A program made the position numbers and the translations under genes. A model generated the notes under the pieces. It saw only the letters and a list, made by a program, of their open reading frames with translations. It was not told where the DNA came from and searched no databases. Shown here piece after piece: positions 1-64,000 of a DNA stretch of 64,000 nt; the stretch's first letter is position 1, and every line of letters starts with the position of its first letter. This DNA comes from an uncultured Methanomicrobiaceae archaeon (lineage in GTDB: Archaea > Halobacteriota > Methanomicrobia > Methanomicrobiales > Methanoculleaceae), in the NCBI GenBank assembly GCA_963826525.1, contig CAWGXH010000004.1, forward strand, positions 1,216,001 to 1,280,000. Reading direction: 5' to 3'.

Positions 1-1303
1 GCTTCCATCGGCCTGTATAACCTCTGGAAGGCCACGCACCAGGTGCGCAAAACGGTGAGGAGCACGGGCCTGGCCGTCGAGGAGATCACCGGCGGTGCCG
101 GGGATAGGGCAGCCGAGTTCGAAACGGCGTTTTCAAGCGCTGCTCGTGATCTGCTGTCGTTCGTCGGCGAGCTCGAAGAGCTCGTGGCGGTCCGGGGCGC
201 CAGCCTCCGCAGTGAGGACGAACTCCTGGATGCGGATGTAAGAAGGCTCTCCGCACTGCGGGTAAAGGAGAAGGAACTGCTCGAAGAACTCGCCGGGCAC
301 GAGAAGGATGAACCGTCAGCGCCACAGGAGCAGGCTTTGCTTGAGAGCAAACTCTCGATAGTGCGAAATGCCGTCCACGAGATACTCGACGCAGCAGAAC
401 CGGGCGTCATCCCGACCAGTCTCTATGACGCCAGAGCCATTCTTGAACGGTTCACCGTGCTTGAACAGCCGGGAATCGAGGAGATCTTCGATGCAGCGCT
501 CGGCAACCTCGCAGGCTTTGGAGTCTGTTCTTAACGAGGTTGAGAAGCTTTTCGTAATCAGGAGAGATACAGCAGTCGACCCTGCGGGGCTACCGAAGGA
601 GAAACAGGACGAGCTCGCCCGGCTGCAGACCTCGCTCGCCCTCTACGACCGGTTGATCGAGAAGACGACACGGGCGACGATCCGGCTTCAGGAAGAGCTC
701 CTCCGCGCGTACCCCGGGGAAGCGGCCGTTATGGAGACCTCACCCACGTCGGGCGCCCGTGAGCGGGGAGAGTCCGATAACCGGGCTGGTTCGGAGAAAC
801 CGAATCCTGCGCTGCCGGGAGAGCGGCATCCTGCCCGCGCACTCCGGCCGCCGAAGAGCGTCCGGATCGCCCGGGTGGTGGGACGCACCGATATCACTGC
901 CGTGCTTGCAAACCTTACCGCAATGCAGGGTATCAACCGGTATTACGAGCGGGAGCGGCTCAAGGTGGAGAAGAAGATCGTCCGGCTGGTGTCGGTACCG
1001 GTGGACGAGCCGGGAGTCCTCCCCCGCTCGATTGATGAGATGCGCCTTACGATCGAGCGGTTCCGGATCGGCGGGCAACCCCGGCTCGAGATCCTGGCCG
1101 ACAACCTCAATGAGGCGATCACCGAATCGAGAACGGCGGCGGCGAATACAAACCGGAGTTACGAGGCTGTTTATCGGTTCGCGGACGGTGTGTCGGAAAA
1201 CCGTCTCCTGCTCGTGATCGGCGCCGGGATCTTTGCGGTTCTGGTGCTGGCCATCCTGGTGGTTCTCCTGATCATCCTGGTGGAGATCGCGCTTATCTTC
1301 TAG
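1..1303 (+). CDS. 5'-truncated helical/coiled-coil hypothetical protein with C-terminal transmembrane helix; probably one gene split by a +1 frameshift near 511
   Basis: Frame of ORF 43..534 is open from base 1. Removing one base at aac ctc (g) cag gct ttg joins it to the 368..1303 frame (LGNL-QALESVLNEVEKLF). C-terminus LLLVIGAGIFAVLVLAILVVLLIILVEIALIF is strongly hydrophobic. Confidence 0.55.
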
Positions 1304-1544
1304 GGAGTGCGCGGACGGCTCCCGCATCCCGGCCTTTCCGGCTAAAGGCCGGCAGCACTGCCGCGGGCTCTTTCGGCACCGATAGGCCGATGAGCCTGGA
1401 ACCTGCAGGTGCCTGTATACCCGCGAAGTTCCTCATCGGGATACCCTGCCTCTTCTGTCTCACAGGTGGGGCATTCTCCCCATGCTTACTCCGGGTGCCT
1501 GACCTCTCGAAGACCGGCTCAGAGGTCACCGTCCCGCTTCATGC

Positions 1545-2570
1545 TCATGGCTTGCCATCAGCGCGTTCTTCGGACTCCTTCCTGAACGCTTCGTACGCTA
1601 CGGGATATTTCTCCCGGGCAGCAGCGCGGATCTTCGCAAGTCTTTCTTCCAGGGTGATGTATCCCTCTCCATGAGCTGCTGTATCGATCCGTCTTTGCAT
1701 TACCTGCTTCATCTGCACGTTTTTCTCGAATCCGAAGTAGTGGCGCCAGAGGCTTTTCGCGACGACGGCGGTGGTTCCCATACCCATGAACGGATCAAAA
1801 ACCAGATCGCCGGGTCTGGAACTGAACTCTATACATCGTTTCACGACTTCGACAGGTAATGTCGTGGCATTTTTTGCTTCTCCCGGGCTATACGTACGTT
1901 TAATGTCCCATACGTCCTCGGGATAATGCTCCATTTTATTGAAGTAGTATTTGTGGGGGTCTTTTGCCAGCAGCACGACGTGGTAGTGACTGGTAACGTA
2001 TTTTCTCCTGGTAAAGACGCCAAACTGGTATCTCCAGATGATATGGTTAATGGTCGTAAGGCCGCTCTGCCGGGCGCCACGCAGAACGTCCTCAAGGTGG
2101 TTCCAGCCACTGAAAACATACGCAGAGGCATGGGGTTTCATGATCCTCTGCATCTCTGCCATCCACGCTTCGGTGAATGCAGCGTAATCGAGATCGACCT
2201 CATGGTAGGCATCCACTACATGGTTGCTGTTTCTATTGTAAACCGACTCTTTGCCGGAGAAATCAATCCCGAACGGAGGATCGGCGACGACGAGATCCAC
2301 ACAGCCGGCCGGCATCCTCTCCATGCCCCGGCTGCAGTCTTCAAAGAGAATTGTATCCTGCTTCACCGGATAGTGAGATGCATCTTCGTAGCGTCTCTGC
2401 GCCTCATCCGGGCTCCAGTAGTCATCCGGTGAAAATTTAATACCTGCAAGACCGGGGACGTATCTCTTTCTTCGATCTCCCTTTCTGCCGCCGCCGCCAC
2501 CCTTTGACTCTGCCACAATCCCTATTTCATCACCGGTCACTAAATAATTTGTGATCCTTTGGAAGATCAA
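1545..2570 (-). CDS. Site-specific DNA methyltransferase (N6-A/N4-C, beta class); start uncertain
   Basis: Catalytic motif DLVVADPPF precedes the SAM-binding motif GDLVFDPFMGMGTT, which is the beta-class order. Confidence 0.9.
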   Translation of the reverse strand: MIFQRITNYLVTGDEIGIVAESKGGGGGRKGDRRKRYVPGLAGIKFSPDDYWSPDEAQRRYEDASHYPVKQDTILFEDCSRGMERMPAGCVDLVVADPPFGIDFSGKESVYNRNSNHVVDAYHEVDLDYAAFTEAWMAEMQRIMKPHASAYVFSGWNHLEDVLRGARQSGLTTINHIIWRYQFGVFTRRKYVTSHYHVVLLAKDPHKYYFNKMEHYPEDVWDIKRTYSPGEAKNATTLPVEVVKRCIEFSSRPGDLVFDPFMGMGTTAVVAKSLWRHYFGFEKNVQMKQVMQRRIDTAAHGEGYITLEERLAKIRAAAREKYPVAYEAFRKESEERADGKP

Positions 2571-2912
2571 AGGATTATCAGGGAGATTCCCATCTCCGGC
2601 ACCCGTACCCGATCCATCCCCCGTCTGAAGGCGGCGAAGGCTCTTTTAGGCAAGGCTCGGCGGTAATCGAAGCCCGCTCGATTCATCGGCGCTCATGCAC
2701 TGTTGAGTTGAGGAGCGGACCGATGCCGGAGAGGCAGGCGCGGAGGGCGATGAAGCGTGACGTCTCACGCCCAACGAACGGCTCTCGGCAGCACCGGCGA
2801 GGAGGAAAAGTGCCGTGCGATCGAATCCGTAGCGGTGATCGACAGGACATAGGTTCGAAAAAGAACTGCTTTACGGTGTACCTTGAAAAGAAGCCGGAAA
2901 AGATGTTTGAAA

Positions 2913-2986
2913 TGCCTCAGCCCGGATTTGAACCGGGGACAACCAGATCTTCAGTCTGGCGCTCTCCCGGACTGAGCTACTGAGGC
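2913..2986 (-). tRNA. tRNA-Phe (GAA)
   Basis: Reverse complement GCCTCAGTAGCTCAGTCCGGGAGAGCGCCAGACTGAAGATCTGGTTGTCCCCGGTTCAAATCCGGGCTGAGGCA folds as a cloverleaf with anticodon GAA. CCA is not encoded. Confidence 0.97.
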
Positions 2987-3124
2987 ATTGGATATTAACG
3001 TTGTCTGTGGTGCCTAATAAATCCTATGATTCATCTTCTCACCACCGACATCTCCCCTGCACCATCCCGGAACCGACCGCGAAGACGTGCCTTTTTATCA
3101 TCTTGCGTGCCGAAACTGGTATCA

Positions 3125-4099
3125 ATGGATCGGAACGGCCGCGTACAGGACGGGAAAGAATCGAACCTCATGAAGTCACTCTCCGAACGGAGTCAGCATG
3201 TCGTTCACCTCACCCACAACGACCTCGACGCCGCCGGTGCCGATGCAATCCACCGGATACACTACGGCGATGTCTTCACGGTGTTCGCATCGGTGGGGAA
3301 GTTCCCCGGCCTCTTCGATGCGGTCGCGGGCGCGCCGGGCCGCGGTGACCTGCTCAGCATCTCCGATCTCGGCTACTTCAGGGATGTTGAACGCCGGATC
3401 AAAAAAGCCCGTTCAAACGGCTGGCGGATCGAGTGGCGGGATCACCACCGCTGGCGGGAAGAAGAGATCCGATCGGTCACGGGTATGGTCGACCTGCTCC
3501 GGGTCGATACCTCCGCCTGCGCCACCGGCCTCGTCGCCCGCGCCCTCGAGCCGGAGAACCCGCTGGCGACGGAGATCGCACGGGTGGTCTGCGACTACGA
3601 TCTCTGGAAGCACGAAGACCCGCGGTCGAAGGTGCTCGGGCAGGTGGTGATGCGCGGTCGGAGAAACCGGGACTACGTCCGCGACCGTCTCGCCGCCGGG
3701 GTCTTCTCCGACGCCCACATCGAGCAGGAGTACGCCGGTATCGTCCGTGAGATGGAAGAGAACATCGAAAAAAGTCTCCGGCACGCGACGGTCTATACCA
3801 GGCCGTACCGGATCGTCTTTGCGCCTCTCTACGGCTATCCGAGCGAGACCGCCCATACGATCCGGGATACGCTCGACACCGAGATCGAGGTGATCGTCTC
3901 CCAGAACGGCCGCTTCTCCATCCGCTCCGTCCCGCCGATCAGCCACCTGATCGCCCGCGAGTTCGGCGGCGGCGGCCACCCGCACGCAGCGGGGGGCAGC
4001 TTCGACTTCACCCTCCTCGACCGGATTTTCTTCTATCTCTTCAAGAAGAACAAGCACTACCGCTCCCTCGTCGAGGTCTCGGGCGCTATTTCAGAATAA
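3125..4099 (+). CDS. DHH/DHHA1 family phosphoesterase (start 3125 or 3170)
   Basis: Motifs THNDLD, SDL, RDHH, DYD and C-terminal GGGGHPHAAG. Confidence 0.88.
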   Translation: MDRNGRVQDGKESNLMKSLSERSQHVVHLTHNDLDAAGADAIHRIHYGDVFTVFASVGKFPGLFDAVAGAPGRGDLLSISDLGYFRDVERRIKKARSNGWRIEWRDHHRWREEEIRSVTGMVDLLRVDTSACATGLVARALEPENPLATEIARVVCDYDLWKHEDPRSKVLGQVVMRGRRNRDYVRDRLAAGVFSDAHIEQEYAGIVREMEENIEKSLRHATVYTRPYRIVFAPLYGYPSETAHTIRDTLDTEIEVIVSQNGRFSIRSVPPISHLIAREFGGGGHPHAAGGSFDFTLLDRIFFYLFKKNKHYRSLVEVSGAISE

Positions 4100-4874
4100 A
4101 CGCCTCTCGTGCGAGGCTCTCCCAGTACGTGCTACAGTCCTCCGTGCAGTAGCCGCCCGCAAGGAGCGTATCCGGATCGAAGTACCCGGCTGCATTCGTC
4201 AGATCGGCGCTCGTCGGGTTGATCAGCACCAGGCGGCGGATGGAGTACTCTTCGGCACGCTCGACCGCGAATGGGAGCTGCCTCGGCAGGATCGGCAGTT
4301 CGCTCTGGTACTCGAGCAGCAGCTCGAGATCGAACCGTTCGGGGTTCTGTGGGAGGAAGATGCACTTCTTCCCGGCAAGGCGTTCGAGTTCCGCCTCGTC
4401 TGCGGTATCCGCTATCATCACGTGCCCCTGCACGCCGCGGTCCCGCATCTCCCGCATGAGATGGGCGGTGAGGCCGGAGAGAAGTTCTGAGAAATCTTCT
4501 GGGTCGCCGATGTAGCCGTCGGTGACGCCGAGGAGGTGAGGAGCGGGGATAGCGACCCGGATGCCTTTTTTCCGGGCTACGAGTGCCGCTGCATCCGCCG
4601 TCACGTCACGTGGGTCAAGACCTGGTTCATCGACCAGCACCCCTCCTTCGACGCCGATCAGTGCGCCCTTGAGCCGTTTGCCGTAGAAGAGCCCGCCAGC
4701 GCAGGGAGCCTCGATCGGTTGCTGGGCTGCAAGCGACGTCTCGAGCTGGTAGGTTATCAGGTCGCCTCCGCTCTTCCCCCGCTTCTCCGCTATCCATGCG
4801 GCAAGCTCTTCAATCGTGGGGGTACCCACCTCGGAACCGTAGGATCGCATCGGGATATTCAGACGTTTCGCCAT
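4086..4874 (-). CDS. Hypothetical protein, possible degenerate UROD/MetE-like barrel
   Basis: 262-aa ORF with typical codon usage, divergent from metG. The [27 protein letters not shown] segment resembles a MetE-like barrel (inference). Confidence 0.7.
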
Positions 4875-4916
4875 ACGCTAGTATCTTTATTAGCATCGCC
4901 ATCAGAACGTATAAGG

Positions 4917-6916
4917 ATGAGTGGTAAGCCGTTGCTGGTGACGTGCGGGCTCCCGTATACGAACGGACCCTGCCATATCGGACATCTGCGGACGTATGTG
5001 CCTGCCGATTTTTACGTGCGGTACATGCGTCGCGCCGGGGAAGACGTCGTATTTATCTGCGGATCTGACAATCACGGGACACCCATCGTGATCAGTGCGG
5101 AGCAGGAAGGATCGACGCCGAGAGAGCTCTCGGAGCGGTACCATCAGCACTTCGACTCGACGTTCAAGCGCATGCTGGTGGAGTTCGACCGGTTCGGCAT
5201 GACGGACGATCCGACGAATCACGAGACGACGAAAGACCTGGTGCAGCGGCTCATCGACCGGGGCTACGTCTACCCGAAGACGATCAGCCAGAGTTACTGC
5301 CCCGACTGCAGCCGGTTCCTTCCCGACCGCTACGTCGAGGGGATCTGCCCGCACTGCGGTGCCGTCGCCCGGGGCGACGAGTGCGATCAGGGGTGCGGCC
5401 AGCACCTCGAGCCGGGCGAGATCAAGGATGCTCTCTGCAAGGTCTGCGGGGGGAAGGCCGAGTATCGCGACCAGGAACACTACTTCTTCAAACTCTCGGA
5501 GTTCAAGGACTTCCTCCTCGAGTACCTCCCCGACCTCCGGGGAACGTCGAACGCCCGGAACTACGCGCTCGGCTGGGTGAAAGAATCCCTCCACGACTGG
5601 TGCATTACCCGGACGCTCGAGTGGGGCGTCAAATTCCCGGGAAGGGACGACCTCGTCGTCTACGTCTGGGTGGACGCCCCGATCGGGTATATCTCGTTCA
5701 CGAAGGAGTGGGCGGACTCGTGCAGGTGCGGACTGGCAGGAGTACTGGTGCGGCGACGATACCCGGGTCACGCACTTCATCGGCGGCGACATCATCTACC
5801 ACCACTGCATCTTCTGGCCTGCACTCCTCAAGGGCGCCGGCGTCGGTCTGCCGCACGCCGTGGTGGCGAGCGGGATGGTCACGATCGAAGGGAAGAAGTT
5901 CTCGAAGTCACGCGGCTACGTCGTCTGGACGAACGACGACTACCTGGAGCAGGGTCTCCCCGCAGACTACCTCCGCTACTATCTCCTTGCCTATACGAAC
6001 CACACCAAGGAGCTCGACTTCTCCTGGCAGGTCTACCAGCAGCGGGTGAACAACGAGCTCGTCGGGACGCTCGGCAACTTCATCTACCGCACCATGCACT
6101 TCGCCGCGAAGGAGTTCGGCGGCGTGCCGGACGTTCCGGCAGAGCCTGCCATCCTCGAGGAGATCGCTCGGGCGTTCGCCACCGTCGACCGGGCGATGCG
6201 GGACTACGAATTCAAGAGCGCCGTCGATGCGATGATGACGCTGGCATCTTTCGGGAACGGCTACATCCAGAACAATGCGCCCTGGAAACTGATCGAGCAG
6301 GACCGGGATGCGGCGGAGCAGGTGATCGCTAACTGCCTCCAGCTCGTCAAAGCCCTCGTCCTCGTCTTCGAGCCCCTCATCCCCGAGACGATGCAGCGGG
6401 CGTGGCAGATGCTCGGGTACGGCGACGCCCTGCGGAGCTCACACGCTCGCGGAGGCGAAAGAGCCGATCGGGGCACGATCGCTCGAGAAGCCGATGCCGC
6501 TCTTTGTCAAGATCGAGGACGACCGGATCCGCGACCTCGAGACGCTCCTCGGCCAGCGCGTCGATGCTGCGAAGAGAGCCGCGGAGAAGAAGCAGGTGAA
6601 GACGGTTCCGATCGAGCACTTCGGCGAGCTCGAGATCCGCATCGCCCGCGTGACCTCGGCAGAGCCGATCAAGGGCTCGAAGAAACTCTATAAACTGACG
6701 GTCGATCTCGGCGAAGAGCGCCGGCAGGTGGTGAGCGGCATCGCCCAGTTCTACTCCCCGGACGAGCTCGTCGGGCAGGATGTCGCGATGATTGCAAACC
6801 TCGCACCGGCGAAGATCTTCGGTGTCGAGAGCCAGGGCATGATCCTCGCCGCCGGAGATGCGGCGTCGCTCCTCGTGCCGCTCCGCCCGGTCAGCCCGGG
6901 GACACCGGTCCGTTGA
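4917..6916 (+). CDS. metG: Methionine--tRNA ligase with C-terminal tRNA-binding domain (+1 frameshifts near 5721 and 6439)
   Basis: [12 protein letters not shown] (HIGH), Zn-knuckle CxxC pairs, [15 protein letters not shown] and a C-terminal Trbp111-like domain ([11 protein letters not shown]), spread over three frames. Confidence 0.96.
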
Positions 6917-7413
6917 TCCAGACTACCTGGTCAATCCTGTTTTTCAGCGAACTCTGGTCGTAGACGACGATCCGCCACTGCCCGCCGGGCGAGAACGGGT
7001 GGACGCCGGGGTGGCGGGCGGCCGTAAAGACCATCTCCTGCTCGTCGGTGATCCAGTAGCCGGACGCAGCCCCGTCATCTACGGGAAAATGGAAGATGTA
7101 AGCGGCCTCTCCCACGCCGAGCGTCGTGTTCCGGAGGATCGCGGCATTCACATCCCGGAGCGTTCCTTCGGGGTCGATGAGGTAGACCCGGCACTCCGTG
7201 AGGTTGATCGCGCTCTCCGTGCCGGATATGCGTATTACCGGACGTCCCGGCGTACCCGGTGACGATCTCCACCGAGAGGGGCAGTGCCGGGCCTGCGGCT
7301 CCGGCCTCCCCTCCCGGCACCAGGAGGCCTGCGGCGACGACGGTCATCAGCACCGCAGCTATGACGATGGCACAGGCCGTCGCCGTCCCGGTGGAGATAG
7401 GGCCCCGCTTCAC
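6891..7413 (-). CDS. Secreted/membrane-anchored protein, possibly pilin-like (+1 frameshift near 7257)
   Basis: MKRGPIS followed by a hydrophobic segment. Removing one G joins 7075..7413 to the 6891..7151 frame (TPGRPVIRISGTESAINLTECRVYLID). Confidence 0.55.
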
Positions 7414-7478
7414 GAGCAGCCTGTGGGCATTCTCTTATATTTGAAACTATGGGTGCAGCGGCGCAAGAAAAGGTGAAG

Positions 7479-7553
7479 CGGGCCTGGAGGGATTCGAACC
7501 CCCGACGTCCGGGTTAGAAGCCCGGCGCTATGTCCTGGCTAAGCCACAGACCC
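7479..7553 (-). tRNA. tRNA-Arg (TCT)
   Basis: Reverse complement GGGTCTGTGGCTTAGCCAGGACATAGCGCCGGGCTTCTAACCCGGACGTCGGGGGTTCGAATCCCTCCAGGCCCG; anticodon loop CTTCTAA and T-loop GTTCGAATC. Confidence 0.96.
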
Positions 7554-7641
7554 TTTATTGTTCCCATATAGGTTGGGCCTCTGTGGTAATTAATCCTTTG
7601 AGTCCCCGTGCCGGATCACACCCGCACCCAAAAATGAGGGT

Positions 7642-8034
7642 TCATCCTGCCCGGTAGCAGGATGACCTGATGATATCGACTTTTGTCGGTTTTCCCCAGT
7701 CCTGACCCTCTACCTCGCGAGCGAGGGTCGATCCGGCGTATTTGACCTTGATCCGTGCCGACATGCGCTCGCGCTCCTCGAAGTAGACCGGATTGACGAA
7801 CTCGACGAGCCGCTTCATGCTGATGGTGAGCGCAAGGAGATCGACGAGAATCCCGGGATCACCCTCGGAGAAATCGTCCTGGTCGACCGAGGTCATGAAG
7901 ATACACTCGCCCGGCGCTGCCTCGGTCAGGGAGATGATGTTGTGGGCGCTTGAGAGTTCGATCGTGCGGGCTTTTCCGTTCTTGAGCTCTGCAATGACTG
8001 ATGGTGAGATTCCGGTTAATGCTGTGCACATCAT
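7642..8034 (-). CDS. DUF473-like archaeal protein
   Basis: N-terminus MMCTALTGISPSVIAEL..RTIEL.SAHN recalled as the DUF473 pattern; lies downstream of the PAC2 gene. Confidence 0.7.
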   Translation of the reverse strand: MMCTALTGISPSVIAELKNGKARTIELSSAHNIISLTEAAPGECIFMTSVDQDDFSEGDPGILVDLLALTISMKRLVEFVNPVYFEERERMSARIKVKYAGSTLAREVEGQDWGKPTKVDIIRSSCYRAG

Positions 8035-8039
8035 GAGTA

Positions 8040-8759
8040 TCACCCGTACATCGGCAGCTGCTGTTCCCGCCTCCCGGGCGCTGCTTCGCTTTTCTGCATC
8101 TGCTCTGCAACCTGTGCCATGGCCGCTTCGATCTCTACCGCCTGCTCCATGAGCGGCTGCACGTCGAGACCGAGGTTGTAGATCTTATTGAGCACCTCGA
8201 TCGTCGATGCCGACGCCCGCGGGTCGGGCGTGTTCACCGTCTCTCCGAGAAGTCCTATCGCCGGGATGCTCCGGGTCTTGCACTCGGTGAGGATACTCGC
8301 CGCAATCCCGGAGATGCTGCCCATGGGCAGGATGATCGTCTCGTCCGCAATCTTCTGCAGAACGTCCTGTGTCGTCGCCACACCGAAGACACGCTTCTCG
8401 GGCTCATTGGTAATGATGCCGGCGATAGTGACGATCTCCTGGAGGTTGTACTGGGTGAGCCAGTTCATGATCCCGTCTGCCACCTCGTAGCAGATCATCG
8501 GGTGGATCGGGACGTCGGAGACGATTGCCGCAAGGCTATCCTTTTCATAGAGCCGTACCGGGGCACTTATCACGCCCTTTGCCATGAGGGCGACCGGCGG
8601 AAAGTACTTGCTCGTAATCGATCCGATCTGCTCGAACTCCATCTGTTCGACCAGGTACTGCAGTGCGATACTGCCCACGAGACCACTGCCGGGAAAACCG
8701 ATCAACACTGTTTTTTCAGCGCTGCCGAGGTCCCTGGCGGTTACCTTTATATCGTCCAT
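8040..8759 (-). CDS. Proteasome assembly chaperone (PAC2 family)
   Basis: LIGFPGSGLVGSIA, PDPRAS and a C-terminal MYG tail. Confidence 0.9.
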   Translation of the reverse strand: MDDIKVTARDLGSAEKTVLIGFPGSGLVGSIALQYLVEQMEFEQIGSITSKYFPPVALMAKGVISAPVRLYEKDSLAAIVSDVPIHPMICYEVADGIMNWLTQYNLQEIVTIAGIITNEPEKRVFGVATTQDVLQKIADETIILPMGSISGIAASILTECKTRSIPAIGLLGETVNTPDPRASASTIEVLNKIYNLGLDVQPLMEQAVEIEAAMAQVAEQMQKSEAAPGRREQQLPMYG

Positions 8760-8819
8760 ACGCTCACATCACTCCCCGTCGGATTAGTTTAACATAGCTG
8801 GATGTCCCTTAAAAATATT

Positions 8820-9138
8820 ATGCAAGAGTACCCGATTAAGCGAGGATACGGTAAAAATCTCGAAGAGAATATGATCCAGAGCCTCCGGGATCAGTTCGGG
8901 GTGGAGCCCCTCGAGTCCGGCGGCCACCACACCATCGCCTTCGGTGCTCTGCAGCGTCTCGAAGTATGGACCGGGGAGAAGGGCAAGACGCTGATCGTCG
9001 ATACGGAATCGAACGCGGACGTGGACGACGAGACGATCATCGAGACGAACCGCCGGTTCCGGAAGTACCTCGAACTGGTGACCGGGTACAACTCGAAAGA
9101 GCGTGCGAAGAAGGCAAAGAAAGTTATCGACGGACTGA
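8820..9138 (+). CDS. DUF5611-like small archaeal protein (true stop probably TGA at 9136-9138 after a +1 error)
   Basis: MQEYPIKRG...FRKYLELVTGYNSKERAKK. Removing one G in gac(g)gactgatag gives GAC GAC TGA TAG. Confidence 0.75.
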
Positions 9139-9210
9139 TAGCCGTAAGAATATCTCTTCTCCTTCGTTGGTGCAGGCATCGCACCGATAATCTTTCCCCC
9201 TTTCGGCAGG

Positions 9211-9317
9211 GATGCACCGGGCACGATACCGCGCTGAAGCGTATGCCCGGGCGACCGATCTTGGGCATGGAGGTTCGCCTCCGGTATCGGCATTGCAGTC
9301 TTCCCGGTGATGCACCC
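9211..9317 (+). ncRNA. Candidate structured RNA (four-way junction) in a convergent spacer
   Basis: Four helices with no unpaired linker bases, including a GGAGG-TTCG-CCTCC hairpin. G-U pairs favour the + strand. Confidence 0.35.
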
Positions 9318-9339
9318 GCGGGAAAAAAAGAATAGTTCC

Positions 9340-12120
9340 TTATTCGATGACGATTGCGGGCTTGAAGGGGAGCGCTCCCGATGCCTTCGGATGATCGCTC
9401 TCGTTTGCGCCCTGGATTCGCACCGGAACACCGAACTCCTTCTCCAGGAACTCGCGTGCCCCTTCGAGGACGGCATGCTCGTCGATCATGGTGCTCAGGA
9501 GCTGCTCCACGAGCTTTGGCGGAAGCCTGAGCACGAGTTTCGTGACCTGCTTTGCGGTCTCCGTCGCCTCTTTACCCCGCCTTCGCATCTGCTCGTCCTT
9601 CATGACCTCCCTGACCACCTGCGTCTTGTCGGTGCTCGCGGCGACCGTCCGGAAGACCTGATGCTTCCAGGCCGGGGCAACGAAGAGGCTGATGGATGCT
9701 GGTGTTATGGGGATGAGCTTCTTGATCGACTCGATATCCTCGACCGTCCGGGCGAGGAGCTCTTCGGCGAGCTCGATCTCCGGATTGATACGTGCCTCGT
9801 CGGTGACCGGCCAGGCTGCAAAGGAGATCATCCCGGACTCTCCGAGGTCGTTCCAGAGAGCCTCGCAGGTAAAGGGGATGAACGGAGCGAGGAGCCGTAC
9901 CCAGACCCTGCAGAGGTCGTCGAGCACCGCTCCGCCGCTCGTCCCCTCCGGGAGGCGACGGCGGTACCATTTGAGGTCGGACTCGATCCCGAAGAAGGCC
10001 TCCTGGAGCGCCTGCCGGGTCTGGAACGACTCGAACGCTGCGGTCACGGCAGTGATACGCTGCTGGAGCCTGCTCTGCAGCCACGGATCGATCGCAGACG
10101 AACCCTCCGCGCCGCGTGCTTCCTGCACGGTGTTCCAGAAGCGCTCGATCTGCCGCCGTGTCGAGGAGACAAGTTCGTTCCGCCAGTCGAAGTCCTGCCA
10201 CGGCTCTGCACTCCCGACGAGGAACATCCTGACGGTGTCGGCACCGAACTCCTCGAGCGCATCCTCGAGCAGGAAGACATTCCCCTTGCTCGAGGACATC
10301 TTCGCCCCGTTCAAGAGACCCATGCCGAAGACGACCATTCCCTTCGGCTGCAGTTCCTCCGGGAAGATTGCCCTGTGGTGGAAGAGCTGGAAGGTGAGGT
10401 GGTTTGAGATGAGGTCCTTTGCACTGAACCGGTACTGGTACGGGTACCAGTAGAGGAACTCGCTCCTGAGCTTCTCCAGCGTCTCGCGATCGACGGTCTC
10501 GGGAGACCCTTCGCCGAGGAAGATGTACTCGAAGACCTCCGGGGTGAGTTTCTCGGGTGCAATCGCCCTGAGGTGGTGGGCGATGGTATAGTAGGCCATG
10601 TAGATCGTCGAGTCGGAGAGCGGTTCGATGATCCAGGCAGGATCCCAGGGAAGTTTCGTCCCGAGACCGACCCGCCGGGTGCATGCCCAGTCCTTCAGCC
10701 AGTCGACCGTCCGGTCGAACTCCGCCCGGACCTCGGCGGGAACAAGCGACATCTCCGCAAGCTGATCGTGCACCTCCGCCTTCCATGCGGGGTCGCTGTA
10801 CTCGAGGAACCACTGGTCGTGCAGAATCCGCACGAAGACCCGGCCGCCGCACCGGCAGACGACCTGACGGATATCGAACTCGTACATGACGATCGAGCCG
10901 TGCTCTTCGAGCATCGTCGCGGCGACGGTGTCTCTCGCCTCACGGACGGGTCTGCCGCCGTACTTCTCGTGGAGTCGGCCGCGGGAGAACTCGGCGCTGT
11001 AGACCTCCTGGGTGAGCGCCTCCATCCCGGGGTCGTTCTGGTCGGTGATTCCTGCGCGCTCGACGGCATCCCGTGCCGGGAACTCTCCGTAACCGTCGAC
11101 GCTGATGAGGGAGATAGGTTTGATACCGGTATACTTCCCCTGCTGCTGCAGGTCACGGAGGGCGATATAATCGAACGGGGCGTGGGCGGGCACGCTCATG
11201 ACGATCCCGCTGCCCATATCGGGGTCGACGAAGCAGGCGGGGAGGATGGGAACCTCGCCCGAGAGGGGGTGGGAGACGGTCTTGCCGATGAGATCGGTGC
11301 CGGGGACCGTCTCCAGCACGAAGACCTCGTGGTCCTGGAGACCGATCTTCTCGGCCGCCTCGGGACTAACGATCCACTCCTGACCGTCGACCTTCACCCG
11401 GACATACGTGGTGCCGGGGTTGACCCAGAGATTCGTCACGCCGTAGGTCGTCTCGGGCCTGAGCGTGGCGCACGGTATCAGGGCGTCGCCGAGCCGGAAC
11501 ATCACCAGCGTGAACTTGATGATCTCCGCTTTGTCGCCCTCGAGGAGGTCGTGGTCGCCGACCGGGTTCTCGCACTGGGGGCAGTACTTGACGGGGTGAG
11601 CGCCCCTGACGACATGCTCCTCTTCGTGCAGGTGCTTGTACTGCCACTCGATGAACTTGCTGTACTGGGGGTCGACGGTGATGAACCGCCGCCGCCAGTC
11701 GATCGAGAGGCCGCAGCGCTGCATGACCCGCTTGTACTCCTCGCTGAAGTACCGGACGATCTCCATCGGATCGACGAACCGGTCGAGGAGATCCTGGGGG
11801 ACCCTGTAGAGGTCACGGTACAGCCCTACGGTCTTCTTATCGCCGCTCGCGATCCTTTTAGAGATCCCGATGACGGGTGTCCCCGTGACATGAAAGGCCA
11901 TCGGGAAGAGCACCTGCTTTCCGGTCATCCGCCTGAACCGTGCAAGCACGTCGGGCACGATGTAGGTGCGCCCGTGGCCGACGTGCATGGCGCCGCTCGG
12001 ATACGGATAGGCTACCGTGAGGTAGAACTTCTCTTTGTCTGCGGGATCGGCTTCAAAGGCGTGATCCCATCGCTGAATCAGCTCTTTCTCAGTATATCGC
12101 ATATCAAGTCCGCTCAACAA
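9340..12120 (-). CDS. leuS: Leucine--tRNA ligase (archaeal type; alternative ATG start at 12102)
   Basis: YPYPSGAMHVGH, ATLRPET, SVPAHAPFD and KMSSSKGN; 926 aa. Confidence 0.97.
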   Translation of the reverse strand: MLSGLDMRYTEKELIQRWDHAFEADPADKEKFYLTVAYPYPSGAMHVGHGRTYIVPDVLARFRRMTGKQVLFPMAFHVTGTPVIGISKRIASGDKKTVGLYRDLYRVPQDLLDRFVDPMEIVRYFSEEYKRVMQRCGLSIDWRRRFITVDPQYSKFIEWQYKHLHEEEHVVRGAHPVKYCPQCENPVGDHDLLEGDKAEIIKFTLVMFRLGDALIPCATLRPETTYGVTNLWVNPGTTYVRVKVDGQEWIVSPEAAEKIGLQDHEVFVLETVPGTDLIGKTVSHPLSGEVPILPACFVDPDMGSGIVMSVPAHAPFDYIALRDLQQQGKYTGIKPISLISVDGYGEFPARDAVERAGITDQNDPGMEALTQEVYSAEFSRGRLHEKYGGRPVREARDTVAATMLEEHGSIVMYEFDIRQVVCRCGGRVFVRILHDQWFLEYSDPAWKAEVHDQLAEMSLVPAEVRAEFDRTVDWLKDWACTRRVGLGTKLPWDPAWIIEPLSDSTIYMAYYTIAHHLRAIAPEKLTPEVFEYIFLGEGSPETVDRETLEKLRSEFLYWYPYQYRFSAKDLISNHLTFQLFHHRAIFPEELQPKGMVVFGMGLLNGAKMSSSKGNVFLLEDALEEFGADTVRMFLVGSAEPWQDFDWRNELVSSTRRQIERFWNTVQEARGAEGSSAIDPWLQSRLQQRITAVTAAFESFQTRQALQEAFFGIESDLKWYRRRLPEGTSGGAVLDDLCRVWVRLLAPFIPFTCEALWNDLGESGMISFAAWPVTDEARINPEIELAEELLARTVEDIESIKKLIPITPASISLFVAPAWKHQVFRTVAASTDKTQVVREVMKDEQMRRRGKEATETAKQVTKLVLRLPPKLVEQLLSTMIDEHAVLEGAREFLEKEFGVPVRIQGANESDHPKASGALPFKPAIVIE

Positions 12121-12159
12121 AACTCCTCCGAAATTCGCTCCTCTCCATACTCCCTTGAA

Positions 12160-14028
12160 TCACACGGGCCGCAGTCGGATCGTCTCTCCTTCGTTGTACC
12201 GCTTGATCATTTCCTGCGCAATGGTGCTGTTTTTGGCGAGCAGGATATCGCCTTCATCGTTGACCGTGGCCGTGAAGAGGTATTCCTTCCCGGCGAAGAC
12301 GTCGACGATCTTACCTTTGTGCTCGGGTGATACGATCGTCAGCTGCTTTTTATCGATGCGGATCCTGATGCCGCCGCTTATCTGCATCTCCTCTTCGACC
12401 GGTTTCTTCGTCTCAAGCTCGCTTCTCGGCCTGATATCGATCCCGATCCCGAGTTTGTTCACGATAGCGGCGATGTTTTTACCGCCCTTGCCGATGGCGG
12501 CGGGAACGTCCTTGTCCTCGATGTAGACGATCGCCTTGTTATCGTTCACGATCCGGACGTCGATTGCGCCGTCCGTATACCTGCCGATCTCCCGCTGGAT
12601 GTCCTTCTCAGCGAGCCTCCAGGAGACGTTCTCCTCGGGTTCGGACACGGCCGGAGCAGGCTGTTCCGGTTCCTCGCGAGCCTGTCTGATCGGCATGACG
12701 AACGTCTCCCCTTCGTAGCGGAAGACCTCGATCTCCACCTCGCGCCGGGTGTACTCACGGACGGTGATGACCGGCCGCATCTGCATATCGCCGCTCATGC
12801 CCTCAGGCACTTTGATCGTCAGATCGAGGTCGTAGATCATGGTGATCTCGCCCTTCGAGACGAATATGATCGTATTGATGATCTGCGGCAGGACACTGTA
12901 GTCGACGCGGTCGCAGAACCGCTGCAGTGCGTCGTGAACACCCATGGCATGCACGACGCCGACCATGCCCATGCCGGCAAGCCGCATATCGGAGTAGACA
13001 CTGAAATCCTCGCTCTTTCGGAGCTCGTCGAAGATAACGTAGTCGGGGCGGACGAGGAGGAGAACCTCGGCCGTGTTCGCCATGCTCCCGTCAAGCGCCG
13101 TGTACTGCGTAATGTGGTCCGGCACCTGCAGGTCCCGCGGAGCCTCCATGGTCTTGACGATGAAGTCGTGGTCGGCGAGGAATGTGGCGAGGCTCTGGGC
13201 AAGGGTCGTCTTTCCGGCTCCCGGAGGTCCGGCGATGGGTACACCCCTGCGGTTTCCGAGGATCCGCCGCTTGATCTCGGGAGCCATGTTGTAGTCGTCG
13301 AGGGAGATATCCACGAGCGGACGCACCGCCGTGATCTCCATTCCGTCGGCGAAGGGCCTCCGTGCAATCGCGATCCGGAGGGAGCCGATCTGCACCACCG
13401 TTATGCCGCGCTTCTCCACCTCGATGAAACCGTCCGGGTCGCGCTTGGCACGCTCGAGAATCTCCTGAGCCATGTGGCGGAGCTCGTGTTCGGAGAGTGG
13501 ATTGTCCCGGAGCGTCACCAGTCTCATATCTTTGAGTTTTCCCTTCTTCGCGATGGGAGGGACGCGCTCCTTGAGGGTTACTGCGATCGTCTCCTCATCG
13601 AAGAACTGATCGATCGAGAGCGGGGAGAAATCGCCGATCTGCGGGCGGAGATAGAGGACGTCAAGTCCTTTCGCTTTTGCGACCTCCGCCTGGACGAGGT
13701 CGCTCGTGATGAACTTCGCATCATGCTGGAGGGCGACGTTCCGGATCAGTGCGTCGATCTCACCGCCGCTTGAGAGTTTCACCTGCTCGAGGCTCGGACG
13801 ATCGCCGGCAAACTTCAGCTCGATGATCTTCTCACCCATCATTCTATAGAGTTGCTGCAGCTCGTTTAAACCGGAGAAGCCGATCTCGCGTCCCTGGTTG
13901 GCCTGTGCCTCGAGCTCCGCGACGACTGCCTCGGGTATGATTATTGTTGCGCCTGTATAGTCACCTGTTTTTATCATTGAGGTGATGCGCCCGTCTATTA
14001 CGACGCTTGTATCGGGTACAATTATCAT
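12160..14028 (-). CDS. PIN-domain ATPase with KH domain (PINA family)
   Basis: PIN motif IVPDTSVVIDG, Walker A GPPGAGKT, VIFDELR and KH motif IGKGGKNI. Confidence 0.9.
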   Translation of the reverse strand: MIIVPDTSVVIDGRITSMIKTGDYTGATIIIPEAVVAELEAQANQGREIGFSGLNELQQLYRMMGEKIIELKFAGDRPSLEQVKLSSGGEIDALIRNVALQHDAKFITSDLVQAEVAKAKGLDVLYLRPQIGDFSPLSIDQFFDEETIAVTLKERVPPIAKKGKLKDMRLVTLRDNPLSEHELRHMAQEILERAKRDPDGFIEVEKRGITVVQIGSLRIAIARRPFADGMEITAVRPLVDISLDDYNMAPEIKRRILGNRRGVPIAGPPGAGKTTLAQSLATFLADHDFIVKTMEAPRDLQVPDHITQYTALDGSMANTAEVLLLVRPDYVIFDELRKSEDFSVYSDMRLAGMGMVGVVHAMGVHDALQRFCDRVDYSVLPQIINTIIFVSKGEITMIYDLDLTIKVPEGMSGDMQMRPVITVREYTRREVEIEVFRYEGETFVMPIRQAREEPEQPAPAVSEPEENVSWRLAEKDIQREIGRYTDGAIDVRIVNDNKAIVYIEDKDVPAAIGKGGKNIAAIVNKLGIGIDIRPRSELETKKPVEEEMQISGGIRIRIDKKQLTIVSPEHKGKIVDVFAGKEYLFTATVNDEGDILLAKNSTIAQEMIKRYNEGETIRLRPV

Positions 14029-14052
14029 AAAAATATCACCATATAGTTGAGG

Positions 14053-14419
14053 TCATTCACCCTTATTAGCATATACCTTCTCTGGATCAAAGACTTTCCC
14101 GGAGATCTCTTCTCCGTCGATGGTTCGATAGAAGCAGACTCATATGGCCGGTATGGCAGGCCGCGCCCTGCTGCTCCACCAGGTAGAGGATGGCGTCCTC
14201 GTCGCAGTCGGTCAGGATCCTGACGATTCGCTGCACATGACCGCTCTCTTCGCCTTTTTTCCAGATCTTTTGTCTGCTCCTGCTATAGTAATGAGCATAC
14301 CCGGTATCTCTGGTACGTTTCAGTGCCGCATCGTTAGCATAGGCGAGCATCAGCACCTCGCGGGTGGTCGAGTCCTGTACTATAACGGGCACCAGGCCAC
14401 CGTCAAAGTTGATTGTCAT
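14053..14419 (-). CDS. hisI: Phosphoribosyl-AMP cyclohydrolase (+1 frameshift near 14138)
   Basis: [24 protein letters not shown] and ACHTG. The shifted frame continues [11 protein letters not shown]...VYANKGE*. Confidence 0.93.
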
Positions 14420-14425
14420 ATCGTA

Positions 14426-15211
14426 TCACATTCCTGCAAGCGCCTTTATGATCCAGTAGAGGATATCTCCTATGAAGAGTGCTGCTATGAACCCTGCCGT
14501 GATCGGGATGATGAACGGTATGCCGTACGAGATCCAGACCTGTCCGGCTTTCCGGTACAGTGCAAGTTCTTCCCGGTAGCGCTCGGGGTAGAGCCGCAGA
14601 TCCTTTGTATACCTGCGCCGGTTTCCTGTCGCCATGCGCCGGAGCGTCTCGCCGAATCCGACGAAGCGCCGCTCCACGGTTCCGTCCCGCTCCTCGATAT
14701 CTTCCATCACGAAGCCGAACGTATTCTGGATCTCCTTTCCGTCCACCGGAAAGCCGAGAAACAGGTAGGGAAGCGGAGCTCTGTTCCTCTCCGAGATATT
14801 TTTCAGGAATATCAGAGCGGGTGCGGCAATGTTCAGGAGAACGGCGTTTCCGAGCACGGTAAATGGAAAGAATCCGTGAGGTGGAATGCCGAGGAGCGGA
14901 TCTATTGGGAAGAACGGCATAGCCGCGGTGATGATGATGAGGGCGTAGGCGTCGGCACCCCCGAACATGTTATAGGCGGCAAATGCGTAAAAAAATCCGC
15001 AGAACAGGGCGACCATGATGAGATAGGCCGCAGCCATCCGCCAGTCGGCAAGGAGTGTCGTGCCGTACACCAGGAGTGCCATCGGTGCGGCGATCAGCAG
15101 TGCCGGGCGCCAGGTCTTGTGCGGCACCCGGCGTTCACGCAGGTCCCGATACGATGCATAGAGCAGGGTAGCGCCTATGGCGACTGCAGTAATTGCGAGC
15201 GGCAGAATCAT
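14426..15211 (-). CDS. A24 prepilin/preflagellin peptidase (FlaK/PibD-like)
   Basis: Multi-TM protein with YASYRDLRERRV, FGGADA and VWISYGIPFIIPI. Confidence 0.9.
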   Translation of the reverse strand: MILPLAITAVAIGATLLYASYRDLRERRVPHKTWRPALLIAAPMALLVYGTTLLADWRMAAAYLIMVALFCGFFYAFAAYNMFGGADAYALIIITAAMPFFPIDPLLGIPPHGFFPFTVLGNAVLLNIAAPALIFLKNISERNRAPLPYLFLGFPVDGKEIQNTFGFVMEDIEERDGTVERRFVGFGETLRRMATGNRRRYTKDLRLYPERYREELALYRKAGQVWISYGIPFIIPITAGFIAALFIGDILYWIIKALAGM

Positions 15212-15529
15212 GGGACGGGTAGAGATATGGGTTTGGTTCCTCATATGTCTGGCGATTTAGCCGCATGTGATGAGACATCTCCCGATGCAGGGATGGTCCG
15301 GGCATGAGCGCCGGTGGCGCGGATGACTCCGAAGCACCTCTGCAGTATCGAAGAAACGTTCTTTGCAGGTTGCCTCCGGGACGGAACGGATCCGTTGGTT
15401 TTTGCCGGATATCTGGCGATTTATTGCCTTCGGGAGCACACAAACTATTAATAATAGTCTGGTCATCTGGTATTGTGTGAGCGACCGATCCTCACGGGGC
15501 TCGGTCGGTACACGTAACTGTCGGTTTAA

Positions 15530-16171
15530 ATGGACGTACGCGGCCTTATAGACGAAATTATCGGGCGGTCGACATACCTTGGGAATTCTTCTCTCGATGA
15601 GATGTTGCGGCACGCTACGGAGCGGACCATCAGCGGTCTCGGCGTAGCGGGGAACGGCAACGCCATATTCGTGCTGGCGGTAGTTGGTGGCGAGCCGGAA
15701 GGCGCTCTCTTTGCCGATGAGAAAGGTTCGCTCTTCGGTGACAAGGCGGTGCTTCAGATCGACGGATCGGAAGAGTTCCGCCTCTACCAGGTTGCGCTGC
15801 CGGTACTCGACGCGCTGGTGGCACGGTGCCGGATATACGACCGGAGCCATCTGAAAAAGAGTGCTCTTGCTGATATCCCGACCATCGAGAGTGGCATGCA
15901 GCAGCGAATAGGAGTGCTCTGCCTGACTGTTGTCAACCATGGTAGGCCGGTTGGTGGGGTGCATGTCTCGCTCAGAAAGGGCAAGCTCGTGATTGCCACC
16001 GATATGACCACTTCCGACGGTTCTGTCTGTTTTAAGCTCTTGAGTGGGCGGTATACGTGTATAGTATCCGATAAAACCGGTGATCTGACCCGGTTTGTCA
16101 TCGACTTCGCAGAGGCGAGGCACGAATCGGTTGTAGATATTGGGGGCACATTCAATGAGGACACAGGATGA
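15530..16171 (+). CDS. Hypothetical protein with C-terminal carboxypeptidase-regulatory-like beta domain
   Basis: 213-aa ORF overlapping the ATPase start; GRPVGGVHVSL...TTSDGSVCFKLLSGRYT. Confidence 0.7.
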   Translation: MDVRGLIDEIIGRSTYLGNSSLDEMLRHATERTISGLGVAGNGNAIFVLAVVGGEPEGALFADEKGSLFGDKAVLQIDGSEEFRLYQVALPVLDALVARCRIYDRSHLKKSALADIPTIESGMQQRIGVLCLTVVNHGRPVGGVHVSLRKGKLVIATDMTTSDGSVCFKLLSGRYTCIVSDKTGDLTRFVIDFAEARHESVVDIGGTFNEDTG

Positions 16172-18386
16172 TTCTGAAGACGAGTTAATTGCAGCAGTAA
16201 AAAACGTTCTTGCGCAGAGCAGTACGTCGAATGAGGGGGGTGAACCTGCCGGAACCTCGCAAAGCGAGGATCTGCCCCGGGATGCGGTTCCTCTCCCCGG
16301 CGGGGTGGATTCTCCGGATACGCCTCCTCCCGCTGCAAATGCAGAGGTAAAGAGGAACTTCCGATCCATCGTTGATGCCGTCCTCGCGCAATCGGGAGGG
16401 GCGATGGGCGGTCAGGCGAGGAGCCCCGCCGCTGCTCCGAAAAAACCGGATGCCGGCGTTCCCCCGGAGACACGCGAGGGGCTCCTTGGCATGGCAAAGA
16501 GCCTTGCCCGGGAGTCACCTGCACCGGAGAGCGTGAGCGAGGAGGATGTCGGTGTGATCTCGGTCGACGATCTTGGGCACCTTGCCGATCTGATCCTTCC
16601 GAAGAGTGCGACGTTCGACGTCGACGATCTGCGTATCACCAGGAACGTGCACCATTTTGACTTCGCAGACGACGACCGGGTGGCTTCGGAGTTCGACGAC
16701 ATCTTCTCCGAGGCCTTCTCAGCGGCTGCGGTCAGTGACGCGGCAATCGGAGTGGCTGGTCCCCCCGAGGACGAGGAGCGCTCGCGCTTCGGCATGATCC
16801 GGAAGATGCGCCTGCCGAAGGTTCGGAGCGTTGTTGAGGAGTACAACCAGAAGGTTCACGGCCCTCTTGTCAATATGGCCTTCCGGGCCGCACAGGGGGT
16901 TGAAGAGATCGAGACGTACCCCGTAAACGAACCGTATGCATTCATCCGGGTGACGTACGACAATTCGACCCACGAGTACACCTATCATGTCATCGAGCCC
17001 GAGCTGAACGACGCGGAGAGGGAGCTCCTGGGAGAGATCAAGGAGCGGCTCTTTGAAACACTCGATATCACCGCCCGGGATATGACCCGCGACGCGGCAC
17101 GTCAGGCTCTCCGGGATGCATCCAATACGATAATCGCCGACTACAACATCAACCTGCAGCCCGCGGAGCGGGAGAAAGTCCTCTATAATGTGGAGAAGGA
17201 GTTCCTCGGCGACGGGCTCATCGACTCTATCATGCACGACAAGTACATCGAAGATATCTCGTGCGACGGCGTGAAGAGCACGATCTTCGTCTACCATACG
17301 ACCTACGAGTCGATGAAGACCAACCTGATGTACAGTACCGCTCAGAGCCTCGACTCGTTCGTCACGAAACTCGCACAGCGGGCCGGGAAGTACATCTCCA
17401 TCGCCGAACCGATGCTCGACGCCACCATGAACGACGGATCGCGTATCCAGATGACGCTCGGTTCGGAGGTCACCGCCCACGGTTCGACCTTTACGATCCG
17501 AAAGTTCCGGGAGGAGCCGATCACTCCGACCGACCTTATCGAGTGGCATACCTTCTCGCCGCTCGGCATTGCGTTCCTCTGGCTGGCGGTCGAGAGCGGG
17601 AAATCCTGTATCTTTGCGGGCGGAACGGCTTCGGGGAAGACCACGACCCTGAATGCTATCTCGCTCTTCATACCGCCGATGGTCAAGATCGTCACGCTCG
17701 AGGATACCCGGGAACTGAAACTTCCGCATCCGAACTGGATCCCGAGCATCACCCGTGATTCGTTCTCAAGTGACGGGCGGGGAGAGATCGACATGTACGA
17801 GCTTCTCCGTGCGGCACTCCGGCAGCGCCCCGAGTATATCCTGGTCGGTGAGGTCAGGGGCAAGGAGGCACTGACGCTCTTCCAGGCGATGAGCACCGGC
17901 CACGTCACCTATGCGACGATGCACGCCGATTCGGTGGCAAGCGCTGTTCACCGGCTCGAAAACCCGCCGATCGGTGTTCCGCGCAATATGCTCTCTGCAT
18001 TAAACCTCATCTCAATCCAGGTCCAGGGACGGGTGGGCGGTCAGCGGATCCGGCGGAACAAACAGCTCATCGAGATCCTCGATATCGACCCGAGGACGAA
18101 TGAACTGATAACGAACGAGGTCTTCCGGTGGCATCCGGCGACCGACGAGATACGCTACTCCGGCAAATCCTATATCCTCGAGCAGATCATGGAGGATCGC
18201 GGCTGGAGCGACGAGCGAATGCGTGAAGAGCTGAAACGCCGGCAGGAAGTCCTTGAGTGGATGCGGCTCAAAAAGATCCGCCACTACCAGGACGTCGCGA
18301 AGATTCTCATCTCCTACTTCCGCGATCCCGAGACGGTCATCCAGCGTGTCAGAACCGATCTCTACGGCGAGAGAGGTGCGGCATGA
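16155..18386 (+). CDS. Type II/IV secretion system ATPase (PilB/FlaI family) with long acidic N-terminal extension
   Basis: EDISCDG, GGTASGKTT, LEDTREL, LRQRPEYILVGEVRG and TGH..TMHA. Confidence 0.95.
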   Translation: MRTQDDSEDELIAAVKNVLAQSSTSNEGGEPAGTSQSEDLPRDAVPLPGGVDSPDTPPPAANAEVKRNFRSIVDAVLAQSGGAMGGQARSPAAAPKKPDAGVPPETREGLLGMAKSLARESPAPESVSEEDVGVISVDDLGHLADLILPKSATFDVDDLRITRNVHHFDFADDDRVASEFDDIFSEAFSAAAVSDAAIGVAGPPEDEERSRFGMIRKMRLPKVRSVVEEYNQKVHGPLVNMAFRAAQGVEEIETYPVNEPYAFIRVTYDNSTHEYTYHVIEPELNDAERELLGEIKERLFETLDITARDMTRDAARQALRDASNTIIADYNINLQPAEREKVLYNVEKEFLGDGLIDSIMHDKYIEDISCDGVKSTIFVYHTTYESMKTNLMYSTAQSLDSFVTKLAQRAGKYISIAEPMLDATMNDGSRIQMTLGSEVTAHGSTFTIRKFREEPITPTDLIEWHTFSPLGIAFLWLAVESGKSCIFAGGTASGKTTTLNAISLFIPPMVKIVTLEDTRELKLPHPNWIPSITRDSFSSDGRGEIDMYELLRAALRQRPEYILVGEVRGKEALTLFQAMSTGHVTYATMHADSVASAVHRLENPPIGVPRNMLSALNLISIQVQGRVGGQRIRRNKQLIEILDIDPRTNELITNEVFRWHPATDEIRYSGKSYILEQIMEDRGWSDERMREELKRRQEVLEWMRLKKIRHYQDVAKILISYFRDPETVIQRVRTDLYGERGAA

Positions 18387-19306
18387 ACGGTTTCGAACGG
18401 TTCTGCTTCAATCTGTTAGGGCCGAGGATGAAGGCCAAACGTGCCGACTACCTCAAGATGAGGAACGACATGATGAGCGCCCGAATGGGCACACCCTTTG
18501 AGGCCTACATGGCGACGGCATACGTCAGCTCGGTTGCGGTCGGCCTCGTCGCCGCTCTGCTGATAGGGTGCGTGACCTACCTGCTTCGGGTGCCCGAGAT
18601 GATCACCTATCGGGGTGCGGTGCCCGAGTTCCTCTACGCCCTCTCGGATTATCGTCTCCTCCTCGGGACGATCATCATCACCGCCTTCTCGCTCGCGATA
18701 TTCGGCGGGATCACCTACCTGATCTTCCTTGTCTATCCGGGGATCACCGCCGGTGAGCGGCGGCGGAATATCGACGCCACGCTGCCCTATGCCATCAACT
18801 ACGTCACGGCCATGTCGACGGCGGGTATCACTCCCGACGAGATCTTCCGCCTCCTCGGCGAGAGCAAAATCTACGGTGAGAGCGCGGTTGAATCCAGGTA
18901 CATCGCACGAGAAGTCGATTTCTTCGGAAAAGATCTCCTCGAAGCGCTCCGTACCGTCTCCACGGTGACGCCAAGCGAGCGGATGAAGGAGTTTCTGCAG
19001 GGTGCGGTCGCAAGCATCTCCAGCGGGAGCAATCTCACCGAGTACTTCCGCACCAAGGCACGGCAGTACTCGCTTGAGAACAACCAGCAGCAGAAGGCAT
19101 TTCTCGAGACCCTCGGGCTGATCGCCGAGTCGTACGTCACCGCCATGGTTGCGGGGATGCTCTTTATGATCATTCTCCAGTCGATCATGACGATCCTCTC
19201 CGGCGACAGTGACCCGTTCCTCCTGTATGTGATCATCTACCTGATCATCCCGTTCGGGAGTGTAATGTTCGTCGTCCTGATCAGCTCGATGACGCCGGAG
19301 GTGTGA
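18383..19306 (+). CDS. TadC/FlaJ-like type II secretion system F-family membrane protein
   Basis: IDATLPYAINYVTAMSTAG, TPSERMKEFL and multiple TM helices; ATGA overlap with the ATPase stop. Confidence 0.92.
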   Translation: MNGFERFCFNLLGPRMKAKRADYLKMRNDMMSARMGTPFEAYMATAYVSSVAVGLVAALLIGCVTYLLRVPEMITYRGAVPEFLYALSDYRLLLGTIIITAFSLAIFGGITYLIFLVYPGITAGERRRNIDATLPYAINYVTAMSTAGITPDEIFRLLGESKIYGESAVESRYIAREVDFFGKDLLEALRTVSTVTPSERMKEFLQGAVASISSGSNLTEYFRTKARQYSLENNQQQKAFLETLGLIAESYVTAMVAGMLFMIILQSIMTILSGDSDPFLLYVIIYLIIPFGSVMFVVLISSMTPEV

Positions 19307-19309
19307 TAC

Positions 19310-20348
19310 ATGGGATTTAAAGACGTCATGGACAACCTCTTAAATCGCGGCCCTGCCCGGAGCCACGACCTCCCCGACGCCGATCTTGAGACTGTCGAGC
19401 GTCGGCAGCAGGATATCCTCGACAAGATCGAGCATCAGCGCAAGACACGTGTGGGGTTCGGCAAGTTCATCAAAAATCCGGTGAAGTTCCTCACCGAGAA
19501 CCCGGTAAACGTCCTCTACATCTCTGTGCCGCTCGCCCTCGTCCTGCTCGCCGGAGGGTTTGTCACCCTCCTTGCCAATTATGGGATTTCGGTGCTCTTC
19601 TCGACGACAATGGTCGATGATGTGGCCGTCTTTGCCCTTCTCCTTGCCATCATCCCGCTCGCACTCCTGGACTTCAGGGAGTCCCGGCGGGTGAACAGCA
19701 TCGAGGAGTCGCTCCCGAACTTCTTCCGGGATGTCGCGGGGATGAACGACTCGGGAATGACGCTGCCGCATGCCATCCGGATCGTATCGGAGGGTGAGTA
19801 CGGGTACGCTCACGCCCCATATCCGGGAACTCGAGAAAGAGATGTCGTGGAGCGTGCCGTTTGTGGAGGCCATACGCCGGTTCGGCAGCCGGGTGAACAC
19901 CCCGCTCGCTGCACGGAGCGTCGACCTCATCGCTCACGCGAGTGCTGCCGGCGGGGACGTCTCCGAGGTTCTGCGGGCTGCCGCAAACGATGCATATGAG
20001 TTCTTCAACCTGAAGAGCGAGCGGCAGAACAACATGATGATCTATATGATAATCGTTCTGATGTCGTTCTTCGTCTTCCTCTTCGTCATCGGCGTCCTCT
20101 CGAGCACTTTCCTCGCCACCATGGCCGAGGCCGGCAAAGCAGTCTCCTCATCCGGCGCATCGAGTCAGTTCATGGGGTCGGTCAACCTCTTCCTCTACAA
20201 CAGGCTCTTCTGCCACGCCGCGCTTATCCAGGGATTCTTCTCCGGACTTGCCGCCGGTGTTATGGGTGAAGGACGAGTGGTCGCCGGCCTGAAGTATTCG
20301 GCCATGATGGTGATCATTGCCTGGGTTGCGTTCCGTTTCTTTATATAA
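19310..20348 (+). CDS. Second TadC-like F-family membrane protein (+1 frameshift near 19803)
   Basis: IEESLPNFFRD...EGEYG-TLTPHI...QGFFSGLAAGVMGEG across two frames. Confidence 0.9.
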
Positions 20349-20357
20349 TCCGTTTCA

Positions 20358-20381
20358 TCCCCGGGTGCGAACACCCGGGGA
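20358..20381. terminator. Perfect 10-bp hairpin just after the pilus operon
   Basis: TCCCCGGGTG-CGAA-CACCCGGGGA, 10 nt after the stop codon in a convergent spacer. Terminator function is inferred. Confidence 0.4.
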
Positions 20382-20702
20382 CATGCCCCGGATACGGTCA
20401 TATCCCGGTAGGGGGTTTCCGACTGCCGTTTCCCGTATGGGAACAAGGTTACGACCCCCTGCAAAATCCGGTAACCGTCCCCGATGCTCTCCCCCTCTCT
20501 TCGATCGACGGAGGGAGTACTCCTGAACTATCCGTCCCCTGTCCGGCTCTCACCTCCGGCCGGAGGAGAGTGCAACGGACTCGTCAGATGATGCTGAAAA
20601 CCGCTCAGGAGGATGGCGGGCGATGCACAGAAGAAACTATACCTCGGTAATATAGAAGAAAAAGAAAGGATTCACCCGGGTTCCCGGGCGTTCCCGTGCG
20701 GA

Positions 20703-21008
20703 TTAATTGATATTGTCCAAACTGTACCCCTTCTGGGCAAGCAATGCCTTGACCCGCTCACGATGGTTACCCTGCAGCTCGATGCTACTGTTCTTTACGG
20801 TACCGCCGCAGGCCAGTTTTGCCTTTAAAAATTTCGTGAGCTCCTCAAGGTCGATATCGTAGGGATCGAGGCCCTCTATGACCGTCACCTCTTTCCCATA
20901 CCGGCGTCTGTTTATCTTTACGCTGATTCTCTGTTGTTCTTTTGCAACTTCCTCGCAGATACACAGTTCTTTTGGCAGTCCGCATTTCGGACATATCCCA
21001 CCATTCAT
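20703..21008 (-). CDS. Translation initiation factor aIF1 (SUI1 family)
   Basis: [33 protein letters not shown] and IELQGNH. Confidence 0.95.
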
Positions 21009-21051
21009 TACATTGTACCTTTCAGCTCTCGTTATATATGTCTTGGCATGC

Positions 21052-22695
21052 TCATGTGTCGATACTGCACACAGGGCACCCGTACGCGAGAACCTGATCC
21101 CTGCGGCTGTTATACCGGTAGATCGTGATCCCCTTGCACCGGAGATCCCGTGCCAGATCGAATACTCTGGAGATATCGTCCACCGTCGATGCTTCCGGCA
21201 TATTCACGGTCTTTGAGACGGCGTTGTCCACATGTTTCTGGAACGCGGCCTGGATGCGCACGTGGTGCTCCGGAGGTATCTCCATCGCCGTCCGGAAGAG
21301 CTCCTGGAGCTCCGCATCGAGGGGAAGATCCCGGACGCTGCCGGTCTTCCTGATATGTGCCGCAACATCCCGTCCTGCCGCCTGTTCCGGCAAAAACTCA
21401 GCCGCAAGCGGGCTTATGACCTCTACCGCCTCCCCGGCAAGACGCCGTGTATGGGCGAGGGAGAAGATCGGTTCTATCCCGCTTGTGGTGTCTGCGATGA
21501 TGTGGAGCGACCCTGTCGGGGCAATGGTGGTGACGGTCGCGTTCCGCATCGGCCCGGCAAAGACGCTCCCGTCGATGGCCGGAAAGGATCCTTTCCGCTC
21601 TCCGAGTTCGGATGAGGCCGCTTTCGCCTCCGATGCGATGAACGCCATCACCTGCCCGGCAACGGCGACTGCCTCCCGTGATGCGTAGGGTATGCCGAGC
21701 CTGATCAGCGCTTCGGCAAATCCCATCACCCCAAGGCCGATCTTCCTCGTCAAAAGCGACGCCTCGCGGATCTCCGGCAGCGGGAAACGAGTGGCATCTA
21801 TCACCGCATCGAGAAACATCACCGACCGATGGACGACCGCCTTCAGCAGTTCCTCGTCGAGCTCGCCTCCCCTGACCATGCGGGCAAGATTGATGCTCCC
21901 GAGGTTGCAGCTCTCGTGGGGGTAGAGCGGCTGTTCCCCGCAGGGGTTTGTAGCCTCGAGGAGACCAAGTCCCGGGGTCGTGTTTCTCCTGTTGATCTCA
22001 TCGAGGAAGAGCATCCCGGGGTCGCCCGTTGCCCACGCCGCAGCGGCTACCCCCCGCCAGAGTTCGTCCGGGGCAACGGTTCTCCAGACGCTCCCGTCGC
22101 GGGGATTCATGAGGTCGTACTCCCGGCCGCTCTCCCGGCAGTGAAAGAACCGGGCGTCAAAGCCCACCGAGATATTGAAGTTCCGAAACCCGCCGTCACG
22201 TTTGCAGTCGATGAATCGCTCGATATCGGGATGGGAGCTTGCCAGCACCCCCATGTTCGCACCCATGCGCCGCCCTCCCTGCTTTACCGTCTCGGTTGCG
22301 GTATCGAATACGTGCATGAACGAGACCGGCCCGCTCGCGACACCACCCTCCCCGCCGACGGTGTCGCCCGCCGGCCTGATGCGGCTGAATGAAAACCCGG
22401 TACCTCCCCCGGACTTGTGAATCAGCGCCATATGGGTGAGAGAGGTGAAGATCCCTTCGAGCGTATCCTCGATCGGCAGCACGAAACAGGCCGAGAGCTG
22501 CCCGGAGGGTGTGCCGGCGTTCATCAGGGTCGGCGAGTTCGGGAGAAAGAGCAACCGGCTCATGATCGTCGCGTACTCCTGCGCCCTCGTCCCGCCGACG
22601 GCGCCGGCGACGCGCCGGAAGAGATCGGCGACCGTCTCACCGGGCAGGAGATACCGGCTCTCGAGGAGACGACGTGCCGCCCCGGAGATCTGCAT
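21052..22695 (-). CDS. nrdJ: Adenosylcobalamin-dependent (class II) ribonucleotide reductase, short form
   Basis: [46 protein letters not shown] and KGITIYR. Confidence 0.93.
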
Positions 22696-22750
22696 ACGGT
22701 GCTACTGGAACGCTGCCCTTAATAAATCGTCGTGCCAAGTTAGTGATGAA

Positions 22751-24265
22751 ATGTCGTTAATCGTGCTCGGCACCGCATCGCACGTCGGAAAGAGCACCAC
22801 CGTGGCGGCGCTCTGCCGCGCCCTGAAGTATCGCGGCATCTCCGTGGCACCGTTCAAGTCGCAGAATATGAGTTTGAACTCCTTCGTGACCGCGGATGGG
22901 AGCGAGATCGGCATTGCCCAGGCGATGCAGGCATCGGCGGCCGGTCTCGAACCGGTGGCGGATATGAACCCGATCCTCTTAAAACCGAAAGGAGATCAGA
23001 TCTCGCAGATCGTCCTGCTCGGCAGGCCCTATAAGGACGTGCAGATCAGAGAGTACTACAGAGAGACCGACCAACTGCTCGATACCGCCGTGGCGGCTTT
23101 CCGCCGCCTGGAGGCCCGTCACGGCCATGTGGTGGTCGAGGGTGCCGGGGGCGCTGCAGAGGTGAACCTCTATGACCGGGACATCGCCAATATCCGTCTC
23201 GCCCGTGTGTTGCAGCTGCCGATTATCCTCGTCGCCGACATCGAGCGCGGCGGTGTCTTTGCACAGATCTACGGGACCCTTATGCTCCTCCCCGAGGATA
23301 TCCGGCAGTTCGTCGTCGGCATTGTCATCAATAAGTTCCGGGGCGACCCGAAGCTCTTTGCGGCGGGTGTTACGGAGATCGAGAGGCTCTGTGGCATCCC
23401 GGTGCTCGGTGTCGTGCCGTATGCCGCGATGGATCTCCCGAGCGAGGACTCGCTCTCGCTTGGGGACAAGCAGCGGCGAAGCGATCGCACTGTCAGGATT
23501 GCCGTCATCAGGCTGCCGAGGATAGCCAACTTCACCGATTTCGAACTCCTCGAGCAGCATGCGGCGGTTGACTACGTCCCACCCGGGGGGTTGCTTGACG
23601 GCTACGACTGCATCATCCTGCCGGGAACGAAGAATACCGTCGAGGATCTCGATGCCCTGAAACAGAGCGGTACCGCCGCCGAACTGGTGCGGATGCGGAA
23701 CGCCGGGGTTCCGATAATCGGTATCTGCGGCGGATACCAGATGCTCGGCACGCGGATCGAGGATGCAGGGGTGGAATCGGGGGTTCCCGGGACGTATGAT
23801 GGTCTCGGACTCCTCGATATCGCAACCGGGTTTGCCGGGTATCGCAAGACCACGGTGCAGGTCTGCCGGCGGGCGTGTCCTCTCGGCCCTATCCTCTCGG
23901 CAATGGGAGAGGTGAAAGGGTATGAGATCCATATGGGAGAGACGGAGCGGGGGTGCGTGGATGAAGCCTTCGAAGGCGACGGGGCAGCAAGCCCGGACGG
24001 TCTCCTCTTCGGCACCTACATGCACGGGCTCTTCCAGAACCCTTCGGCAGCGAACGCCCTTCTAGGGTTTTTGTACTCCCGGCAGGGGGAGATGTTCACC
24101 CCGATTGCCGGGTCTGCTTCGGAGATGAGCACTACTGCCGTCCGCGGAGCGTACGACGATCTCGCCCGGCACTTCGAGCGGCACGTGAATCTGGACTACA
24201 TCGTCTCTCTCTTCGGCGACCTGCAGGCTGGGCCGGTTGGAGATGTGACAACCCTTGAGGAATGA
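22751..24265 (+). CDS. cobQ: Cobyric acid synthase
   Basis: [42 protein letters not shown] and GTYMHG. Confidence 0.96.
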
Positions 24266-24268
24266 TAT

Positions 24269-24604
24269 ATGGTAATGAGATGTTCGTTTGCGCTGGACCC
24301 CGATCTGATGGAACAGATCGATCAATTTGCGAAAGAACGATCCCTGGAACGGAACGAAGCAATCCTTGACCTGATCGAGGCCGGCCTTGCACACTTTGAG
24401 AACGGTGAGGCCGTGACGGTGAAGCAGCAGCGTTCGTTCGAGGAGATCAACGCGCTCAAAAAGGATATGGAAGATGTAAAAAGTGTTCTCGACGAGCTCC
24501 GGAAGGAAGTGAGACTGGTTCATCACACCATCGAGACCGACTGGAATAACCAGGCAAAGGGAGTGCCGTTCCAGACGAAACACCCCTGGGAGTTCTGGAG
24601 ATAG
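24269..24604 (+). CDS. Ribbon-helix-helix (CopG-like) protein with coiled coil
   Basis: RCSFALDPDLMEQIDQFAKERSLERNEAILDLIEAGL fits the RHH pattern; followed by a heptad segment. Confidence 0.75.
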   Translation: MVMRCSFALDPDLMEQIDQFAKERSLERNEAILDLIEAGLAHFENGEAVTVKQQRSFEEINALKKDMEDVKSVLDELRKEVRLVHHTIETDWNNQAKGVPFQTKHPWEFWR

Positions 24605-24615
24605 GGTTTCTTTCG

Positions 24616-24885
24616 TCAGCTGATGATGTTCATGATGCTCCGGTATCCTTCGCCGGAGCGATCGTCGCAGACGACCGCCTCGACCGCATCGAGGTCGATC
24701 TCCTCTCCTCCCCGCTGCCGCGAGCAGTACGCCCGTGCGGGAGACGGCACCAGTCTGCCCCGCACCTGAAAGTGTGTCGAATGAGCGCAGAACCTGCACC
24801 GGTCGAGCGTTACGGCCTGCCCCGACGGGCATGCCACCCGCCCTCCGATGACCGGGATGAGCGTCCCGGCACTCTTCTCACTCAT
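24616..24885 (-). CDS. Small Cys-rich hypothetical protein
   Basis: MSEKSAGTLIPVIGGRVACP..CRFCAHS..YC..VVCDD; overlaps the stop of the YkgJ-like gene. Confidence 0.65.
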   Translation of the reverse strand: MSEKSAGTLIPVIGGRVACPSGQAVTLDRCRFCAHSTHFQVRGRLVPSPARAYCSRQRGGEEIDLDAVEAVVCDDRSGEGYRSIMNIIS

Positions 24886-25369
24886 AACTATCCGCCCGGT
24901 AGCCGCGATCGCGTAAGATCGCCCGCACCTGCTCTCGCCATGAGTCGTCATCGTCCGTGGCGATAGACGAAATCCCACTCTCCCAGCAGTCCCTGAGAGC
25001 GGCATCGCTGGTGGAGAGGCTTCGCCGCCCTTTGACGCTGCCGACCGCCCGGCCTTCCGCATCGTAGATCCGCATGGTGCAGCAGGTGAACGCCCGGCAG
25101 ATCTGCGGCCGGGAGGTATGGACGGTGCAGATGTACTCTTCCGTTCCGGCGACCGGGCGCAGGAAGGGGCACCATCGGGACGAAGGCGGCCGAAAGCCCT
25201 GGTCGCTATAGAGGTCGAAATGCTCCCCCTCTACTGCGGCGATGAACCGCTCGCCGGTGATCTTCATTCGGCAGGCGAAGTTTCTTCCGGAGAGGCGCTT
25301 TTCTATCTCGAGAAACTCCCCGGCGTTCATGCAGCACTTCCCGCAACGGGTGCACTCAAACGGGGTCAT
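24878..25369 (-). CDS. YkgJ family cysteine-cluster protein
   Basis: FECTRCGKCC...CPFL...CTVHTSRPQICRAF. Confidence 0.88.
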   Translation of the reverse strand: MTPFECTRCGKCCMNAGEFLEIEKRLSGRNFACRMKITGERFIAAVEGEHFDLYSDQGFRPPSSRWCPFLRPVAGTEEYICTVHTSRPQICRAFTCCTMRIYDAEGRAVGSVKGRRSLSTSDAALRDCWESGISSIATDDDDSWREQVRAILRDRGYRADSYE

Positions 25370-25468
25370 CGAGAGTAGCATAGGTTCTCGTGCTATGTCA
25401 ACCATTCGGGAATACTCTCCGAAACTCCCGTCAATAGGGTTAAATCCGTCTGCTGCCAATGGAGTGGC

Positions 25469-26647
25469 ATGAAGGTATGCATTATGTGCGGAGGCGAAGG
25501 GACCCGCCTTCGCCCCCTCACGTTCGGGCGTCCGAAGCCCTGTATTCCGATCGTCAACCAGCCTTCGATCCAGCACCTCGTATCCCACCTTGCGAATCTC
25601 GGGTTCAACGATGTGATGATCACCCTCGGGTACATGAGCACGGCGATCGAAGAGTCGCTCGGAGACGGTTCGCTCTTTGGCGCGAACATCACCTACGTCC
25701 CTGAGAAGACCAAGCTCGGTACTGCGGGCAGCGTCAAGAATGCACAGGAGTATCTGGACGGCCAGCCGTTCCTCGTCGTCGGCGGCGATCATGTCATCAA
25801 TCTGAATCTGCTCGAATTTTATCGGGAGCACCTCAATAACGACTCGATATCGACCATCGGGCTCATCAGCATCGACGATCCCACCGAGTACGGGATTGCG
25901 GAGATCGATGCCGACTATACCATCAAACGGTTCAAGGAAAAGCCCGGACCCGGCGAGATCTTCTCAAACCTTGCCAGCACCGGTATGTACGTCTGTGATC
26001 CGGAGATCTTCGATTTCATCCCTGCCGGGGAGAAGTACGACTTTGCGCGACACCTCTTCCCCGCTCTGATGGAGAAGGGATACACGCTGAAAGCCTGGCT
26101 TGCACGCGGCAACTGGTCGGACGTCGGCAATCCCCGCTCGTTGCGGCAGGCGGAGCGGTGGAAACTGCAGGAGATCGCGTATACGAGCATCAGCGGCGAT
26201 CTGGTCGTCAAGGGCGCCAAGATTGCCGGGCCCGTGCAGATGGGCGGTTCGGTCTCGCTCTCTACGAACTCCCGGATCATAGGGCCGGTCTCCATCGGCG
26301 CCGGGACGATCGTCGAGGAGAATGTCATCATCGGTCCGTATACGAGTATCGGGGAGGGGTGTATCATCAAGAGCAACGCGAAGATCTTCTCGTCCTCGAT
26401 CTACAACCGGGTCGTCGTCGGCCGGAACTCCACAATCAGCGGCAGCATTCTCGATAACGGTACCTTCATCGGCGACGGCTGCAATATCGAGAACGACACC
26501 GTCATAGGGCCGAAAGTCGTCCTTAAGGATAACGTGGTCGTTCACTCGGGAACAAGGCTCTGGCCGGAGGTCACCATCCCGGAGGGCACTATCGTGAAGG
26601 AACACGTTCTGAACGATGCGTTCGATACCAGGATCGAAGGGTCCTAA
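25469..26647 (+). CDS. Sugar-phosphate nucleotidyltransferase with left-handed beta-helix
   Basis: GGEGTRLRPLT..RPKP, LGTAGS, FKEKP and hexapeptide repeats. Confidence 0.93.
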   Translation: MKVCIMCGGEGTRLRPLTFGRPKPCIPIVNQPSIQHLVSHLANLGFNDVMITLGYMSTAIEESLGDGSLFGANITYVPEKTKLGTAGSVKNAQEYLDGQPFLVVGGDHVINLNLLEFYREHLNNDSISTIGLISIDDPTEYGIAEIDADYTIKRFKEKPGPGEIFSNLASTGMYVCDPEIFDFIPAGEKYDFARHLFPALMEKGYTLKAWLARGNWSDVGNPRSLRQAERWKLQEIAYTSISGDLVVKGAKIAGPVQMGGSVSLSTNSRIIGPVSIGAGTIVEENVIIGPYTSIGEGCIIKSNAKIFSSSIYNRVVVGRNSTISGSILDNGTFIGDGCNIENDTVIGPKVVLKDNVVVHSGTRLWPEVTIPEGTIVKEHVLNDAFDTRIEGS

Positions 26648-27432
26648 CCGTGCCGGACGAGCCGGTGCGTGAGTGCGACGAGCGGATGGCGGGCGTAATC
26701 CATGACCTTGATATCGTCGAGCGTCTTTAAGTTCAGCGTTCGTGCGGTCCGCTCCATGCCGAGCTCGATGTCGGCGGTAATCTCAATGATATAGGCGTCG
26801 AGGCTCTTGATCCCGAGCCTCTTTGCCGCGATGGCCCGGTGGTGGCCGTCGACCAGGATCAAGCGGCCCGGGCGCCTGACGACGATCACCGGTTCGGCAA
26901 GCCCCTTCTTAATCTCGTACATCCTTCCTTCGAGTTCGTCCTCGTAGATCTTCGACTGTGTGGGGAGGAGCGCGTTCGTCGGAACCGGGCCCCGTTTCAG
27001 CGTCGGTTCGATGTCGTAGAGTTTCTTTAACGTCTCGATGAACTTGAAGACCTTCTCGGGAGATACGTGTTCTATCTGGGAGCGAATGACGTCCGCATTC
27101 GATATGATCCCGATCAGTTTGTTGTCCTCGTTGACTACGGGGAGTTTCTGAATGCCCGACCGGAAGATGACTCTGGCTGCATCGTTGATGCTCATATCGG
27201 GGTCGGCGACGATGAGATGGCGGGACATAACCTGCTCGACAGGGGTGGACGGATGCGCAAAAAGGAGATCGCGGGCTGCTATATAGCCGACTACTTCTTT
27301 GCCCCCGATGACGGGAAAACCATCATGGTGCGTCTTTCTTATTGTCTCGATAACGTCTTTCACCGTGCCGTGAACGTCGACGGTGACGACATCATAGGTC
27401 ATGTAGTCTTTGACCTTCTTTTTGTCCATCAT
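26644..27432 (-). CDS. CBS-pair plus ParB/Srx-domain protein
   Basis: Tandem CBS domains (KVKDYMT..., IQKLPVV) followed by LLPTQ...LVDGHHRAIAA. Confidence 0.9.
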   Translation of the reverse strand: MMDKKKVKDYMTYDVVTVDVHGTVKDVIETIRKTHHDGFPVIGGKEVVGYIAARDLLFAHPSTPVEQVMSRHLIVADPDMSINDAARVIFRSGIQKLPVVNEDNKLIGIISNADVIRSQIEHVSPEKVFKFIETLKKLYDIEPTLKRGPVPTNALLPTQSKIYEDELEGRMYEIKKGLAEPVIVVRRPGRLILVDGHHRAIAAKRLGIKSLDAYIIEITADIELGMERTARTLNLKTLDDIKVMDYARHPLVALTHRLVRHG

Positions 27433-27499
27433 GAATATGTCACATTGCCGGAACATGAATTATTCGGTCGGAAATCAATGAAGAATCGTGGAAAAAAGG

Positions 27500-27973
27500 T
27501 TACTCTATTGGAATTGATGTCCCGACTTCGGTCGGTGCCTTCTTCATGCGGACTTCAAGAACGCCGTTCTTGAAACTGGCGGCGGAGTTCTGATCGGTCA
27601 CTTCGACAGGCAGCACGACCATGCGGCTCATCGTGCCGTAGGTGCGTTCCCGGACATAGAAGTCCTCAACGTGCTCCTCGGTCGCACCGCTGCGCACGCT
27701 TGAGATCTCGAGGTGGTGGGGGTCGAGGAGGCGGACGTTGACATTCTCTTTCTCAACGCCCGGAAGATCTGCAACGATGATAACCTCGCCCTCATGGTCG
27801 CGGACATCAACCCGGAAGTCGGCGCGGATCGATGGCATCATCCGGCCGCGAACCTCCTCTCCCCGTGAGCCGATGCCGCCGAGCATTGACTGGAACCTGC
27901 TCTCCATCTCTGCCATGAGGTCATCAAAATCCTGCCATACCGAGCGATATGGTCGCTTTTCAGTTCCTGCCAT
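27500..27973 (-). CDS. Small heat-shock protein (Hsp20)
   Basis: ADLPGVEKE, ERTYG, ASFKNGVLEV and a C-terminal IPIE motif. Confidence 0.95.
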   Translation of the reverse strand: MAGTEKRPYRSVWQDFDDLMAEMESRFQSMLGGIGSRGEEVRGRMMPSIRADFRVDVRDHEGEVIIVADLPGVEKENVNVRLLDPHHLEISSVRSGATEEHVEDFYVRERTYGTMSRMVVLPVEVTDQNSAASFKNGVLEVRMKKAPTEVGTSIPIE

Positions 27974-28131
27974 TGATTCCACTTCCTTTTACCGTTTGAT
28001 TGCCTGAAACGGCCTTTGCGCCAGGCCTCACTTTAAGGTAGTGTTGAATCTATATATATCTTCTCCCGGTGCTGATCGCCTCCCGCAAGAACGATACTAT
28101 TTTATTTCACCACACGCCGATTGTACTCACG

Positions 28132-28827
28132 ATGACAAAAACCCAGAAGAACGGCTCCAAGAAAGACGAGAAAAACTGGTACAAACTGGTCTTTGTCGGT
28201 GTCGCCGTCATGTTCGCGGCCGCGATGGTGCTCACGTACATGACCCCGATCTTCACCTCGGCCCGCACGATGCAGCCCGGGGATACTGCTCTGATCGCCT
28301 ATACCGTACGCGATGTGGCGGGGCAGCCCATCCTCACCACCGATCAGCAGCTCGTGCAGAGTGAGTATGAAAAGGGAAGGATCGTCATCCTGACGGGCGG
28401 GATGGAGATCCCGGCAGGCATGGCCGTCTCCGGCGAGAATGTCGCACCGGTGCCGATCTACTATCCACAGATCTCCGGATTCTCCGGGTTCGGGCTTCTC
28501 GGATTCGAGACGAATGCAGTATCGGCAGGGCTCGTCGGCATGCGCCCAGGCGAGGTGAAGAGCGTTACGTTCGACTATGGAGAGAACGACCTGATGATGA
28601 ATTTCAGCGGTGAGGATGCGAACGAGTTTGGGATTGACTTTGCGAACGCGACCGTAGGCGACACGTTCACGATCGGCATGACCGCGACCCCGGATCTCTC
28701 CCTCGAGGAGAACTCGACCGTGACGGCTGCGCTCAGAATCGCCAAGGTCGTCGAGAAGACACCTGATCAGCTGGTCATTCAATACCGCTACGGTAGTGCG
28801 GATATCATCCTCCAGCAGATCTCCTGA
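28132..28827 (+). CDS. Membrane-anchored FKBP-like protein
   Basis: N-terminal TM helix, QPGDTALIAYT and GLVGMRPGEVKSV. Confidence 0.65.
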   Translation: MTKTQKNGSKKDEKNWYKLVFVGVAVMFAAAMVLTYMTPIFTSARTMQPGDTALIAYTVRDVAGQPILTTDQQLVQSEYEKGRIVILTGGMEIPAGMAVSGENVAPVPIYYPQISGFSGFGLLGFETNAVSAGLVGMRPGEVKSVTFDYGENDLMMNFSGEDANEFGIDFANATVGDTFTIGMTATPDLSLEENSTVTAALRIAKVVEKTPDQLVIQYRYGSADIILQQIS

Positions 28828-28884
28828 AGAGAGAGACTCCCCTACCGGAGTTTTTTTATAATCATTTCTCGAGCTCTTCCGTCT

Positions 28885-29151
28885 ATGGCAGTACCAGTAC
28901 TCAGCTTTTTCCAGGACGGGTGCATGGCCTGCGGCGAGCAGGAACCGATCCTCCAGGAGGTTAAAGCCGATCTCGGTATCGGGATCGAGGAGATCAATGC
29001 CGTCAAACAGCCGCAGTTTATCAAGGAGTACAATCTCCGGGTGACGCCGACGACTCTCGTGGTCGTGGACGGAGATGTAAAAGAGCGAATGGAAGGGCTC
29101 GTCCACCGTGAGGACCTGGAGACGGCGATAAAAAAGCATCTGCAGGAGTGA
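28885..29151 (+). CDS. Thioredoxin family protein
   Basis: CMAC active-site motif and VTPT. Confidence 0.9.
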   Translation: MAVPVLSFFQDGCMACGEQEPILQEVKADLGIGIEEINAVKQPQFIKEYNLRVTPTTLVVVDGDVKERMEGLVHREDLETAIKKHLQE

Positions 29152-29291
29152 CGGCCCGGCGCACGGTATGCCCGGTGGGAGCCTTGTAAAAGAGCCGGGT
29201 CATGGGAACTGCGAGGAACCCCCCCGGCAGGAGGGTCATTTTTGAGGTGGCGCTCCTCTCCCACCGTAGAGGCTCCTCCGGTACGGGCTGG

Positions 29292-29865
29292 TTATACCCG
29301 GTAGGCGTATATCCTTTTAATCCTCCGTGCAAATGCTTTCCAGCCCTCTTTTCGCATAACCTGGCCTTCACGGAGTTTGATGTGGGATATCCGGAACCTG
29401 GTTCCGCCCATGGTGTAGACCTCGCCCACCACAAACATCTCCTCCCCTTCGACGGGTTTGTAGATTGGCTTTGTCGTCCGGCCGCTGTGAACCGAGACCT
29501 TCACCACCACCGTTTCGACCGCCCTCGTCCAGAGCGTAGTGACGTCGGAGGCTACTGCATGCTCAACCCGGCGGTCGCCGCTCTCGATACTGGTGATCTC
29601 GACCCCGAGCGCCTCGTCGCCGCACTCCGCGACGATCAGATCGCCTACCGCGCAGTAGTCATCGCTCGCCATCTCGACGACACAAACCGTCGATTCGGTC
29701 TCGCGGCTCACGATCGTCCTGATGGAGAGCAGCTGTGGGGCGGGCGGCTTCTGGACGTGGTGTACGTGCCCGCATTCGGAACACTGGACAAGCAGATCGG
29801 TGGATTCTTTGAGTACCTGGTGAGGTACACTCCTCATCGCAGGTCGGGCAATGGGTACCGATCAT
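29292..29865 (-). CDS. HVO_0476-family zinc-finger protein (+1 frameshift near 29829)
   Basis: MIGTHCPTCDEE-VPHQVLK...VQCSECGHVH...IKRIYA. Confidence 0.8.
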
Positions 29866-29898
29866 TGATTAGCAATGGACACCCTCTCCTTATAAATC

Positions 29899-30345
29899 AT
29901 GAAGGCCAGAGATGTCGTACGGTCTCGCGGGCACCCGCTCGTGCAGGGACTGCACAAGACGACCTTCGAGGTGACCCGCGAATGCGAGCTGACTCTTGCC
30001 GGGGACTGTATCATCGGTGTCTGCGCCGACAAGGGCGCTTCCGATCTCTCCGCTCCGTTCAAACGCATGCTCTCCGATGATAGGGCGGTTCTTCTTACCC
30101 GATTGACCGCCGGCACCGAGTCGGTTGAGGTTTATTCACGGGGCAGCTCGCAGTTTACACTGGATCATCCGACCGATCTCGTCTGGAGAAGGAGTGGATT
30201 TGTCTGCGGGAGAACGGTCGGCATCTACTCCGATTACGTAGCCCGCGCCTTGCCCCGACCCCTGATCGGCCTGCTCCGGCAGGGTGACGACCTGGTTGTA
30301 GAGATGATCGTAGAGATTCCGGACACACCGGAAGGATCCTGCTGA
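29899..30345 (+). CDS. DUF371 family protein
   Basis: RGHPLVQGLHKTTFEVT, GDCIIGV.ADK and DLVWRRS. Confidence 0.88.
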   Translation: MKARDVVRSRGHPLVQGLHKTTFEVTRECELTLAGDCIIGVCADKGASDLSAPFKRMLSDDRAVLLTRLTAGTESVEVYSRGSSQFTLDHPTDLVWRRSGFVCGRTVGIYSDYVARALPRPLIGLLRQGDDLVVEMIVEIPDTPEGSC

Positions 30346-30575
30346 ACAGGAGTATCCGAACGCCGAATCCGCCTCTCCCATAGATACATTTATCGTTCAA
30401 AACAGCCCTTCAGCGCGTGAAAAGACGCCTGTCCTGGTACTCTCACTCGAATACGGTCTCTGAACGCTGCGGAAATCCAGTGTCCGAACTTCGGTGAAGA
30501 GGCCGGGTACCTGCACCATGCTGCTGGAGACCCGGAAAAACAGGAGAGGGCTTTTGCGAGGGATGTGAGCGAGGG

Positions 30576-31837
30576 ATGAAACCCCTGGAGCGCGAGATCG
30601 AAGATGCACGGCGGCGACTGCAGGTTATCGGGCAGGGTGCCGGCAGTGATCCTGATCAACGGCGGCTGCAGGCGGATGCTGCTCAGGAACTTGCAGTTGC
30701 CCTCGAGACGATGCGGACCGGCATCGGTACCATGCAGAATCGCTACGAGGAGATGGCGACGGCACTGACCGGAACCGAGGCACGGTGCAGGCACTATCGC
30801 GTTCTCTTCGAGACCGCGCCCGACGCCTCTGTCGTAACCGACCCGGGGTGCATCATCCGTGAGGCAAACCGGAGAGCAGCAGCACTCTTCGGAGCCGATA
30901 GCGACGCCCTGATCGGCACCCCCCTGCTCCGGTTCATCGTGGATGAGGAGGCCGGGGCATTTGCGGCGTGGCTTTGCCATCCGGAAGAGAAGATGGCCGA
31001 ATCCGGATGGGAGACCCTCCTTCTCGCACCCAACCGCGAACCGATCCGGGTCTCCGTCTCGGTCTCGCATCTGTACGACGATCAGGGTGCCCATGCCGGA
31101 TACACTCTGGTGTTTCACGATATCACCCTGCAGAAGGAGCGGGACATCACCGACCAGAAGCATTCGGAGAGGGTGCTCGAGCTCTCGAACCGGAAGCTGC
31201 ACCTCCTTGCCAGTGTGACGCGGCATGATATCCTCAACCAGTCTGAATGTCCTCCTCGGGTATCTCGAACTTGCACAGGGACAGACCGCTGACCCTATCC
31301 TGCAGGAGGTACGTGCGACGGGCGAAGGATGCGGCCTTCGGGATACGCAGTGACATCGCCTTCACCAGGATGTACCAGGATGTCGGCGTCCGCTCACCGC
31401 AATGGCAGACGATGCGCAGGGTGATCCGGCAGGCGCTTGCTTCCCAGACCCTTGGATCGATCGCGGTCGATATCGATATTCCGCCGCTTGAGATCTACGC
31501 TGATCCGATGATCGAGAAGGCTTTTGCAAACCTTCTCGACAACTCACTCCGGCACGGGGAATCGGTCACGCGGATACGTTTCTCCTGCTCGGAGTCGAAG
31601 ACAGGGCTTGCCGTCGTCTATGAAGATGACGGTATCGGGATTGCATACCAGAATAAGGAGCGGATCTTCGATCGCGGATACGGGAAGCAGACGGGTCTCG
31701 GCCTCTTTCTGGTCCGCGAGATCCTCGCAATCACCGATCTCTCCATCCGGGAGACCGGGGTTCCGGGCGAAGGTGCGAGGTTTGAGATCCGGGCTCCTCA
31801 CGGAGTGTACCGGCCTGCCGGAGCATGCGGCGGCTGA
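30576..31837 (+). CDS. PAS-domain sensor histidine kinase (+1 frameshifts near 31242 and 31309)
   Basis: PAS domain (LFETAPDA...), H-box RHDILNQ, N-box NLLDNSLRHG, YEDDGIG and GLGLFL. Confidence 0.88.
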
Positions 31838-31849
31838 CCGTCCCGGATT

Positions 31850-32032
31850 TCAGTCCCGCCCGAGCTCGGTAAGTTTCAACTCTGCGGTGGTGAGAAGGTC
31901 TTCGCACTGCTTCACGAGCAGTGAGCCGCGTTCATAGAGGGCGATACTCTCATCGAGACCGGTATCCCCGTCCTCGATCTTCCGTACTATCTCCCGCAGT
32001 TCTGCGAGCATCTCTTCGTATCTACGCATCAT
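31850..32032 (-). CDS. xseB: Exodeoxyribonuclease VII small subunit
   Basis: YEEMLAELREIVRKIEDGDTGLDESIALYERG...LTTAELK; overlaps xseA. Confidence 0.92.
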   Translation of the reverse strand: MMRRYEEMLAELREIVRKIEDGDTGLDESIALYERGSLLVKQCEDLLTTAELKLTELGRD

Positions 32033-33266
32033 AGTCCAGATCCTCCACGATAACTCTGCTCCGTCCACCCTGCATGCAGAGGACGATCCGATCTCCCGGG
32101 GCGATATCGCGCACGGAACTGACGACCCGGCCGTTCTTTGCGGCGATGCAGTACCCCTGCTGCAGGATGGCCATATGACTCCTGCCCTCGATGCGGGCAC
32201 GAAGCTCTGCAAGGTGCAGCCGGTCACGCTGTATCCTGACGGTTACCGCCCGTTGGAGGTGCTCCTCCTGCTCGGCGAGCCGCTGCATCCGCTCGTTGAT
32301 CCGGCGCCCAAGTCTGGCCGGGTGCATCCGTGCCCGCAGGTCTTCGACCTCCCGCCTCTTCTCTGCGAGCCGCCTCATCAGGTGCGACTGCATCCGTCCG
32401 GCGATCCCCTCCGTCTCCTGTAGCAGCTCCTTTCGATCGGGAACCGCGCGCTCCGCTGCAGCAGACGGTGTGGGCGCCCGCACGTCGGCGGCGAAGTCGC
32501 AGAGGGCGGTGTCGACCTCGTGCCCGACGGCGCTGATCACCGGTGTCGTGCACCCGGCCATGGCACGGACGACATCGGGGTGATTAAAGGGGAAGAGATC
32601 TTCGAAACTTCCCCCGCCGCGCCCGACGATGAGGACGTCGACGAGCCCGTCTATTCTCCGGATTGCCTTCGCGATCTCGCGGTGCGCCGTTTCGCCCTGC
32701 ACCGTCGTCGGCGAGAGGACGATCTCGACCGGGAAACGGCGCGAGACGACGTTGATGATATCCTGCAGCGCTGCGCCTGTCGGAGAGGTGACAACGCCGA
32801 CCCGGGACGGGAACCGGGGCAAGGGGCGCTTCCGTTCCTCTGCGAAGAGCCCTTCCCGTGTGAGCTGTGTCTTCCACTCCTCGATGAGGAGGTGCTTCTC
32901 CCCCCGCCCGGCCGGCAGGATATCCCGGACAATAAGCTGGTACTTTCCGTGCGGCTCGTAGACCTCGACCGATCCCATCACCAGAACGTCCATGCCGTTC
33001 CCCGGCTCAAACTCGAGCTGGCGCGCGAATGTTCGCCACATGACGCAGTTGATGACGGCATTTCCTCTGCCGCTCTGCTCTCCGAGTGAGAAGTACCGGT
33101 GGCCCGAACCGTGATTTTTATAGTTGGTTACCTCGCCCCGCACCCAGATATGCTGCAGGCGGGAGTCTTCAAGGAGGGCGCATATCATCCCCGAGACCTC
33201 AGAGACACGGAGAATCGGCGTTCCGTATAAGTCCGGACGGCCGACGTTGCCTGAGCAGTCCATCAC
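32022..33266 (-). CDS. xseA: Exodeoxyribonuclease VII large subunit
   Basis: WVRGEVTN, GHRYFSL, RGGGSFEDL, SAVGHEVD and RAPTPSAAAE. Confidence 0.96.
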   Translation of the reverse strand: MMDCSGNVGRPDLYGTPILRVSEVSGMICALLEDSRLQHIWVRGEVTNYKNHGSGHRYFSLGEQSGRGNAVINCVMWRTFARQLEFEPGNGMDVLVMGSVEVYEPHGKYQLIVRDILPAGRGEKHLLIEEWKTQLTREGLFAEERKRPLPRFPSRVGVVTSPTGAALQDIINVVSRRFPVEIVLSPTTVQGETAHREIAKAIRRIDGLVDVLIVGRGGGSFEDLFPFNHPDVVRAMAGCTTPVISAVGHEVDTALCDFAADVRAPTPSAAAERAVPDRKELLQETEGIAGRMQSHLMRRLAEKRREVEDLRARMHPARLGRRINERMQRLAEQEEHLQRAVTVRIQRDRLHLAELRARIEGRSHMAILQQGYCIAAKNGRVVSSVRDIAPGDRIVLCMQGGRSRVIVEDLDYDA

Positions 33267-33297
33267 AATCTATTAGACCGATAGTTTATATCAAGTA

Positions 33298-34125
33298 GTG
33301 ACCATGGGTCGTTTCGCCGTTTCGAGCATGCTCTTCCACGAGTATCCCTGCGAGTACATCTTCGACTACGTTGCCGAATCCGGCCTAGACGGCATCGAGT
33401 TCTGGGTCGAGACCCCGCACTTCTGGCTTCGGGGAATGCCCGAGGACGAGCTCAAGCGGTGCATTGAAAACCACCCCGAATTTGCTCCGATCACGCTCCA
33501 TGCGCCCACACTCGACCTGAACCCGACCTCCATCAACCCACGTGTCGCCGCAGCCTCGGTGGAGTATACCGTCGAAGCGATCGAGCTTGCGGAGCGGATA
33601 GGTGCGGGCGTGGTGACGATACATCCCGGAAGGAGGACTGCACGGCGCGTCCCGAGTGCGTATGACTACGAGCGCTTCGAACACTACATCGCCTGCGTCA
33701 GAACCGCGGCGGAGGGAAAGCGGGTGCTCGTCGCGATCGAGAATATGGAACCGAAGGTAAACTCGCTCCTCTACACGCCCGAGGGCGCTTTCGAACTCCT
33801 CGAGCGCGAGCCGTGGCTGCACTTCACGCTCGATATGGGGCACGCCCTGATGGCCTCGGTCGAGGAGACGATCCGGTTCATCGACCTCTGCGGGAATAAA
33901 CTCGTGAACGTCCACGTCAGTGCCACGAAGAACGGCCGGCCGCATTATCCTATCCATTCCGACGGGAACGCGAGGCTGATCCTGGAATCGCTTGCCGCCC
34001 GCGGCTATGCAGGCTACCTCACGCTCGAGCTCCAGGATCTCCATTTCAGCCACGAACTCTCGTCCGAGGAGAAGATCCTGCTGCTGATGAAGGAACAGGC
34101 GGTTCTCCGTGACATAATGGCCTGA
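33298..34125 (+). CDS. Sugar phosphate isomerase/epimerase (AP-endonuclease-2 TIM barrel)
   Basis: TLHAP, IHPG, IENME, LDMGHA and VHVS. Confidence 0.85.
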   Translation: MTMGRFAVSSMLFHEYPCEYIFDYVAESGLDGIEFWVETPHFWLRGMPEDELKRCIENHPEFAPITLHAPTLDLNPTSINPRVAAASVEYTVEAIELAERIGAGVVTIHPGRRTARRVPSAYDYERFEHYIACVRTAAEGKRVLVAIENMEPKVNSLLYTPEGAFELLEREPWLHFTLDMGHALMASVEETIRFIDLCGNKLVNVHVSATKNGRPHYPIHSDGNARLILESLAARGYAGYLTLELQDLHFSHELSSEEKILLLMKEQAVLRDIMA

Positions 34126-34218
34126 TGCGCTGGCTTTATTAGATCCGACTGCGACATTATCTCGTTACAGACGCGTATGAACACCACTGTGATGCGGCCG
34201 TTTTACGGCGTGGAGTAA

Positions 34219-35496
34219 ATGGTAGTCGTAGATATTTTAACTGTAGAAATCATCCTGTTTCTCGCTTGTTTGCTCCTGTCCGGATTTTTCTCAAGTTCCG
34301 AAGTTGCACTGATATCGATCACGCGGGCAAAGGTGCGCGCGCTCGTCAGCCAGGGTCGCAGCGGAGCGGAAGCGCTGGATACGCTGAAGCGATCACCCGA
34401 CCACATTCTGATAACCATCCTGATCGGGAACAATGTCGTTAATGTTGCTGCGGCATCGCTCGCAACCGCGATAGCGATCGGCTTTTACGGCGATGCGGGT
34501 ATCGGTATCGCGACCGGTGTCGTCGTGCTCCTGATGCTGATCTTCGGCGAGATCGGGCCGAAGATGTACGCCGCCCGCAACACCGAGAGTTTCGCGCTCC
34601 GGGTCTCAAAACCGATTCTTCTCCTCTCGCGGGTCCTTTCGCCCCTGCTCTGGGGATTCGACCGTGCGAAGCGGCGCTTCGCGTTCGGCCCGGGGCTGAC
34701 CGAACCTGTCGTCACGGAGGCGGAGATCAAGGAATGGATCGACGTCGGGGAGGAGGAAGGCACCATCGAACAGGAAGAGCGGGAGATGCTCTACTCGGTG
34801 CTCAGGTTCGGCGATACGACCGTCCGCGAGGTGATGACGCCGAGGTTCGATGTCGTCCTGATCGACGATGCGAGCACGGTCGAGAGTGCCGTCACTATCT
34901 TCAACGAGACCGGTTTTTCACGAATCCCGGTCTACCATGAGCATATCGACAATGTTGTCGGGCTGCTGAACGTCAAAGATGTCTTCGCCTCGGTCTTCCG
35001 GCAGCGGTCGAGCGCGACCATCAAAGACTTGATACACGACCCCTACTTTGTCCCGGAGAGCAAGAAGATCGACGAGCTCCTCAAAGAACTGCAGGTGAAA
35101 AAGGTTCACATGGCCGTCGTCCTCGACGAATACGGTTCGTTCACCGGTATTATCACGGTCGAGGATATGCTTGAAGAGCTCGTCGGCGAGATTATGGATG
35201 AGTTTGACGAGGAGGAGCCCGAGGTGCAGGAGCTCGAGGAAGGTGTATACCTCGTGGATGCCCGGACGTGGGTGGAGCGGTTAAACGAGGATCTCCGGAT
35301 CAACCTTCCCGAGAACGAGTCGTACGAGAGCATCGGAGGCCTTGTGATCGACCGCCTCGGCCACATTCCGCGGCGGGGTGAAGTGGTCAAGATCGAGGAG
35401 AGCAATACAACGCTCGTCGTGATGCAGATGCGCGGGAGGAGGATTATGAAGGTAAAGGTGATCCTCTCGCCGTCGGTCGTGAGTGAGTCGCACTAA
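34219..35496 (+). CDS. Hemolysin/CNNM family protein (DUF21-CBS-CorC)
   Basis: SGFFSSSEVAL, FGEIGPK, FSRIPVY and DEYGSFTGIITVED. Confidence 0.93.
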   Translation: MVVVDILTVEIILFLACLLLSGFFSSSEVALISITRAKVRALVSQGRSGAEALDTLKRSPDHILITILIGNNVVNVAAASLATAIAIGFYGDAGIGIATGVVVLLMLIFGEIGPKMYAARNTESFALRVSKPILLLSRVLSPLLWGFDRAKRRFAFGPGLTEPVVTEAEIKEWIDVGEEEGTIEQEEREMLYSVLRFGDTTVREVMTPRFDVVLIDDASTVESAVTIFNETGFSRIPVYHEHIDNVVGLLNVKDVFASVFRQRSSATIKDLIHDPYFVPESKKIDELLKELQVKKVHMAVVLDEYGSFTGIITVEDMLEELVGEIMDEFDEEEPEVQELEEGVYLVDARTWVERLNEDLRINLPENESYESIGGLVIDRLGHIPRRGEVVKIEESNTTLVVMQMRGRRIMKVKVILSPSVVSESH

Positions 35497-35529
35497 AAAG
35501 TGCATGCCGCCGGAGGAGTATTCGTTACC

Positions 35530-36157
35530 ATGTACAGAGATAGAGATGTCCCGAAGAAACGCATCGCCGTCATCGCTTCGGGGCGGGGGTCCAACTTTCA
35601 GGCCGTTATCGACGGTATCGCGTCGGGTTTCATCCCTGCGGTCTGTGTCGGTCTGATCACCGATAACCCGTCCGCATATGCAATCGAGCGTGCGAAGCAG
35701 GCCGGCATTCCGGTCACGGTCGTCGACTTCCGGGAGTTCCGGACCAAACAGGAGTATGAAGATGCACTCCTTGCCGCTATGAGGGGATGCGAGGCCGATC
35801 TCTTCGTCCTTGCAGGGTATATGCGGATCCTCGGGCAGCAGATCGTGCACGTCTTTTCAGGGCGTATGATGAATATTCATCCTGCCCTGTTGCCCGCCTT
35901 TTCGGGCCTGCATGCACAGCGTCAGGCGGTGGAGTACCGGGGTTCGGGTATCGGGATGCACCGTTCACCTGGTGGACGAAGGCATGGACACAGGCCCTAT
36001 CGTCCTGCAGCGGTGTGTGCCGGTGCTCGACGGCGACGATGCGGAGACGCTCTCCGAGCGAATCCTTGCAGAAGAACACCGGGCGCTCCCTGAAGCGGTC
36101 CGGCTCTTCTGCGAAGACCGGCTCTCGGTAGAGGGGCGGCGTGTCCGGATCCGGTGA
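35530..36157 (+). CDS. purN: Phosphoribosylglycinamide formyltransferase (+1 frameshift near 35938)
   Basis: ASGRGSNFQA, LAGYMRIL, NIHPALLP and GCTVHLVDEGMDTGPI. Confidence 0.94.
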
Positions 36158-36228
36158 CCCGGCATCTCCCTACTCTTATATATTCTCTCCCGGCCAAGTT
36201 TTAGGGACCCAGACGATAAGGGGGCAGT

Positions 36229-36552
36229 GTGATGGCAGGGAAGACGCGCAAGATCAATCACAGGAAGATTGCCCGTGAACGGATCGAGGTGCTCTTCCGA
36301 CAGGCAGCAGCATTCCACCCGGAAAATCCGGCGTGGAGTAACCGCTGTGTGGAACTCGCACGCAAGATCGGAATGCGCCACCGGGTGCGGATCGACCGTC
36401 GGTTCAAAAGGCAGTTCTGTCGCCATTGCAATGCGTTTCTTGTGCCGGGAGAAAATATGAGAGTGAGGATACATCGGGGGCGGGTGATCGTCACCTGCCT
36501 TCTCTGTGGACATAGGGCACGATATCCGGTAGTGAGGTCGCAGCATGGATAA
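36229..36552 (+). CDS. rnp4: Ribonuclease P protein component 4 (Rpp21)
   Basis: IARERIEVL, FCRHC...LVPG and TCLLCG. Confidence 0.93.
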   Translation: MMAGKTRKINHRKIARERIEVLFRQAAAFHPENPAWSNRCVELARKIGMRHRVRIDRRFKRQFCRHCNAFLVPGENMRVRIHRGRVIVTCLLCGHRARYPVVRSQHG

Positions 36553-36787
36553 AGAGATGATCCATCATCTGAAGCCCACGATCTGGATCGGGAAACGGGG
36601 CTGCACTGACGTTATGATCGATGAGATCAAACGACAGATCAAGGATCGGAAAGTGATCAAGGTTAAGTGGCTCCGGAACACGGAGATCGATCCGGAAGCG
36701 ATAGCAGCTGCCGCCGGCGCTGACCTCATCAACGTGCGGGGCCGCACGCTGGTGCTTGCAGAGCGGACCTCCCGGCGCTCCAGGTGA
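36545..36787 (+). CDS. YhbY family RNA-binding protein
   Basis: LKPTIWIGKRG...VIKVK...VRGRTLVL; conserved position after rnp4. Confidence 0.9.
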   Translation: MDKEMIHHLKPTIWIGKRGCTDVMIDEIKRQIKDRKVIKVKWLRNTEIDPEAIAAAAGADLINVRGRTLVLAERTSRRSR

Positions 36788-36856
36788 GATTCTCGAAATA
36801 TATAAAACGTCATTGGACGAATATGTAAAGACTGTTAGCGATGGTGAGGATTATCA

Positions 36857-37306
36857 ATGACAACCGTATATGACATTCCTGCTGATATGTTCATTCGGCA
36901 GGTAGCAGAAGAACTGAAGAAAAACCCCGTGGTTCAGCCCCCTGAATGGGCGGCCTTCGCCAAGACGGGAGTACACAGAGAGATGCCCCCCGAAGACCCC
37001 GACTGGTGGTACATGCGCTCCGCATCGGTACTGCGGCGCGTCTATATCGACGGCCCTGTTGGCATCCAGCGGATGCGTAGTTTCTACGGCGGGAAGCGCG
37101 ACCGGGGCTCAAGCCCCTACCAGTTCAGGAGAGGCAGCGGGTCGATCCTGCGCAAAGCCCTCCAGCAGCTTGAATCTGCCGGATACGTCTCGCAGAATAA
37201 GGAAGGGCGCATCGTCACTGCGGCCGGCAGGTCATTCATGGACAACGTCGCGAACAGCGTGAAGGCCCAGGCCGTTGAGGTTGCGCCCGGCCTTTCCAGA
37301 TATTAA
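36857..37306 (+). CDS. rps19e: 30S ribosomal protein S19e
   Basis: PEWAAFAKTG, WWYMRSAS and GSGSILRKALQQLE. Confidence 0.97.
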   Translation: MTTVYDIPADMFIRQVAEELKKNPVVQPPEWAAFAKTGVHREMPPEDPDWWYMRSASVLRRVYIDGPVGIQRMRSFYGGKRDRGSSPYQFRRGSGSILRKALQQLESAGYVSQNKEGRIVTAAGRSFMDNVANSVKAQAVEVAPGLSRY

Positions 37307-37321
37307 CCGGAGGTATGCCTG

Positions 37322-37660
37322 ATGGGAGACGACGAACTCGCTGATCTTCGTCGCCGGAGAATGGAGCAGCTGCAGCGGCAGACGGCGGATCAACAGTCGA
37401 TGGAAGACGAGCTCGAGCGGCAGAAGCAGATGGAATCGCAGGTTCACATGGTGCTGATGCAGATACTCGAACCGGAAGCGAGGGAGCGGCTCAATACCAT
37501 CAAGTTGACAAAGCCGGACTTTGCAAAGGCTGTCGAGCAGCAGCTCGTCATGCTCGCGCAGAGCGGCCGGATACGACAGCGTATCACGGACGACCAGCTG
37601 AAAGAGCTGCTCAAGCAGCTCATTCCCTCGAAGAGAGACTACAAGATAACGCGAAAGTGA
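37322..37660 (+). CDS. PDCD5-like DNA-binding protein
   Basis: DDELADLRRRRM...EARERL...EQQLV.LAQSG..ITDDQLK. Confidence 0.92.
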   Translation: MGDDELADLRRRRMEQLQRQTADQQSMEDELERQKQMESQVHMVLMQILEPEARERLNTIKLTKPDFAKAVEQQLVMLAQSGRIRQRITDDQLKELLKQLIPSKRDYKITRK

Positions 37661-38262
37661 TGAAAGCCGGTGTTCTCTTTTCCGGAGGGAAAGACAGCGC
37701 GCTTGCGGCGATCATGCTTGCACGCGACTACGACGTGGAACTGAACACTTTTGTGTTCGACCCCGGACGGGAGATGCCCAGCGTTGAGGCTGCCGCCGCC
37801 GCACTCGGCCTTCCGTTCAGGAAACGCGTCTTCGGGGCCGATGTCCTCGATGAGGCCGTCGCCCTCGTGCTACGGTGCCGCTACCCGAACGATGCCATCA
37901 ATCTGGTGCATCGAAGGGCGGTCGAACTCCTCTGCGGCGAGTATGCCGTGGTGGGGGACGGCACCCGCTGGCAGGACCGGGTTCCGATGCTGGCAAGACC
38001 TGAGGTGCAGCGGATCGAAGCGCTCTACCGCTGCTCATATGTCCGGCCATTGCTCGGCTATGGAAAACCCGAGGTTGAGCGCCTCGCTGAAAGGCTCCTG
38101 GTGGTGAAATACGGTGAGACGGGAACGATCGAGAACGGTGATTACGAACAGGAACTCCGCTCGACGATCCGTGCCTCTGGGTTCGACCCCGCGACGTTCT
38201 TTCCCGAACACCACCGGCAGTCACTGGTGATCGGTATCACCGACAGATACAAATTGACGTGA
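37657..38262 (+). CDS. PP-loop (adenine nucleotide alpha hydrolase) protein
   Basis: LFSGGKDS motif; conserved position in the superoperon. Confidence 0.85.
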   Translation: MMKAGVLFSGGKDSALAAIMLARDYDVELNTFVFDPGREMPSVEAAAAALGLPFRKRVFGADVLDEAVALVLRCRYPNDAINLVHRRAVELLCGEYAVVGDGTRWQDRVPMLARPEVQRIEALYRCSYVRPLLGYGKPEVERLAERLLVVKYGETGTIENGDYEQELRSTIRASGFDPATFFPEHHRQSLVIGITDRYKLT

Positions 38263-38268
38263 TGAACT

Positions 38269-38421
38269 ATGAGCAAAGTAACAAAAGGCCGGAAGATCCG
38301 GCTGGCAAAGGCGTGCGAGCAGAACCGCCGCGTGCCTGCATGGGTGATGATCAGAACAAACCGGGCCGTCGTCTCGCACCCGTGCCGGCGCAACTGGAGA
38401 AAGAGCACGCTGAAGGTGTAA
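38269..38421 (+). CDS. rpl39e: 50S ribosomal protein L39e (not in the ORF track)
   Basis: Manual translation: [50 protein letters not shown]. Confidence 0.95.
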
Positions 38422-38425
38422 GATC

Positions 38426-38689
38426 ATGGCCGAGATACTCAAAGAACATATTTATGTCGTCCCCCTGCGCGATGTGAAGCGCTCTCCCCGGTGGAAGAGA
38501 TGCAACACCGCTATCAAGGATATCAGGTCGTTCCTTGTGCAGCACATGAAGAGCGAGGATATCAAACTCGACAGCACCATCAACGAAAAGGTCTGGGAAC
38601 ACGGCAGCGAAAAGCCGCCGAGAAAGATTCGCATCCGTGCGATGAAGTTCGAGGACGGTCAGGTCCAGGCCGAACTCGCAGAGGAGTGA
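38426..38689 (+). CDS. rpl31e: 50S ribosomal protein L31e
   Basis: YVVPLR..PRWKR...[17 protein letters not shown]. Confidence 0.96.
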
Positions 38690-38690
38690 A

Positions 38691-39353
38691 ATGAGCGGTA
38701 CAACCGATCTTGCCGGTGACCCGAATATCGGTGTGTACGCCCGCGTATTTGAGGACGTCGCAGTCGTATACCCGACGACGCCCGAGAGTTTTCGCTCGGC
38801 GCTCCGGGATGCACTGGACGTCGATCTGCTCGTAACGTCTGTACAGGGGAGCGAGATCATCGGTTCGCTGCTCACCGGCAACAGCCGGGGATTCGTCGTA
38901 AGCGGCCTCATATCGGATGAGGAGCTGGCAGCGCTCGAGGAGTACCGTGATGTGTATCTCCTTGAGGGTTCCATGAACGCTGCCGGGAACGTCATCCTTG
39001 CGAACGATTACTTCGCCGCCGTCCATCCGGATATGGAAGTCGGCGTTGCGGAGGAGATAGGTTCGTTCCTCGGTGTCCCGGTCGCCCGGATCTCCCTCGG
39101 CGGGATTAAAACCGTCGGTATGGCGGGATTCGCCACCAATAAGGGCGTTCTGGTTCACCCGCGTGCAGGAGAGGCTGAGATAGCGGCGCTCGAGCGGGTG
39201 ACCGATCTTCCCATCGGCCGCGGGTCGATCAACATGGGAAGCGGCCTTGTGGGAACCGGCCTTCTTGCCAATACGAAGGGCTACGTTGCAGGTACGTATA
39301 CGAGCGGTTTCGAGCTCGGTCGAATTGAGGAAGTATTTGGGTTTTTGGAGTGA
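38691..39353 (+). CDS. eif6: Translation initiation factor 6 (aIF6)
   Basis: [22 protein letters not shown] and [11 protein letters not shown]. Confidence 0.96.
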
Positions 39354-39360
39354 CGATTCA

Positions 39361-39552
39361 ATGGAAAATCAGAAGTATGAGGTAGTCGGTGCGGTAAAGA
39401 TCAACAACGCGTGGAAACCCTACACCACCGTTGTTGAGGCTCCGAGTGAGGATCTGGCAGTTGAACGTGTGTTCTGCACCGTCGGGAGCAAACACCGCCT
39501 TAAGAGAAATTATATCAGCGTCAAGACAGTTAACGTAGTAACTGGTGAATGA
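39361..39552 (+). CDS. rpl18a: 50S ribosomal protein L18Ae/LX
   Basis: MENQKYEVVG...AVERVFCTVGSKHRLKRNYI. Confidence 0.92.
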   Translation: MENQKYEVVGAVKINNAWKPYTTVVEAPSEDLAVERVFCTVGSKHRLKRNYISVKTVNVVTGE

Positions 39553-40006
39553 TTGTGGACTCTGTAGATCCCCGTGAGGTCCAGACGCTCCAGATGTACC
39601 TGAACGAGTACGGGCAGCAGATGGAGGTTCTCTCGCAGCAGACTCACTCTGATTGAGCAGCAGAGGCTCGAATCGCTCGCTGCTGTCGAGTCGATCCAGG
39701 CACTCGGACAGGGTGGCGACGGGGAAGTTCTTCTTCCTATCGGCGGCGGTGCGGTCGTGCGCGCGAAGGTGCTCGATCCCGAGCATGTGATGATGAACAT
39801 CGGCTCCGATGTGGTCGTCGAGCGTACCCATGCCGATGCGGTAGAGTATCTTCAGGATCGCATTACCGAACTTGAAGCACTTGGCAAGAAGGTGGCCGGC
39901 TCTCTCGAACAGCTCGAGAGGGCAGGTGAACGAGATCTCCCACAGGCTCGAAGCCGCATATCGGCAGCGAGGTCAGCCACCTCAGCCTGGCCAGGGTGGT
40001 CGCTAG
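39549..40006 (+). CDS. pfdA: Prefoldin alpha subunit (+1 frameshifts near 39640 and 39921)
   Basis: QTLQMYLNEYGQQ..., EVLLPIGGG, MNIGSDVVVE..AVEYLQDRI; sits between rpl18a and ftsY. Confidence 0.9.
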
Positions 40007-40009
40007 GTT

Positions 40010-41142
40010 ATGTTCGATTCCCTCAAAGCGAAGCTGAAAGGTATCCGGAATAAGTTCGGCTCCAGCATAGAGGAGGCCGCAGGGCCGGCTCCTTTGGAAC
40101 CGGCACCAGAGCAGCAGACGGCTGCCGCTCCGAGAGAGTAGCATCCGTGCAGAAGGCTCCTGTTCGCCGGAGATCCCCGGCACGATCGCCGGAGCCGCCT
40201 GCAAAGCCGGCAGAGGCCGCACCGGCACCGCCGAGAGAGGAACGCGACAAACCCTCGTTTTTCAACAAGTTCAAGGTGCTGGTCACCGAGCGCGAGTTTC
40301 TCCTAAAGGAGAAAGATATCGCAGAGCCGCTCTTTGAGCTGGAGATGGTGCTGCTCGAGAACGATGTGGCGCTGCCGGTGACCGACGAGATTATCTCGAG
40401 AATGAAAGAGGAACTTGTCGGGAAGCACCGGAAGATCGGCTCGTCGGTGGACGATCTCGTTCTTGAGACGCTTCGTAGCGCACTCTGCGGCGTGCTCGGC
40501 GACGGGCTTGACCTGCCCGAGTTTATCCGGCAGCACGATCGCCCGGTGAAGATCCTCTTTACCGGAGTGAACGGCACCGGGAAGACCACAACGGTGGCGA
40601 AAGTCGGCCACTATCTCAACAAAAACGGTTTTTCGGTTGTTATCGGCGCCGGCGACACCTACCGCGCGGGAGCGATCGAACAGATCCGGACGCACGCCGA
40701 CCGACTCGGTATCAAGGTCATCCAGCACCAGCAGGGTGCCGACCCGTCTGCCGTTCTCTTTGATGCGGTGCAGTACGCGAAGGCGCACGATATCGACGTC
40801 GTCCTCGCAGATACTGCAGGACGATTCCACAACCGTGCCAACCTGATGAACCAGCTCGAGAAGATCCGCCGGGTCATGAAGCCCGATCTCGTCATCTATG
40901 TCGACGAGGCGGTCGCTGGAAACGATGCGGTTATCAGGGCGGATGAGTTCAACCGGACGGTCGGCACCGACGCGGTCGTCCTGACGAAGGCCGATATGGA
41001 TCCGAAGGGCGGCGCTGCCATCTCCGTTGCCCACACCGTCGGTAAACCGATCGTCTTTCTCGGCACCGGGCAGGGCTACGACGATATCATGCCGTTCGCC
41101 CCGCGCGAGGTTGTGGAAGTACTCCTCGGTGGTGAAGCCTGA
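40010..41142 (+). CDS. ftsY: Signal recognition particle receptor FtsY (frameshift(s) in the N-terminal linker, about 40130-40190)
   Basis: MFDSLKAKLK start, GVNGTGKTT, DTYRAGA, DTAGR and TKAD. Confidence 0.95.
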
Positions 41143-42468
41143 TGCTCGATAAACTCGGTACCTCGCTGAAAGATGCGGTGAAGAAACTCGCCGGAAAGAC
41201 GGTGATCGATCGGGCGGCGGTCGACGAGCTCGGTGCGCGATCTGCAGCGGGCGCTCCTCCAGTCCGACGTCAACGTCAAACTGGTGATGCAGCTCTCCCA
41301 GTCGATCAAACAGCGCTCTCTCGAGGAGGAGCCGGCGAAGGGAATGGGCGTGCGTGAGCACGTCCTGCGGATCGTCTACCAGGAACTCGTCCGGCTTATG
41401 GGAAGCACCACCGAAGTTACCCTCGGCCCGCAGAAGATCTTGATGGCCGGCCTTCAGGGAAGCGGCAAGACCACGACGACCGCGAAGCTCGCCCGCTACT
41501 TCCAGCGAAAAGGGCTTCGCGTCGGGGTGATCTGTGCCGATACCTTCCGTCCGGGTGCGTACGACCAGATCAAGACCCTCTGTGACCGAATCAACGTCCC
41601 CTGCTTCGGTAACCCGAAGGAGACCGATGCGGAGAAGATCACGCGGGAGGGGCTTGCCGCCTACAAGCAGCTCGAAGTGGTCATCATCGACACCCAGGGT
41701 CGCCACGCGCTTGAAGAGCACCTGATCCAGGAGATCATCAACATCAATACGCTCTCCCGGGCCGACCACCGCTGGCTGGTTATCGATGCGGCGCTCGGCC
41801 AGCAGGCGAGCGAGCAGGCACGCCGGTTCCACGAGGCTATCGGGATCGACGGTGTCATCGTCACCAAGATGGACGGCACGGCAAAGGGTGGCGGTGCGCT
41901 CTCGGCGGTATCCGAGACGAAGAGCGGGATCGTCTTCATCGGAAGCGGGGAGACGATCGAAGACCTCGAGCGGTTCGACCCGGACGGCTTCATCTCGCGG
42001 CTGCTTGGGATGGGCGATCTTCGCGCTCTCGTCGAGCGTGCCGAAGAAGCGGTCTCCGGAGAGGATCTCGACGTCAATGCCATGCTCAAGGGCAAGTTCA
42101 CGCTCCGGGACATGTACAAGCAGCTCGAGGCGCTGAACCGCATGGGGCCGCTGAAGCAGATCATGGGGATGCTGCCGCTCGGTAATCTGCAGATCCCGGA
42201 TGACGCCTACGATATCACCAGTTCCAAGATGGATCGCTACAAGGTGATCATGGACTCCATGACTCCGGACGAACTCGACGATCCGTCGGTCATCAGCAGC
42301 TCCCGCATTCACAGGATTGCCAGAGGTGCGGGTGTCCTGCCGGACGATGTCCGGGAGCTTATAAAATATTACAAGACGATGCAGCGCGCCCTGAAGGGTA
42401 TGCGGGGCATGGGCGGCGGCAAATTCAACATGCAGCGCATGATGAAGAAGTTCGGGCGGACGCAGTGA
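41142..42468 (+). CDS. srp54: Signal recognition particle protein Srp54 (+1 frameshift near 41232)
   Basis: [31 protein letters not shown] and M-domain MDSMT..RIARGAG. Confidence 0.96.
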
Positions 42469-42469
42469 G

Positions 42470-43048
42470 ATGAAGCGATTTGCAATCGTCGGCCATCTCG
42501 CCGCTACTGCCGGCACCTTCAGCCTGAACGATCTGCCCGGCAGCGCCGGAAGGATGGATGTGCTCTGCCGCTGCGTGAACGCGGCACTTTTTCTCTCGCA
42601 CGATCTCCGGGACGACGTCGAGTGTTATCTGATCCTCTGCGGTGAGCCGGGACCCGAAAAGACCGTCCTCTTTGTGGGCGGTGAGGTTCGCTATCTCAGC
42701 CCGGACGAGCGGAGTAGCGCATCGCTCATCAAAAAGGCGCTTGCCCTCCCCTGCGGCGACACATTCCGGGAATCGACCCCGGGCGTCTATGTGAGAAGGG
42801 GCGGGCTTGCACGGCTGCTCGGCGAGCACCCGTTTGCCGTGCTCGCTGAAGAAGGCAGTGACATCAGGCACGAATCGTCGCTGCCGGAGGCGTATCTGCT
42901 GAGCGACCACCGGAACTTTTCGAGCGAAGAGCTGGAACTGATCGCCGGGCGTTCCCGCCATTCGGTCGGGCCAAAGTCGCTCCACGCGGATCATGCAATC
43001 ACTGTCCTCCAGAACGAACTTGATCGGAGGGAACACGGATGGAGATGA
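42470..43048 (+). CDS. trmY: tRNA (pseudouridine54-N1)-methyltransferase
   Basis: FSLNDLPGSAGRMDVLCRC, PDERS, LSDH and SVGPKSLHADH. Confidence 0.94.
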   Translation: MKRFAIVGHLAATAGTFSLNDLPGSAGRMDVLCRCVNAALFLSHDLRDDVECYLILCGEPGPEKTVLFVGGEVRYLSPDERSSASLIKKALALPCGDTFRESTPGVYVRRGGLARLLGEHPFAVLAEEGSDIRHESSLPEAYLLSDHRNFSSEELELIAGRSRHSVGPKSLHADHAITVLQNELDRREHGWR

Positions 43049-44271
43049 CGGAGAAAGTACAGTCGATTCTCGACTACGGAGAGATCTGCGATCACTGCCT
43101 CGGCAGGTTCTTCGGCAAGCGATCGCACGGTCTCTCGAACACAGAGCGTGGCAGAGCACTTAGAATCGCTCACGAAATCGCCGAGAATATCCCTCACACC
43201 GAACCGGTGCCTGAGGCCTGCTGGATCTGTGCAGGCGAATTCGGGATGATCGATATCTGGGCGGAGAAGGTCTCCGAAGCACTCGCCGGGCTCGATTTTG
43301 AGACATTTCTGATCGGCACGAAGGTTCCGCCCCTGATGGCGGAGAGTGAAGAGATGGTCTGGAGCGACCTCGCGCTCCGTGACCCGGAGCCGCTGAAGGC
43401 GGAGATGAATCGTGAGGTGGGCAAGGCGGTCTCTGCCCGGATAGGGAAACCTGCCGACATCTCGAGGCCGGATGTCGTGGCCATCCTTGATCTCGGCGCA
43501 GGGACGGTCGAGGTGCAGATAAACCCGATCTTCATTGCAGGCAGGTACATGAAGTACGAGCGAGGCATCCCCCAGACGCACTGGGACTGCCGGCTCTGCC
43601 GGGGGAAGGGCTGCGAGAAGTGCAACTACACCGGCAAGCAGTATCCCGACTCGGTGGAGGAGCTGATCGGCCGGCCGGTTATCGCTGCGTTCGACGCCGA
43701 GAACGCCGTCCTGCACGGTTCCGGACGGGAGGATATCGATGCCCGGATGCTCGGTACCGGTCGGCCGTTCGTCATGGAGGTCGTCGCACCGCGCCGCCGT
43801 CAGGTCGACCTCGGCGACCTTGAGGAGATCGTGAATACGAGCGCTGAAAACAGGGTCGGCGTGACGTTCTCCGGATGGGCGGATCGTAAGACGGTGCAAA
43901 GCCTTAAATCGGACAAAGCGCATAAAAAATACAGGATCTTGGTCGAGATCGACGGTTCCGTATCGGTAGACGAGCTCGGAACGGCTCTCGATCAACTCAA
44001 AGGTGTGACAATACAGCAGCGCACACCAAAGCGGGTGTCGCACAGACGGGCGGATAAGGTTCGGGAGCGACGGGTCATCGATATCGAATACGGAGGCGCG
44101 GAAGACGACAGGTTTTACATCGACGTTGTCGGCGAAGCAGGCCTCTATATTAAGGAACTGATATCGGGCGACGGCGGACGAACCCGGCCGAGCCTCTCGG
44201 AGATCCTCGGAAGAGACGCACGCGTTACCAGCCTTGATGTGATGCTGGTTGAAACAGGTTATGGTGAGTAG
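43039..44271 (+). CDS. pus10: tRNA pseudouridine(54/55) synthase
   Basis: [28 protein letters not shown] and [16 protein letters not shown]. Confidence 0.96.
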
Positions 44272-44273
44272 GA

Positions 44274-44567
44274 ATGGCACTTCACAACGGACCCAGGAAG
44301 AAGACGAGATATAAACTCAAGAAAGATTTGAGGAAACGCGGGCTTCCGCCTGTCACCTCCGTGATTCAGAACTTCGATGTCGGCCAGAAAGTCCACATCG
44401 TTATCGAGCCTTCTGTTCAGAAGGGTATGCCCCACCACCGGTTCCACGGTAGGACGGGGACGGTCGTCGGTCAGCGTGGCCGGGCGTGGGTTCTCGAGAT
44501 CCGCGACGGAAACTGCACCAAAATGGTAATCGCACGACCGCAACATCTAAAGGCACAAAACGTATAA
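44274..44567 (+). CDS. rpl21e: 50S ribosomal protein L21e
   Basis: [12 protein letters not shown] and RPQHL. Confidence 0.97.
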
Positions 44568-44586
44568 TCTCCATCAAGTGATTGGC

Positions 44587-44938
44587 ATGAAAGTAAAAAG
44601 AGTTGTGAGCGAAGAGCGAATCCTGCTTTCCGAAGGTACGTGAGATTCTGCTTGAAGTGGAAACCGGACGACTTGCTGCAGGAGAGGAGATGTCCTATGA
44701 ACTTCGCAAGAGCATCGAGCATGCCAATCATCTCTCAAAGACCTCGGCCGAGAAGGCAAAGGCGCTCCTTGCCGAGCTCCTGAAACTTGAGAAGATGAAG
44801 GAGGAGATTGCGTTCCGCATCGCCAACCTCATGCCTCGAACGCGGGACGAACTGCGTGCCATCTATGCAAAAGAACGTTTCACCCTGACACCGGAAGAAC
44901 TCGACGAAATTCTGGACCTGGTAATGACCCACTTCTAG
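44587..44938 (+). CDS. rpoF: RNA polymerase subunit Rpo4/F (+1 frameshift near 44636)
   Basis: MSYELRKSIEH...RIANLMPRTRDELRAIYAKE; conserved position after rpl21e. Confidence 0.92.
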
Positions 44939-44950
44939 GAGAGGGCGCCT

Positions 44951-45514
44951 GTGAAAACCGACAAGAAAGAGGTCAACGCATTAGTGATTGACATCCTTCC
45001 GAAAGGGTATGTGAACGATCCCCGTCCGGTCTACAAGCGCGAGCCGGTTGTTCTGGCCGTCGGTACGGACCAGTTCAAGCTGCTCGAGCTTGTGTCGAAG
45101 CCGGGTGTCGATATTCAGATCCACGATCAGGTATACATCGGCGACTCTGAGCGTGAGAAGATCGAGCGTGTCAAGAAGCGTATCGGGTATGAGGAACTGA
45201 CCCATACGGCAAAGATCGAACTGCCGTATGCCGTCGAGACGATCGTCCAGGAGCAGGAAGAGCGGTTCGTCGAGTTCTTCAACAAATCAATCTCCATCAC
45301 GCCGAAGCTCCATATGCTTCATCTCCTCCCCGGTATCGGCAAGAAGCTGATGTGGGAAGTGATCGAACAGCGGAACAGAAAGCCGTTCGAGAGTTTCGCC
45401 GACATCAGCCAGCGGATCAAGTCGATGCCTCATCCCGACAAGATGATCGTCAACCGCATCCTGCACGAGATCGAGGATCCCGAGGAAAAATACCACCTCT
45501 TCACGACGAAATGA
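44951..45514 (+). CDS. DUF655 family putative RNA-binding protein
   Basis: FKLLEL, FVEFFN, LLPGIGKK and PFESFADI. Confidence 0.92.
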   Translation: MKTDKKEVNALVIDILPKGYVNDPRPVYKREPVVLAVGTDQFKLLELVSKPGVDIQIHDQVYIGDSEREKIERVKKRIGYEELTHTAKIELPYAVETIVQEQEERFVEFFNKSISITPKLHMLHLLPGIGKKLMWEVIEQRNRKPFESFADISQRIKSMPHPDKMIVNRILHEIEDPEEKYHLFTTK

Positions 45515-46275
45515 GCGCTCCGAAAGACCAACATTTTCTCGTCGATACCCGGGCGATCGAGAGGATCGCTGGCTTCGTCGACGTCTCCGGCCGCCGGGTG
45601 CTTGAGATTGGGCCCGGTGAAGGACCGCTCACCCGTGCGCTCCTCGAACGGGGTGCGACGGTCATTGCGGTCGAGCTCGATCGTGCCCTCTGCGAGGAAC
45701 TGGAACTCTCTTTTGCCGATGAGATCGAGGAGGGAAGGCTCCACCTCATCCGGGGCGATGCGACACGCGTCGACCTTCCGCCCTTCGAGATGGTAGTTGC
45801 CAATCTTCCCTACTCCGCTTCGTCGAAGATAACCTTCCGCCTGCTCGAGATCGGTTTTGAGGTTGCCGTACTGATGTATCAGAAGGAGTTTGCCCAGCGG
45901 ATGATCGCGAGGCCCGGGACGCCCGCGGTCGGCCGCCTCTCGGTGATGGTGCAGACCTATGCGACGGTAAAACCGCTTCTCGAGCTCCCGCCGAGCGCAT
46001 TTCGACCAAAGCCACAGGTGCGGTCGTGGGTGGTGAAGGTAACTCCGCACGAGCCGCCGTATCCCATCAATGACCGGGACGCCTACGCCGATCTGCTCCG
46101 GGTGCTCTTCTCGCACCGCCGCAAGACGATCCGAAAAGGCCTTCGGAGCGGGAAAGGCACCTTCGATGCGGAGACGATCGAGCGGGTGATTGCAGACCTG
46201 CCGGAAGATCTGCTCGGGCGCCGCCCCGAAGAGCTCTCGCTTGAGGAGTTCGCGATGATAGCGAACCTGATCTGA
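45511..46275 (+). CDS. rsmA: 16S rRNA adenine dimethyltransferase
   Basis: DQHFL, LEIGPGEG, ANLPY, QKEFA and FSHRRK. Confidence 0.96.
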   Translation: MSAPKDQHFLVDTRAIERIAGFVDVSGRRVLEIGPGEGPLTRALLERGATVIAVELDRALCEELELSFADEIEEGRLHLIRGDATRVDLPPFEMVVANLPYSASSKITFRLLEIGFEVAVLMYQKEFAQRMIARPGTPAVGRLSVMVQTYATVKPLLELPPSAFRPKPQVRSWVVKVTPHEPPYPINDRDAYADLLRVLFSHRRKTIRKGLRSGKGTFDAETIERVIADLPEDLLGRRPEELSLEEFAMIANLI

Positions 46276-46290
46276 ACGGGATATGCGGAT

Positions 46291-46861
46291 ATGGACGACC
46301 AGGTCTACCAGCCCGAAGCCGATACCTGCCTGCTGCTCAGGGCGGCACAAAGAGAGGTTCGCCCGGGCGATCGGGTGCTCGAGGTCGGCACCGGCAGCGG
46401 CCGGGTTGCCGCCGGGCTTATCGGGTCTGGGGGGAGTGTTACCGCAACCGATATCAACCCGTATGCCGTGCTCGCCGCCCGCTCGTGCGGTGTCGAGACG
46501 GTGCGATGCGATCTCGCCGCCGGTCTTGCCGGACCGTTCGATCTCGTCGTTTTCAACCCGCCCTATCTGCCGACGTCGCCGGAGGAGCGTATAGACGACT
46601 GGCTTGAGTATGCCCTCGATGGAGGGCCGGACGGGAGAAGGGTGATCGAGCGGTTCATCCGTGATCTCGACCGCATCTTATCGCCGTACGGGCGAGTCCT
46701 GCTGCTCGTCTCCTCGCTTACGGATCCTGATGCAGTACCGGAAGATCTTCGCCGCTCACGGGTTCGTATCGTTCATCGTCGACGAAGAAAGCCTTGAGGG
46801 GGAGATGCTGTACGTGCTCCGGGCAACACGGGACCTCTGCCGGGTCACCGCAATCGGTTGA
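46291..46861 (+). CDS. HemK2/MTQ2 family methyltransferase (+1 frameshift near 46738)
   Basis: VYQPEADT, LEVGTGSG, FNPPYLP and GGPDGR. Confidence 0.9.
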
Positions 46862-47480
46862 TGGTGCTTAAGACTCCGAGGAGTGTGGGAGTGTTCTCCT
46901 GCACCGAACGGAGCATCCTCATGCGTTCACTCAGATTCTCCGCCGTCATACATTCGTAAAAGACACAGTAGGCGAAGAATCCGTGGATTTTATGCGCCGG
47001 GAGCGGGTCGTTCTCCGCGGTGATGCTGTTTTTGTCGAAGGTATACTCAGGCTCGGTTATGATCCTATCCCAGCCTGCGATGATCCCGGTGATGTTTGGG
47101 TGTTTTAACGAGAGTTCGAAGAAAAGGGGGGATGTCTGGAGCAGATCGCAGGCCTCGCTCCGGAGTTCGTCGTCGACGATTGAAAGGCGGCTCCGGGCGA
47201 TGGTATCGAGCACCCGTGGCGTCTTCTGGAGCTCTGTCCGGAGATTCGGATACTCGAGCCACAACCGGGAAAAGATATCGGGATCGGGAGATATCCGATA
47301 CACCGCGGAGTCCGTATCCTCTGCAGCATCGGATATGATATCTCCGCTGTGTATGAGACCGTCGAGGATCTCTCTGATCCGGCCGTCATCGGCGGAGCGA
47401 CCGGCTGCAATCATCTCCTGTTTTGAGAGTTCGCCGCTCTCTAATAGGTGCCGAAAAATGTTCTCCGTGATTCCCGCCAT
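46845..47480 (-). CDS. Hypothetical protein with possible N-terminal winged-helix domain
   Basis: IFRHLLESGELSKQEM...IREILDGLIHSGDI...VYRI resembles a wHTH pattern. Confidence 0.55.
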   Translation of the reverse strand: MAGITENIFRHLLESGELSKQEMIAAGRSADDGRIREILDGLIHSGDIISDAAEDTDSAVYRISPDPDIFSRLWLEYPNLRTELQKTPRVLDTIARSRLSIVDDELRSEACDLLQTSPLFFELSLKHPNITGIIAGWDRIITEPEYTFDKNSITAENDPLPAHKIHGFFAYCVFYECMTAENLSERMRMLRSVQENTPTLLGVLSTINRLR

Positions 47481-47868
47481 GCCCTCTCCTCAACGGTGCA
47501 TATTCGTATCTGCCATTGGTGCTTCCCTGCGATATCTCTTCTGGAATGATTATTTCGGAAAACGACTCTGATGGTAAACTTTGGTTGCAATTCTCTAGGT
47601 TTTTGGAAATATTGTTCATTCTTCCTTCTTCATTCCTGAGTATTATTTCTCCGATCAGGATCGCCACGCACATGGCATCCGAGGGTGTTCGCGCGTTCTG
47701 CCACAACGATGGGCCGGGGAAAGGTAGGCTCACCCTCGGGGTCAGGAACGAAGCAGACCCCTCTTCCGGCTCGAATCGGAAGACGGATGGGAGACAGATC
47801 TGCGATAAGGTTTAAGGTGCCTGCCAGTAGTAGGGATGAGCCACACCGGGGCTCGCCGGGAGACTTGC

Positions 47869-50800
47869 ATGGAGGTACCAGGAGTGAGTGAATCGAGAGT
47901 GCGGGAACGCCGCGCACTCTGCGGCATCTGTGCTGCAGGCTGCGGCGTCATCGTTACCTACGACGACGAAGGAAGGATAGCCGGTGTGCGGCCGGATGAG
48001 AACTCTGAGATTGGGATCCTCTGCAAACTGGGCGAGCATACGCCGGAGATCGTCTACTCGCAAGACCGGGTGCTCCACCCGTTAAAGCGGGTAGGTCCGA
48101 AGGGGACGTACGAGTTTGAACGGATCTCGTGGGACGAGGCATATGCGATCATCGTGCAGAACCTCACCCGGATCAAGGAAGAGCACGGGCCGAAGGCCGC
48201 TGCAATTTACACCGGCTCGGGCAGTTTCGAACTCTCGCACTGCGACGTATTCCAGCCGAAAGACGTAGCAGTCTCCTCGGCGTCGAGCGTGCTCTTTCCC
48301 TACGGCTCCCCGAACACCATGGGCGTCGGCGCCCTCTGTTACGTTTCGTTCGCGATGATAGCCCCCCACGTCACCATGGGAAGGCTCCACATCAACACCT
48401 ACTCCGATTTTGAGAACGCCGATCTCATCGTGGTCTGGGGTACAAATCCCGCCACCGATTTCCCGCCTCTGACCCTCCGGAAGATCCTGGCGGCGAAAAA
48501 CCGCGGTGCCGAGGTCGTCGTCATCGATCCCCGTCGGACGAAGACCGTCGATCTTGCCGGTGCGGAGTGGGTGCCGATCCGTCCGGGCACCGACGGGGCA
48601 CTCGCACTCGGGCTCTGCAATGTCCTGATCGGGGAGGAACTCTACGACGAGGAGTTTGTCCGGAACTGGACACACGGTTTTCCGGAGTTTACCGCCTACG
48701 TCCAGCACTTCCGGCCGGAGGTCGTGGAGGAGATCACCGGCGTGCCTGCAGAGACCGTTCTCTCGCTCGCCCGGCGGATAACTGCGGCGGACGGCGCGAC
48801 GTGGGCGATGTACACCGGGCTTGAGTACAGCGACTCCGGTGTGCAGGCGATCCGGGCCGCCATCGTCCTCTGGGCGCTCGCCGGCAAGATGGACGTTCCC
48901 GGCGGCCGCTGCTTCTCGATGCTCGAGAATACCTTCCCCATCAATCGTTCGGAGTACCTGGCAGAATCCGGATCTGAACCGGGCGATAGGGGTCGACCGG
49001 TTCCCGGTCTATACGACATACCGGCAGGAGGCGCACCCGATCGCCCTCCCCGAATCCGTCCTGCACGGAAGACCCTACAGAATACGGGCTCTGATCATCC
49101 AGGCCGGGCACCTCCTGATTTCCTGGCCGGAGACTCCGCTCTGGCGCGAGACGCTGGAGAACCTGGAGTTCCTTGTCTGCGTCGACCGTACCCTCACTGC
49201 CGATGCGGCGTACGCCGATCTCGTGCTCCCGGCGACGACGATGTACGAGCGTGAGTCGTATATGACCTACGGTCCTCTCTTCCGGATCCGCGAAAGGGTC
49301 ATCGAGCCACTCGGCGAGGCGCGGCACGATGTCTTCATCATGGCAGAACTTGCCCGGCGCCTCGGGTACGGTCACCTCTATCCGCAGGACGAGGAGGCGA
49401 TGCTCCGGCACGTTCTGAAGGGCTCAGGGTTCAGCCTTGAGGACGTTCGGGAGGCCGGCGGGTCGGTGCAGTCGCCGACGGTGATGATGCAGTACAAAAA
49501 GTGGGAGAAGGGTCTTCTCCGGCCGGACGGAATGCCCGGGTTCGATACGCCGACGGGGAAGTTTGAGATCTGGTCGACGATCCTCGAGGAGTCCGGCTAC
49601 GACCCGCTTCCGGTCTACACGGAACCGCAGGAGAGCCCGGTCTCCAGGCCCGATGTTGCGGAGACGTATCCATTGATCTTCAACTCCGGTGCCCGGGTGA
49701 CGACCGATTTTCATGCACAGCACCACGGAGTAGAAGGCCTGCTCCGGGAGCGTCCCGAACCGACAGTGACGCTCAATACCCGCGATGCGGAGGAGCGCGG
49801 GATCAAAACCGGCGATCGGGTCTCTGTCAGAACGCTGCGTGGGCGGATTCCCCTCCGGGCGATCGTCACCGACGATATCGTTCAGGGTGCCGTGGAGGCG
49901 AATATGGGCGGCGGGTGCCACGTCGGGCCGAAGGCCTGGCAGGAGGGAAACGTCAACGAGCTGACCGATATGCAGCGTTACGATCCCATCTCCGGTTTTC
50001 CCGTCTACAAGGTGCTCCTCTGCGATGTAACCCGGATGGACAGTCCTGCCGGGGAGACGGTCGCCATCGGTTCGGGTGAGCTCGACGCTCCCCGGGACCT
50101 GCCGTCGGCCGCCGCCCCTGAGATTGCCCGGATCTACCTCGACCACAATGCCACGACCCCAATCGATCCCGCGGTCTGGCAGACGATGGTCGCTTTCGGT
50201 GAGGCGAACTACGCCAACCCGTCGAGCATCTACCGGGAAGGCAAGGCGGCAAAAAGAGCAGTGGAGGATACCCGGCGTATGCTCGCCCGGCTCCTTGGCT
50301 GCACGGCAAAACGGATCGTCTTTACCGGGTGCTGCACCGAGGCGAATAACTTCCTCATCAAGGGGCTGGCGTTCGCCTCCCGGGATGGTGAGAGAAAGCA
50401 CCTCATCACCTCGTCGGTCGAGCATTCGTCGGTGCTCGAACCTATCCGGTGGCTCAAGAAGTTCGGGTTTACCGTGACCGAGCTTCCCGTCGATCCGACC
50501 GGGCGCGTCAGTCCCGGTGATCTCGCGGAGGCGATCACGGCGGAGACGCTGCTCGTCAGTATCATGACGGCGAACAACGAGACCGGTTCGATCCAGCCGA
50601 TCCGCGAACTCGCCCGCGTAGCGCACGAGAACGGGGCACTCTTCCACACGGACGCGACGCAGGCGATAGGAAAGATCCCGGTCGACGTCGCCGACCTGGA
50701 CGTCGACTTCCTCAGCCTCTCGGGCCACAAAATCTACGGGCCGAAGGGGGTCGGTGCTCTGTACATTCGCAAGGGGATCGAGATCGATCCGCTCCTTCAC

Positions 50801-51286
50801 GGGGGCGAACAGGAGCGAGGCCTGCGTGCCGGCACGGAGAACGTGCTCGGGATCGTCGGGCTCGGCCGGGCGGCGGAGCTTGCCGGGCAGCACCTTGCCG
50901 GGATGGAGGAGGTCAGGCGGCTCCGTGACCGTCTTGAAGACGGCATACGGGCACTTGTTCCCGAAGCACGGTTGAACGGGCATCCGACGCAGCGCCTCCC
51001 GAATACGGTTAATATGACGCTCCCCGGCTATCGGGGGGAGTCGGTGGTGCTCGCCCTCGACCAGCAGGGGATCTGCATCTCCTCCGGCTCGGCGTGCCAC
51101 TCGGGGTCGCCGGCACCGTCGCACGTGCTGCGTGCGATGGGTCTCTCAGACGAGGAGGTTCACTGCTCGGTGCGGATCTCTCTCGGTGCCGGGACGACTG
51201 AAGAGGAGGTCGATCGGACGCTTGCGGTTCTGGACGAGACGCTTCATAACCGGGAGGCGGCCGTCCGGTTCGTGACCTGCCGGTAG
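47869..51286 (+). CDS. Metallopterin oxidoreductase-cysteine desulfurase fusion; probable metallopterin-dependent ergothioneine synthase (+1 frameshift near 48961)
   Basis: 4Fe-4S motif CGICAAGC..LC; VVIDPRRT, IRPGTDGALA, ADLVLPATT; then YLDHNATT, SGHK (PLP lysine), RAGTEN, SSGSAC and C-terminal RFVTCR. Confidence 0.85.
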
Positions 51287-51625
51287 GGAGGTTCCCTCTC
51301 TCTCCTCGCATACAGGCCGGGCAGGCTCCCGGAAAGTCTTCCGTTTATCTGCCCGGGAGCCGTGAGCGTATGCCGGGTTCTTCGGTATACCGGGCGCAGA
51401 CTTCTCTGCCGTTCCCCGCAATGTTTTTATTGCATTGGCAGGATCGATTCGGTTCTATGGCGTATTCTGACAGGGCATGTGAAAGGCTGCAGGAGGACAG
51501 ATCGGTGGATAGCCCGTCCCGGGCGCCCTCGTACGGGCAGGGTGTTCGTATGAACGCCGCCCCCGGAGTGCTCTGTTCGCAGGTGTCACAGGCCCGCCTT
51601 CCGGTTCCGGACGGTCGGAACGACG

Positions 51626-52664
51626 ATGTCTCACGCCACTGGTGCGGAACCTGCGGAGTGTCCGGAGATGCAGACCGGTGGCGGCGAGGAGTCGAGGCTT
51701 GAAGTCAGGAACTATCTCACCCGCTCGTTCTCCGAGGAGATTGCCCGCGACGTCCGTCTCGGCCTATCCGGCGACCAAAAGCGGATCCCGAGCAAATACT
51801 TCTACGACGAGCGGGGTTCGCGGCTCTTTGAAGAGATCTGCATGCTCCCCGAGTATTACCCCACCCGAACCGAGATGGCCATCCTGCAGGAGTACGCCCC
51901 GGCGATCATGGAGCCGTTTGCCGGCGGCGATCTCGTGGAGATGGGGTCGGGAGCTAACTGGAAGATCTGCCATCTGATCGATGCTGCAGAGCAGGCGGAC
52001 GGTCGCGGCATACGCTATGTCCCGGTCGATGTGAGTGAGTCTGCTCTTCGAACGGCTGCCCTTGGATCTGATCCGGCGGTATGACGCTCTCTCCGTCCTC
52101 GGGATCGTCGCCGACTTTACCCGCGACCTCGATCGCATACCGGATGACAATACCCGGATCATAAGCCTCTTCGGCGGAACGCTCGGTAACTTCACCGAGA
52201 CGGAGTCCGAACGCCTGCTCGGGATGGTCGCCGGGCTCATGCACCCGGGCGACCGGTTCCTCCTCGGCCTCGATATGGTGAAGGATATACCGGTTCTCGA
52301 GGCGGCGTACAACGACTCCCGGGGAGTGACCGCTGCGTTTAACCGGAACATCTTAAACGTCGTCAACCAGGAACTCAACGCCGACTTCGATTGCTCCCTC
52401 TTCGATCACGTTGCGTTCTTCAACAGCGAAGCGGAACAGATCGAGATGTACCTTGCGGCACAGCAGGCAGTGACCGTCGATATCGGGCTCCTCGATATGA
52501 CGGTGGAGTTCCGGGAGGGCGAGACGATTCATACCGAGATATCCCGCAAGTTCAGCAGAGAGAGTGCTATGCGGCTCTTCGACCGGGCAGGCCTTGCGGC
52601 GGAACGCTGGTTCACCGACGACGCCGGATGGTTCTCGCTCGTTGAGCTCGCCGGAAGCGACTGA
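51626..52664 (+). CDS. egtD: L-histidine N-alpha-methyltransferase, EgtD/EanA type (+1 frameshift near 52063)
   Basis: SKYFYDERGSRLFEEIC.LPEYYPTRTE, EMGSG, YVPVDVS, TLGNF, AYNDSRGVTAAFN and IHTEISRKF. Confidence 0.92.
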
Positions 52665-52744
52665 TTCCCTCTCGCGGAGTTCGTCCGGCCGGGTGCCGGG
52701 ACACCATTTTATACTCCGGTTCCCTTCACGGATTCCGGGGAACT

Positions 52745-53212
52745 ATGAGGACACTCATCATCTACACCTCGGTACATCACGGGAATACCGAGAAGGTCGC
52801 CCAGGCGATGGCGGGGGTGCTTGGTGCCGATATCGTCGCTGCGGCACGAGCCGAGCCCGGGCTGATCGACCGCTACGATCTGATCGGTTTCGGGTCGGGT
52901 ATCTATCACGGCCGCCATCACCAGACCCTCTTCCGCTTCGTCGATCTGCTCCCGGCTGTTGACGGAATGCTTGCGTTCGTCTTCTCGACGAGCGGGCGGG
53001 GTGTGGCGCAGGATCATACCGCCCTGAAACTGGAACTCGAAGCGAAAGGGTTCCGGATAGTGGGTGACTTCACCTGTAAGGGCTGGGATACCTACACCGT
53101 GCTCGGCCTCGTCGGCGGGATCAACAAGGGAAGGCCCGATGCCCGGGACCTTATGCATGCAGGGGAATTTGCAGAGAGCCTTGCGAGACAGTGGGGAAAT
53201 GCCGGTCGATAG
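52745..53212 (+). CDS. Flavodoxin family protein
   Basis: IYTSVHHGNTEKVA, YDLIGFGSGIY and FSTSG. Confidence 0.92.
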   Translation: MRTLIIYTSVHHGNTEKVAQAMAGVLGADIVAAARAEPGLIDRYDLIGFGSGIYHGRHHQTLFRFVDLLPAVDGMLAFVFSTSGRGVAQDHTALKLELEAKGFRIVGDFTCKGWDTYTVLGLVGGINKGRPDARDLMHAGEFAESLARQWGNAGR

Positions 53213-53313
53213 TCGCTTTCCTGCGGCACCGGTACCCGGGAGAGTCATACCTGCTCGTCCGCACACCCCAAACCATTATATCCGGGTGTAGGGTATATCC
53301 CGCCTGATCTCCG

Positions 53314-54198
53314 ATGCGATCCCGATTACTGGTCCTGGTGCTGGTCGTTTCATTGATTGCAAATGTATACTCCGCGGTCATCGTTCCCGCCGCGGTCGAT
53401 GGAGACCTCCGTGTTCTCAATAGCCGGATTGCCGCCCTTGAAGAAGAGAATGCCGATCTGCTGACCCGGGTGGGGGAGTATGCCTCCCCGACAGTGGTTC
53501 CTGTCCCGGAACCGGCTCCTTATCTCCCGCCGGCGGCGGTATCGTCATCCAGCACAGCGACGCTCCAGGCACCGGTGATCATCGAGAAGGTCGAGTACGT
53601 CAGGAACTATCCGTTCGTGCGGCAGCGGGTAACGGAGGAGGGTTCCATGGTGAACATCTCGGTCGAGGTCATTTCCGGGCGCGGGCGGGTGCTGGTGCAG
53701 ACCACTCCGCTGATGGGGGTGGTCTTCCAGGAGGCTGCCAACACGGCGGTCTCCGTTGCCCGGGATCAGTCCGGAGCGAATCTCTCAGAGAGCGACGTGA
53801 TCTTCTCGGTTCTGGCGGAGAGCGATGTGTCCGGGATCGACGGGCCGAGTGCCGGTGCACTGATGACGGCGCTCCTCATCTCGGTGCTCGAGAACCGGCC
53901 GGTGAACGACTCCGTCACCCTGACCGGCACCATCGACTCCGTCGGGAATGTCGGGGAGATCGGGGGTGTCGTCGAGAAGGCGCAGGCCGCAAAGGCACAC
54001 GGCAAGTCGCTCATCCTTCTTCCCCGAACAAACAGCCGGGTCATGCAGTACGGCGACACGACACGAAGCATCGGAGGTGTGGAGATCACATTGCAGCGGC
54101 CGGAGTATCTCGATGCGGAACAGTACATCGAGGATGAGATCGGCATCCGGGTGGAGTACGTGGATACAATCGACGACGTTATCGCTTTTCTGTGGTAG
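53314..54198 (+). CDS. Secreted S16 (Lon-type) serine protease lacking an ATPase domain
   Basis: Signal/TM segment, short coiled coil, GRGRV, DGPSAG, TGTI and IGGVVEKAQAA (Ser-Lys dyad). Confidence 0.9.
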   Translation: MRSRLLVLVLVVSLIANVYSAVIVPAAVDGDLRVLNSRIAALEEENADLLTRVGEYASPTVVPVPEPAPYLPPAAVSSSSTATLQAPVIIEKVEYVRNYPFVRQRVTEEGSMVNISVEVISGRGRVLVQTTPLMGVVFQEAANTAVSVARDQSGANLSESDVIFSVLAESDVSGIDGPSAGALMTALLISVLENRPVNDSVTLTGTIDSVGNVGEIGGVVEKAQAAKAHGKSLILLPRTNSRVMQYGDTTRSIGGVEITLQRPEYLDAEQYIEDEIGIRVEYVDTIDDVIAFLW

Positions 54199-54261
54199 TG
54201 GCCGGAAGCGACCCGAAAGAACGGCACGGTCGCGCCGGTGGTTGAGAGACGCCCTGTCATT

Positions 54262-54750
54262 TTACTTCCCGTTCTGGCGGATGACCTCGTAGGTCACCCG
54301 CTGATCGAGAATGCAGTCGCGGACGGCCCGCTCCCGCTCCGAGAGGTTCGATCGGCCGCTCTTCACCTCGACGAAGGCGACACTCGTCACCTCCCCGTCC
54401 GAGAGGCCGTTGAAGATGACGAAGTCGACCGGGGTGCCGAGGAAGCGTGCATCCTTCGGGTTGTAGGTAAAGTCGGGGAAATAGGGGATGAGGTGTTCGG
54501 TCACCTTCCCCCGGATCACCGCCTCGCTGCGGGTGACGGCGTCGCGGCGGATGCTCTTCTCTTCGGCAAGCTTCCACTCCCGGAAGAGCACGTCCGCCTT
54601 CTCGTCGACGAGCCGCTGCATCTCGGTCGTCCGCCACTCATCAAAGAGCGATCGTGCCCGCCGCTCGACCTGCCCCGAGATGCGGGCGTAACGCCAGGCA
54701 GTATAGGCGAGCAGGAGCAGGAGGGCGGCGATGAGGATCCACTCTATCAT
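54262..54750 (-). CDS. Membrane-anchored Holliday-junction-resolvase-like PD-(D/E)xK nuclease
   Basis: N-terminal TM helix, GKVTEHLIPY.P.F.YNPKDARFLGTPVDFVIF and FVEVKSG. Confidence 0.88.
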   Translation of the reverse strand: MIEWILIAALLLLLAYTAWRYARISGQVERRARSLFDEWRTTEMQRLVDEKADVLFREWKLAEEKSIRRDAVTRSEAVIRGKVTEHLIPYFPDFTYNPKDARFLGTPVDFVIFNGLSDGEVTSVAFVEVKSGRSNLSERERAVRDCILDQRVTYEVIRQNGK

Positions 54751-54947
54751 GACAGTACGACTCGGCGGCCGGAGATAAAGGGATTTGGAATTGCCGGCCG
54801 ATCGGCCGACGGGGGGATGCTTATGAGCCGATCCCTTATCCGGATGTTCAGCATCCGCTTCTGCAGATGACTTCTCTTTTATCGAGAGCGATCCGTCTCC
54901 TCCTCAAGCCTTTTATGGACTCCCCGCCACTGTACCCGAGAGGTACC

Positions 54948-55485
54948 ATGAATCGACAAATGCTCCTGCTGCTCGCTGCTCTCGTGGTCACGGCAGCAAT
55001 CGTTGCAGGCGCGGCGCTCCTGATGCCGGGCACCGCTCCTTCAGCCCCGACCTACACGAATACGACCTACGGCTATGCGGTCACCTACCCGGCCGGGTGG
55101 CAGTACGCCGAGACTGCCGGGAGTGTCGCGTTCTCCTCCCCGGACGGCCACGAGGAGATGCGGATCACCACCGATCCCCTCTCCGGCGACTACCCGGTCG
55201 ATTCCGTCCTCCGCTCGCTGAACGCCACCTATGCCTCGGATTTTGCGCGGGATATCCCCGGCACCGAGTGGGTCTCGACGACCGAAACCGTGCTCGACGG
55301 CGCTCCTGCGTACGAGAGCGTCTTTACGAGCCCGATCCAGGGGGAGGAGCGCTATGACATTCGTCGCCCGGTACGCGGTGCACGACGGTGTCGTCTACTC
55401 GGTGATGTACACGGTGTTTCCCCCTGCATACGATCCGTATACCGGTCATGGCGAGGAGATGCTCGAATCGTTCCGCTTCCTCTGA
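54948..55485 (+). CDS. Secreted PsbP-like domain protein (+1 frameshift near 55353)
   Basis: Signal peptide, TYTNTTYGYAVTYPAGW, LDGAPA and EMLESFRFL. Confidence 0.75.
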
Positions 55486-55573
55486 TCCCTGCGCCGGCCT
55501 TCTCCCGATCGGAGCGTTCTCCGTCGGGAGAAAAACCATGATCTTTTTTCCTGCTCCTCGCCCTATTTCTTCT

Positions 55574-56285
55574 ATGAGATCGTTTCTTCTGATCCCGATC
55601 CTCCTCTGCGCCGCTCTCATTGCATGCGGATGCACGGGAACCGCCCCGACAGCACCGGACCAGGTGCCGACCGCCACACCGACCCCGACGGATACCGCCG
55701 CTCCCGCTCCGACGCCGGACGGCGAGGTGACGGTGCTCGGCGGTGCCGGAAACGCTACCCGCGTTGTCGCGCTCGATGCCGGGCTGTACGTTTTTGCCAT
55801 GCAGCACGACGGCACCGGGCCGTTCAGCGTCGATATCGAGAGTGAAGAGGTCTTCGGCGGCCTTGCTCACGCCACCGGAGCATACGACGGAGAGCAGGCG
55901 TTCGGCCTCCCCGACTCTCGGCGAGTATGAGTTTTCGGTCACCGCCGACGGGAACTGGACGATAGCGGTCGAACGGCCGCAGGCGATCAACGGCATCCCG
56001 CCCCAGACCTTCACCGGCACCGGTGACGGTGCGACGCCGCTCTTCCAGATCCCGGCAGGGAACGCCTCTTTTGCCATGACGGTCGAGAGCCCGGCGGAGT
56101 GTGCGGTCTGGCTCTACAACAGCACCGGGTCGCTCGTCTTCGACCCGACCGGCACCTATGTCGAGCCGCTCCACTGGCACGAAGGCGCATATAACGGCAC
56201 CGCAACCGTCCGGATCACCGATGCGGATAACTACCTGCTGAATGTGATGGCGGAAGGGCCGTGGACGATCACGGTCACAGTCTGA
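55574..56285 (+). CDS. Predicted lipoprotein with Pro/Thr linker (+1 frameshift near 55919)
   Basis: Lipobox-like LIACGC, PTATPTPT linker and two beta-rich repeats ending GNWTI and GPWTI. Confidence 0.75.
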
Positions 56286-56486
56286 CCTTTTTCACTCTTT
56301 TTCTTCCGCTTCGACCGTCACGCTCCCGTCTCCCCTCGGTGATGAGCTCGATACATCCCGCCCGACCATCGGGCTCCGGCCAGGATAGGGCGATACCATC
56401 GCCCACCCGGTGGTGAGCGTGCCGAACGCTGGGAAGGCAGAGACAATTGCGACGATCCCGACGACGCGGCCGGGGGCACGAGAAAC

Positions 56487-56816
56487 ATGACGGAAAGGAT
56501 AAGATACCGTACGCCGAATGTGGAGCGTATGGATTGCTTCACCTCCGGGACGACCCGGTGCGGCGCCCCTTCGTCGCCGCCTGCAGGCGAACGGAGACGG
56601 AAGAGTGACCGGATGCAGCTCCTTATGGAGATACGGGAATTTTCCCGTGAGCATCGGGATATCCTTGCCCGGTACCACCGCTATGCACCCGGTGACCTCG
56701 ACCGGATTTACGCGGAGTGCCGGCGGCTGCAGGAGGAGGCGTGCCGCCAGGGTGCCTGCGGGACCGCCGGCGAGCTCGCGGAGTCGAGTACGTCATCGGC
56801 CGGGCGAAGGAGATGA
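56487..56816 (+). CDS. Hypothetical protein (start and 3' end uncertain)
   Basis: Helical core MQLLMEIREFSREHRDILARYH...; possible frameshift near the 3' end. Confidence 0.4.
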   Translation: MTERIRYRTPNVERMDCFTSGTTRCGAPSSPPAGERRRKSDRMQLLMEIREFSREHRDILARYHRYAPGDLDRIYAECRRLQEEACRQGACGTAGELAESSTSSAGRRR

Positions 56817-56879
56817 AAGCGAAAGGAATGGAGGACGGGAGTCTTTCCGGATAGTCCTGATTTCCTCTCCCTACGCACC

Positions 56880-57389
56880 TCACGCTGCTAGCCGCACCGA
56901 GACCGGGATGCCCCTCGTGATGATGTCGACCACCGGCGACGTTTCGACCACCCTGTCGAGGAGCGTCTGTTTCTCCGCTCTTCCGGCATCGCACTCAAGA
57001 TGAACCCGGACACGAATCTGCTGATACCCGGGATGCACTCCTTCCAGGCCGAAAAATCCGCGGATGTCAAGATCCCCTTCGGTCTCGATCTCGATGGAAT
57101 CGATCTGGATTCCCTTCAGCGCCGCCATGTAACTGATCCCGACGGTCAGGCAGCCACCGAGGGCGGCCAGTACCCTGCTCCACCGGATTCGGGGCATGGT
57201 CTGTTCCGAAGAGCGCCGCCGACTCATCGGCCTCGAGCGTGAAATTGCGGATCGTGCTGACCGACCGTGCCCCCCGGCCCAGGTCGTCGTCGCCCGGAAG
57301 ACAAACTGCCCTTTCACCGGATCCTTCGTGACCTGTTCCAGTCCGGCCTTCAGGGCACCGGTATCCACTCCATTGATCTCCATTCTCAA
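56880..57389 (-). CDS. OsmC family protein (compensating -1/+1 frameshifts between about 57275 and 57172)
   Basis: LAALGGCL, EGDLDIRGFFG and SPVVD; the alternate frame restores ADE.AALFGTDHAPNPVEQ. Confidence 0.88.
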   Translation of the reverse strand: MRMEINGVDTGALKAGLEQVTKDPVKGQFVFRATTTWAGGHGRSARSAISRSRPMSRRRSSEQTMPRIRWSRVLAALGGCLTVGISYMAALKGIQIDSIEIETEGDLDIRGFFGLEGVHPGYQQIRVRVHLECDAGRAEKQTLLDRVVETSPVVDIITRGIPVSVRLAA

Positions 57390-57642
57390 ACCTCCGGAGA
57401 TACGGACTTGGCCTGATGGGAGAAGTAGATTGCGGAGGTAATGGAAAATGTGACAGATGCCATGCGAGCGAAACTGATGAGGACTCCTGGAGATAAGCCG
57501 GAGATTGAAATACTACCTCTCCTGATACTGACCGGTCGGGAACATCTGATTATGTTCCTGCTTTCTTCAGGATGACCGGAGGTGAGCCGGGAGGAGCGAT
57601 CGCTTCACCCCTCCTGATAAAAGAGCGGGGCTCTGCCGTCTC

Positions 57643-57879
57643 TCACCAGATCTCTTCCGGGAGCTCGACAAGATCGTCTTCGTCGGACGGCACCACTACC
57701 TCGGGCGAGATATCGAAGTAATCTTCGATGATCGCGTCGTCCTGCTCGTCGTGGTATTGCTCGCCCGGCTCTTTCATCTTCATCCAGAGGCGGATCTGCT
57801 GGAGGAGTGTCATGGTCTTCCGGTCTTCTGCCTCCTCTTCCGGGAAGGCACTTTCTTCATACACTAATGCCATATTCAT
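57643..57879 (-). CDS. Small acidic hypothetical protein
   Basis: 78-aa D/E-rich ORF with ATG start. Confidence 0.5.
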   Translation of the reverse strand: MNMALVYEESAFPEEEAEDRKTMTLLQQIRLWMKMKEPGEQYHDEQDDAIIEDYFDISPEVVVPSDEDDLVELPEEIW

Positions 57880-57979
57880 TCTTCTGCTACAAAACTCTGT
57901 TCAAACGTTATTTCGCTGTATCCGTCGCATGGTGCTCCGCGAATGCAGAAACGGCGCCTGTAGGTTTTCTGCCGGGCAC

Positions 57980-59763
57980 TCACGTCCGCTGGAACATCCG
58001 GTCGAGCTTCTGCTTCGACAGCGCCACCACCGTCGGGCGGCCGTGCGGGCAGGTCCAGGGAGTCTTCGTCGCCGCGAGCTGATCGATGAGCCGCCGCATC
58101 TGCTCGCCCGTGAGCAGAGCTCCGGCCTTCACCGCTCCCCGGCAGGCGACGACCGTCGTTACCCGCTCCTTCACTCCGGCTGCGGTCTTCTGCCCGTCAC
58201 CGATGAGGTCGGTGATCGTCTCGCGGATCACCGCCGTATCCTCAAGCTTCCCGAGCACGACCGGTACCGCCCTGACGGCGTAGGTGTCCCGTCCGAACTC
58301 CTCGACGACGAACCCTTCTTCGGCGAGAAGGGGGATTGCCTCGCGGATGATCGCCGACTCGCCCGGCCGCAGCGAGAGGATCACCGGCATGAGCAGTTCC
58401 TGCGACCGGTCTTCTGCGTCGCGCCGCTCTACGACCTGTTCGTAGAGGACCCGCTCGTGGGCGGCGTGCTGGTCGATGAGGTAGAGCGTCCCGTCCGGCC
58501 CCGCGGGCGACGATGTAGGTCGCAGCGACCTGCCCTATCGGCTCCATCGCAGGGAGAAAGTTCTGCTCTCCCGGAGTAGCGAGTTCCGTCTGGCGGAGGC
58601 TGGCGGTCGGAGGCGGCGAGCATCCGGTGGCTGGGAGCATAGGCCGGCTCCGGTGACGCGACCAGCCCGATCTCCGGGAGCGGGGGAAGATCGGGCGCTA
58701 TAGCGGTCTGAACCGGCTCACCGTCCCTCTCGTCGCGGGAGAGATCCCGGCCGCCGAGCGCCTCCGCCACTGCATCCGTGATCGCGGAGAGGATCTCCCT
58801 CTCCCGGCTGAGCCTTACTTCGCGCTTGGTGGGGTGGACGTTCACGTCGACGAGGGTCGTGTCGATGTCGAGGTCGAGGAAGACCACCGGGTAGCGGTCT
58901 TTCGGGAGCAGGGTGCCGTATCCCTCCCTGATCGCGCCGACGATCGGGCGGGAGGCGACGCTCCGGCCGTTGATGCTGACGCTGACCTGGAACGGGCTTC
59001 CTCGGCTCTCCGCCGGACGGGAGATGTAACCTCCCATCCGCATAAACGGCGTCCGCCCTGCAACCGGGATCAGTGACCGGGCGAGATCGATCCCGTGGAG
59101 GCCGACGATGGCGTCGCGGAGCTCCGCCGACCGCTGGGTCGCTATCCGTTCCCGGCCGTTCTGTACCAGGCGGAATGCGATGTCGCTGTGGGCGAGGGCT
59201 ATCGTCTCGACCGTGCCGTAGAGGTGGGCAAGTTCGGTATTCCGGCTCTTTAAGAACTTCCGGCGGGCGGGGGTGTTGTAGAAGAGATCCTCTACAATTA
59301 CCGTCGTCCCCTCGGGAGCGCCGGTCTCGCGGTCTTCGAGCACCTCGCCGCCCCGGACGACGATCCTTCTGGCGGCGATCGTCCCCTCTCCTCTCGCCCG
59401 GGTAACCAGCGTCACCTGCGCCACAGCGGCGATGCTGGCGAGCGCCTCGCCCCGGAACCCCAGTGTCCGGATGACGTGCAGGTCCCCGATCTCCCGTATC
59501 TTACTCGTTGCATGGGGCTCGAAGGCGAGGAGCGCCTCCTCGGGCGTCATCCCGCACCCGTCGTCGGTGATCCGGATCCGCGTGATTCCTTTCATATCGG
59601 AGGTCACGTCTACGAGGATGGACGTCGCCCCGGCATCGACGGCGTTCTCGACGAGTTCCTTGACGACCGACGCCGGCCGCTCCACCACCTCGCCGGCGGC
59701 GATCTGGTTCACCGTCGCGGGGTCGAGCCGGTGGATCCGGGGTTCGGGGACAGGAGCGTTCAT
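57980..59763 (-). CDS. mutL: DNA mismatch repair protein MutL (+1 frameshifts near 58600 and 58499)
   Basis: NQIAAGEVVERP, GFRGEAL, DVNVHPTK, DQHAAHER, ACRGA and CPHGRP. Confidence 0.96.
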
Positions 59764-62384
59764 CGCTGCCCGTTTCCTCCGTTTGCCAGGTTCCTGAGCC
59801 GGTGGAGGGTGTTTAAGGCCGCGAGCGGGGTCATTTCGTCGAGATTCATCGCCCGGAGCTCTTCGACCGCCGGGTTCACCTCGACGACGCCCTCACCCGT
59901 ATCGACGAGCAGCATCTGGGTGTAGCGGGGCGTCTTTCCGCCGCCTTTCAACTCCTGCGCCATCGCCTCTTTGAGGATGACGAGCGCCCGCTCGGTCACC
60001 TTCTTCGGGATACCGGCAAGCTCCGCGACGTGGACGCCGTAACTCTTATCGGTCGCACCCTGGACGAGTCGCCGGAGGAAGATCACCTCGCGTCCCGTAT
60101 CCTTCACTGCGAAGTGGAAGTTTCTCACCCGCTTGAGTCTCCCCTCGAGCTCGATCAAGCTCGTGAAAGTGGGTGGCGAAGAGCGTGCGCGGGCCGACCA
60201 CCGCTTTGCCGTGGAGGAACTCGACCACCGCCTGGGCTATCGAGAACCCATCGAGGGTGCTCGTTCCCCTGCCGATCTCGTCGAGGATTACGAGGCTCTG
60301 CGGCGTGACGTTGTTGAGGATGTTCGCAAGTTCGAGCATCTCCACCATGAAGGTGCTCTGGCCGCTCGCAAGGTCGTCGAACGCCCCGACCCGGGTGAAG
60401 ACCCGGTCGACGATTCCGATCGTGGCGTGCCGGGCGGGGACGAAGCTTCCCATCTGGGCCATGATGCAGAGGAGAGCGACCGCCCGCATGTACGTTGACT
60501 TTCCGGCCATGTTCGCGCCGGTGACGATCATGATCTGGTTGCCGCTCCCATCGAGGTCGGTGTCGTTCGGCACGAACCCGAACTCCATGCTCCGCTCCAC
60601 GACCGGGTGGCGCCCCTCCCTGAACGACGATCCGGCTGCTCTCCTCGATGACCGGGCGGGTATAGTCGTAACGGGCCGCATTCTCGGCGAGGGCCGCATA
60701 GACGTCGAGGTGCCCGATCGCCCGGGCGGTCGCCTGCAACGCGGGAACGCATTCGGCGAGCGTCCTCACCAGTTCGGCGTAGACCTCCGCCTCCAGAACC
60801 GAGAGCCGCTCTTCGGCGGTTGCGATCAGCGCCTCCTTCTCGCGAAGCTCGGGGATGGTATACCGCTCGCCGTTCGCCGTCGTCTGCCGGCGCTCGGTAC
60901 TCTTCCGGCACCAGGTGGAGGTTCGCCCTCGTCACCTCGATGAAGTAGCCGAAGATGCGGTTGTAGGAGACCTTCAGGGATTTGATTCCGGTGCGTTCCC
61001 GCTCCTGCTGCTGGAACTGCCCGATCCAGTCCTTCCCCGAGGTCGAGAGGCTCCGCAGTTCGTCGAGGTCGGCATCGAACCCTTCCCGGATCATCCCCCC
61101 CGATCGCGCCAGCGCCGGAGGTTCGTCGACGATCGCCCGGGCGATGAGATCCGCGGTCGCGGAGAGATCGCTCATGGCGTCGAGGGCTCCCCTGATATTC
61201 TCCGGCATGTCACCTGTGAGAAGTTCCTTTAAGGCCGGGATTCTCTCTATCGACTCGGTCAGCGTGACCAGATCGCGCGGCCCGGCATTCCCGTAGGATA
61301 TCCGCCCGGCGATCCGCTCGATATCGCCGCACCGGTCGAGATGGGCGCGGAGGTCTGCTCGTACCATCGCACTATCGACGAAGTACTCGACCGCATCGAG
61401 CCGCCGGCCGATAGCCTCCGGGTCGATCAGGGGGGCTATCAGGAACGATCGCATCAGGCGGCTGCCCATCGAGGTCTCGGTGACGTCGAGGGCATCGAGG
61501 AGCGTGACACCGGCCGCCTCGCCCCGGATACTCTTCGTGATTTCGAGGTTCCGGAGGGTGATGGCGTCGAGCACCATATTCCGTGCCGAAAACCTCGTTG
61601 CAAGGCCGGCGATGTGGGCGAGTCCCGACTGCTGTGTCTCCCGGGCGTAGCGGAGGGCGGCGCCTGCGGCAGCGACCGCCCCGTCGAGTTCCTCGCAGCC
61701 GTATCCGGCGAGCGAACTCGTGCCGAACTGCTCGCAGAGGAGCGAGCGGGCGGTCTCTGTGAGGAAGGCATCGTCACGGTAGCGGGAAACGAGAATGCCC
61801 TGCGCCCGGAGCCTGCCGGCGAGCGCGTCGGGAGCGCTCTCCGGGACGATGCACTCGGACGGGCGGTAGCGGACGACCTCCGAGACGACCTCGCCATAAT
61901 CGCGCCCTGCATCCGAGGCCGAGACGAAGAACTCACCGGTGGAGACGTCGAGGAATGCCGTTCCGATCGATCCCTTCTTCCCGGGAGCGACGGCCATGAG
62001 GTACTGTGCGCCCGATGACCCGAGCATCGAGGAGTCGATGACCGTGCCGGGCGTGATGACGCGCACGACATCCCGCTTCACGATGCCCTTCGCCTTCTTC
62101 GGGTCTTCGACCTGGTCGCAGACCACCACCTTGAACCCTTTGTTCACCAAGCGGGCGATGTAGCCCTCGGCGGCATGGTGAGGGACACCGGCGAGCGGCA
62201 TCCGTTCACCGTTTTTGTCCCGTCCGCGGGAGGTCAGGACTATATCGAGCTCGCGCGCAACGACGGCGGCATCTTCACCGAAGGTCTCGTAAAAGTCACC
62301 CATCTGGAAGAAGAGGATAGCATCGGGGTGCTCTGCCTTAGCCGTATAGTACTGTTTCATCGCCGGGCTTGGTCCGTCCTTCAT
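59760..62384 (-). CDS. mutS: DNA mismatch repair protein MutS1 (+1 frameshifts near 60896, 60622 and 60157)
   Basis: [46 protein letters not shown] and SYGVHVA. Confidence 0.96.
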
Positions 62385-62540
62385 CGCGCTTCACTAGTAG
62401 GTCCTCGCGAGGGCACATAAGGCCTGCGTCTCCGCCGGAAAAGTGAAGATCCGGCGGAACCGGGTGCACCGGATCGGCAGAAATCGCGTGGTGCAGCCAA
62501 ACTACATACGTCATAAGAGCACAGTTTTACCCGGTAATAC

Positions 62541-63791
62541 ATGGCAGCGACGATTGTTGAGAAGATATTCTCGTCGCACTGCGGCAGAGAAATCCGTGCA
62601 GGCGACGTAGTGATGGCACCGGTAGATGCGGCGATGATTCACGATATCACCGGCCCGCTTGCAGTCAGGGTGCTGCGCGAAATGGGTGGAGAGCGAGTCT
62701 TCGATCCACGGAAGATCGTCATGCTCTTTGATCACCAGATTCCTGCGGATTCCATTCCTGCCGCAGAGAACCATGTCTTCATGCGAGAGTTTGCGCGTGA
62801 GCAGGGCATCCACAACTACGACATGCGGGAAGGCGTCTGCCACCAGGTCGTCATGGAGAAAGGCCACGCGGCTCCGGGAGAGATCGTGGTCGGCACCGAC
62901 TCGCATACCTGCACCTACGGGGCGGGCGGTGCGTTTGCCACCGGTATCGGTTCGACGGATATGGGTTTTGTCTTAAAGTTCGGAGCCCTCTACTTCAGGG
63001 TTCCCGAGAGCATCCTCGTCGAGACGAACGGCCGGTTCGGTCGGCGTGTCGGTGCAAAAGACCTCATCCTCAATATCGCAGGGGATATCGGTGCCGACGG
63101 GGCGACCTACCAGGCACTCGAGTTCGTCGGCGATACGTTCCGGACGATGGATATGGCAGGCAGGATGACCTGCGCCAACATGGCCATCGAGATGGGGGCA
63201 AAAGCCGGCATCGTGCCGCCGGACAGGGCGACCTGGGAGTATCTCGCTCCCCGGCGGGCGATGCAGCCCTTCGATCTTGCGAGCGACCCGGACGCTGTCT
63301 ACGCCGAGTACCGGCAGTACGATGTCGCCGATCTGGCTCCGCAGGTCGCCGTCCCGCACAACGTCGATAACGTCGTGGACGTCGATGAGGTGGCGGGGAC
63401 GAAGGTCGACCAGGTCTTCATCGGGTCGTGCACGAACGGCCGGTTCGAGGACCTCGCCGAGGCGGCCGAGGTGCTTGGGAAGGAGCGGTTCGCGGAGGGT
63501 GTCCGGGTTATCGTCATCCCCGCATCCCGGGACGAATACCTAAAGTCGCTCAAGGCAGGGCTCATCGAGCGGTTCGTGGAGGCCGGAGCGCTCTTCGAGG
63601 CTCCCTGTTGTGGCCCCTGCATGGGCGGCGCGTTCGGGCTCCTCGCACCCGGTGAGGTCTCGCTCTCGACCTCGAACCGGAACTTCAAAGGAAGGCAGGG
63701 CAGCACCGCCGCGTCGGTTTATCTCTGCTCCCCGGCGACTGCGGCGGCAAGCGCCATCTACGGCGAGATTACCGATCCGAGGGAGGTGTGA
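62541..63791 (+). CDS. leuC: 3-isopropylmalate dehydratase/homoaconitase family large subunit
   Basis: [32 protein letters not shown] and STSNRNF. LeuC is preferred over HacA from the small-subunit motif. Confidence 0.85.
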
Positions 63792-63794
63792 ACC

Positions 63795-64000
63795 ATGCGA
63801 GTCTGGAAATTCGGCGACGATATCGATACGGATGCAATCATCCCGGGCAGGTTCCTGACGATCTACGACGAGAAGGAACTCGCAGAGCACGTCTTTGAGG
63901 GAATACGCGACGAGCTTCGCGCAACCGTCGCGGAAGGCGACATACTCGTCGCCGGCAATAACTTCGGGTGCGGGTCGTCCCGTGAACACGCTCCCCTCGC
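63795..64000 (+). CDS. leuD: 3-isopropylmalate dehydratase small subunit (3'-truncated by the window)
   Basis: [25 protein letters not shown]...[12 protein letters not shown]; lacks the YLRT loop of HacB. Confidence 0.85.

Follow-up and report, generated by a model that had tools for sequence, protein, structure and literature searches.

The 64,000-nucleotide stretch of DNA analysed here (the window) likely carries a two-gene cassette for oxygen-independent ergothioneine synthesis in a Methanoculleus-like methanogen, with the single-base frameshifts that divide both genes being insertion errors of the assembly. The first gene is assigned to the metallopterin-dependent ergothioneine synthases (MES), a family described in 2022 (Beliaeva and Seebeck 2022, PMC9516567), and the second encodes an EgtD-type histidine methyltransferase. 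McrA is found in the genome, which identifies the host as a methanogen. Genome completeness is 87.6%, compared with 98-99% in congeners. In the closest relative, Methanoculleus taiwanensis, MES and EgtD are both unbroken.

Structure of the MES and EgtD genes

The MES region occupies positions 47869-51286 of the plus strand and encodes an Fe4S4 and bis-MGD molybdopterin module fused to a class-V cysteine desulfurase. It is read in two frames, within the overlapping plus-strand ORFs 47836..49254 (frame 1) and 48821..51286 (frame 2). The EgtD region follows at 51668-52664, also on the plus strand and also in two frames. The features of both genes, in window coordinates, are as follows.

47869..48960, plus strand: MES piece 1, frame 1, 364 aa from the ATG at 47869
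47920-22, 47929-31, 47941-43 and 48022-24, plus strand: Fe4S4 cysteines C18, C21, C25 and C52, aligned to C14, C17, C21 and C48 of Caldithrix abyssi
48337-39, plus strand: putative Mo/W-ligating Cys157 (in GVGALC), aligned to C. abyssi C153
48961..48964, plus strand: MES frameshift site, four bases against one codon in relatives, with the extra base put at 48962
48965..51286, plus strand: MES piece 2, frame 2, 773 aa (48965-51283) and a TAG stop
50729-31, plus strand: PLP-Lys, aligned to C. abyssi K952
51095-97, plus strand: persulfide Cys, aligned to C. abyssi C1074
51164-66, plus strand: conserved Cys, aligned to C. abyssi C1097
51278-80, plus strand: penultimate Cys, aligned to C. abyssi C1135; the protein ends in ...VRFVTCR
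51287..51667, no strand: MES-EgtD spacer, 381 bases, weakly conserved relative to relative G001
51668..52057, plus strand: EgtD piece 1, frame 2, 130 aa from the ATG at 51668; Methyltransf_33 profile 2-104
52058..52061, plus strand: EgtD frameshift site, GCCC against one codon in relatives, with the extra base in the C run and put at 52059
52062..52664, plus strand: EgtD piece 2, frame 0, 200 aa (52062-52661) and a TGA stop; Methyltransf_33 profile 107-301

The MES start is uncertain and lies somewhere in 47836-47905. When the single extra base is skipped, the 364 aa of piece 1, one codon at the break and the 773 aa of piece 2 form a protein of ~1138 aa, in agreement with the preliminary description, which had proposed one ORF of about 1,140 aa after a +1 correction. 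MES is read across two frames in the window, whereas relatives G001, G002 and G015 carry it in open frames of 1151-1182 aa. The sequence motifs reported earlier (a CxxCxxxC..C cluster, PNTMGVGALC, SGHK, SSGSAC and RFVTCR) are all present in the translations, where they were read as ALCGICAAGCG, PNTMGVGALC, LSGHK, SSGSAC and a C-terminal RFVTCR.

Both modules of the proposed fusion, the Mo/W-pterin module and the IscS-type desulfurase, are recognised by Pfam. Molybdopterin is matched over profile positions 1-222 in piece 1 and 260-352 in piece 2, and Molydop_binding and Aminotran_5 (9e-84) are also matched. The Molybdop_Fe4S4 match (21.4 bits) falls slightly below the Pfam cut-off of 22.7. Piece 2 contains the remaining molybdopterin domain, the MGD-binding domain, a linker and the class-V cysteine desulfurase; this last domain, the C-terminal 370 aa of MES, matches NifS/IscS models (4e-148) and structures (about 1e-95). 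Chance matching is of no concern, given E-values of 1e-29 to 1e-84 for the window and 92-93% identity to relatives.

An EgtD-type methyltransferase had been reported after MES, and EgtD, matched by Methyltransf_33, indeed lies 381 bases downstream. An upstream ATG at 51626 is a possible alternative start. Structures of mycobacterial EgtD are matched by both pieces (1e-45 and 6e-24), and the similarity to the Mycobacterium smegmatis and M. tuberculosis enzymes (4pim, 7scf) is colinear and full length over the two pieces. In alignments to these structures, piece 1 retains Y39, F47 and Y56 (mycobacterial numbering) and piece 2 retains T163, N166, Y206, T213, M252, E282 and S284; all histidine-site residues examined in this check of the substrate pocket are identical, and the carboxylate-binding residues are likewise kept. 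M252 has a role in EgtD specificity. Most of the checked residues are named as part of the histidine site in PMC8593015. The TIGR03438 model scores 122.5 and 214.6 bits on the two pieces (profile 2-104 and 107-299), each under its equivalog cut-off of 290.9, and 347.2 on the unbroken orthologue of G001. The window gene differs from mycobacterial EgtD in being paired with MES rather than EgtB and in being frameshifted in the assembly.

EgtD adjoins MES in all five relatives that have MES, and it lies within 3 kb of MES in 64 of 80 loci of other species. The EgtB model TIGR03440 has no match in this 87.6% complete genome. No EanB-like gene was found among its rhodanese genes, which lie far from the cassette; the one large candidate examined, of 456 aa, was rejected as an MBL-rhodanese fusion. 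Rfam yielded no RNA family match in the MES-EgtD spacer, and two tRNAs but no other RNA family in the window as a whole.

Family membership and proposed pathway

Sequence comparison supports the placement of the fused protein in the MES family. The reference was a 1136-aa ORF (L049) on a MAG contig labelled Caldithrix abyssi, which is not the deposited CaMES record but has C14, C17, C21, C48, C153, K952, C1074, C1097 and C1135 at the positions published in PMC9516567. The MES pieces are 70.4% identical to this ORF over 348 aa (residues 9-356) and 61.6% identical over residues 362-1136. Every named Cys can be aligned, all nine named residues are retained in the window, and their columns are invariant across 15 diverse family members. 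In a FastTree phylogeny, the window pairs with M. taiwanensis (support 100) in a 9-row Methanomicrobiales clade (99), which is nested inside a 12-row archaeal clade (100) within the MES sequences. The earlier identification as a metallopterin-dependent ergothioneine synthase is thus upheld by 62-70% identity to C. abyssi, the nine residues and the position inside the MES tree.

The window protein and CaMES (PMC9516567) have the same architecture and nearly the same length (~1138 and 1136 aa), share the Fe4S4 cysteines, metal-ligand Cys, PLP-Lys, persulfide Cys, second conserved Cys and penultimate Cys, and are both encoded next to EgtD. They differ in that the window gene belongs to a methanogenic archaeon, is broken by one extra base in this assembly and is followed by a 381-base spacer before EgtD; moreover, CaMES is a biochemically characterised enzyme and the window MES a predicted one.

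Clustering with acetylene hydratases outside the MES family, which the preliminary description had named as a contrary outcome, is not observed. Among solved structures, the N-terminal module is closest to the tungsten acetylene hydratase 2e7z (E 8.4e-74 with the G001 orthologue), which shares the Fe4S4 and bis-MGD fold of the DMSO reductase family, yet 2e7z is far more remote than MES relatives (E 8e-74 compared with E 0). It lacks both the fused desulfurase and the C-terminal Cys tail and catalyses other chemistry. Similarly, the likeness to IscS/NifS is confined to the C-terminal 370 aa, but in the window this domain forms a fusion with a Mo module and carries the MES-specific ...F-x-x-C-R tail. 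NifS/IscS equivalog models all score under their cut-offs; the one model that passes is the broad subfamily model PRK02948, with the G001 protein (312 vs 304 bits). The PDB copy searched holds no MES structure; its matches are separate desulfurases and acetylene hydratase.

Family membership, catalytic residues and gene pairing are established at the level of sequence, and ergothioneine synthesis by this organism would be their presumed outcome. EgtD would trimethylate histidine with SAM to yield hercynine (TMH), and MES would then supply sulfur to hercynine. Within MES, the C-terminal PLP desulfurase is predicted to transfer cysteine sulfur to the active-site Cys as a persulfide, and a metal-sulfido species would sulfurise C2 of the imidazole ring. 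These steps are taken from the C. abyssi work (PMC9516567), according to which MES requires both modules on a single polypeptide, intramolecular sulfur transfer is obligatory, and a C1135S mutant is the evidence that the penultimate Cys is essential. Neither the enzyme nor the pathway is new, and one archaeal homologue has already been shown to be active: Table 1 of PMC9516567 lists four MES homologues that produced ergothioneine in E. coli, among them EaMES of Euryarchaeota archaeon ADurb.Bin009, so archaeal family members are not new either. ADurb.Bin009 is unclassified within Methanobacteriota in the NCBI taxonomy.

Origin of the frameshifts and alternative readings

Two +1 breaks had been reported near 48961 and 52063. 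Both are confirmed on the plus strand, although alignment to four relatives (G001, G002, G015 and G003) shifts their positions to 48962 and 52059, and the extra base is absent from all four relatives at each site. Without base 48962, the window reads Y-L-E-N-P, as does G001. Across ~62 kb aligned to G001, the window contains 34 clean 1-base insertions and 11 deletions (61 vs 31 when all events are counted), and the insertions often lie outside homopolymers. Such an insertion excess fits the consensus error of noisy long reads. Frame changes are seen in the window for 14 of 52 G001 ORFs; this count is crude, as at least one change, that of an Hjc-like gene, precedes the true start, the same may hold for CobQ and FtsY, and spurious ORFs may be among the 52. 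Shifts fall within the Pfam-matched parts of SRP54 (in its N domain), prefoldin, HisI, a T2SSF-like protein, MutL (two shifts) and MutS (three shifts). Because 1-base insertions also affect many neighbours (SRP54, prefoldin, HisI, MutS, MutL), the MES and EgtD breaks are read as assembly errors, and the alignments make insertion errors, not pseudogenes, the most likely explanation of both. A search of metagenome contigs for the sequence across the MES break, in versions that include or lack the extra base, gave 0 stretches, and no second assembly of the species was found. ORF coverage (ORFs of at least 300 aa), a weak proxy at 60% GC, is 0.61 in the window, 0.62-0.64 in the genome contigs and 0.70 in the G001 region, values that agree with a genome-wide problem. 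A second split desulfurase is present in the genome at C4:312074-313211.

If the insertions were real, the pathway would be dead, given that MES needs one polypeptide. Both genes would then be true pseudogenes and ergothioneine synthesis would have been lost, perhaps in a mismatch-repair-deficient lineage. The frameshifts are, after all, present in the assembled sequence, and MutS and MutL are themselves frameshifted, which leaves room for a genuine mutator lineage. MES is also patchily distributed in the order (16/401 genomes), and at the same genomic position the Methanoculleus genome G011 has EgtD but no MES, so losses do happen. Nevertheless, we consider pseudogenes unlikely. A free-living cell could not bear all of the similar insertions in the SRP54 N domain, prefoldin and HisI, and insertions outnumber deletions 3:1 and often lie outside homopolymers, a pattern that suits consensus error better than mutator decay. 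In addition, the flanks of both breaks are otherwise well conserved, and the MES and EgtD pieces, at 90-92% protein identity to G001, show no additional damage. Programmed translational frameshifting, which could be suspected because adjacent genes both require a +1 shift, has hardly any chance of being correct: the frame is simply open at both sites in all four relatives, similar shifts are scattered across unrelated genes, and no RNA element was found.

A fusion that is unbroken in vivo might instead serve another function, such as metal-cofactor sulfuration or thiolation of another heterocycle, with EgtD making hercynine for some other purpose. The MES proteins of Methanomicrobiales are known only as sequences, the public annotation gives nothing beyond an IscS subfamily desulfurase, and section 8 of PMC9516567 notes that other heterocycles may be sulfurised by related Mo enzymes whose function is unknown. 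Yet the 62-70% identity to a characterised enzyme with every functional residue retained, the conserved adjacency to a histidine-specific EgtD and the ergothioneine made in E. coli by the four homologues, including the archaeal one, render this very improbable. Ergothioneine synthesis by an intact MES-EgtD pair remains the preferred reading.

Distribution and implications

In Methanomicrobiales MES is an uncommon trait of patchy occurrence, present in 16 of the 401 genomes sampled from the order and in 8 of 44 genera. It is reasonably probable that ergothioneine is made anaerobically by some hydrogenotrophic methanogens, namely the Methanoculleus group and a few further genera of Methanomicrobiales, through a MES-EgtD pair that seems to have been laterally exchanged with anaerobic bacteria. 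If this is true, methanogens would supply ergothioneine to digesters, sediments and guts without having been recognised as a source, and a function of the thiol other than classical antioxidant defence would be indicated in strictly anoxic cells rich in metal cofactors. Cultured methanogens, e.g. M. taiwanensis, hold an unbroken MES-EgtD pair, and a cultivable methanogen with these genes makes ergothioneine function in strict anaerobes testable. Caution is warranted with the present assembly, whose frequent 1-base insertions make its apparent pseudogenes untrustworthy.

Among the papers listed for ergothioneine together with methanogens or Methanoculleus, no title or abstract reports MES in methanogens. 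The main text of PMC9516567 names no methanogens, and its supplementary Table S1 (about 80 genomes) may already include Methanoculleus. Pfam and NCBIfam both lack a MES model, which is why public annotation hides MES; the M. taiwanensis protein is named only "IscS subfamily cysteine desulfurase". The species-genome collection contains at least 485 stretches that are MES candidates, and the archaeal sequences form one clade amid bacterial ones in the tree.

The MES and EgtD genes and their family

The fused Mo/W-pterin-desulfurase protein of about 1,140 aa that the preliminary description read across a frame break is expected of a metallopterin-dependent ergothioneine synthase (MES), whose function, according to the main text of the work on the Caldithrix abyssi enzyme (CaMES), demands both modules on one polypeptide (PMC9516567). 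Each gene of the cassette was recovered as two open reading frames:

47836..49254, + strand, first MES ORF (frame 1), overlapping the second
48821..51286, + strand, second MES ORF (frame 2)
51626..52084, + strand, first EgtD ORF (frame 2)
52035..52664, + strand, second EgtD ORF (frame 0)

The observation was confirmed: read across the break from the ATG at 47869, MES would comprise 364 aa, a single bridging codon and 773 aa (~1138 aa), and all motifs quoted in that description were found in translations of the window ORFs. EgtD reads from the ATG at 51668 as 130 + 1 + 200 aa. By Pfam, the first MES piece matches Molybdop_Fe4S4 slightly under the cut-off (21.4 bits), the Molybdopterin profile is divided (positions 1-222 on the first piece, 260-352 on the second), and the second piece carries Molydop_binding and a complete Aminotran_5 (9e-84). 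Methyltransf_33 is divided over the EgtD pieces (profile 2-104, then 107-301). Against NCBIfam, the MES pieces match NifS/IscS-type desulfurases and Fdh/PhsA/DmsA-type Mo enzymes, every score under cut-off, and the EgtD pieces reach 122.5 and 214.6 bits with TIGR03438 (egtD; cut-off 290.9). This equivalog cut-off is exceeded (347.2 bits) by the intact EgtD of Methanoculleus taiwanensis (G001), the nearest sampled relative of the host, with 88% DNA identity and synteny over the entire window. No MES model was found in Pfam or NCBIfam, and in public records close homologues bear only the names "IscS subfamily cysteine desulfurase", "aminotransferase V" and "cysteine desulfurase NifS".

CaMES is described as having an acetylene-hydratase-like bis-MGD N module, in which C14, C17, C21 and C48 are the Fe4S4 cysteines and C153 ligates the metal, a desulfurase module that carries K952 and C1074, a conserved C1097 and an essential penultimate C1135 (PMC9516567). 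A 1136-aa ORF from a Caldithrix abyssi-labelled MAG contig (L049) has all nine residues at the published numbers. Aligned to it, the window N piece is 70.4% identical over 348 aa and the C piece 61.6% over 776 columns, and all nine residues are kept; for M. taiwanensis MES the identity over 1130 columns is 64.0%. None of the nine columns varies across 15 aligned members. When one genome per prokaryotic species was scanned with the alignment of these 15 homologues, at least 599 stretches matched, at least 485 of them encoding a relative, and 80 loci were retained. Acetylene hydratase 2e7z is the best solved Mo-enzyme relative (E 8.4e-74), with no MES structure among the PDB matches.

In an unrooted FastTree phylogeny of 80 rows (incomplete rows L030, L048, L073, L088 and L007 omitted; window represented by its C piece only), the window groups with M. 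taiwanensis (support 100), then with the related genome G002 (99), inside a 9-row Methanomicrobiales clade (99). This lies within a 12-row clade (100), the other members of which are one MAG each of Methanosarcinales and Ca. Methanospirareceae and a single Desulfobacteria-labelled contig. Grouping with acetylene hydratase or formate dehydrogenase clades outside MES, named beforehand as the contrary outcome, was not seen. The nine kept residues, the identity to the L049 ORF and the position in the tree support the proposed MES-family membership.

The MES of the contig labelled Desulfobacteria bacterium (L023) is 75% identical to that of M. taiwanensis and stands beside the Ca. Methanospirareceae sequence (98), which points to either mis-binning of an archaeal contig or a recent transfer from an archaeon to a bacterium.

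The description of the following gene as an EgtD-type histidine methyltransferase also holds. Its pieces are colinear with M. smegmatis (4pim) and M. tuberculosis (7scf) EgtD (6e-24 and 1e-45). T163, N166, Y206, T213, M252, E282 and S284 (native 7scf numbering) are identical, M252 presumably having a role in specificity, as are Y39, F47 and Y56 of mycobacterial EgtD in the N piece. The histidine-site residues named for EgtD, Tyr56, Tyr206, Ser284, Asn166, Glu282, Tyr39, Phe47, Thr163 and Thr213 (PMC8593015), are all kept.

Origin of the frame breaks

An uninterrupted frame of 1151-1182 aa encodes the fusion in M. taiwanensis, G002 and a further relative, G015, all of which also have an intact EgtD. 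A five-way DNA alignment places the extra bases at 48962 (MES) and 52059 (EgtD) in the window only; G001, G002, G015 and G003 lack both. With the MES base removed, the window reads YLENP, as does M. taiwanensis; with the EgtD base removed, it reads RTAALDLIRRY versus RTAAVDLLRRY. A pattern scan of metagenome contigs for the MES-break sequence gave no match.

Over the ~62 kb aligned with M. taiwanensis, 34 isolated one-base insertions in clean, conserved context were counted in the window versus 11 deletions (61 versus 31 overall). Insertions are often located outside homopolymers, and examples lie at 14132-14136, 19716-19804, 39642, 39916, 41233, 44635, 46738, 58497-58601 and 60133-60895. An insertion excess of ~3:1, often outside homopolymers, fits uncorrected long-read consensus error. 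Among 52 M. taiwanensis ORFs picked by third-position mismatch periodicity, 14 have matches in two or more frames of the window, a crude count in which an Hjc-like case, and possibly CobQ and FtsY, lie upstream of the true start and some ORFs may be spurious; EgtD, outside the 52, is one more shifted case. Shifts fall inside matched Pfam domains (G001 versions) of SRP54 (in its N domain), prefoldin (two), HisI and a T2SSF-like protein, and RpoF and an MTS methyltransferase are likewise frame-shifted. The SRP54 shift together with all the others would be intolerable in a free-living cell; given this and the insertion excess, both breaks are therefore read as artefacts, and sequence comparison makes it very probable that they arose in assembly.

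Bacterial-type MutL and MutS adjoin at 57983-62387 (-) and have two and three frame changes, respectively, within matched Pfam domains (G001 versions); both are intact in M. taiwanensis. We read these shifts as the same assembly error. They may, less probably, reflect a genuine mismatch-repair defect. On the reading as assembly error, apparent pseudogenes in the host assembly deserve distrust, given the frequent single-base insertions.

A second IscS-like desulfurase outside the window (G000:C4:312074-313211) is split in two frames at query residue 592, so the frame problem also occurs elsewhere in the genome. MES in G003, a sister-genus MAG scored 89% complete, likewise seems to change frame: its N part has an open frame of 290 aa and the remainder one of 1050 aa (L018; G003:C7:17838-21030).

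Proposed pathway, gene pairing and distribution

The host genome (3.06 Mb, 16 contigs, 87.6% complete, 5.3% contaminated), of which the window spans C4:1216001-1280000, encodes McrA, so the host is a methanogen, and it has a MobA-like NTP_transf_3 gene. Methanogens possess the bis-MGD cofactor for formylmethanofuran dehydrogenases. By analogy with CaMES, EgtD would produce trimethylhistidine, the desulfurase module would load cysteine sulfur onto its active-site Cys, the penultimate tail Cys would deliver it to that chain's own Mo/W centre, and a metal-sulfido species would pass it onto imidazole C2 (PMC9516567). In that work either Mo or W was acceptable, and the proposed Mo(VI)=S/Mo(IV) cycle is completed with no outside donor or acceptor; by our reasoning, the net reaction therefore requires no external electron carrier.

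Full-length MES was found in 5 of 41 close relatives (the window's genome counted) and EgtD in 6, adjoining MES in all five carriers. Of the 80 other-species loci, 64 have an EgtD-like gene in the 3 kb on either side of MES; contig ends truncate no fewer than 10 of the remaining 16, the C. abyssi contig among them. EgtB had no match in the host genome, and rhodanese domains lie far from the cassette; the 456-aa candidate examined as EanB-like is an MBL-rhodanese fusion.

With the window N piece as query, 16 of the 401 genomes sampled from the order proved to carry MES (9/215 high-quality genomes, 8/44 genera), with open frames of 1136-1212 aa where contigs permit. MES had already been reported in anaerobic archaea, with one active archaeal homologue, EaMES; the main text names no methanogens, its genome list being supplementary Table S1 (PMC9516567). 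Our literature search found no paper connecting ergothioneine with Methanoculleus. The cassette belongs to this described family and is a modest addition. Its main value is in directing attention to cultivable methanogens as systems for testing what part ergothioneine plays under strictly anoxic conditions; it also draws notice to the insertion errors of the host assembly.

A 99%-complete Methanoculleus-genus genome (L105; G011:C1:122000-139999) has EgtD at 7867-9075 in the same position, after KsgA and an MTS methyltransferase. A MatE transporter gene occupies the place of MES, with an ABC importer downstream, and no remnant of MES is present in the 18-kb locus. This genome may make hercynine only, or may employ an unknown sulfur-transfer enzyme.

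A flavodoxin-like gene (52745-53212, +; Flavodoxin_5, 3.6e-10) begins 80 bases downstream of EgtD, in a region that aligns in DNA with G001, G002 and G003 and not with G015. It has no evident pathway link, because the proposed MES cycle requires no external electron carrier. Divergently upstream of MES, a 211-aa ORF (46845-47480, -) has no match in Pfam; its DNA is conserved in G001 and G002, and it could be a candidate regulator.
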